DNA of 33,399 nucleotides from a virus, in IMG/VR virus record IMGVR_UViG_3300029742_000017; one strand, written 5' to 3'. The notes below the pieces were generated by a model. The model had not been told where the DNA came from. It worked only from the letters and a program-made list of their open reading frames with translations, and made no database searches. Each line of letters starts with the position of its first letter. Position 1 is the stretch's first letter. Shown in pieces: positions 1 to 33,399 of this stretch. Both the position numbers and the translations under genes were made by a program.

Positions 1-99
1 GCAGGGGTTGATTTCTACGAAAGTGAAACTGAAATAAAAGCCGGGGAAATCTATGAGTCGGATGAACCTAGACCAACACATTTTGGCGAAGCAATTCAT
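1..99. repeat. Terminal direct repeat copy 1 (exact 99 bp), identical to 33301..33399; overlap of a circularly closed contig
   Basis: Base-by-base identity of 1-99 with 33301-33399; an ORF reads through the junction in frame. Confidence 0.95.
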
Positions 100-189
100 C
101 TGGATTCAACAGATGGGCTTTCCTGGATTGAAATTGGCAGCGAAATTTTCAGTGAGTGTTTTGAGGAAATGAAAGGCGGTGCAGAATGA
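1..189 (+). CDS. 3' part of a small hypothetical early protein whose ATG is at 33265 (gene wraps the circular junction; 74 aa in total)
   Basis: Open frame from base 1 to TGA 187-189, continuous with the ORF starting at 33265; ATGA overlap with the next gene. Confidence 0.6.
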   Translation, partial: AGVDFYESETEIKAGEIYESDEPRPTHFGEAIHLDSTDGLSWIEIGSEIFSECFEEMKGGAE

Positions 190-458
190 GATTCGAAAGA
201 GCAAAGCCGTTCAGTAACGGAACAGAATATGAAATTTTCAGGCATAACTATTGTGAAAATGGATGTATTCATCATATTGACAGGGAAGATGGATTCCCTG
301 AAATTCTGGAAAATGGCGGGTGTCCGATAGAAGATGGAATGGAATGTGCAAGATTCGATAAAGACTTGTTTCCTAATGTGCTAGTAGAAGCATGGGATGG
401 GGATGATTGTGTCAAGTGGCATCATTGCCCGTTTTATGCGAAGGAGGAAGAAGAATGA
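186..458 (+). CDS. Hypothetical Cys/His-rich early protein (90 aa)
   Basis: ORF track; SD-like AAAGGCGGTG upstream; ATGA coupling on both sides. Confidence 0.6.
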   Translation: MRFERAKPFSNGTEYEIFRHNYCENGCIHHIDREDGFPEILENGGCPIEDGMECARFDKDLFPNVLVEAWDGDDCVKWHHCPFYAKEEEE

Positions 459-733
459 ACAAACCTAAAGGAATCATAGTCATTGAACTGCCGGAGGTGC
501 CGGAGGATTGCTATCATTGCAATCAGATAGATGGCACGCGAGGATATTGTGAGCATGTTGGGCGGTTTGTAGACCATCACGTAAAGCCGGGAGAACGGTA
601 TCCGACATGTCCGATTCGGGAGATGCCGGAAGAAGATAAAAAGGACTATACCCCCGACGAACTTTTGAGTGGTATGGCTATTGGATGGAATGCGTGTATA
701 GATGCGTTTTTAGGAGGAGAGGCCGATGATTAG
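455..733 (+). CDS. Hypothetical Cys/His-rich early protein (start trimmed to ATG 455)
   Basis: AAGGAGG SD 7 nt upstream of ATG 455, which overlaps the upstream TGA; the track ORF begins further upstream at 407. Confidence 0.6.
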   Translation: MNKPKGIIVIELPEVPEDCYHCNQIDGTRGYCEHVGRFVDHHVKPGERYPTCPIREMPEEDKKDYTPDELLSGMAIGWNACIDAFLGGEADD

Positions 734-1010
734 AAGAACAATTCCGAAACACATAAGACAGCAGGTGTATGAAAAATACGGTGGTTGTTGCGCCTACCGC
801 TGCATTAAAGAATTTGAAATCGCAGAAGTGAATAAAAATGGAATTGGAACAGGGAGTTATTTTCGAGTAGAAGTGGACTCGCTTTGGAGTCTGAAAAAAA
901 GAATTAACTGCATTGGAGGACAAAATCATTTAAAGTGTGAAGACCTTCTTATGGGATCGAGGTGGATAGCGATTAGCGACGAAGCATTGGCGCGATTTTT
1001 TGAGGAGTGA
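726..1010 (+). CDS. Hypothetical protein with an HNH-like N-terminal motif (IPKHIRQQVYEKYGGCCAY) but no recognisable catalytic His motif
   Basis: AGGAGG SD; the N-terminal motif resembles HNH endonucleases, while the downstream D-H / N motifs are not recognisable. Confidence 0.5.
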   Translation: MIRRTIPKHIRQQVYEKYGGCCAYRCIKEFEIAEVNKNGIGTGSYFRVEVDSLWSLKKRINCIGGQNHLKCEDLLMGSRWIAISDEALARFFEE

Positions 1011-1025
1011 AGGTGGTGATATGAC

Positions 1026-1349
1026 ATGATCAGCAGTAAGGAAGCAATCGGATTGATTGATCACCGGACGGTAATCAAAAGACTTGCGGAGATTGAGTAT
1101 AAGAATGGATTCCACGGGAAAGAGGCTTGTGCTCATGCACTAAAAAAAGCAGAAAAGCAGGCCATTGAAGCACTGGAAAAGCAAATTGCCAAACGCCCCT
1201 ATTATGAAGGCGACGGATATGATCCAGAAGGCGAGCTTATCTATGATACCTGGAGGTGTCAAAACTGCGGTGAAGCCTATGAGGTGGATTATGACGAATA
1301 TGATTATTGTCCGAACTGTGGACAGCGAATAGATTGGAGTGATGATTAG
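1026..1349 (+). CDS. Hypothetical protein with a C-terminal zinc ribbon (CxxC...CxxC)
   Basis: ORF track; CQNCG ... CPNCG pair; AGGTGGTG SD. Confidence 0.6.
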   Translation: MISSKEAIGLIDHRTVIKRLAEIEYKNGFHGKEACAHALKKAEKQAIEALEKQIAKRPYYEGDGYDPEGELIYDTWRCQNCGEAYEVDYDEYDYCPNCGQRIDWSDD

Positions 1350-1717
1350 TGATGAGTTTAGAAGCGGAACTTGAACGGCTAGCAGTAGCAGAGCTGGAGC
1401 AAGCAAATAAAAAATTCCCGTTGTTTGCAAGCGACCATGAAGGGTACGCAGTGATACTGGAAGAATTTCAAGAAAGTGAAGAAGAAGTGAACCGAGCAAG
1501 ATTTCGATTAAATCGGCTGTGGGAGAGTGTAAGAGCGGATGAAGCACAAACGGAATATATTAGACACATAAGGAAAAGTATGCTAAAAGCCGCAGCGGAA
1601 GCAATCCAAACCGCTGCTATGTGCGAGAAGTTCATACAGAGCCAGGAGGAAAGAAAATATGGAGATAATAAACAAGGCAATCGAAAAGCTAACAAAGGAA
1701 ATGATGAAACTGAATGA
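1349..1717 (+). CDS. Hypothetical helical early protein
   Basis: ORF track; GTG 1349 or ATG 1352 start. Confidence 0.55.
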   Translation: MMSLEAELERLAVAELEQANKKFPLFASDHEGYAVILEEFQESEEEVNRARFRLNRLWESVRADEAQTEYIRHIRKSMLKAAAEAIQTAAMCEKFIQSQEERKYGDNKQGNRKANKGNDETE

Positions 1718-1967
1718 TCCGTTCGCTCAGGCGATCGAAGAGCATCTGACCGAGATCTGCACCAGCGATGCGGTGGCGGAGAAAATATTGCAGGAAGAAA
1801 AAGCACTGAAAGGTGCCTGTGATTCCATCCGGGAGGTGGCAAAGAAGAACGCTGTTGGAGGCGTCGGAGCGGTATCAGATGAAGATGCCTATAGGATGGC
1901 CGAAGAATATTACGGAATCAACAGGGCAGAAAAGCATGAACCGATGAATGTTCTGGATCTGCTGTAG
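1659..1967 (+). CDS. Hypothetical early protein
   Basis: AGGAGG SD 8 nt upstream of the ATG. Confidence 0.55.
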   Translation: MEIINKAIEKLTKEMMKLNDPFAQAIEEHLTEICTSDAVAEKILQEEKALKGACDSIREVAKKNAVGGVGAVSDEDAYRMAEEYYGINRAEKHEPMNVLDLL

Positions 1968-1984
1968 GAGGTGAGCATAAGGAA

Positions 1985-3472
1985 ATGGATGAAAAATCTT
2001 TTAACCTGCCACCAGCTCCGGCAGGAGTCAGAAACTGGATCATAAAAGATGTGATCGAGAAAACCTATATCATATATAACAAAAAGAAAAATGAAGCGGT
2101 GTGCACCCGGTGCGGTCATCGCTTCCGGGCTGACCGGTTTCCAATGAAAAACAACGATACCGGAATTTGCCCAAAGTGCAAAAATAAGGCGACATATAAA
2201 GCAGAAGGTCTTGGACGAAAAAAGCTCGCAGAGCATTTCAGGGTGCTGGTATTGACCCATAGAGGAAATACCGTATATGGATCTCTGACGGAAATAACGG
2301 CTACTTTTGAGAATGTCGGAAAACCAGAGCTTCGTGGCTGGATGTCGGCCGTGTATGTGTTCAATAAAAATGAGCAGAGTTACTATAAGCATACACCGTC
2401 ATGGTGCTGGGGGACGGACCATTGGGAGCAGATAAAAACTGTAAAGCTGCCGCATCCACCATCGGGCATGAACTGGTACAGCCGGCCGAAATTTGAACGA
2501 ACGGAAGTGTATAAGGGCAATCTGAAACGCACGTTCCTGAATAGTTGTTTGAAATACGGATGGCAACCGGACATGTTTCAAAGAAATGAATTCGATGCAT
2601 ATGATCTCATTTCATATATCAACCTGCATCTTAAATATCAGAGCATCGAGCTTCTTACGAAAGCCGGATTCGAATTTTTTGTAGCGCAGAAAGTAATCGG
2701 GAGCATCGGATCAGGCTGTATAAACTGGAGGGGACGCAGCCTAGAGAAGATACTGAGGCTCCCTCGCCGGCATATAAAGAAGATAAGAGGTCACCATGTG
2801 GATTTTCAGGAACTTAGTTTTTTTCAGAGCCTGACAGAGAAAGAAAAAAGAATTTCGTGGGAGACAATAACCAAAGCTGCGGATGCATTCAAAGGCGATG
2901 AAGCAAGGCGCATTGGAAAGTTTATATCTGTCATGAAATGGGCAGAATGGGCCGGAAAGCAGAATGTGAACAAATATGACTGGCTGGACTATATCAACGA
3001 CTGCAGGCTTCTGGGTCTCGACACGCGAAAGAAGTCCATCCTGTTTCCAGAGGATTTTGCCGAGGTTCATAGACGGCTGTCGAAGCAGGTCGAGATCCAG
3101 CGGACAGAGCTGGAGAATGCCGCTATAAAGAAAGTGGCGGAATTCCAGAGCATGGACATCAAAAGGAATGGCTTTATACTGAAAATCGCCGAATCCCAGG
3201 AAGATCTGAATGTTGAGTCATCAGTACTCGGCCACTGCGTACGCACTTATGGAAATAGAGTTGCAGAAGGAAAAACGATCATTTACTTTATCCGCCGGTC
3301 TGAAAAGCCGGACGAGCCGTATTATACCTTGGAGATCCGGCCGGAGGGAAAGTTCGTTCAGTGCAGAGGGAAGCATAACTGTAATATGACTCCAGAGGTG
3401 GAGGCGTTTAAAGATCTGGTTGTAGCAGAGTTTAATAGAAGATTAAAACGGAAAGAGAGGAAAGCAGCATGA
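1985..3472 (+). CDS. PcfJ-like protein (N-terminal zinc ribbon, C-terminal PcfJ-type domain)
   Basis: The C-terminal segment LGHCVRTYGNRVAEGKTIIYFIRR...PYYTLEI matches my recollection of the PcfJ-like domain; CxxC...CxxC near the N-terminus. Confidence 0.55.
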   Translation: MDEKSFNLPPAPAGVRNWIIKDVIEKTYIIYNKKKNEAVCTRCGHRFRADRFPMKNNDTGICPKCKNKATYKAEGLGRKKLAEHFRVLVLTHRGNTVYGSLTEITATFENVGKPELRGWMSAVYVFNKNEQSYYKHTPSWCWGTDHWEQIKTVKLPHPPSGMNWYSRPKFERTEVYKGNLKRTFLNSCLKYGWQPDMFQRNEFDAYDLISYINLHLKYQSIELLTKAGFEFFVAQKVIGSIGSGCINWRGRSLEKILRLPRRHIKKIRGHHVDFQELSFFQSLTEKEKRISWETITKAADAFKGDEARRIGKFISVMKWAEWAGKQNVNKYDWLDYINDCRLLGLDTRKKSILFPEDFAEVHRRLSKQVEIQRTELENAAIKKVAEFQSMDIKRNGFILKIAESQEDLNVESSVLGHCVRTYGNRVAEGKTIIYFIRRSEKPDEPYYTLEIRPEGKFVQCRGKHNCNMTPEVEAFKDLVVAEFNRRLKRKERKAA

Positions 3473-4416
3473 GCAATATCGTGGAAGCAGAGTACAAAGT
3501 GGTGATCAATGACGATCTTCCCACGCTGGTCGCACGGATCAAAACAGCAGAAGCGACCGTTTACAGAGTGACTCTTGCAGGGGTTATAGAAATAGGAAAA
3601 TGTCTGGAGGCTGCCAAAGAAAAGGTAAAGCATGGAGAATGGGAAGAATGGTGTACGGAAAACCTTGGCTACAGCCAGAGACAGGCACAAAGATTCATGA
3701 AAATCGCAGATACATACGGCAATGAAAACAGCATTTTCGGTAAAAACGACACGTTGTCGGATTTGAGTATTTCCAAGGCTTACAGCCTCTTGAGCATCCC
3801 AGAAGATGAGGTGGAATCCTTCATAGAAAATAATGATGTAGAAAGCATGACGGTCAAAGAACTCAAAGAAAAAATAAAACTGCTGGAGTCAGAAAAAGAT
3901 GAGCAGGGCGCTGAGATGGAAAAGGAAATCATGGGGTTGCAGGAACAGATGGAACAGAAAAATGATGAAGCGGAACGTCTGGCCGGGGAACTGGCGGCGC
4001 TAAAATCCCAGACTGCGGATCCGGATGAGATCACTAAGCTGGAGGAAAAGCTTCAGAAAACTAAGATCCGGGAAAATGAGCTGAAAGAAAAACTGAAAGC
4101 AGAAAAAGAGGCCAGAGACCAGGAAATCCAGAAGGCTCTGGAAAAGGAAGGGGACAAATTGAAGGCAGAGGCTGAAACGGCGGCTGCAAAGCAGATCGAA
4201 ACTACCCGGCGGGATAATGAATCGATGGCTCAGCAGATCAAGGAGCTGGAGGCCAAGATCAATAACGTATCAAATGAGTCGCTGATGCTGTTCAAGCTGA
4301 AAGTGGATCAGCTCCAGAAGATCTATCAGGAATGCCAGGAGGCCGCGACGGAGACTCCGGATCCGGATAAGACAAAGGCTGCTCTCGTGCAGATCATGGA
4401 AGCACTGATCAGATAG
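3469..4416 (+). CDS. DUF3102-like protein with a long acidic coiled-coil C-terminus
   Basis: The N-terminal GEWEEWCTENLGYSQRQAQRFMKIA motif is typical of DUF3102; ATGA coupling to the PcfJ-like gene. Confidence 0.55.
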   Translation: MSNIVEAEYKVVINDDLPTLVARIKTAEATVYRVTLAGVIEIGKCLEAAKEKVKHGEWEEWCTENLGYSQRQAQRFMKIADTYGNENSIFGKNDTLSDLSISKAYSLLSIPEDEVESFIENNDVESMTVKELKEKIKLLESEKDEQGAEMEKEIMGLQEQMEQKNDEAERLAGELAALKSQTADPDEITKLEEKLQKTKIRENELKEKLKAEKEARDQEIQKALEKEGDKLKAEAETAAAKQIETTRRDNESMAQQIKELEAKINNVSNESLMLFKLKVDQLQKIYQECQEAATETPDPDKTKAALVQIMEALIR

Positions 4417-4426
4417 GAGGCATGGT

Positions 4427-4657
4427 ATGAATCCTACATTAAAAGGGCAGTGCGTGAGAAAGAGCTGCGCTTATCATTCAAAATCCGTCGGATCCTGTGA
4501 TTATCTTTTAATCACAGGTCGCCGGCGGGGATGTAGCATAGAAGGATGCGACAAGTACCGGAAAAAGAAAAAGGGTGATCCTGGACTTCAGCCGGCACCA
4601 GACGCCAGCGCAAGAGAGACGGCCAGGATCGTAGATGGAATTATGAAAGGAAGGTAA
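4427..4657 (+). CDS. Hypothetical Cys-rich basic protein
   Basis: AGGAGG SD; ORF track. Confidence 0.5.
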   Translation: MNPTLKGQCVRKSCAYHSKSVGSCDYLLITGRRRGCSIEGCDKYRKKKKGDPGLQPAPDASARETARIVDGIMKGR

Positions 4658-4659
4658 AC

Positions 4660-4983
4660 ATGAAAAAAGCGATGTTATCCCAGCCGATGGGCGGCAAGAC
4701 AGATGAGGAAATCATAGCAACGAGAGAAAAGGCGGTATCTTTTCTGGAGAGCGCAGGATATGAAATTGTGAATACACTTTTTACGGATGAATGGTATAGT
4801 CGAGAAAATATGGAAAAGCGCGGAGTAGTTCAGATCCCTTTATGCTTCCTTGCAAAATCACTTGAGAATATGAGTATATGTCACGCGGCGTATTTCTGCA
4901 AAGGCTGGGAAAATGCCAGAGGCTGCCGGATCGAACATGATGCTGCGAAGGCATATGGGCTAGAGGTTATTTACGAAGAATAG
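4660..4983 (+). CDS. DUF4406-like (nucleoside 2-deoxyribosyltransferase-like fold) protein
   Basis: N-terminal SQPMGGK... and C-terminal GWENARGCRIEHDAAKAYGLEV resemble the DUF4406 signature. Confidence 0.5.
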   Translation: MKKAMLSQPMGGKTDEEIIATREKAVSFLESAGYEIVNTLFTDEWYSRENMEKRGVVQIPLCFLAKSLENMSICHAAYFCKGWENARGCRIEHDAAKAYGLEVIYEE

Positions 4984-4992
4984 GAGAAAGAT

Positions 4993-5274
4993 ATGGGAAA
5001 TAACGAATTCATCAATAGAGCTAAAACAATCGTAACGGAATATTTCAATAGTAATGTTGATGGTACAGATGGGATCCTTTTAGGGCCAAGTGATGTGTTT
5101 GTTGTATGGAGCTGCAAGATCCTTCAAAACAACAAAGCGCTTCTCAGCACGGATATTCCAGATGGCATGTACTACGAAGTTACTTATAACGGAGATAAAA
5201 AAGAGTTTTATCTGGACGCATATAAGAAGTGGGAAAATATCTTGATCCGGGAGAGCGAATCGAGGATCGCATAG
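4993..5274 (+). CDS. Hypothetical protein
   Basis: AGGAG SD; ORF track. Confidence 0.55.
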   Translation: MGNNEFINRAKTIVTEYFNSNVDGTDGILLGPSDVFVVWSCKILQNNKALLSTDIPDGMYYEVTYNGDKKEFYLDAYKKWENILIRESESRIA

Positions 5275-5305
5275 AGGATTAGAGATAAGATAATCAGTAT
5301 CAATA

Positions 5306-5332
5306 TTGAGGCGGTTTATATAGCCGCCTCAA
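5306..5332 (+). promoter_or_regulatory. 9-bp stem hairpin (TTGAGGCGG / CCGCCTCAA, AT-rich 9-nt loop) upstream of the Rep gene; candidate double-strand origin nick hairpin or T-tract-less terminator
   Basis: Hand-paired inverted repeat, followed by an (AT)n stretch ACATATATATAA. Confidence 0.4.
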
Positions 5333-5368
5333 ATCTCTACATATATATAAGGGAAAACCGGCGACCGA

Positions 5369-6223
5369 ATGGTCGCATTAAATCTAGCTAAGAGTATTAA
5401 AACGAGGACAAGGATGTACTACCGAGAAACGATAGTGGCAGGTAAGACGATCATGAGATCGTACCGGGCAACCACCAGAGTGAAAACTGCAGGAGAAAAA
5501 AGGGCAAAGAGATCCAACCCAACGCCGGATGCTGTTGCGAAAACAAATTACAGAAATTCGGTGAAGGTTTTGACTGCGAAACTGAATCATAATTTTTCAG
5601 GCGGGGATCTTCATGTGGTCCTGACATATGCGGGAGATGCTCCGGGCAAGGATCAGGCTAAAAAGGATCTGGATAATTTCATCGGGGATATGAGAAGAGA
5701 TCATCGAAAATCAGGAAAAGATTTTAAGTGGGTTGCAGTGACGGAGTATAAGCACAAAAGAATCCATCACCATGTAGTGCTGAATTGCAGAGATCTCTCA
5801 AAGATCGAAAATCGATGGAAACATGGGTATGTGAAAGTTGCTGTTCTCGATCGCTCCGGAAACTATCATAAGCTGGCTGCGTATCTCCTAAAGGAAACGG
5901 AGAAGACGTTCCGCGCTCCGGACTCTCCGACAAAGAAAAGGTATCGTTGCGCTATGTGTGTGACGATGCCGGAGGTGAAACGGGAAAAGGTATCTGGCAG
6001 ATCTGTTGGAAAAGACATAAAGCCGCCAAAAGGCTACTATCTCGACGAGGATAGCGTGCGAAAATATGAACATGCTATCCTGGGAGTAGAATGTCTGGAA
6101 TACATATGCATCGGCGCCACAGACGATCCACGCCTAAAGCGATGGCCGAAAGGGAAAAAAGTAAGACCGGAACGATGGTACAGGGAAGATAAACAGCTGC
6201 AAATAGAACAGCTGTCGTTTTGA
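5369..6223 (+). CDS. HUH-superfamily rolling-circle replication initiator (Rep)
   Basis: Ordered motifs: HVVLTY (motif I-like), RIHHHVVLN (HUH), AAYLLKETEK (YxxK catalytic Tyr), with typical spacing. An alternative start is ATG 5414. Confidence 0.6.
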   Translation: MVALNLAKSIKTRTRMYYRETIVAGKTIMRSYRATTRVKTAGEKRAKRSNPTPDAVAKTNYRNSVKVLTAKLNHNFSGGDLHVVLTYAGDAPGKDQAKKDLDNFIGDMRRDHRKSGKDFKWVAVTEYKHKRIHHHVVLNCRDLSKIENRWKHGYVKVAVLDRSGNYHKLAAYLLKETEKTFRAPDSPTKKRYRCAMCVTMPEVKREKVSGRSVGKDIKPPKGYYLDEDSVRKYEHAILGVECLEYICIGATDDPRLKRWPKGKKVRPERWYREDKQLQIEQLSF

Positions 6224-6235
6224 TGGGAGGAATAT

Positions 6236-6544
6236 ATGGACGAGAGAAAGATCAGACAATATCGTCATACCGTTATTGCCCTTGGCTGGATCCGCGGCGA
6301 AATCGAAAAAGGCGAAAAGAATGGGGAACAGATGCAGAGACTGAGGAAGCGTGAAGCGGAATATCAAAAGACCAAAGCTGACGTGGAGGAATGGATCAAC
6401 AAGATAGAGGATCCGATAACGCACGCCATCTTTTGCATGAAGCTGGAAGGAAAAACCCATAAGGAGATCGGAGCACAGCTGGGATATTCCAGATCACGCA
6501 TCACCCAGATTATTGAAAAAAATCTGGGCAAACCCAAAGATTAA
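6236..6544 (+). CDS. Sigma-70 region-4-like HTH protein, probable late-gene transcriptional regulator
   Basis: C-terminal HTH KEIGAQLGYSRSRITQIIEK; it sits immediately upstream of the packaging module, as RinA/ArpU/DUF1492-type regulators do. Confidence 0.55.
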   Translation: MDERKIRQYRHTVIALGWIRGEIEKGEKNGEQMQRLRKREAEYQKTKADVEEWINKIEDPITHAIFCMKLEGKTHKEIGAQLGYSRSRITQIIEKNLGKPKD

Positions 6545-6614
6545 CCCCATTAACATTATTAACCGATATAATAGAATTAAGAACAAAATTAAATATGGAC
6601 TAAAGGCAAGGATT

Positions 6615-6653
6615 GACACAAGGATCTCCAACAGAAGCGGAGGTCCTTGTGTC
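6615..6653 (+). promoter_or_regulatory. 15-bp stem hairpin (GACACAAGGATCTCC / GGAGGTCCTTGTGTC, one G-U) 7 nt upstream of the tRNA
   Basis: Hand-paired; 9-nt loop AACAGAAGC; no U-tract follows; a TTGACA hexamer (6613-6618) overlaps the 5' arm. Confidence 0.6.
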
Positions 6654-6660
6654 GCAATGA

Positions 6661-6734
6661 AGCGGGTTAGTGTAATGGGAACACATGAGTCTCCTTAGCT
6701 CAAACTGGCGGTTCGATTCCGTCACCCGCAACCA
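6661..6734 (+). tRNA. tRNA with anticodon CCU (decodes AGG) and an initiator-like acceptor stem (A1xA72 unpaired, G2:C71, C3:G70, A73, encoded CCA)
   Basis: Hand-folded 74-nt cloverleaf: AGCGGGT-TA-GTGT-AATGGGA-ACAC-A-TGAGT-CTCCTTA-GCTCA-AACT-GGCGG-TTCGATT-CCGTC-ACCCGCA-A-CCA. It has U8, G18G19 and a canonical T-loop. Confidence 0.8.
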
Positions 6735-6745
6735 AGGAGGAACTA

Positions 6746-7162
6746 ATGCTAAAGTCATGTCAGTACTGCGGGACGATCCATGATAGCAAATACATATGCA
6801 GCCAGAAAGCACAATCAATCAGAAGACGCAGAAGCTGGGTATCGGAAAAGAATAAAAAGATTGATTCATTTCGAAAAACTAACAGGTGGAAAGAGAAGAG
6901 CGTGCAGATCAGAGAGCGAGACAGTTACTGCTGCCAGGTGTGCAACAGACAGAAGCCACCGCAGTATGTGACAAAAGAAATATCAGTTCATCACATCGAA
7001 CCAATAAGTGAAGCCTGGGAGCGAAGACTTGATGATGATAATTTAATTACGCTATGCAGTAGGCACCATGAGGCTGCAGAATGTGGCGAAATCAAAAGAG
7101 AGACATTAAGGGGCATTGCAGAAGAACAAGAAAAAAATAATGAAGGACCAGTTTGTGGATGA
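6746..7162 (+). CDS. HNH endonuclease (packaging-associated)
   Basis: SVHHIEPISEAW...NLITLCSRHHEAAE HNH motif plus CxxC pairs; AAGGAGG SD; it sits just upstream of terS. Confidence 0.85.
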   Translation: MLKSCQYCGTIHDSKYICSQKAQSIRRRRSWVSEKNKKIDSFRKTNRWKEKSVQIRERDSYCCQVCNRQKPPQYVTKEISVHHIEPISEAWERRLDDDNLITLCSRHHEAAECGEIKRETLRGIAEEQEKNNEGPVCG

Positions 7163-7317
7163 TCCCCCCGAGGGGAAAGGAATAGATTTCCATGAATTCC
7201 CACGACCGACGCCCCACCATCATCCATAAAATATTCCCAGATCAGACTTTCCGCGGGTGTGCGTATGCACGCGCGTAATATATAATAACGAAACCAAAAA
7301 CGGAAGGAGGATTCAAT

Positions 7318-7869
7318 ATGCCGACACCACCAAAACCGGTATTAGTACTGGAAAAAGAGCAAAAATCGCATCGAACGAAAAAAGAATTAGCGGCAAGACG
7401 AAAAATCGAAGAATCTCTCATTTCCGGTGTGAAAATCAAAGAAGATCCTGCGGTAAAACAGGATCCGGTAGCCCATAAAGAGTTTTTAAGGCTGAAAAAA
7501 TTACTGGATGCCATCAAGAAATCGGATGACCTGTATGCGCCGAGCATCAATCGATACTGCATGCTGAAATCCGAATCAGAGCGGTTTGAATTTTTACGTA
7601 CAAAGTGTGAGGAGCGGATTGATGAGCTGATGGATAAGAAGGGCGAAATGGATTACCTGGAATATATTTCGGCTCTCGACAAACTTCAAAAAAACCTGGT
7701 CAATCTTGACAAACAGATCCAGGCGAAACGCCGGATGATGTTTGATATTGAACGGGAAAATGTAATGACGATCGCATCCTCGCTCCGATCCATTCCGAAA
7801 AAAGCTGCACCAAAGAAAAATCCTCTGCAGGAGGCGCTTAGCGGTGATAAAACAAAGCAAAGCTTATAA
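7318..7869 (+). CDS. terS: Terminase small subunit, P27 family
   Basis: The N-terminus MPTPPKP...KSHRTKKELAARR is typical of P27-family TerS; position between HNH and terL; GGAAGGAGG SD. Confidence 0.75.
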   Translation: MPTPPKPVLVLEKEQKSHRTKKELAARRKIEESLISGVKIKEDPAVKQDPVAHKEFLRLKKLLDAIKKSDDLYAPSINRYCMLKSESERFEFLRTKCEERIDELMDKKGEMDYLEYISALDKLQKNLVNLDKQIQAKRRMMFDIERENVMTIASSLRSIPKKAAPKKNPLQEALSGDKTKQSL

Positions 7870-15324: not shown

Positions 15325-18081
15325 AGGGCTGGAAGAATAAAAGGGATCACAATTGAGCTTGATGGTGATTCGAAAGGCTTGGACAAAGCCCTACAAGATG
15401 TAAATAAACGCTTAAAAACAACGCAGAGTTCGTTGAAGGATGTAGACCGGCTTTTAAAGCTGGATCCATCCAACACGGAACTTTTATCACAGAAACAACG
15501 GTTGCTTTCGGATGCGATTGAAAACACGGAGCAGAAGCTGACAACTTTAAAGGAAGCTAGCGTGCAGGCGAAAGCTGCGTTGGAACGTGGCGACCTTGGG
15601 CAGGACAAATATGATGCTCTGCAGAGAGAAATCGTAGCAACAGAAAGTTCCCTGGAAAAATTGAAATCCCAGGCGCAGACTACGGATGCAACGCTCAAGA
15701 GCTCGGGCGGCGGGCTGAAAAGCCTTGGCGAAGCGGCAGAATCAGCCAGCGGAAAAGTGTCTGGTGTCAGCAAAGCTGCCGGCGGATTAGCCGCGGGAGC
15801 TGCAGCAACCGTTCCAGCGACGCAGGAACTTCGGCGTGACTTATCGTTTCTGGAAGAAAATGCAAAGGGCGCCAAAGTAGGCATGAATACCATGGAAACC
15901 GCATTTAAAACGTTTAATGCGGTTTCAGGGGAAACTGATTCGTCTGTTGAAGCTGTTTCAAACCTTTTGCAGGCGGGATTCACGGAAAGTAATCTCCAGC
16001 AGGCGGTAGAAGGTGTATCTGGAGCGATGTCACGCTTTCCGGATACATTAAAGATCGAGTCGCTGGCAGACTCTATTCAGGAGACTGTCGCCACCGGGAA
16101 ATCTATCGGACAGTTCGGTGAATTTCTGGATCGTGTAGGAATAGGAGCATCCAACTTCGACGAAGATCTGTCTAAGTGTAACACCACAGCCGAAAAAACG
16201 GATCTGGTGCTGAAGACTCTTTCCGAAACCGGAATGAACGATGTTTATACCGGCTGGCGGAAAAATAACGAGGCTTTAGCTGATTACGACGATGCCATGA
16301 TCGATATGCAAATGGCTCTCGGTGATCTGGCAGAAAGTATCGCACCGGTTGTGACGGCTCTGGCGGAAGGAGCAACCAAAGCCCTGGATCTTTTCAATAA
16401 ACTTCCACAAGGTGCGAAAGCCGTAGTTGGATCCATGGTTGGCATCACTGCCGCCGCTGCACCTACACTTTCGGCAGTCGGAAAAGTTACGCAAGGCATC
16501 GATGCTCTCAAAGGATCTTCCGAAAAAGCGGGTATCGTCAGCAAAGGACTTTCCGCAGCACAAAAAAGCGTAGCATCGGCTCTATCTGTAGTTCCTGCTC
16601 CGGCAGCAGCTGCAGCGGGAGCATTGGTAGTTGTAGGCACCGCAATATATTCTGCGTACCAAAGCACTCATGAATATACAAATGCCGCCAAGGAAATGTC
16701 CGAGGTAAACGATCAGAATGTGGCAAGTATTGAAGCGACATCTGAAAAAGCGGAGTTTTACGCAGGCCAGTTAGATCAGCTCAGTGAAAAAGAAAATAAG
16801 ACGGCGCAGGATAAACAGCTCATACAGTCGTACGTTGATCAGCTGAATGAATCAGTAGACGGACTGAATCTGACATATGATGCAGAGGCGGATAAGCTAT
16901 CCGAAACAACGGACGCGATTTACACCAAGATCGACGCGATGAAGCAGGAGGCTTTGCAGGCGGCGTATGTTAAACAATCGCAGGCGGCTCTTGATAAATA
17001 CGCAGAGTCTCAGATCAAAACAGCGGAAGCGCAGGAAAAGCTTAAAACTGCGCAGGAAGCTTATGATAAGGCCGCAGAATCGGGATATGTCAGCCAAAAG
17101 CTTTCGACCGATCTTGCGCAGGCGGAAGCGGAATATAACGATCTGAAAACAGCCACAGGTACATACTGGACTGAATATGTTCGTCAGTCGAATGCAGCGG
17201 CCATGCAGTCCGGGCAGTGGGATAAGCTCGTGGAAGAAGCTGGGCTGGCTGGAAAGGACATCCCGAAGAGCTTGACCGATGGAATCAAAGCAGGACAGTA
17301 TGCCGTACCGACTACTGTGGAAGAATTGAAAGCGTTGATACAGTTCGACGAACTGGCAAACAAGGCTGGGGTTTCCGGAAGCAAGACGGTACAGGAGCTT
17401 TCATCAAAACTTGCTGCAGGAGAAATCACCGCACAAGAGGCAGCTGCACAGCTATCGAACGCTGTGGATCAAGGCCTTGGAACGGCGCCTGCTAAAGCGA
17501 GAGGAAAAGGAGACTCTGCTGGAAAACAGTTTGCTGGCGGTGTATCCAGCACAAAGGGAAACGCCTCTGGCGCCGGAAAAGCGATTGGATCTGCAGCCGC
17601 ATCGGGCGCCGCATCAGCGAATTTTAGCGGAGCAGGCTATAATGATGGACTTGGATATGCGAGGGGTCTTAGAAATGCAATCACTGTGGTTGCAAATGCA
17701 GGGGCAGCTATTGCGCGGGCGGCTCTTACGGCAGCTAAAAAAGAATCTGATCAGCATTCGCCATCTAAAAAATGGGCTGCAGCCGCACTCATGGATGTAC
17801 GGGGCTATACAGAATCCATGTGGAAACAAGTGCCGAAAGTCGAAAAAGCAGGACAAGGTGTGGCACTGGCAGCGATGACAGGCGCCAAATCTGTAACAAT
17901 GGAATCTCTCGAAGGATTAAATCCGATCAACGATATGTCGGCCAACATTGTGCAACAGTTTGATTATAACCAGATGTATGCTGCAATGAAAGCGGCGGTT
18001 AGTGAGTCGAAGTTCTCAATTTCCATTGATGGTCGAGAGTTTGCGCGAGTACTTCGGGGCGTGGGGGTGAATATGAATTGA
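15325..18081 (+). CDS. Tape measure protein, proposed AGG start
   Basis: AGG 15325 is the first codon after an in-frame TAA and lies 7 nt after AGGAGG (15312-15317). The extension (x)AGRIKGITIELDGDSKGL matches the usual TMP N-terminus MAG.IKGITIE. The first canonical start (TTG 15379) has no SD. Confidence 0.8.
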   Translation, partial: RAGRIKGITIELDGDSKGLDKALQDVNKRLKTTQSSLKDVDRLLKLDPSNTELLSQKQRLLSDAIENTEQKLTTLKEASVQAKAALERGDLGQDKYDALQREIVATESSLEKLKSQAQTTDATLKSSGGGLKSLGEAAESASGKVSGVSKAAGGLAAGAAATVPATQELRRDLSFLEENAKGAKVGMNTMETAFKTFNAVSGETDSSVEAVSNLLQAGFTESNLQQAVEGVSGAMSRFPDTLKIESLADSIQETVATGKSIGQFGEFLDRVGIGASNFDEDLSKCNTTAEKTDLVLKTLSETGMNDVYTGWRKNNEALADYDDAMIDMQMALGDLAESIAPVVTALAEGATKALDLFNKLPQGAKAVVGSMVGITAAAAPTLSAVGKVTQGIDALKGSSEKAGIVSKGLSAAQKSVASALSVVPAPAAAAAGALVVVGTAIYSAYQSTHEYTNAAKEMSEVNDQNVASIEATSEKAEFYAGQLDQLSEKENKTAQDKQLIQSYVDQLNESVDGLNLTYDAEADKLSETTDAIYTKIDAMKQEALQAAYVKQSQAALDKYAESQIKTAEAQEKLKTAQEAYDKAAESGYVSQKLSTDLAQAEAEYNDLKTATGTYWTEYVRQSNAAAMQSGQWDKLVEEAGLAGKDIPKSLTDGIKAGQYAVPTTVEELKALIQFDELANKAGVSGSKTVQELSSKLAAGEITAQEAAAQLSNAVDQGLGTAPAKARGKGDSAGKQFAGGVSSTKGNASGAGKAIGSAAASGAASANFSGAGYNDGLGYARGLRNAITVVANAGAAIARAALTAAKKESDQHSPSKKWAAAALMDVRGYTESMWKQVPKVEKAGQGVALAAMTGAKSVTMESLEGLNPINDMSANIVQQFDYNQMYAAMKAAVSESKFSISIDGREFARVLRGVGVNMN

Positions 18082-18923
18082 AACAATTAAAATATATAAA
18101 TTCCCGCGGTGAAGAAATTGATTTCCGCCAGTTTAAAACCCAAGTTTTTAAGGCTGGATTTCATACTTACGCCTGGGGCTACGAAGGGACCGCACAGCAG
18201 TTCGGAGAAGTCATTGACCGATTCACAAAAACAGCATTGGAATATGAAATCATAGTGGCTGTGCGTGGAAGCCAGCAGGAAAAAGAGGAAGCTCTCAATC
18301 GGATCACAGAAGTGACAGAATACGACTTGATAAGTAGCACGCAGGGGACTCTTTACTGGGGAGATTATTATCTGCGTTGTAATATCATATCAGCAGATAC
18401 GCAGCCGAGTGAAAACTTTTTTGGTGTAGAGCGCACAATGGGAATACTGGCACCGAGGCCGTTCTGGGTAAAAGAACTGACAAAAGAGTTTTTTCCGGAT
18501 AATAACCCGCTGGCTGATTCGGATCCCGACGGAGATTTGGATTACCCATACGATTATCCATATGATTATGCTCCGGCAGCTGGAGGATCTGCAGTGTGGC
18601 AGACAGGGCACTATGCGCCAAGTAATTTTGAGATTACGGTTTATGGCCCATGTGTCAGTCCAAGGATACTGATCGCAGATCACGTCTATGAAGTCTATGA
18701 GACTTTAGAGACCGGGGAATACATGGTGATCAGCAACACGAATAATAAAAACCTCATAAAAAAATATCGAAACAATGGCACGATTGGAAATTTGTATGAT
18801 ATGCGAAATAAAAAAGAATCCATTTTTGAGCCGATTCCTGGCGGAAATGTAACAGTAAACTGGTCGGGAGGCTTCGGCTTTACGATTAAACTGTTCCAAG
18901 AAAGGAGTGAACCAGCGTGGTGA
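18078..18923 (+). CDS. Distal tail protein (Dit-like)
   Basis: Position directly after the TMP; TTG start 7 nt after GGGGGTGA; size typical. Confidence 0.6.
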   Translation: MKQLKYINSRGEEIDFRQFKTQVFKAGFHTYAWGYEGTAQQFGEVIDRFTKTALEYEIIVAVRGSQQEKEEALNRITEVTEYDLISSTQGTLYWGDYYLRCNIISADTQPSENFFGVERTMGILAPRPFWVKELTKEFFPDNNPLADSDPDGDLDYPYDYPYDYAPAAGGSAVWQTGHYAPSNFEITVYGPCVSPRILIADHVYEVYETLETGEYMVISNTNNKNLIKKYRNNGTIGNLYDMRNKKESIFEPIPGGNVTVNWSGGFGFTIKLFQERSEPAW

Positions 18924-19912
18924 TCTTAACAGGAATTGACGGGCTGGAAATAAGGGAACTGAAATTCATCAAAGTAGATGTAGACCTGAGTGACACAAAA
19001 GATTTTGAGATTCAGATCCCGGCGTCCGAATGGAGCTCAGATCTTGAATATAAAGGGCGCATATTCATCCCTGGCACCGAATATGGTGGAAGAATCGGAG
19101 GAAAAGGAGCGAGTACACAGAAAGATGTACGCACCATAAGAGGACATACCTGGCGAGGAATGCTTGATAAGAAAATCATCAAGCCGCCGGCAGGAGAAGA
19201 TTATAAGATAGTAAGTGGAGAACTGAATGCGATCCTCAAACAGCTGATCCAGGAAGCAGGCATGACGGCTCTTTTTACAGTATCAGAAGAAAATACCGGA
19301 GTGTTGATTACAAGCTATCAGTTCGATCGATACATAACTCTTTTGTCCGGGATCCAGAAAATGCTTAAGACAAAAGGTTATCGAATTGATATCCAGTATG
19401 TGCAGGGTGAGAGAGGTCTTCCAGGATACGTGCAGATCGGAGCAGTTCCCGTGATTGATTATTCCGAACGGATAGAGTTATCACAGGACAGCCAGTTGAA
19501 TTTTAAATTTGACGAAAACAAGAATGGTGTGAACCATCTGATCTGTCTTGGCAAAGGTGATCTAAAAGAAAGACTCGTTGTTGATTTGTATATTCAAAGG
19601 GATGGAAGTGTTGGAACTACTCAATACTTCAAAGGACTGGACGAAGTGGCAGAAACCTATGAAAACAACGCGATTGATGATGTAACTGAGATGACCGAGA
19701 AAGGTACCGAGGAAATTATTGAACGAGCCAGCAAACAGACCTTCGAGATGGACGTTGAACGTCTTGGCATCGAAGTGGAAATTGGAGACATTATAGGCGG
19801 AAGAGACTATATCACAGGAATGCACCTGGCAAAGCCAGTTGTAAATAAAATTTACAAGCAGGAACAATCCGTTATTTCTAAAGAATACAAATTGGAAGGA
19901 GATGAGCAGTAA
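18917..19912 (+). CDS. Tail-tip / baseplate protein in the Tal position (Sipho_Gp37-like)
   Basis: Position after Dit; AGGAG SD then GTG. Confidence 0.5.
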   Translation: MVILTGIDGLEIRELKFIKVDVDLSDTKDFEIQIPASEWSSDLEYKGRIFIPGTEYGGRIGGKGASTQKDVRTIRGHTWRGMLDKKIIKPPAGEDYKIVSGELNAILKQLIQEAGMTALFTVSEENTGVLITSYQFDRYITLLSGIQKMLKTKGYRIDIQYVQGERGLPGYVQIGAVPVIDYSERIELSQDSQLNFKFDENKNGVNHLICLGKGDLKERLVVDLYIQRDGSVGTTQYFKGLDEVAETYENNAIDDVTEMTEKGTEEIIERASKQTFEMDVERLGIEVEIGDIIGGRDYITGMHLAKPVVNKIYKQEQSVISKEYKLEGDEQ

Positions 19913-20598
19913 GGGTAATTATTTTCGCTGATGCGTCAGAGTTGACTGTGCAGCAGGTGATCCCAAAGGACGGGTATCTGAATGTCCGGGTGCTGGCGTC
20001 CATTGCGGATCCGGAGATGCTCCGGAATCTGTTCGAGGACGAAACGGCGACCAGGAAAATGACCGTCAAGGAAAATGGGAACACGGTGGCCACGTACGAA
20101 GGCTATACGGAATTCTATTCCACCGAGGAGTATACCGGGAAAATCTACGGTGTGACGAACTATAAACCGGATCGCACGCCTGAAGCGGAAAATGCGATTC
20201 TGGAAAGCTCGGTGAGGGTAGTCAAAATTCAGGCGCAAAGCTTGAACGACACAGATGCACTGACAGTACAGAACCTGTATCCGGAATGGTCAGGAGAATC
20301 CGTGACCTATGCCAAAGATTTTAAAGTCAATCGGAATGGAGTATTGTATAAATGTCTGCAGGACCATGTTTCGCAGGAGTCTTGGTCACCAGAAGACGCC
20401 CCTAGCTTATGGGCAAAGGTACTGATTCCAGATCCGGAAACGATTCCAGAATGGGAACAGCCAGGCAGTACAAATGGATATTCTAAAGGGGACAAAACGA
20501 CCCACAACGGAAAGACTTGGGAATCGCTCGTAGATAATAATGTATGGGAGCCAGGCGTAACCGGAACCGAAACTGTCTGGAAGGAGGTAAGTGCATGA
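19912..20598 (+). CDS. Receptor-binding-type tail protein with two CBM5/12-like (chitin-binding type 3-like) repeats; start AGG 19912 (probable) or TTG 19942
   Basis: Repeats YAKDFKVNRNGVLYKCLQDH...PSLWAKV and YSKGDKTTHNGKTWESL...NVWEPGV. GGAAGGAG 19894-19901, then AGG 19912 overlapping the upstream TAA (TAAGG). TTG 19942 lacks an SD. Confidence 0.6.
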   Translation, partial: RVIIFADASELTVQQVIPKDGYLNVRVLASIADPEMLRNLFEDETATRKMTVKENGNTVATYEGYTEFYSTEEYTGKIYGVTNYKPDRTPEAENAILESSVRVVKIQAQSLNDTDALTVQNLYPEWSGESVTYAKDFKVNRNGVLYKCLQDHVSQESWSPEDAPSLWAKVLIPDPETIPEWEQPGSTNGYSKGDKTTHNGKTWESLVDNNVWEPGVTGTETVWKEVSA

Positions 20599-21164
20599 TA
20601 CCCATTACCAATGTGGCGGGAACGCCACACATAACCCCAAAACAGGATGCAATGTTTCATCGTGGCATGGCCGGGGCGGATAGTTGTGTATATAACTTCT
20701 TTGAAAGCTTCGAGCCGGAGGTGAGTAGTAATCAGAAAATCAAGGCGCGGTCGGGAATTGGACAGCTTCAGGGACGATTGTTTTGCATTGAACCATCGAC
20801 CTATGATGAGATACAGATTGCAAATGGAACGCAGGGCGAGAAACGAATCGACCTGATTGTCGTTCGCTGGACGGTCAATGAAGAAAAAAATACCCAGACT
20901 GCAGACTGGGTAGTGATACAGGGTGAGTCTACGACCGGAACACCGGTATCACCAGCTTATACCGATGGTGATCTGGATGCCGGAGACGCAGTGGCCGATA
21001 TGCCTATGTATGAAGTCAGCCTTGACGGCATCAATGTTACAGGCGTGACAAAACGGTTTACGGTCCTCGGTGGCCTGGGGAAACTGGTATCGGACGAAAC
21101 CATCCAGATGTTCAAAGATGCAGGATATCCAATTTCTGGGGGGGGGCAACGCTTGACGGAATAA
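20595..21164 (+). CDS. Tail fiber-region structural protein
   Basis: AGGAGG SD 7 nt upstream of ATG 20595 (the track ORF starts further upstream); ATGA coupling; ends just after a G9 tract. Confidence 0.6.
   Translation: MIPITNVAGTPHITPKQDAMFHRGMAGADSCVYNFFESFEPEVSSNQKIKARSGIGQLQGRLFCIEPSTYDEIQIANGTQGEKRIDLIVVRWTVNEEKNTQTADWVVIQGESTTGTPVSPAYTDGDLDAGDAVADMPMYEVSLDGINVTGVTKRFTVLGGLGKLVSDETIQMFKDAGYPISGGGQRLTE
21138..21146 (+). repeat. Homopolymeric G9 tract, 16 nt before the stop of the 20595 gene
   Basis: ctGGGGGGGGGcaa, read directly. Confidence 0.9.
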
Positions 21165-21172
21165 TTAGAGAT

Positions 21173-21502
21173 TTGATAGTTGGCGGGACGATAAAGACAT
21201 ATGAACAAGACGGATGGAGAATCAAAAAATACGCAGATGGCACAGCAGAAGCGTGGAAGACTAACAGCACGGCATCAGCGAATGGATTCTTAAGGTGTTC
21301 AAACCCATTTCGAAATGCAAAATCATTACAAATATATACTACTAGCACCTATTTCGGATCAAATGTGGGGATTGTAAGAACCACACCACAGATTCAATCA
21401 TTGTCAGACCAAAACTTTATCATATACGTAAGAATGGAAGACGGAACCGCAGCGCCTTCAAATGTATATGAATTTCCAATATACGCAGTTGCAAAATTAT
21501 AA
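21173..21502 (+). CDS. Hypothetical tail-region protein. The independent TTG start lacks an SD, and the frame is open upstream back through the G9 tract
   Basis: ORF track; the reading frame is continuous from 21137. Confidence 0.45.
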   Translation: MIVGGTIKTYEQDGWRIKKYADGTAEAWKTNSTASANGFLRCSNPFRNAKSLQIYTTSTYFGSNVGIVRTTPQIQSLSDQNFIIYVRMEDGTAAPSNVYEFPIYAVAKL

Positions 21503-21504
21503 AA

Positions 21505-21524
21505 CGCCTTCCTGCTGGAAGGCG
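21505..21524 (+). terminator. 8-bp GC hairpin (CGCCTTCC tgct GGAAGGCG) after the 21173 gene; possible weak terminator
   Basis: Hand-paired; no U-tract on the plus strand. Confidence 0.35.
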
Positions 21525-21538
21525 GGAAAGGATAAAAC

Positions 21539-21952
21539 ATGGCAGACAAAACCACAATAGAAAATTTCATGGAAAGCGTTCTAAACTGCATGAAAGCAAA
21601 AAATAAAGAGCTGTGGTCAGGCACCGCCGGGGGTGGCCAATCAATAATGGTGCCTGGACTGCAAAATTATCAGATTGCGCAAATGAATACGACATATGGA
21701 AATTTCTTCTTCAACCCAAAAGAAGCTAGACTTACAGGGATTCATTCAGACAATTCAAATGGACCGAACGACATCATTACGGCAAGAGTGATGGGATCTA
21801 TCAGCGGAGATTCCGTTAACATTACATACGCAGACTATATTGCACACAATTCGGGCAGCAATCACAGCGGAAGAGCGCAAATGAAAGTCACAAAAATCAC
21901 AGGGATCATACCAGATCCAAAAGCGTTCTGGAAATCTGGGGGGGCAAGCTAG
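21539..21952 (+). CDS. Hypothetical tail/lysis-region protein
   Basis: ORF track; AAGGA SD. Confidence 0.55.
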   Translation: MADKTTIENFMESVLNCMKAKNKELWSGTAGGGQSIMVPGLQNYQIAQMNTTYGNFFFNPKEARLTGIHSDNSNGPNDIITARVMGSISGDSVNITYADYIAHNSGSNHSGRAQMKVTKITGIIPDPKAFWKSGGAS

Positions 21953-21991
21953 TTAACACGATGCACCAAACCGTGAGAGGAGGTGCACGCT

Positions 21992-22351
21992 ATGCCTAAT
22001 GGAATGACGGATGAATGCATTCAGTTACTGTTGGAACACAAAACGGAAATCAATATGGTCTGGGAAAATCCAAGCCCAGAAGAACAATTTGGAGCAAAGA
22101 CCACGCCACTGGATAAAGCATCCTCAGCTACGTTTTTCATGATGATAGATACGACGGGAGGATTCTATTTTTTGAAAAATAACGAAAAGACGCGGCTGTA
22201 TAGCGTCGCAGCGTATCCAAACCAGAGAACCATTACGATTGCAAAAAAAGCGTTTACAACATCAATAGGGGAAGCGCTATCGAATGGATGGCAGACAAAT
22301 AATGAAATGATAGTGCCGAACAGAATCTTTGAAGTTAAAAATGTAGGTTAA
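21992..22351 (+). CDS. Hypothetical protein
   Basis: AGGAGG SD 8 nt upstream of ATG 21992 (the track start is GTG 21983). Confidence 0.55.
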   Translation: MPNGMTDECIQLLLEHKTEINMVWENPSPEEQFGAKTTPLDKASSATFFMMIDTTGGFYFLKNNEKTRLYSVAAYPNQRTITIAKKAFTTSIGEALSNGWQTNNEMIVPNRIFEVKNVG

Positions 22352-22383
22352 CTATAAATACATTGTAGGAGAAAGGAGCAAAC

Positions 22384-22668
22384 ATGAAAATCAACTTTAA
22401 ACTCAGACTTAAAAACAAAGTTACCTTAGTAGCTTTAGTAGCCGTTATAGTTCCATTTATTTATCAGGTACTTGGAATCTTTGATATTGTACCGAAGATC
22501 AGCGAAGGAGATGTAGAACAGTTCTTGGGACTGTTGATCAATTTCCTGGCGATCCTCGGCGTTGTCGCGGATCCAACTACAGCAGGAATGAAAGATACCG
22601 ATTTAGCTATGGCATACAATAAACCGAGAAAAGAAACAGATGTCTATCCAGACGAGGAGGTAATGTAA
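22384..22668 (+). CDS. Holin (phi LC3-family-like)
   Basis: MKINFKLRLKNKVTLVALVAVIVPFIYQVLGIF... two TM segments, small size, immediately upstream of the endolysin. Confidence 0.75.
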   Translation: MKINFKLRLKNKVTLVALVAVIVPFIYQVLGIFDIVPKISEGDVEQFLGLLINFLAILGVVADPTTAGMKDTDLAMAYNKPRKETDVYPDEEVM

Positions 22669-23402
22669 GGAGTTTTTCGCCAAGACTTAATGCTCCGGCG
22701 GCGAGCAATAAATATTGGATACATACATCCGGCGGCGGACTTAACAGCTGCATCAGAGTAAGTGGAAAGTCTGTTTTGCCTAACTGTGTTGGATACGCAT
22801 GGGGGCGTGCATATGAGATGCTGGGCAAAGCACCGAAGTTATCGCGCGCTAATGCAGAAACCTGGTACGCGCATAAGGACGGTTACTCCCGGGGGAAAAC
22901 ACCGAAGCTCGGCGCGATCGTTGTCTGGGCGAAAGGTAAAGTCGGTAATAGCAAAGATGGAGCCGGTCATGTAGCCGTAGTGGAGCAGATCCACTCTAAC
23001 GGGTCCTTTACAGTTTCCCAGTCCGGATATACTGGCAAGAAACGGTTCTGGACCAGTACAATCCCGAAGTCTGGATACCTGAAAGGATACACCTTCCTGG
23101 GATTCATTTACTTGCCGATATCAACAGGTAGCAGCTATTCAACGTCCTCTGGTAGCATCAAAGTAGGCGGTACTTACACTCTGCGGGCAAACATGAAGGT
23201 GCGTACGGGTCCAGGTACCGGCTACCGCTGGAAAAAAAGATCCGAGCTGACGGCTATGGCTAGAGCGTACTCCCAGAACCAGACAAACGCCGTGCTGAAT
23301 TTGGGAACGCGAGTAACCTGCCTGCAAATCACAGGAAACTGGATGAAGATTCCTTCGGGTTGGATCTGTATCAGATCAGGCGGTGCAGTATATATTTCGT
23401 AG
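22668..23402 (+). CDS. Endolysin: N-terminal CHAP-type cysteine peptidase/amidase plus C-terminal SH3b-like domain, proposed AGG start
   Basis: GAGGAGG 22654-22660, then AGG 22668 overlapping the holin TAA (TAAGG). The extension (x)SFSPRLNAPAASNKYWIHTSGGGLNSCI is the typical start of this endolysin type. The first canonical start (TTG 22776) sits 2 codons before the catalytic NCVGYAWGR Cys. Confidence 0.8.
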   Translation, partial: RSFSPRLNAPAASNKYWIHTSGGGLNSCIRVSGKSVLPNCVGYAWGRAYEMLGKAPKLSRANAETWYAHKDGYSRGKTPKLGAIVVWAKGKVGNSKDGAGHVAVVEQIHSNGSFTVSQSGYTGKKRFWTSTIPKSGYLKGYTFLGFIYLPISTGSSYSTSSGSIKVGGTYTLRANMKVRTGPGTGYRWKKRSELTAMARAYSQNQTNAVLNLGTRVTCLQITGNWMKIPSGWICIRSGGAVYIS

Positions 23403-23411
23403 GAGGCTGAC

Positions 23412-23756
23412 ATGGAAACGATGACAAAAATTATTGCTGTATGTACCGCCGTCGTGGCAGTTGGTGGCGCAGCAATGTATCTGAAGAAGATTGCGAACAT
23501 AATCAGACACCCACTCGAAGAGATGAATCGCAAAATTGAAAAAAACGAAAAAGAGTCCGAAAAACATGACGAATATTTCAAGAATGATTTAAATCGCCTG
23601 GACAAGCATGATAAGATGCTCGAAGGGATAAAGGAAGATAATCGGATTGTAATGCGATCGCTTTTTCTTTTGTTGAAACATGCGGAGACAGGTAACAATA
23701 CTGGAGAAATCACCGCAGGCAGGAAAGAGCTTGAAGAATATCTAACAAGTAAATAA
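23412..23756 (+). CDS. Membrane-anchored coiled-coil protein (N-terminal TM), lysis-cassette accessory
   Basis: AGGAGG SD; a TM helix then a charged helical region. Confidence 0.55.
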   Translation: METMTKIIAVCTAVVAVGGAAMYLKKIANIIRHPLEEMNRKIEKNEKESEKHDEYFKNDLNRLDKHDKMLEGIKEDNRIVMRSLFLLLKHAETGNNTGEITAGRKELEEYLTSK

Positions 23757-23763
23757 TTCCAAT

Positions 23764-23795
23764 AAAAAAGATCGGTCAGTCGCCGATCTTTTTTT
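23764..23795. terminator. Bidirectional intrinsic terminator (A-run, GATCGG/CCGATC stem, T-run) between convergent genes
   Basis: aaaaaaGATCGGtcagtcgCCGATCttttttt. Confidence 0.75.
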
Positions 23796-23967
23796 CATCC
23801 TGCGCCTGGATTTCTTTTCGGATCAGTGCTTTTATAACGCCCTGTTTGTTGTCTGCTGCATTTAAAAATTCTATAATATCAGCATCGGTAGCACGGTTTA
23901 GCTTCAAATAAACTCCAATGGTGTTAGCCTGATCATATTTCTTCTGAGCTTTATATTTTGTATTCAT
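23776..23967 (-). CDS. Small ribbon-helix-helix-like DNA-binding protein
   Basis: Beta-strand-like IGVYLKL followed by two helices; AGGAGGGAG SD. Confidence 0.5.
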   Translation of the reverse strand: MNTKYKAQKKYDQANTIGVYLKLNRATDADIIEFLNAADNKQGVIKALIRKEIQAQDEKKIGD

Positions 23968-24000
23968 GACTCCCTCCTGTTGTTCAATACTGCACAGAGA

Positions 24001-24028
24001 ATGATAAGAATAAATTTTGGAATATCAA
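24001..24028 (-). promoter_or_regulatory. Candidate sigma-A promoter (TTGATA-16-TATCAT) for the RHH gene
   Basis: Hexamers read on the minus strand. Confidence 0.35.
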
Positions 24029-24127
24029 GCCATCCGTAATCTCCATCCATAATGTTAAGAATAACCAGCGCAACTAGAAGAATGTTTATTGCTTTTCTGT
24101 TCATATTATCTTAGATGTGGTATAATG

Positions 24128-24164
24128 AAAACCCCGAAAGGGGAAGGGCGGGGTTTCCGCCCTT
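24128..24164 (-). terminator. Tandem-hairpin intrinsic terminator on the minus strand (AAGGGCGG/CCGCCCTT, then CCCC/GGGG followed by UUUU)
   Basis: Hand-paired; the U-tract follows the second hairpin on the minus strand. Confidence 0.6.
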
Positions 24165-24171
24165 GGACCTG

Positions 24172-24282
24172 TTATTTTTTCTTTTTCTTTTTAGACTTTG
24201 TAAGCTGGCGAGCTGTGAGTCCTAAGATTAAGATTTCTAACAGGTCTTTTGTTATTTCTAAAGCATCTTTTATGTTATCCAC
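24172..24282 (-). CDS. Micro-ORF (36 aa: MDNIKDALEITKDLLEILILGLTARQLTKSKKKKKK), amphipathic helix plus polylysine tail
   Basis: AGGAGG SD 9 nt upstream of the GTG; it has a dedicated consensus promoter and terminator. Confidence 0.45.
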   Translation of the reverse strand: MDNIKDALEITKDLLEILILGLTARQLTKSKKKKKK

Positions 24283-24309
24283 ATCTTATTACCTCCTTTC
24301 TACGGTTTT

Positions 24310-24338
24310 ATTATACTATAGGTATATACCTATGTCAA
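24310..24338 (-). promoter_or_regulatory. Perfect consensus sigma-A/sigma-70 promoter (TTGACA-17-TATAAT) with a 16-bp perfect palindrome, ATAGGTATATACCTAT (24318-24333), filling the spacer
   Basis: Read directly on the minus strand. Confidence 0.7.
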
Positions 24339-24388
24339 GTGATATCTTTTTCTTTTATATATAAATGTAGTATAAATGTAGACGTTTT

Positions 24389-24432
24389 CCCGTAATCACT
24401 GTGCGACCGGATGGGCGCACAATGATTACGGG
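24389..24432. other. 44-bp near-perfect palindrome (17-bp arms CCCGTAATCACTGTGCG / CGCACAATGATTACGGG, 10-bp centre), 3 nt from the integrase stop; candidate attP core and/or int terminator
   Basis: Hand-paired; one C-A (plus) / G-U (minus) position; no U-tract on either side. Confidence 0.5.
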
Positions 24433-24435
24433 ACA

Positions 24436-26001
24436 TTAAAGGCGCAAAAAAAGTGTTTCACCGTTCCATACACATTCTTTCAATACTTTATGTGCAATTT
24501 CATTCTTCTCATCAATCGTAAGTTCTTCAAAGTTCTTGATAAGCCTGGCTATTTCTTTCTGCTTTTCTCGTGCCTGACGTTCGATATCGACTTGCAAAAG
24601 ACTCTGTGCCTGCAGAGATGCCATTTGTTTATTTTTATCCGCCAAATCAGCATCCAGAGCTTCTATCTCAGAGATCATATATTTAGCAGCACGTGATTCG
24701 TTATTGTTAGACAAGATTTCAGAAAGATTTTTAATCCGTTCTTCTGTATGAGAAATTTCCCGTGTAAGTTTTGCCAACTGCGCAGACTTATCTCCTGGGG
24801 CAGCAAGCTCGCTAAAATATTTTTTGATCTGTTTTGGATCGTGTTCGATTTGACGAAAAACGCTTAGTGCTTTTTCGTCAATAATTTCCGCCTTGATTTG
24901 ACTGGTATTACAGACCGTTTTACCTTGCCGATCAGCTTTTGGACAGATGTACCAAGTGGACAATCCATCCTTTCGGTGTCTTCTGGCCAATCCCATAAGA
25001 CACCCGCACTTGCAGCGAATGGTACCTTTAAGCAAAGTGGTAGGGTGAACCATCTTCTTAGAGAAGCTATTGTGTGTGAATTGCGATTGAGTAGCCAGCC
25101 AGATCTCAGCCGGAATAAAAGGAATATGTCTACCAACGGACACTCTCCACTTATTCGGTGGCTGCTTTGAATGCTTTCCTTTTCGTTCGGTAGTTCGGCC
25201 ATAAATCACGATGCCAGTCTTTCCATCCCATCGTTCTCTCTTATCTGTCATGATACATCCACGGCTTTTGTAATAGTCCCAAACCTCCGGAGTAGCAAAC
25301 GTATAGAACGGGGAAGAAAGGATGGTGTAAATCTGCGTTGCCGAAAAGTATCCGCCGCGCCGCGCTTTGATGCCATTGTGTTTACAGTAGGTTTCAAATG
25401 ATTGTACTGACGCATTAAGCTCCAGAAACTTATCATAAAGGTGGCGTATTTTATTAGCTTCCTCTGGAATCAATTCGAGTGTTGTGTGAATCTTTCCGAA
25501 CTCAGTGACTTTTATACGTCGGTATCCCCGAGGTGCAGAGCCGCCAAACCACCAGCCAGCTGCAGCAAGCCCCATCATGTTATCGGCTACGCGGTTGGAA
25601 ATGGTTTCTCGCTCCATTTGTGCAAAGACAACGGACACATACATCATAGCTTTACCTAATGGTGTGCTGGTATCGATATTTTCTTTTACGGAAACAAATC
25701 CAACAGAGTGATCCTCCATGAACGCATAAATATTCGAGAAATCTCGTACGTTACGTGAGAGCCTGTCTAGCTGATAAACAATCAGAAAATCAATAATACC
25801 AGCCTTTACATCTCTCATAAAATCCTTTAACCCAGGGCGGTTGGTATTAGCACCAGTGTAGTCTTCATCCATGTACAGTAAAAATGTATGATCACCTTCA
25901 AAGTGAAGTGCAGCGTACTCACGAGCCATTCTTTCCTGGTTCTTTACGCTGTCGCTGTTTTCTGCAAAGACAGATTTGCGTGCGTAGATTGCTATTCTCA
26001 T
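24436..26001 (-). CDS. int: Large serine recombinase (integrase)
   Basis: N-terminal resolvase motif RIAIYARKSV...SVKNQ, recombinase domain, Cys4 zinc-ribbon region (CKCGC...C..C) and C-terminal coiled coil. GGGAGG SD before ATG 26001. Confidence 0.9.
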   Translation of the reverse strand: MRIAIYARKSVFAENSDSVKNQERMAREYAALHFEGDHTFLLYMDEDYTGANTNRPGLKDFMRDVKAGIIDFLIVYQLDRLSRNVRDFSNIYAFMEDHSVGFVSVKENIDTSTPLGKAMMYVSVVFAQMERETISNRVADNMMGLAAAGWWFGGSAPRGYRRIKVTEFGKIHTTLELIPEEANKIRHLYDKFLELNASVQSFETYCKHNGIKARRGGYFSATQIYTILSSPFYTFATPEVWDYYKSRGCIMTDKRERWDGKTGIVIYGRTTERKGKHSKQPPNKWRVSVGRHIPFIPAEIWLATQSQFTHNSFSKKMVHPTTLLKGTIRCKCGCLMGLARRHRKDGLSTWYICPKADRQGKTVCNTSQIKAEIIDEKALSVFRQIEHDPKQIKKYFSELAAPGDKSAQLAKLTREISHTEERIKNLSEILSNNNESRAAKYMISEIEALDADLADKNKQMASLQAQSLLQVDIERQAREKQKEIARLIKNFEELTIDEKNEIAHKVLKECVWNGETLFLRL

Positions 26002-26041
26002 TGTATCCTCCCGTTTTTTAGGCATAAAAATACCCCAAAAC

Positions 26042-26070
26042 TTGATTTTTTGAGGTCGTGATGATACAAT
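26042..26070 (+). promoter_or_regulatory. Candidate promoter TTGATT-17-(TGa)TACAAT on the plus strand, between int and the lipoprotein gene
   Basis: Hexamers and the extended -10 TG read directly. Confidence 0.4.
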
Positions 26071-26076
26071 AAAGTT

Positions 26077-26142
26077 GCGAATTTAGGTTTGCGTCATCGC
26101 GACCTGAGCATCACCCTCTGCGCCAACAGAGGGTTTTGTTTT
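26077..26142 (+). ncRNA. Candidate ~65-nt small RNA ending at the intrinsic terminator ACCCTCTG-cgccaa-CAGAGGGT-TTTTGTTTT (26113-26142)
   Basis: Promoter-to-terminator unit with no ORF. The terminator's U-tract is on the plus strand, while all neighbouring genes are on the minus strand. Confidence 0.3.
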
Positions 26143-26151
26143 ATATTCTTT

Positions 26152-26652
26152 TTATTTTTCAACGCCCATAATCTCGTTAAAAGCTTTCTCATATTCCTTC
26201 GCCTGATCTGGTGTGATGGCGTAAGAAACACGGAGTAAAGCCGTTCCAGCACGGTACATGTACTGATCCTGTTTTAGCATACCGCCTACCTCCCATGTAT
26301 CTTTCAAATAATCTTCACGTTCTTTTGCATCTGATTCATTTTCAAACACTTCCACAGTACAATCTCTATAATCATCGTCAGGGTAATCGATACACATTTG
26401 AACAGTATCAGCGTCTCTCTCATCATTCCAATTGGTTTTACTCGTGTACTGATTAGGACGACCGAGAAGCTCATTCACATCGGTTTCTTCTGTATACGTA
26501 AGCTCTTGTGTAATTGGAATTGAGTAATCATCTTTCATCTTCTGGACAATCTGATCTGAGGTAAGCGGATCTTCTTTCTTCTCACTTTCACCGCAGGCAC
26601 ATAATCCGATACAAAGAATCAGCGATAACATAACTACTAATAATTTCTTCAT
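26152..26652 (-). CDS. Secreted lipoprotein (moron; possible superinfection-exclusion function)
   Basis: Signal peptide MKKLLVVMLSLILCIGLCAC with a lipobox-like LCAC; GGAAGGAG SD. Confidence 0.7.
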   Translation of the reverse strand: MKKLLVVMLSLILCIGLCACGESEKKEDPLTSDQIVQKMKDDYSIPITQELTYTEETDVNELLGRPNQYTSKTNWNDERDADTVQMCIDYPDDDYRDCTVEVFENESDAKEREDYLKDTWEVGGMLKQDQYMYRAGTALLRVSYAITPDQAKEYEKAFNEIMGVEK

Positions 26653-26670
26653 AACTCCTTCCTCTCTTTC

Positions 26671-26979
26671 TTAAAAATATATATGTTCTGCTACCGAAAC
26701 AAAATTGACTTGTTGCTTCCGTAGCATATCAACGAACCGTGCTTTCTCTAAAAGATCACCCCCGAGGCAATCTGAATGATAAATAATTATGGTCGAGATC
26801 AAACCATTTCGGATATGCTCTAACAGACAATCAAATGCTGGTCGATCTTCAGTATCGCCATCTTCGTATTTTAGAAAAATATCTCCGTCAGAGAAACGCC
26901 CCTGAGCATAGTTATAACACATTTGCTCCTGTGTTTTGCAGCCGGGTATACTCCTTGAATTAAAATAAAATGCGTTCAT
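26671..26979 (-). CDS. Stand-alone, apparently catalytically degenerate serine-recombinase (resolvase) N-terminal-domain protein
   Basis: RPAFDCLLEHIRNGLISTIIIYHSDCLGG...LRKQQVNFVSV aligns by eye to the resolvase catalytic domain. The YxRxS and DRLxR positions read FNSRS and SDCLGG. AGGAGG SD before ATG 26979. Confidence 0.45.
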   Translation of the reverse strand: MNAFYFNSRSIPGCKTQEQMCYNYAQGRFSDGDIFLKYEDGDTEDRPAFDCLLEHIRNGLISTIIIYHSDCLGGDLLEKARFVDMLRKQQVNFVSVAEHIYF

Positions 26980-27189
26980 CTGACAGTCCTCCTTACATTC
27001 CAACATAATCCGACACTATGTAAGTGCTAAACTAACAGTGCGCCCCACCGGATAGGGGGAAACATGATCAAGTTATATATCTACATCCCAGATCCGAAGA
27101 TATATGGAATATTCGATACGGTACTACATACGTTATACCTCTCAACAAACCCTGCAGCTGCAGGAGGTGTCATCTACATTAAATAAAAC

Positions 27190-27546
27190 TTAGAGCGCTT
27201 TTTTATCCTCGGTGGCGTTAAGGCTTCGCAGAAAATCCTCGGCATTTTTATCCGATGGATCCTGCGAGGCGGCGCAGCGCTCGTATTCTTTCTGCAAAAT
27301 TATATCCACGAGTTCTTTTCCGTGCCGATCCAATGCATGGTAGTGATTCAAAAGAAGCTTATCCGTTCCAGAAAGATCTGGTCCAAGCTTAATTTCGCTT
27401 CCGACAAGAGCAGCCAGACCTAAAAGCATAAGTTCATTTACTGCTTTTGATTGATTTTTAATCCTTCTTTCAAAACGAAAATCCTCAATCTTTTTATACA
27501 GTTCATCGTCAACTGTAATGCTAAAACGTTTTTTATCCGTTGCCAT
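27190..27546 (-). CDS. Ribbon-helix-helix (CopG/Arc-type) regulator, probable lysogeny repressor
   Basis: N-terminal KKRFSITVDDELYKKIEDF RHH pattern; divergent from the cro-like gene; GGGAGGA SD. Confidence 0.6.
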   Translation of the reverse strand: MATDKKRFSITVDDELYKKIEDFRFERRIKNQSKAVNELMLLGLAALVGSEIKLGPDLSGTDKLLLNHYHALDRHGKELVDIILQKEYERCAASQDPSDKNAEDFLRSLNATEDKKAL

Positions 27547-27571
27547 ATCCGTATATCCTCCCTTTTCTTGG

Positions 27572-27600
27572 ATTATACACCACTACACCATAGATGTAAA
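27572..27600 (-). promoter_or_regulatory. Leftward promoter TTTACA-17-TATAAT for the RHH repressor gene
   Basis: Read on the minus strand; TACACC repeats lie in the spacer and -10. Confidence 0.65.
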
Positions 27601-27630
27601 TAAAAAGTACACCAAAAAACCTAAATTATA

Positions 27631-27659
27631 TTGACTTTGGTGAAATGGTGGTGTACTAT
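27631..27659 (+). promoter_or_regulatory. Rightward early promoter TTGACT-17-TACTAT
   Basis: Read directly; an inverted GGTGTAC operator copy overlaps the -10. Confidence 0.6.
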
Positions 27660-27706
27660 TTAGAAAAGTGCACCAATGCACCAAGTAAGATATGGGAGGT
27701 GAACCA

Positions 27707-27874
27707 ATGAGCGATTTAAAAAGAATGTCAATTTCCATAACAGAAGAAATGGAGCGAAAAATCGTAGAAATGCGAAAAACGGATGAATTTTGCAGATGTT
27801 CTTATGCGGAAATAATTCGACAACTGATTGAAGCGGGTGTGCAATCACTCGAAGAATCTAAGAAAATCGGATAA
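27707..27874 (+). CDS. Small RHH regulator (cro-like position)
   Basis: LKRMSISITEEMERKIVEM RHH pattern; GGGAGGTGA SD before ATG 27707. Confidence 0.6.
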   Translation: MSDLKRMSISITEEMERKIVEMRKTDEFCRCSYAEIIRQLIEAGVQSLEESKKIG

Positions 27875-27896
27875 TGAAGCAGAGAGGTAATTGGAA

Positions 27897-28049
27897 ATGA
27901 TTTTTAAAATCACGCTAATTGTGATTGTGTGGGCAGTAGCGATAGCTGGAATTATAGCAATGAAGAAAATACAGCCCAGCAACAGGTTTTATCCAGTGTG
28001 GGCTGTGTCCATAGCAACATTGTTTTTAATTGGTATGTGGTTTAGTTGA
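27897..28049 (+). CDS. Small two-TM membrane protein (50 aa), not in the ORF track
   Basis: ATG 27897 after AGAGAGG; two hydrophobic segments; the 3' end overlaps the convergent minus-strand gene by 24 nt. Confidence 0.4.
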   Translation: MIFKITLIVIVWAVAIAGIIAMKKIQPSNRFYPVWAVSIATLFLIGMWFS

Positions 28050-28472
28050 TTCCAGATCTAGGCTCAGGCAGTCAGCAATACCATGTAGATGTTCGCTGTA
28101 TTTTCTGCAGGTCTCTAAATCCTCATCAAGATTAAAAGATTCGTTATCGGCAAAATCGAGGAAACTATGAAGCGCGGTTTTGTTTTCATGACTGCAGAAT
28201 AGTACTGCTTTATTAAGCGCAGATAACAGATTTGCATAAGCTTCTGTGTCCCCTCGATTACTGGTGAAGACTCCAGCGGCATGAATAAATTCCAGAAACG
28301 CAGTTTTTTTATCATTATAATAAATTTCAAACTGACGAACTTGATTGTTGTATTCAAACTCCTGTGCCTTGATCTTGCTCTGATGAGAATTATTGATGAC
28401 TGCAACTAATATGGGGGAAATGATTGCAGCGAGAGCGATAATAGCGGTTACGATACCGGTTGTCAAATTCAT
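28026..28472 (-). CDS. N-terminally membrane-anchored protein of unknown function (counter-oriented moron)
   Basis: ORF track; TM helix GIVTAIIALAAIISPILVAVI; AAGGATGGTGA SD. Confidence 0.6.
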   Translation of the reverse strand: MNLTTGIVTAIIALAAIISPILVAVINNSHQSKIKAQEFEYNNQVRQFEIYYNDKKTAFLEFIHAAGVFTSNRGDTEAYANLLSALNKAVLFCSHENKTALHSFLDFADNESFNLDEDLETCRKYSEHLHGIADCLSLDLESTKPHTN

Positions 28473-28564
28473 TTAGTATCACCATCCTTTCTTATTGCAG
28501 TTTATCACAGAGAAAGGATCCTAACAAGAAAGATGAATGATGGGACAGATTTCAGGAGGCGATA

Positions 28565-28813
28565 ATGAAAAAATCAAATAAGTGGGATATTGGCCGGACC
28601 GAGGATGCATCGGATTTCAAAATACAAGTTCACATGAAGAATGGGGATGAATATGCATTTTGGAACATAGTTGAGGCTAATTACACAAAGCGCTATGGAG
28701 AATCGGTGCTGGTAATACAGACTGAAACAAAGCGAGAATCTGTAAAGTATGTGATCTCAAGGGAAAACATCGAGTTGGTAAAGTTTATATGGGAAGACAG
28801 GAGGTATTTATGA
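28565..28813 (+). CDS. Hypothetical protein
   Basis: AGGAGG SD; ORF track. Confidence 0.55.
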   Translation: MKKSNKWDIGRTEDASDFKIQVHMKNGDEYAFWNIVEANYTKRYGESVLVIQTETKRESVKYVISRENIELVKFIWEDRRYL

Positions 28814-28995
28814 AGGAATTTCCAATAGGCGACAAATATTTCTTTACCGGAGAAGAAAATCGTCGCATCGGCGAGACGGCAAAAAAGATGGCTGAAGTGA
28901 TAAAAGAACAAAAGCTTACCTTTGCAGAAGCAAATGATGCGCTGCGAGTATGTAAGGTGTTGCTCGGGGGAGCGGAGGTCGGACCATGGAGATAG
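28810..28995 (+). CDS. Hypothetical protein (start trimmed to ATG 28810)
   Basis: AGGAGG SD and an ATGA overlap with the upstream stop. Confidence 0.5.
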   Translation: MKEFPIGDKYFFTGEENRRIGETAKKMAEVIKEQKLTFAEANDALRVCKVLLGGAEVGPWR

Positions 28996-29201
28996 GATAC
29001 ATTCTGCTGGTCTGTACGACTACAGCGACGGCAACCGCATATCTGGTTGCGAAATGGATGTGTATACAGTTCTTGGACAGGCTGGAGAAAGTTGAACGTG
29101 AGTATGTAGATAAGATCTACAGTATCAGTAAATCAATCCTAGATCGTCAGTATCGAATTGAGATGCAGAAAGGAGAGGACAATGGAAAATTTGATCGGTA
29201 A
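28986..29201 (+). CDS. Small membrane protein
   Basis: GCGGAGG SD; N-terminal TM. Confidence 0.5.
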   Translation: MEIGYILLVCTTTATATAYLVAKWMCIQFLDRLEKVEREYVDKIYSISKSILDRQYRIEMQKGEDNGKFDR

Positions 29202-29532
29202 AGAGGAACGGCCAGTGTATGAGGTGAAGGTCGCAGTAGATACTTCGGATCTGGAGCATGCGCTGGATGTTGCAATAGAACTGAAAGAGACTTTGGAAAA
29301 ATGCGTCGAGCTACGGAGAGCGGAAAGATGGCTCCCGGCAGATCAGCTCACTCCGGCGCATGAAGGAACTTACTGGGTAACCGTAAGGCATGGCCGTCGA
29401 GGGCGGAAGGTGATGAAGGGATATTTTAGCATAGAGTGGGAAATGGACGATGAAGTTCTGGCCTGGATGCCGGACGATAAACCGGAAGCCTATAAAGGAG
29501 GAGCAGATGATGAACATCCAGAAAGCTGTTAG
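29182..29532 (+). CDS. DUF551-like protein
   Basis: C-terminal W..LP...YWV....G........VLAWMPDDKPEAYK resembles the DUF551 signature; AGGAGAGG SD before ATG 29182. Confidence 0.45.
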   Translation: MENLIGKEERPVYEVKVAVDTSDLEHALDVAIELKETLEKCVELRRAERWLPADQLTPAHEGTYWVTVRHGRRGRKVMKGYFSIEWEMDDEVLAWMPDDKPEAYKGGADDEHPESC

Positions 29533-29743
29533 GAAAGCCCGGATGGCGAACGCTAAAGGAAAGCAGGGGTATATCGCCAGAAAAAAGTGGAAAGGGAATT
29601 TCAGGATCTTGCCAACTAACACAGATCTGTGCTGCATTGCAGATGCACCCGGCATGGAGCAGGCACCGCACTGGAATCCATATGCTGAAGATCTTATGGC
29701 TGATGACTGGGAAGTACAGGAAGTCAGAATCTGTACGCAGTAG
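29507..29743 (+). CDS. DUF2829-family protein (the family containing the Thoeris anti-defence sponge Tad2)
   Basis: MNIQKAVRKA...GYIARKKWKG...HWNPYAEDLMADDWEV matches the DUF2829 pattern (G..i.R..W ... W.P...DLlAdDWev); AAGGAGGAG SD. Confidence 0.55.
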   Translation: MMNIQKAVRKARMANAKGKQGYIARKKWKGNFRILPTNTDLCCIADAPGMEQAPHWNPYAEDLMADDWEVQEVRICTQ

Positions 29744-29756
29744 ATTGGAGGAGCGT

Positions 29757-29939
29757 ATGGCTAAACAACAGGAAATTAAAGTAGAAGTCGAGTTCACAGA
29801 GGGATTCGAGGAAAGATTTACACGGGCATGCTTAGATGTCATATCAAGGAGGGAAAAACATGAGACCAAAGACAGCAGTACTTACAATCGTGATATTCGG
29901 GATCATGATCGTAATTGCAGCGTACCTGCAGCGGGATGA
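29757..29939 (+). CDS. Hypothetical protein (start trimmed)
   Basis: GGAGGAG SD before ATG 29757. Confidence 0.45.
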   Translation: MAKQQEIKVEVEFTEGFEERFTRACLDVISRREKHETKDSSTYNRDIRDHDRNCSVPAAG

Positions 29940-30051
29940 ATTTGCAGTAGGCCCAGAGTGGGCACTGCCGATCTTGCTGGCATTCATATTGCCGATAGAT
30001 GAAAGGAGCAGATCACGTGGAAGAAAATATCTCAAAAGAAAAATATATTGA
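29860..30051 (+). CDS. Small membrane protein (start trimmed)
   Basis: AGGAGGGAAAAAC then ATG; two hydrophobic segments. Confidence 0.45.
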   Translation: MRPKTAVLTIVIFGIMIVIAAYLQRDEFAVGPEWALPILLAFILPIDERSRSRGRKYLKRKIY

Positions 30052-30265
30052 TGCGTTGAAAGCGCTTATTATCGCAGATCGTAGATCTGGCGTCTGTAAT
30101 ATCATACATGAGACTGCACAGCTGCAGGAAAGAATGCGAATTTGCTATGTAGGCGGAGGAGAGTCATATATCAATATCACTGCAGATAGCCTTGGCACGA
30201 TCGGGTTAGAAGTGTTTCGGGAGATTTATGGATGCGGAGCTAATGGACGGGTAGGTGGAATCTAA
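29999..30265 (+). CDS. Hypothetical protein
   Basis: ORF track; alternative GTG 30017 after AGGAG. Confidence 0.45.
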   Translation: MKGADHVEENISKEKYIDALKALIIADRRSGVCNIIHETAQLQERMRICYVGGGESYINITADSLGTIGLEVFREIYGCGANGRVGGI

Positions 30266-30486
30266 TGGATCCCTGGATTGAAGAAGAACGATTCCTGCAG
30301 CAGCGGGAGAATCGAAGAAACGATAGGATCACCAGATCGCTCGCTGGCCAGCTCAGACCGCCAGATGATTTTATTATAGAAATGTTGAAAGAGAGGTATG
30401 GAAAATATGCAGAGTTTTATCGGAAAGTGCCGATTCTGCGGTCAGGAAAACGCCGTCATCGCAGAAGATCAAGAAGAAGCGAATAA
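30265..30486 (+). CDS. Hypothetical basic protein; its 3' end overlaps the next gene by about 80-90 nt
   Basis: ORF track. Confidence 0.4.
   Translation: MDPWIEEERFLQQRENRRNDRITRSLAGQLRPPDDFIIEMLKERYGKYAEFYRKVPILRSGKRRHRRRSRRSE

Positions 30487-33399: not shown

Follow-up and report, generated by a model that had tools for sequence, protein, structure and literature searches.

A phage-encoded tRNA with a CCU anticodon as a probable initiator at AGG start codons of late genes in gut phages

A tRNA gene with the anticodon CCU was located at 6661-6734 (+ strand) of a viral DNA stretch of 33,399 nucleotides (IMG/VR record IMGVR_UViG_3300029742_000017, the whole of which is called the window below), and it very likely encodes an initiator tRNA of the phage which would make AGG, or AAGG, a start codon for late genes. 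With this initiator-like CCU tRNA and eight genes opening on AGG, the phage seems to bring its own tRNA for reading start codons. On a wider scale, it is likely that many gut Bacillota phages use a natural initiator tRNA of this kind, encoded by the virus and with an anticodon other than CAU, to set AGG apart as a private start codon of their virion and lysis genes; in effect, U37-U36-C35-C34 would read the quadruplet AAGG. To our knowledge, all natural translation systems described so far initiate with a CAU-anticodon tRNA. A search of the full-text literature for a natural non-CAU initiator returned engineered systems only, so that the precedent for the mechanism belongs to the laboratory.

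The CCU tRNA and its position in the phage genome

The window represented a temperate siphovirus-type genome of about 33 kb with about 45% G+C. The genes of the early and replication block started with ATG, the late operon was arranged in the order HNH endonuclease, small and large terminase, portal, S78 protease, HK97 capsid, connectors, tail tube, tape measure, tail proteins, holin and CHAP endolysin, and a serine integrase was encoded on the opposite strand. The late ORFs were open under code 11, and the anticodon of the sole tRNA was a sense anticodon. The region 5300-9600 gave no match to GenBank phages by megablast and no cultured relative.

A single tRNA was called by ARAGORN in the whole window, at 6661-6734 (+) with the anticodon CCT, and Rfam RF00005 matched 6661-6731 with 49.9 bits (gathering score 29). 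The acceptor stem was AGCGGGT/ACCCGCA, followed by U8 and A9, with A73 and an encoded CCA; the D arm was GTGT-AATGGGA-ACAC, the anticodon arm was TGAGT-CTCCTTA-GCTCA with C34, C35 and U36 at 6693-6695 and U37 at 6696, the variable region was AACT, and the T arm was GGCGG-TTCGATT-CCGTC. Each arm matched the cloverleaf that had been drawn by hand in an earlier note on this DNA, in the sequence as well as in ARAGORN, Rfam and the minimum free energy (MFE) fold, which was a cloverleaf with nucleotide 1 unpaired. The 5' end claimed there was kept by both the Rfam covariance model and ARAGORN, with 1:72 unpaired and marked as non-standard by Rfam.

The window tRNA had an AxA mismatch at 1:72 together with G2:C71, C3:G70 and A73. 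In E. coli biochemistry, an unpaired 1:72, G2:C71, C3:G70 and A73 are determinants of methionyl-tRNA formyltransferase and of EF-Tu exclusion. The bases at positions 2-6 and 67-73 had been equated with those of tRNAfMet from E. coli and B. subtilis; this was borne out for E. coli with a checked reference, which was present unchanged (100% identity) in every one of the 5,426 E. coli genomes, and it presumably also holds for B. subtilis tRNAfMet. The features that had been listed against a classical initiator were correct as well, namely G30:C40 as the only one of the three G:C pairs (29:41, 30:40 and 31:39 were A:U, G:C and U.G), U11:A24 and U37. Position 20 was G when G18 and G19 were assigned as in the alignment. 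The lack of two classical initiator marks in the window tRNA (A11:U24 and three anticodon-stem G:C pairs) counts against reading it as an initiator. No match of the tRNA to E. coli genomes was obtained by blastn even at E = 10.

The tRNA followed a Sigma-70 region-4-like regulator gene (6236-6544, +; Pfam Sigma70_r4, E 4.8e-6; PHROG sigma factor/transcriptional regulator families), the last ATG-start gene ahead of it. Its CCA abutted the Shine-Dalgarno (SD) sequence AGGAGG (6735-6740) of the gene for the HNH endonuclease (SD and gene 6735-7162, +; ATG at 6746; Pfam HNH), so the placement described earlier was accurate. The HNH gene was the first late gene and had a canonical start, and the order of tRNA and then HNH was kept in relatives. 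Upstream of the tRNA, the promoter-like site TTAACA-16-TAGAAT (6550-6577, +), with a 10/12 consensus match and a number of such sites not above shuffle expectation, is a possible start of the late transcript. A 16-bp hairpin without a U tract (6614-6654, +) ended 6 nt before the 5' end of the tRNA in the MFE fold of 6545-6660 (-27.9 kcal/mol, z -3.8; none of 200 shuffles was as stable), and this predicted hairpin may possibly be a processing or regulatory element.

A phage family of CCU tRNAs

The tRNA family was searched with a pattern composed of the anticodon loop and the T loop. In IMG/VR, 88 contigs were matched, and the anticodon was CCU in all 89 family loci. A scan of 185,579 species genomes gave 117 pattern matches and 3 family tRNAs. 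These three came from Bacilli and Clostridia MAG contigs, of which at least two were phage-like with AGG starts; the remaining matches were dismissed as chance hits of a short gapped pattern. With only three members in so many species genomes, the tRNA was considered essentially phage-specific. The hosts are probably gut Bacillota.

The covariation set included 22 distinct sequences from 89 viral contigs and the 3 MAG contigs. The cells of the family cloverleaf were 93.5% paired, with 106 compensatory cells versus 31 in shuffles. Pair 1:72 was unformed in 22/22 sequences (AxA, CxA, GxA, UxU) and pairs 4-7 covaried, while G2:C71 was found in 21/22, C3:G70 in 22/22 and A73 in all but one member. 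In the anticodon arm, G30:C40 (22/22) and the loop CUCCUUA with U37 (22/22) were invariant, G29:C41 was present in 13/22, and 31:39 was U.G in 15 and C:G in 7, with G31:C39 in 0/22. The pair A11:U24 was found in 13/22. Position 20 was U in 16, A in 5 and G in 1 of the 22, with A20 in the most abundant subgroup, and because of this variability the ArgRS element A20 was regarded as not conserved. That most relatives have A11:U24 and G29:C41 had been missed in the earlier note.

The family thus resembled tRNAfMet in the unpaired 1:72, G2:C71, C3:G70, A73, C32-U33, A38 and G30:C40, and in most members also in A11:U24 and G29:C41. The acceptor was identical in some members: in two loci (L067 and L183) it was the exact tRNAfMet stem CGCGGGG/CCCCGCAACCA. 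The closest annotated tRNAs among GenBank phages were tRNA-Met. In contrast to tRNAfMet, the family tRNA has CCU instead of CAU and U37 instead of A37, is encoded by phages and not by cells, and never has G:C at 31:39, and the window copy has U11:A24 and A29:U41. In the subgroup 'TAGCAGGA', ARAGORN proposed a shifted 5' end (U-1:A73), which was rejected as an artefact in view of the resulting 8-bp stem with an internal AxA and of a -1 base not conserved in other subgroups. A tRNA-Ile(UAU) beside the CCU tRNA in 46 loci was also rejected as a second reprogrammed initiator, having G.U or U.G at 1:72 and an ordinary acceptor, and ATA was not enriched at SD-supported starts.

AGG starts of late genes and the homologous codons in relatives

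Eight late genes, all on the + strand, had a strong SD followed after 6-9 nt by an AGG just past an in-frame stop, and no ATG, GTG or TTG was present in any of the eight at usable spacing. No convincing AGG start was found in the early and lysogeny genes of the window. The AGG-start genes, as claimed before, were confirmed by the SD at 6-9 nt, the upstream in-frame stop, PHROG profiles starting at residue 2 and the alignment of Met1 of homologues. For the portal, protease, capsid, Ad1, tail and tape measure genes, the AGG was homologous to ATG, GTG or TTG of relatives.

The portal protein (9546-10757; Pfam Phage_portal; phrog_12 from residue 4) was preceded by GGAGGA, 6 nt and AGG, with A at nucleotide -1. 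A portal-based scan of IMG/VR gave 36 loci. Close relatives of the portal (58-99% identity) had AGG at the conserved M-G-L-F-K-K N-terminus, and distant relatives (53% identity or less) had ATG, GTG or TTG at this position. The tRNA(CCU) was present in 6/6 AGG-portal loci with enough upstream sequence, and any tRNA in 0/10 ATG/GTG/TTG-portal loci with at least 5 kb upstream.

The prohead serine protease (S78; 10745-11371), assigned by SD and spacing, domain and relatives, had AGG in L001, L002, L004, L054 and L070; in L018 and L030, an ATG followed one codon past the aligned position. The AGG of the HK97-type major capsid gene (11371-12534; domain and PHROG match) overlapped the protease stop as TAAGG; it was kept in the relatives with the tRNA, and the same overlap was found in L049. 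In the head-tail adaptor Ad1 (12873-13190; phrog_40), AGG-AAA-GTG-AGC-GAA aligned with ATG-AAA-GTA-AGT-GAA (M-K-V-S-E) in about 15 relatives. The major tail protein (14238-14777) matched phrog_88 from residue 2, and a database search gave the full-length homologues P0002 and P0004, whose Met1 aligned with its AGG. The AGG of the tape measure gene (15325-18081) directly followed TAA; residues 2-142 matched positions 2-142 of the phrog_15002 profile, and AGG-GCT-GGA-AGA in the window corresponded to ATG-GCG-GGA-AAA in two relatives without the tRNA (L019 and L036). A PHROG profile also began at residue 2 for the tail sheath of L049.

For the two remaining genes, comparison was narrower. The tail protein with CBM5/12 domains (19912-20598; phrog_12931 from residue 3), with an AGG overlapping the upstream stop as TAAGG, could be compared with L001 only (99% identical), so that its start had the weakest comparative support. 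The CHAP-domain endolysin (22668-23402), with an AGG overlapping the holin stop as TAAGG, was assigned by SD, spacing and stop overlap only, and no relatives of it were recovered for comparison. The TAAGG overlap, which is the counterpart of the familiar TAATG overlap, was thus found in 3/8 AGG starts.

Association of AGG starts with the tRNA across loci

Starts were counted by a heuristic based on ORFs of at least 100 codons, an SD 5-mer and a spacing of 5-10 nt. In loci with the tRNA, AGG was the only start at the SD-supported position in 75 ORFs against 228 with canonical starts, compared with 5 against 175 in loci without it (odds ratio 11.5), a contrast whose significance is overstated by the relatedness and non-independence of the contigs, some of those without the tRNA being short enough that it may simply be missed there. 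The tie between AGG starts and the tRNA that had been suggested therefore held for all loci as well as for the portal loci. AGG was by far the commonest non-canonical codon at SD-supported positions in loci with the tRNA (76, the next 23), and in loci without the tRNA it was outside the top twelve. Moreover, 68/75 AGG starts were downstream of the tRNA on the same strand, versus 92/220 same-strand canonical starts (odds ratio 13.5).

AGG starts were observed in almost every tRNA subfamily and also in unrelated structural families, including major head (two PHROG families), tail sheath, tail tube and portal, which indicated that the trait spans siphovirus- and myovirus-type phages. How widespread the AGG-start system is in gut phages had gone unnoticed in the earlier note.

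Complementarity of U37 to the nucleotide before AGG and decoding of internal AGG

The nucleotide at -1 of the AGG starts was A in 70/75 and G in 4, and it was complementary to U37 in 74/75. The proportion of A at -1 was 31% for ATG starts in the same loci and 35% for internal AGG. Pairing past -1 (A38 with U at -2) received little indication, with a weak T preference of 41% at -2. Hollerer and Jeschek reported that the E. coli initiator uses its position 37 to pair with mRNA -1, and that compensatory changes at the two positions, such as A37U, raise initiation (PMC10018350). Since only a tRNA that occupies the P site at initiation could form a fourth pair of this kind, the complementarity between -1 and U37 is meaningful only for a P-site initiator. 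The A at -1 fits U37 of the phage tRNA and not A37 of the host initiator, which points to the phage tRNA as the reader of the AGG starts. The match of the invariant U37 by A at mRNA -1 is an observation that was missing from the earlier note.

Internal AGG codons were read differently. At 773 aligned internal AGG positions of the window proteins, relatives of 70% identity or less had R in 32% and K in 28%, and M was outside the six commonest residues. The pattern was that of AGA and CGN codons, and ATG faced M, L or I. These results showed that AGG is still an arginine codon in elongation.

Whether the same tRNA also takes part in elongation was considered with these data. A dual-use tRNA, charged with Arg, initiating at AGG and elongating at internal AGG, is unlikely. 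One anticodon could serve both roles, the insertion of Arg would be harmless where internal AGG is Arg, and the most abundant subgroup has A20; however, the conserved 1:72 mismatch and U37 are expected from established tRNA biology to weaken EF-Tu binding and A-site decoding, and an elongator role is not required by any data here.

It is quite improbable that the tRNA is an ordinary elongator tRNA-Arg(CCU) which boosts the decoding of internal AGG, the AGG starts being unrelated to it and read inefficiently by the host initiator or through translational coupling. Such a role would agree with the tRNA-Arg label given by ARAGORN, with C35 and U36, which fit ArgRS, with internal AGG being Arg, and with the fairly common use of AGG in the phage (9.2 per 1000 codons); tRNAs that compensate for codon usage are carried by many phages. 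Ordinary phage elongator tRNAs also resemble it as small compact phage genes at an early/late junction. They differ in that the CCU tRNA has an initiator-type acceptor, identical or nearly identical to that of tRNAfMet, and has matching non-canonical starts. Against an elongator also stand 1:72, unpaired in every family sequence despite covariation elsewhere, the invariant pyrimidine instead of a purine at position 37, A20, which is not conserved and is G in the window, the tight co-occurrence of the tRNA with AGG starts, and the A at -1, which matches the phage U37 and not the host A37.

There is very little chance that the AGG starts are annotation or sequence artefacts with true canonical starts elsewhere. 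Public gene callers do pick a downstream TTG, GTG or ATG: the public gene call P0089, 96% identical to the tail protein, has 115 aa versus 179 and is without the conserved N-terminal third. In the major tail protein, the next canonical codon is the TTG at 14427, 63 codons downstream, and such downstream calls delete a conserved N-terminus, 63 residues in this case. In-frame stops lie immediately upstream of the AGG codons, and the pattern recurs in metagenomes and lineages that are independent of one another, among them a myovirus-type locus that encodes a sheath and a tube. The idea that AGG is part of a second SD for a later start was also rejected, as no in-frame canonical codon is present downstream and the AGG is directly followed by the residues that are conserved behind the ATG of relatives.

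Proposed mechanism, charging and purpose

For the preferred reading of the tRNA as an initiator, which had been put forward in the earlier note and is backed by several independent results of sequence comparison, the following course can be proposed. The anticodon of an initiator tRNA would have changed from CAU to CCU, and the tRNA would be transcribed as the leading gene of the late operon. Once processed and aminoacylated, it would enter the P site of the 30S subunit and not the A site, where it would pair with AGG 6-9 nt past a strong SD, U37 adding a fourth pair with the preceding A. Initiation at AGG would then yield the portal, protease, capsid, adaptor, tail tube, tape measure, tail protein and endolysin. 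The phage tRNA would presumably be formylated, and the unpaired 1:72 together with G2:C71, C3:G70 and A73 would keep it out of elongation, where AGG means arginine.

The amino acid carried by the tRNA is, judged from its bases, about evenly balanced in favour of Arg, with Met somewhat less probable. Recognition by ArgRS depends mainly on C35 and U36, and with these bases and A20 in 5 of the 22 members the tRNA could carry Arg. In E. coli work, formyltransferase acts poorly on an Arg-charged initiator. For a tRNA charged with Met, the exclusion from EF-Tu would be needed because internal AGG must stay Arg. The rule of Shulgina and Eddy (A73, G2:C71, C3:G70 and no A20) classed the window tRNA as a Met acceptor (PMC8629427).

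With regard to purpose, the preferred reading is a translational gate or timer, or a dedicated channel, by which abundant proteins of the virion and of lysis would be made only once the tRNA accumulates. Other purposes may be an initiation channel of the phage's own, free of competition for the host tRNAfMet, insulation against leaky expression in lysogens, or resistance to defences aimed at the host initiator.

Relation to known systems

The nearest precedent is the engineered E. coli i-tRNA(CCU) with AGG, which gave the highest expression of the non-canonical pairs in every strain tested and exceeded AUG in one (bioRxiv 10.64898/2026.04.16.719103). Both systems combine an initiator body having a changed anticodon with the complementary codon behind an SD; in contrast to the laboratory construct, the phage pair is natural, occurs across many phage lineages, is tied to late genes and is known from sequence. 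Data on CCU and AGG were absent from PMC11744186. Without such a tRNA, AGG has been used experimentally as a non-cognate start, and raised IF3 specifically represses initiation at AGG (PMC6868393).

In gut phages, the tRNA-based change of codon meaning that is closest in setting concerns stop codons. Borges et al. reportedly described in 2022 gut-phage stop-codon recoding, in which a phage suppressor tRNA is combined with recoded late genes. In both cases a phage tRNA changes the meaning of a codon mainly in late structural and lysis genes, and timing or gating has been suggested; however, stop recoding acts on elongation and termination at in-frame stops, whereas the AGG system acts on initiation and its ORFs are open under the standard code.

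The tRNA(CCU) of Bacilli in which AGG is reassigned to Met also has CCU on a Met-type body with A73, G2:C71, C3:G70 and no A20 (Shulgina and Eddy 2021, PMC8629427), and differs as an elongator that reassigns all AGG, whereas the phage tRNA has the 1:72 mismatch and internal AGG is Arg. Such a sense reassignment, in which a Met-charged tRNA(CCU) reads all AGG as in the UBA7642 Bacilli clade, would accord with the Met-acceptor rule passed by the window tRNA (PMC8629427), but it was rejected as next to impossible by the alignment of internal codons, 60% of the 773 AGG positions matching R or K with M outside the top six, and by the 1:72 mismatch, which is not an elongator feature.

If the reading as an initiator is true, a conserved natural non-CAU initiator would be an exception to the near-universal CAU rule, and initiation would join the steps recoded by viruses, of which stop codons are the known case. 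As standard gene callers are blind to AGG starts, the major capsid, tail, portal and lysin genes of these phages, a widespread group in the gut, would be truncated or mis-started in public databases. The system would also offer a testable model for the translational gating of late genes, a naturally optimised orthogonal pair of initiator and start codon for synthetic biology, and natural evidence for the pairing between tRNA position 37 and mRNA -1.

Other anticodons were met as well. In L245, with the anticodon CGU, no SD-supported ACG starts were found. Related small inovirus-like genomes had initiator-type tRNAs with the anticodons AGU and CUG, adjoining genes that seemed to start with the matching codons. 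Given these genomes, reprogrammed initiation may be a general phage strategy invisible to current gene callers.

Translation starts and gene calls

The AGG starts in the loci carrying tRNA(CCU) were compared with the ATG starts of the same phages. The distance from the Shine-Dalgarno (SD) sequence to the start codon was most often 9 nt when that codon was AGG and 7 nt when it was ATG. The second codons after AGG were most frequently those of Lys, Ala and Gly. At several sites the last A of a TAA stop codon doubled as the first base of the AGG start, giving TAAGG overlaps in the window at 11369-11373, 19910-19914 and 22666-22670, and in a related locus (L049) at 7838-7842. In these phages TAAGG is the counterpart, with AGG, of TAATG coupling.

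The public protein P0089, a gene call from near-identical phages, begins at TTG 14427 and gives a tail protein of 115 aa, so that 63 conserved residues of the window's major tail protein (14238-14777, AGG start) are absent from it. Database calls for the remaining AGG-start genes probably contain the same kind of error. At the start position of the HNH gene directly 3' of the tRNA, ATA was found in L113 versus ATG in L047, two related loci with otherwise identical context at this site; this ATA may reflect sequence variation or may itself serve as the start codon.

Surroundings and variation of the tRNA(CCU)

A tRNA-Ile(UAU) was located directly 5' of the tRNA(CCU), in the order tat-cct, in 46 of the 89 loci, for example at 6742-6816 of L009. 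With G.U or U.G at 1:72, it looks like an elongator, and no enrichment of ATA was found among SD-supported starts. Two loci, L039 (tRNA sites at 2364-2440 and 2639-2712) and L071 (6608-6681 and 6880-6956), carried a degenerate tRNA(CCU) with a mismatch at 2:71 and further unusual tRNAs adjoining. One of these had the anticodon UCA, was named 'SeC' by ARAGORN and is possibly an opal suppressor, and the second was called with a 4-base anticodon (gaat). Together they are a hint that those phages recode stop codons or use frameshift decoding.

Within the tRNA(CCU) family, C73 in place of A73 was displayed by a single member (L008 3481-3554 / L080), which was otherwise typical, with G1xA72 and an encoded CCA. 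In the window, a perfect 16-bp hairpin without a U tract (6614-6654, z -3.8) ends 6 nt 5' of the tRNA start and may have a part in processing or regulating the late transcript.

Initiator-type tRNAs in small inovirus genomes

The small, circular 'Inovirus sp.' genomes L242 (GenBank MT135284, 2936-3009, anticodon AGU), L244 (MT135287, 626-699, CUG) and L245 (MT135291, 3593-3666, CGU), all three from pig gut, were found to contain unannotated tRNAs with initiator-type ends. These tRNAs had GxA or CxA at 1:72, G2:C71, C3:G70 and CCA. Directly 3' of the tRNA, a gene for a large signal-peptide protein appears to start with the codon matching the tRNA anticodon, ACT (3036) in L242 and CAG (721) in L244. 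Both putative starts were preceded by an SD, and their -1 base was U, opposite A37 of the tRNA. Unlike these two genomes, L245 had an ordinary ATG start.

Follow-up and report, generated by a model that had tools for sequence, protein, structure and literature searches.

The window analysed here, a stretch of 33,399 nucleotides of a gut phage (IMG/VR virus record IMGVR_UViG_3300029742_000017), contains an endolysin gene whose reading frame holds no ATG, GTG or TTG codon until shortly before the catalytic cysteine. The question raised by this locus was where translation of the endolysin begins and which tRNA reads its start codon.

A probable AGG start codon of the endolysin gene

The gene for a CHAP endolysin lies immediately downstream of a holin gene, the placement expected of a lysis cassette. 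The features of this region are as follows.

22384..22668, + strand: holin gene with an ATG start (Pfam PF04531, Phage_holin_1, E=1.5e-18)
22654..22660, + strand: endolysin Shine-Dalgarno (SD) sequence GAGGAGG, 7 nt 5' of AGG, kept in the close relatives L083, L086-L088 and L112
22667..22670, + strand: proposed four-base start signal A-AGG (the -1 A and AGG 22668-22670), the complement of tRNA positions 37-34 (U-U-C-C)
22668..23402, + strand: endolysin CDS of 244 codons; CHAP domain (Cys40, His101) at the N-terminus, SH3-like domain at the C-terminus
22776..22778, + strand: TTG, the first canonical start in the endolysin frame, not accepted as the true start

The endolysin reading frame extends without interruption from 22623 to the stop codon at 23400-23402. 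The first-pass annotation had placed the start at an AGG which overlaps the holin stop and follows a strong SD sequence, and this arrangement was confirmed at the same coordinates: the holin TAA (22666-22668) shares one base, A22668, with the AGG (TAAGG), and the spacer taatgta (22661-22667) separates it from GAGGAGG. From the upstream stop codon onward, TTG 22776 was indeed the first ATG, GTG or TTG of the frame, and the translation given earlier was exact.

Counted from the AGG, TTG 22776 encodes residue 37, three codons before Cys40 (L37-P38-N39-C40), and it is not preceded by an SD sequence. The Pfam CHAP profile PF05257 matched residues 39-119 (E=5e-16), with the match starting at profile position 10, which corresponds to residue 39, the Asn before Cys40. 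In solved CHAP domains about 50 residues precede the Cys. The AlphaFold model of the endolysin had a pLDDT of 87.9, with residues 11-40 at pLDDT of at least 90. On these three grounds, the earlier assertion that a CHAP domain cannot begin at TTG 22776 is reasonable. A Foldseek search with the model returned the CHAP phage endolysins LysK CHAPK (4csh), Ly7917 (5d74) and PlyPy (5udm), which are like the window enzyme in fold, in Cys/His catalytic residues and in the order of an N-terminal CHAP and a C-terminal SH3-like binding domain. The enzyme is ordinary when set against known CHAP endolysins, and its start codon alone is unusual.

Conservation of the endolysin N-terminus

Alignment with CHAP endolysin homologues (49-83% identity) placed a Met exactly at the AGG column in 33 of 33 sequences. 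R6 and P10 were invariant among these homologues, as were C40 and H101 in all 34 aligned sequences. The correspondence is visible at the nucleotide level in L084, a 71%-identical relative: GAGGTG-taagcc-ATG-tct-ttt-tca-cca-aga in L084 is aligned with GAGGAGG-taatgta-AGG-agt-ttt-tcg-cca-aga in the window. In close relatives, the SD sequence and the AGG were kept while the neighbouring codons varied synonymously. A comparison of the 36 N-terminal codons between the window and L083 revealed five synonymous changes and one non-synonymous change, and judged by these substitutions the stretch is under purifying selection. The proposal of a start at AGG 22668 is thus backed by comparison, with the homologue Met at the AGG column and 36 N-terminal codons that are conserved, constrained and confidently folded.

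A phage tRNA with anticodon CCU

The candidate reader of the AGG codon is encoded further upstream in the window.

6661..6734, + strand: phage tRNA with anticodon CCU (ARAGORN; fold; Rfam tRNA score 49.9 bits, with the 1:72 pair flagged as non-canonical)
6550..6577, + strand: weakly supported promoter-like site, TTAACA-16-TAGAAT, some 85 nt 5' of the tRNA

It was the sole tRNA detected in the window by ARAGORN. The scan for promoters and terminators around the tRNA gave this one promoter-like site, and the number of sites was not above the shuffled expectation.

The acceptor stem comprises an A1xA72 mismatch followed by G2:C71, C3:G70, G4:C69, G5:C68 and G6:C67, with A73 and an encoded CCA. 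The anticodon loop is CUCCUUA, with U at position 37. Of the three GC pairs of the initiator anticodon stem only G30:C40 is present, 29:41 being A:U and 31:39 U-G, and 11:24 is U:A in place of the initiator A:U. The phage tRNA thus has the 1x72 mismatch, G2:C71, C3:G70, A73, G30:C40 and encoded CCA in common with the bacterial initiator tRNAfMet, the two acceptor stems being nearly identical, but differs from it by CCU instead of CAU, by U37 instead of A37 and at positions 29:41, 31:39 and 11:24. With the elongator tRNA-Arg(CCU) it shares the anticodon; however, A1xA72 lacks the pairing at 1:72 needed for use by EF-Tu, the purine at position 37 is replaced by an invariant U, and position 20 in the window is G, not A. 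The initiator acceptor features (1x72 mismatch, G2:C71, C3:G70 and A73) serve formylation, EF-Tu rejection and resistance to peptidyl-tRNA hydrolase. G2:C71 and C3:G70 as formyltransferase determinants, together with A73, have been assigned an initiator role, and in E. coli G30:C40 can be enough without the other two GC pairs (PMC5389676).

A family of 13 distinct tRNA(CCU) sequences was collected from about 50 phage and gut-metagenome loci; no cultured phage carrying a member was found in GenBank (INPHARED). Position 1 was A, C or G opposite A72, and U in 0 of 13, while the stretch G2-G5 with G2:C71 and C3:G70, A73, G30:C40 and the loop CUCCUUA (U37) were invariant. Covariation was observed for 14 of 20 base pairs. 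Some members had the exact initiator acceptor CGCGGGG...CCCCGCAACCA, and the acceptor sequence of the window type, AGCGGGT...ACCCGCAACCA, occurred otherwise almost exclusively on phage tRNA-Met(CAT). When the scaffold of the tRNA was scanned with the anticodons CCU, CGU or CUU, CCU alone was returned. Three ordinary phage tRNA-Arg(CCU) from tRNA arrays had a paired 1:72 and A37.

In BLAST searches with 74-nt queries, the window-type tRNA was nearest to phage tRNA-Met, and the L062-type tRNA had D and anticodon arms 92% like those of Pakpunavirus tRNA-Arg(UCU), which has A20 and A37. As judged from these matches, the ancestry of tRNA(CCU), Met or Arg, is ambiguous.

As regards charging, MetRS needs a CAU anticodon, and the charging of the phage tRNA by MetRS is very unlikely. 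In E. coli, A20 is the main ArgRS element, and a purine at 37 together with A20 is expected of an elongator tRNA-Arg. From C35 and U36 it seems most likely that tRNA(CCU) carries Arg, although the ArgRS element A20 is absent or variable: when the family sequences were inspected by eye, the window had G at position 20, and other members had U, C or A. A basic aminoacyl group may be formylated poorly, as judged from Lys-tRNA.

Probable AGG starts in other late genes

An SD sequence followed at 6-9 nt by AGG, with no usable canonical start, was identified in six further late genes of the window, and a possible eighth gene was noted.

9546..10757, + strand: portal; AGG 9546, SD AGGAGG 9534-9539, 6-nt spacer, A at -1; aligned codon is ATG in relatives
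10745..11371, + strand: prohead protease; AGG 10745, SD GGAAGGAGG 10727-10735; TAA stop overlapping the capsid AGG (TAAGG)
11371..12534, + strand: major capsid; AGG 11371, SD GGAGG 11357-11361
12873..13190, + strand: possible eighth AGG-start gene; GAGGTG, 7 nt, AGG, A at -1; ambiguous, with GTG 12879 two codons later
14238..14777, + strand: major tail protein; AGG 14238, SD AGGAGG 14226-14231; first canonical start 63 codons downstream
15325..18081, + strand: tape measure; AGG 15325, SD AGGAGG 15312-15317; in-frame TAA immediately upstream
19912..20598, + strand: gene of the tail/baseplate region (gene 19912); AGG 19912, SD AGGAGA 19897-19902

The recurrence of the SD-AGG pattern in the window is more than chance. 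In the major capsid gene the first ATG is codon 169 of the open frame, 162 codons past the AGG. The same late genes begin with ATG (in one case TTG) at or near the aligned codon in 12 relatives which lack the tRNA (45-69% identity); for the tape measure, the window reads AGG gct gga aga ata aaa ggg atc and L007 reads ATG gcg gac aga att aag ggc atc. Read with the standard code, the window's late genes show no interruptions.

Many late genes of the same operon start with ATG, GTG or TTG.

Co-occurrence of the tRNA with AGG starts and the base at position -1

Loci with the tRNA contained 49 ORFs with an SD sequence and only AGG as the start, against 121 with an SD sequence and a canonical start, and other phage loci contained 12 and 228, respectively (unique ORFs). 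This enrichment (odds ratio 7.7, p=3e-11) was calculated with a simple SD regular expression on metagenome contigs that are partly redundant; the test used deduplicated, unique ORFs of at least 120 codons and replaced noisier first counts of SD-codon pairs. The AGG-start ORFs were mostly structural genes and, in unrelated lineages, encoded the terminase, portal, three different major-head families and the major tail protein. In L099, which carries a G1xA72 variant of the tRNA, AGG was present at the portal, protease and capsid genes and, as read by eye, at a probable terS.

With anticodon CCU and U37, positions 34-37 of the tRNA (CCUU) can form four pairs with AAGG. An A at -1 was present at 7 of 7 AGG starts of the window and at 34 of 40 (85%) over all tRNA loci, as compared with 39% of SD-ATG starts in the same loci (p=3.6e-7 relative to AGG starts) and 28% of internal in-frame AGG codons. 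In E. coli, the initiator tRNA's position 37 pairs with mRNA position -1, and the A37U mutant prefers A at -1 (PMC10018350). The pairing proposed here, between the nucleotide following the anticodon and the one preceding the start codon, is of the same kind; however, the effect of A37 with U at -1 in E. coli is a modest modulation, whereas in the phages U37 is invariant and A at -1 near-obligatory. Together these two features suggest that the fourth base pair belongs to the start signal.

The dependence of the endolysin on the phage tRNA, also claimed in the first-pass annotation, is supported by these comparisons, namely the initiator-type acceptor stem, the co-occurrence across unrelated phages and the covariation of U37 with the -1 A.

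Two other tRNA groups were considered. A tRNA-Ile(UAU), found at the same site in L007, L008 and L013, was rejected as a candidate AUA initiator: it has G-U at 1:72 and the look of an ordinary elongator, and the late genes of these relatives begin with ATG. The tRNAs of porcine 'Inovirus sp.' have G1xA72 and the anticodons AGU and CGU, and were considered as ACU/ACG initiators. No ORF with an SD sequence and ACG was found in MT135291; MT135284 contains an ACT-start candidate, which may be a frameshift error, the record being marked UNVERIFIED.

Proposed mechanism and alternative explanations

The comparisons establish, at the level of sequence, the start position, the tRNA features, the co-occurrence of the tRNA with AGG starts and the covariation of U37 with the -1 A; from these we infer that tRNA(CCU) acts in the P site. 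The endolysin is very probably translated from AGG 22668, read by the phage tRNA encoded at 6661-6734 and not by host fMet-tRNA. A-AGG would be placed in the P site either by a 30S subunit bound at GAGGAGG or by a ribosome terminating on the overlapping holin stop. There, tRNA(CCU) would read it in place of host fMet-tRNA, being made initiator-like by its acceptor stem and by G30:C40, the essential anticodon-stem pair, and its positions 34-37 would pair with all four bases of AAGG. Expression of the phage tRNA would then control the endolysin, portal, protease, capsid, major tail protein, tape measure and gene 19912.

The arrangement may serve to gate structural and lysis proteins in time or by lysogeny, or it may provide a private channel of initiation. 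Such gating would be only partial because of the ATG, GTG and TTG starts in the same operon. Since the phage is temperate, it is plausible that the AGG start guards lysogens against accidental lysis. More broadly, gut phages, temperate and other, probably carry 'private initiator' tRNAs, comprising the CCU/AGG family and a sibling CAG/CUG family, in which U37 demands A at -1 (AAGG or ACUG); this orthogonal channel would confine capsid, portal, tail, tape measure and lysis proteins to tRNA expression and would represent a natural reassignment of sense codons to start codons.

It could be argued that AGG 22668 is read by host fMet-tRNA(CAU) with a middle-base mismatch, which keeps expression deliberately low, and that tRNA(CCU) is an elongator for rare Arg codons. 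One base separates AGG from AUG, native tRNAfMet initiates weakly but measurably at AGG in E. coli, a low level of endolysin could be tolerable, and codon supplementation is the common explanation of phage tRNAs. This explanation is nevertheless improbable. The capsid, major tail and portal proteins must be made in quantity, yet they are AGG-started in several unrelated lineages, and native tRNAfMet, for which AGG is used as a mis-initiation reporter, is suppressed by IF3 in such initiation (PMC6868393). Codon supplementation predicts the opposite of the observed usage, internal AGG making up 0.5% of codons in late genes and 1.4% in early genes. The 1x72 mismatch in 13 of 13 family members, with no U at position 1, also contrasts with the paired 1:72 and A37 of the ordinary phage tRNA-Arg(CCU); relatives that lack the tRNA use ATG, and an elongation-only tRNA leaves the covariation of U37 with the -1 A unexplained.

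No separate start would be needed if holin and endolysin were fused by a ribosomal frameshift near the holin 3' end. Fifteen codons of open endolysin frame precede the AGG and overlap the holin 3' end, and distant homologues of 330-335 aa (P0054, P0056, P0060, P0064, P0090, P0097 and P0111) join Phage_holin_1 and CHAP in single ORFs. However, no slippery heptamer was seen when the junction (22623-22668) was read by eye, the strong SD sequence is ideally spaced from the AGG, and in close homologues the AGG column holds a separate ATG that follows a holin stop. The AGG pattern also occurs where fusion is impossible or implausible, as in the tape measure gene with its in-frame TAA directly upstream, and the tRNA is left unexplained, all of which makes a fusion very improbable. 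A shortened enzyme made from TTG 22776, or from a different codon, downstream or non-canonical (for instance ATA 22719 or ATC), would agree with the choice of gene callers, which take this first canonical start or a nearby GTG or TTG and have produced shortened database entries (P0003, P0004, P0007 and P0010). It is scarcely credible, as such a product would begin without an SD sequence and retain two residues before the catalytic Cys, against about 50 in solved domains, and the 36 codons upstream of the TTG are conserved in 33 of 33 homologues, change mainly synonymously and fold confidently.

Relation to known systems and consequences for annotation

Translation from AGG 22668 by the phage tRNA resembles in its logic the stop-codon recoding in phages with phage suppressor tRNAs (e.g., TAG- or TGA-recoded gut phages), reportedly described by Ivanova in 2014 and Borges in 2022. 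There too, some of the genes, mostly late ones for structure and lysis, require a phage tRNA with an odd anticodon, which constitutes a translational lock on late functions. Recoding, however, acts in elongation, at the A site and in competition with release factors, while the system proposed here would act in initiation, at the P site, with a sense codon as the start. The likeness goes no further than logic: no in-frame stops occur in the window's late genes, and the sole tRNA has anticodon CCU.

No natural AGG-initiator tRNA was found in the literature searched, which yielded only engineered systems and mis-initiation reporters. Likewise, no description of a natural private start codon was found there. 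A close counterpart is an engineered E. coli initiator tRNA(CCU) of the amber-initiator lineage, which, paired with AGG, ranked first among 12 orthogonal pairs in all strains tested, with 35- to 402-fold induction (bioRxiv 10.64898/2026.04.16.719103). It has the same anticodon and start codon and provides tRNA-dependent, start-codon-specific translation, but it was made by engineering E. coli tRNAfMet and carries all three GC pairs, A37 and C1xA72. The natural phage tRNA has G30:C40 only, U37 matched by a -1 A and a variable position 1 (A, C or G), and is associated with a defined set of late genes.

If this is confirmed, the phages would possess a natural second initiator tRNA whose anticodon is not CAU, and the start codon, like the stop codons of recoded phages, would be open to reassignment within the genetic code. 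A new layer of phage gene control would be added as well, in which the translation of structural and lysis genes is tied to a phage tRNA. Questions are raised about the specificity of the synthetase, formyltransferase, IF2 and IF3 in Clostridia-type hosts. For synthetic biology, such tRNAs would offer naturally evolved orthogonal pairs of initiator and start codon with fourth-base specificity.

Gene callers shorten or overlook the chief structural and lysis proteins of these phages, which leads to systematic errors in phage annotation and protein databases for this group. Endolysin entries of 208-214 aa were found, and the tape measure was called from codon 19 and the tail protein from codon 64.

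The Phage Genome and Its Lysis Cassette

The first 99 nt of the window (1-99) were identical to its last 99 nt (33301-33399) in an end comparison, so the window is a circularly closed assembly of a 33,300-bp phage genome. The phage is temperate, and a large serine recombinase is encoded at 24436-26025 on the minus strand. The lysis cassette comprises, in this order, a holin, a CHAP endolysin and a 114-aa ORF. The elements around the endolysin start are:

22384-22668, holin, Pfam Phage_holin_1 (PF04531)
22623 to stop 23400-23402, endolysin open frame; first ATG/GTG/TTG is TTG 22776
22654-22660, endolysin Shine-Dalgarno (SD) sequence GAGGAGG, followed by the 7-nt spacer taatgta
22668-22670, endolysin AGG; A22668 is common to the AGG and the holin TAA

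The first-pass annotation had described the SD, the spacer, the overlap of the AGG with the holin stop and TTG 22776 as the first canonical start, and each of these statements proved correct. The TAAGG overlap corresponds exactly to TAATG, a common coupling junction; TAAGG, with a one-base overlap of stop and AGG, was detected at both the protease/capsid (11369-11373) and the holin/endolysin (22666-22670) junctions. In distant homologues of 22384-23402 (database proteins P0054, P0056, P0060, P0064, P0090, P0097 and P0111), the PF04531 holin and the CHAP endolysin form one ORF of 330-335 aa that lacks a Met where the two parts join, apparently a natural fusion.

The Start of the Endolysin Gene

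A database search with the endolysin yielded 1,588 homologues. In the alignment of 33 of these (49-83% identity), all 33 began with Met in the column of the window's AGG, in agreement with the earlier placement of the start at AGG 22668. The N-terminal consensus was M-x-F-x-P-R-L-x-A-P-S, with R6 and P10 invariant. The DNA of a 71%-identical relative, locus L084, reads GAGGTG taagcc ATG tct ttt tca cca aga ctg, aligned to GAGGAGG taatgta AGG agt ttt tcg cca aga ctt in the window. Both the SD and the AGG were kept in close relatives from other metagenomes, i.e., L083 (95%), L086-L088 (98%) and L112.

Numbered from the AGG, TTG 22776 falls at residue 37, three residues before the conserved CHAP Cys (residue 40). 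The 36 codons 5' of this TTG differed from those of L083 by five synonymous changes and one non-synonymous change. The Pfam CHAP match begins at residue 39, there already at profile position 10, and tens of residues precede the Cys in solved CHAP domains. An AlphaFold model of the endolysin had a mean pLDDT of 87.9, with values of at least 90 for residues 11-40. Because of the alignment, the synonymous change, the CHAP profile, the solved structures and the model, the stretch before TTG 22776 is predicted to be a translated and folded part of the enzyme, and the first-pass view that a CHAP domain could not begin at this TTG was judged reasonable. A start at TTG 22776 is thus contradicted, as it conflicts with conservation, selection and structure. 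Judged from sequence comparison, the observation is real and the endolysin starts at AGG 22668. As an enzyme, the endolysin is an ordinary CHAP protein; its mode of translation start appears to be new.

The gene callers applied to L086-L088 start the endolysin at a TTG which arose from a TCG-to-TTG change at codon 4. Shortening of AGG-start genes by automatic annotation (endolysin of 208-214 aa, tape measure of 900 aa, tail protein of 115 aa) was seen in public protein databases (P0003, P0004, P0007 and P0010) and in the gene calls of L086 and L087, which amounts to a systematic annotation error in public protein databases for this phage group.

Other AGG-Start Genes of the Window

A census of the late operon revealed six genes besides the endolysin with a strong SD followed after 6-9 nt by an in-frame AGG and with no canonical start nearby. 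The endolysin is, on this reading of the sequence, one of at least seven AGG-start genes. The six are:

AGG 9546, portal; SD and AGG
AGG 10745, prohead protease; SD and AGG, TAAGG junction with the capsid gene
AGG 11371, major capsid; first ATG is codon 169 of the open frame, 162 codons past the AGG
AGG 14238, major tail protein; first canonical start 63 codons downstream
AGG 15325, tape measure; in-frame TAA directly upstream
AGG 19912, gene 19912; SD and AGG

ATG starts were found in the early genes and large plus- and minus-strand ORFs that were checked, and the other late genes have an SD followed by ATG, GTG or TTG. Searches anchored on the large terminase identified 12 relatives without the tRNA (45-69% protein identity; tRNA(CCU) in 0/12), including prophages in Oscillospiraceae and Clostridia MAGs. 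In these relatives, ATG (in one case TTG) is the start codon of the portal, protease, capsid, tail and tape measure genes. It mostly coincides with, or adjoins, the codon that aligns to the window AGG, the offset being larger where the N-termini diverged. The clearest alignment was obtained for the tape measure, with AGG gct gga aga ata aaa ggg atc in the window and ATG gcg gac aga att aag ggc atc in the relative L007.

Residue 2 is small in all seven AGG-start genes of the window (V, A, A, P, A, V and S for 9546, 10745, 11371, 14238, 15325, 19912 and 22668, respectively). Ala after the AGG is very common across lineages, and G at +4 was found in 62% of AGG starts vs 30% of ATG starts. The small residue could relate to N-terminal processing or translation efficiency.

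Two further regions of the window contain overlapping ORFs. ORFs 12704-12964 and 12867-13190 overlap by ~90 nt; the second is head-tail connector-like and may start at AGG 12873 (GAGGTG plus 7 nt, A at -1) or GTG 12879, and the stretch of L087 matching 12704-13190 is left uncalled by gene callers. ORFs 20541-21164 and 21026-21502 share 138 nt close to a run of about nine G (near 21140) and could represent a frameshifted or slippage-prone tail-fibre gene. L086 and L087 carry a different single 359-aa gene there, hence this receptor-binding region is mosaic.

The tRNA(CCU) Family

6661-6734, plus strand, tRNA with anticodon CCU; the genome's only tRNA, between the early region and the HNH/terminase genes

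ARAGORN classified this gene as Arg(CCT), and Rfam as tRNA (49.9 bits) with the 1:72 pair flagged as non-canonical. The acceptor stem, AGCGGGU/ACCCGCA-A-CCA, has an A1xA72 mismatch, G2:C71, C3:G70, G4:C69, G5:C68, G6:C67 and A73, and almost equals that of E. coli tRNAfMet. The 1:72 mismatch with pairs 2:71 and 3:70 is a recognised formyltransferase determinant of bacterial initiators (PMC5389676). In an IMG/VR scan, the exact acceptor sequence occurred almost only on phage tRNA-Met(CAT).

Scanning public collections for an initiator-type 3' end and T loop, with anticodons CCU, CGU or CUU allowed, yielded 19 further tRNAs beyond the window's contig, all of them with CCU, and a metagenome scan added 27 loci, mostly from the human gut. 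The family totals 13 distinct sequences, and among these compensatory changes occur at 14 of 20 pairs in the cloverleaf. Opposite A72 they carry A, C or G at position 1, and U, the sole base able to pair, is absent from all 13. Invariant are G2-G5, A73, the encoded CCA, G30:C40 and the anticodon loop CUCCUUA. U37 is highly unusual in tRNAs of any kind. Ordinary phage tRNA-Arg(CCU) from tRNA arrays, unlike this family, has a paired 1:72 and A37, and the Pakpunavirus tRNA-Arg(UCU) has A20, A37 and G1:C72. The family lacks the full set of three anticodon-stem GC pairs and A11:U24, both features of bacterial initiators; G30:C40 is the pair found essential, and sometimes sufficient, in initiator tRNA (PMC5389676). 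No cultured phage with the CCU family was found in GenBank.

An inverted repeat, acacaaggatctcc ... ggaggtccttgtgt, read by eye at 6616-6653, directly precedes the 5' end of the tRNA and may be a hairpin of processing or terminator-like type. One promoter-like site (6550-6577) was statistically not distinctive. At the position of the window tRNA, upstream of HNH/terS, some relatives carry a tRNA-Ile(UAU) (L007 4694-4769, L008 and L013 8711-8786). This was rejected as an AUA initiator, as it has a G-U pair at 1:72 and looks like an ordinary elongator and the late genes there start with ATG.

Co-Occurrence of the tRNA with AGG Starts and the Base at -1

Unique ORFs of at least 120 codons were compared between tRNA-bearing loci (49 with SD and AGG only, 121 with SD and a canonical start) and 61 other phage loci (12 and 228, respectively), giving an odds ratio of 7.7 (p=3e-11). 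Among ORFs without a canonical start, AGG was the top SD-preceded codon in tRNA loci and outside the top ten elsewhere. AGG-start ORFs were found in unrelated structural modules (large terminase, portal, major head of three PHROG families, major tail protein), and in phrog_247 and phrog_422 the residue encoded by the AGG aligns no more than 2-3 positions from the N-terminus of the family. In L099, a diverged relative of the window phage whose tRNA has G1xA72, AGG starts were found for portal, protease, capsid and a probable terS (assigned by eye); single genes have therefore changed between ATG and AGG starts in the course of evolution.

All seven AGG starts of the window have A at -1, as do 34 of the 40 unique AGG starts (85%), all from tRNA-bearing loci, compared with 39% of the SD-ATG starts of these loci (p=3.6e-7) and 28% of the internal in-frame AGG codons of the window. 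This A complements the invariant U37, which allows four-base pairing of AAGG with CCUU (tRNA positions 34-37). In E. coli, compensatory mutation showed that position 37 of the P-site initiator tRNA pairs with mRNA -1, and tRNAfMet A37U favours A at -1 (PMC10018350). The U37/-1A covariation links a tRNA base beyond the anticodon to an mRNA base that is not translated, and would be hard to explain unless tRNA(CCU) reads these AGGs in the P site.

Proposed Mechanism and Alternative Explanations

Most likely, the phage tRNA would be expressed, then aminoacylated and brought to the 30S P site. There it would pair with the SD-positioned AAGG, leading to translation of the portal, protease, capsid, tail, tape measure, gene 19912 and endolysin. 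Engineered E. coli initiator tRNA(CCU) drives AGG initiation; among 12 orthogonal pairs it performed most robustly in all strains tested, giving 35- to 402-fold induction, and it surpassed AUG in one of them (bioRxiv 10.64898/2026.04.16.719103). A natural dedicated non-AUG initiator tRNA or phage AGG starts were not found in the literature searched, which was not exhaustive. The amino acid is most likely Arg because C35 and U36 are ArgRS determinants, with the non-conservation of A20 in the family counting against it; Met is unlikely because there is no CAU anticodon. Candidate benefits are a lock against leaky late or lysis expression in lysogens, temporal or stoichiometric control, and a private channel insulated from host or competitor interference. 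Gating would be partial, since many of the late genes have retained a canonical start.

With the native initiator, AGG is a mis-initiation reporter, and more IF3 specifically suppresses AGG initiation (PMC6868393). A rival in which host fMet-tRNA reads AGG as a near-cognate codon and the phage tRNA serves as a codon supplement does not explain the data: it leaves over the initiator-type acceptor stem and U37 with A at -1, AGG sits on the most abundant virion proteins, internal AGG is lower in late genes (0.5% vs 1.4%), and relatives without the tRNA use ATG. A holin-endolysin fusion by frameshift could draw on the fused ORFs of distant homologues, but no slippery site was visible by eye, the SD is left out of account and the other six AGG genes cannot be covered. 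The first-pass proposal of an AGG start tied to the phage tRNA is well supported by independent comparative evidence.

Other Candidate Private Initiator tRNAs

A scan for other anticodons revealed a sibling family with anticodon CAG in nine IMG/VR loci (within L121-L134, e.g., IMGVR_UViG_3300045988_020438). It has the same scaffold, with C1xA72, CGCGGAG...CTCCGCAACCA, loop CUCAGUA (U37), U31-G39 and G30:C40. In these loci, CTG was the commonest SD-preceded codon among ORFs without a canonical start (n=8), with A at -1 in seven of the eight. The CTG ORFs include ones of 553, 306 and 158 aa, several being sized like portal, capsid and tail proteins (by size only). Single phage tRNAs with C1xA72 initiator-type stems had anticodons CAC and AAU (L127, L129, L139). 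The CAC type, which in L129 has a GGG/CCC anticodon stem, would read GUG, and the AAU type AUU; no clear shift in start-codon usage was observed in these loci, which are all short. The CAG family and the single CAC and AAU tRNAs suggest that private initiator tRNAs are a general class in phages.

Porcine 'Inovirus sp.' genomes (~5 kb) carry tRNAs ~78% identical to the window tRNA, at L061 (MT135284.1) 2936-3009, in L119/L120 (MT135291.1) and in MT135287 and MT135292. No convincing ACU or ACG starts were found in these genomes, and an ACT candidate at L061 3037 may be a frameshift error. In their tRNAs, positions 1 and 72 are mismatched (G1xA72), base 73 is U and the anticodon is AGU or CGU; the CGU type has the loop CUCGUUA with U37.
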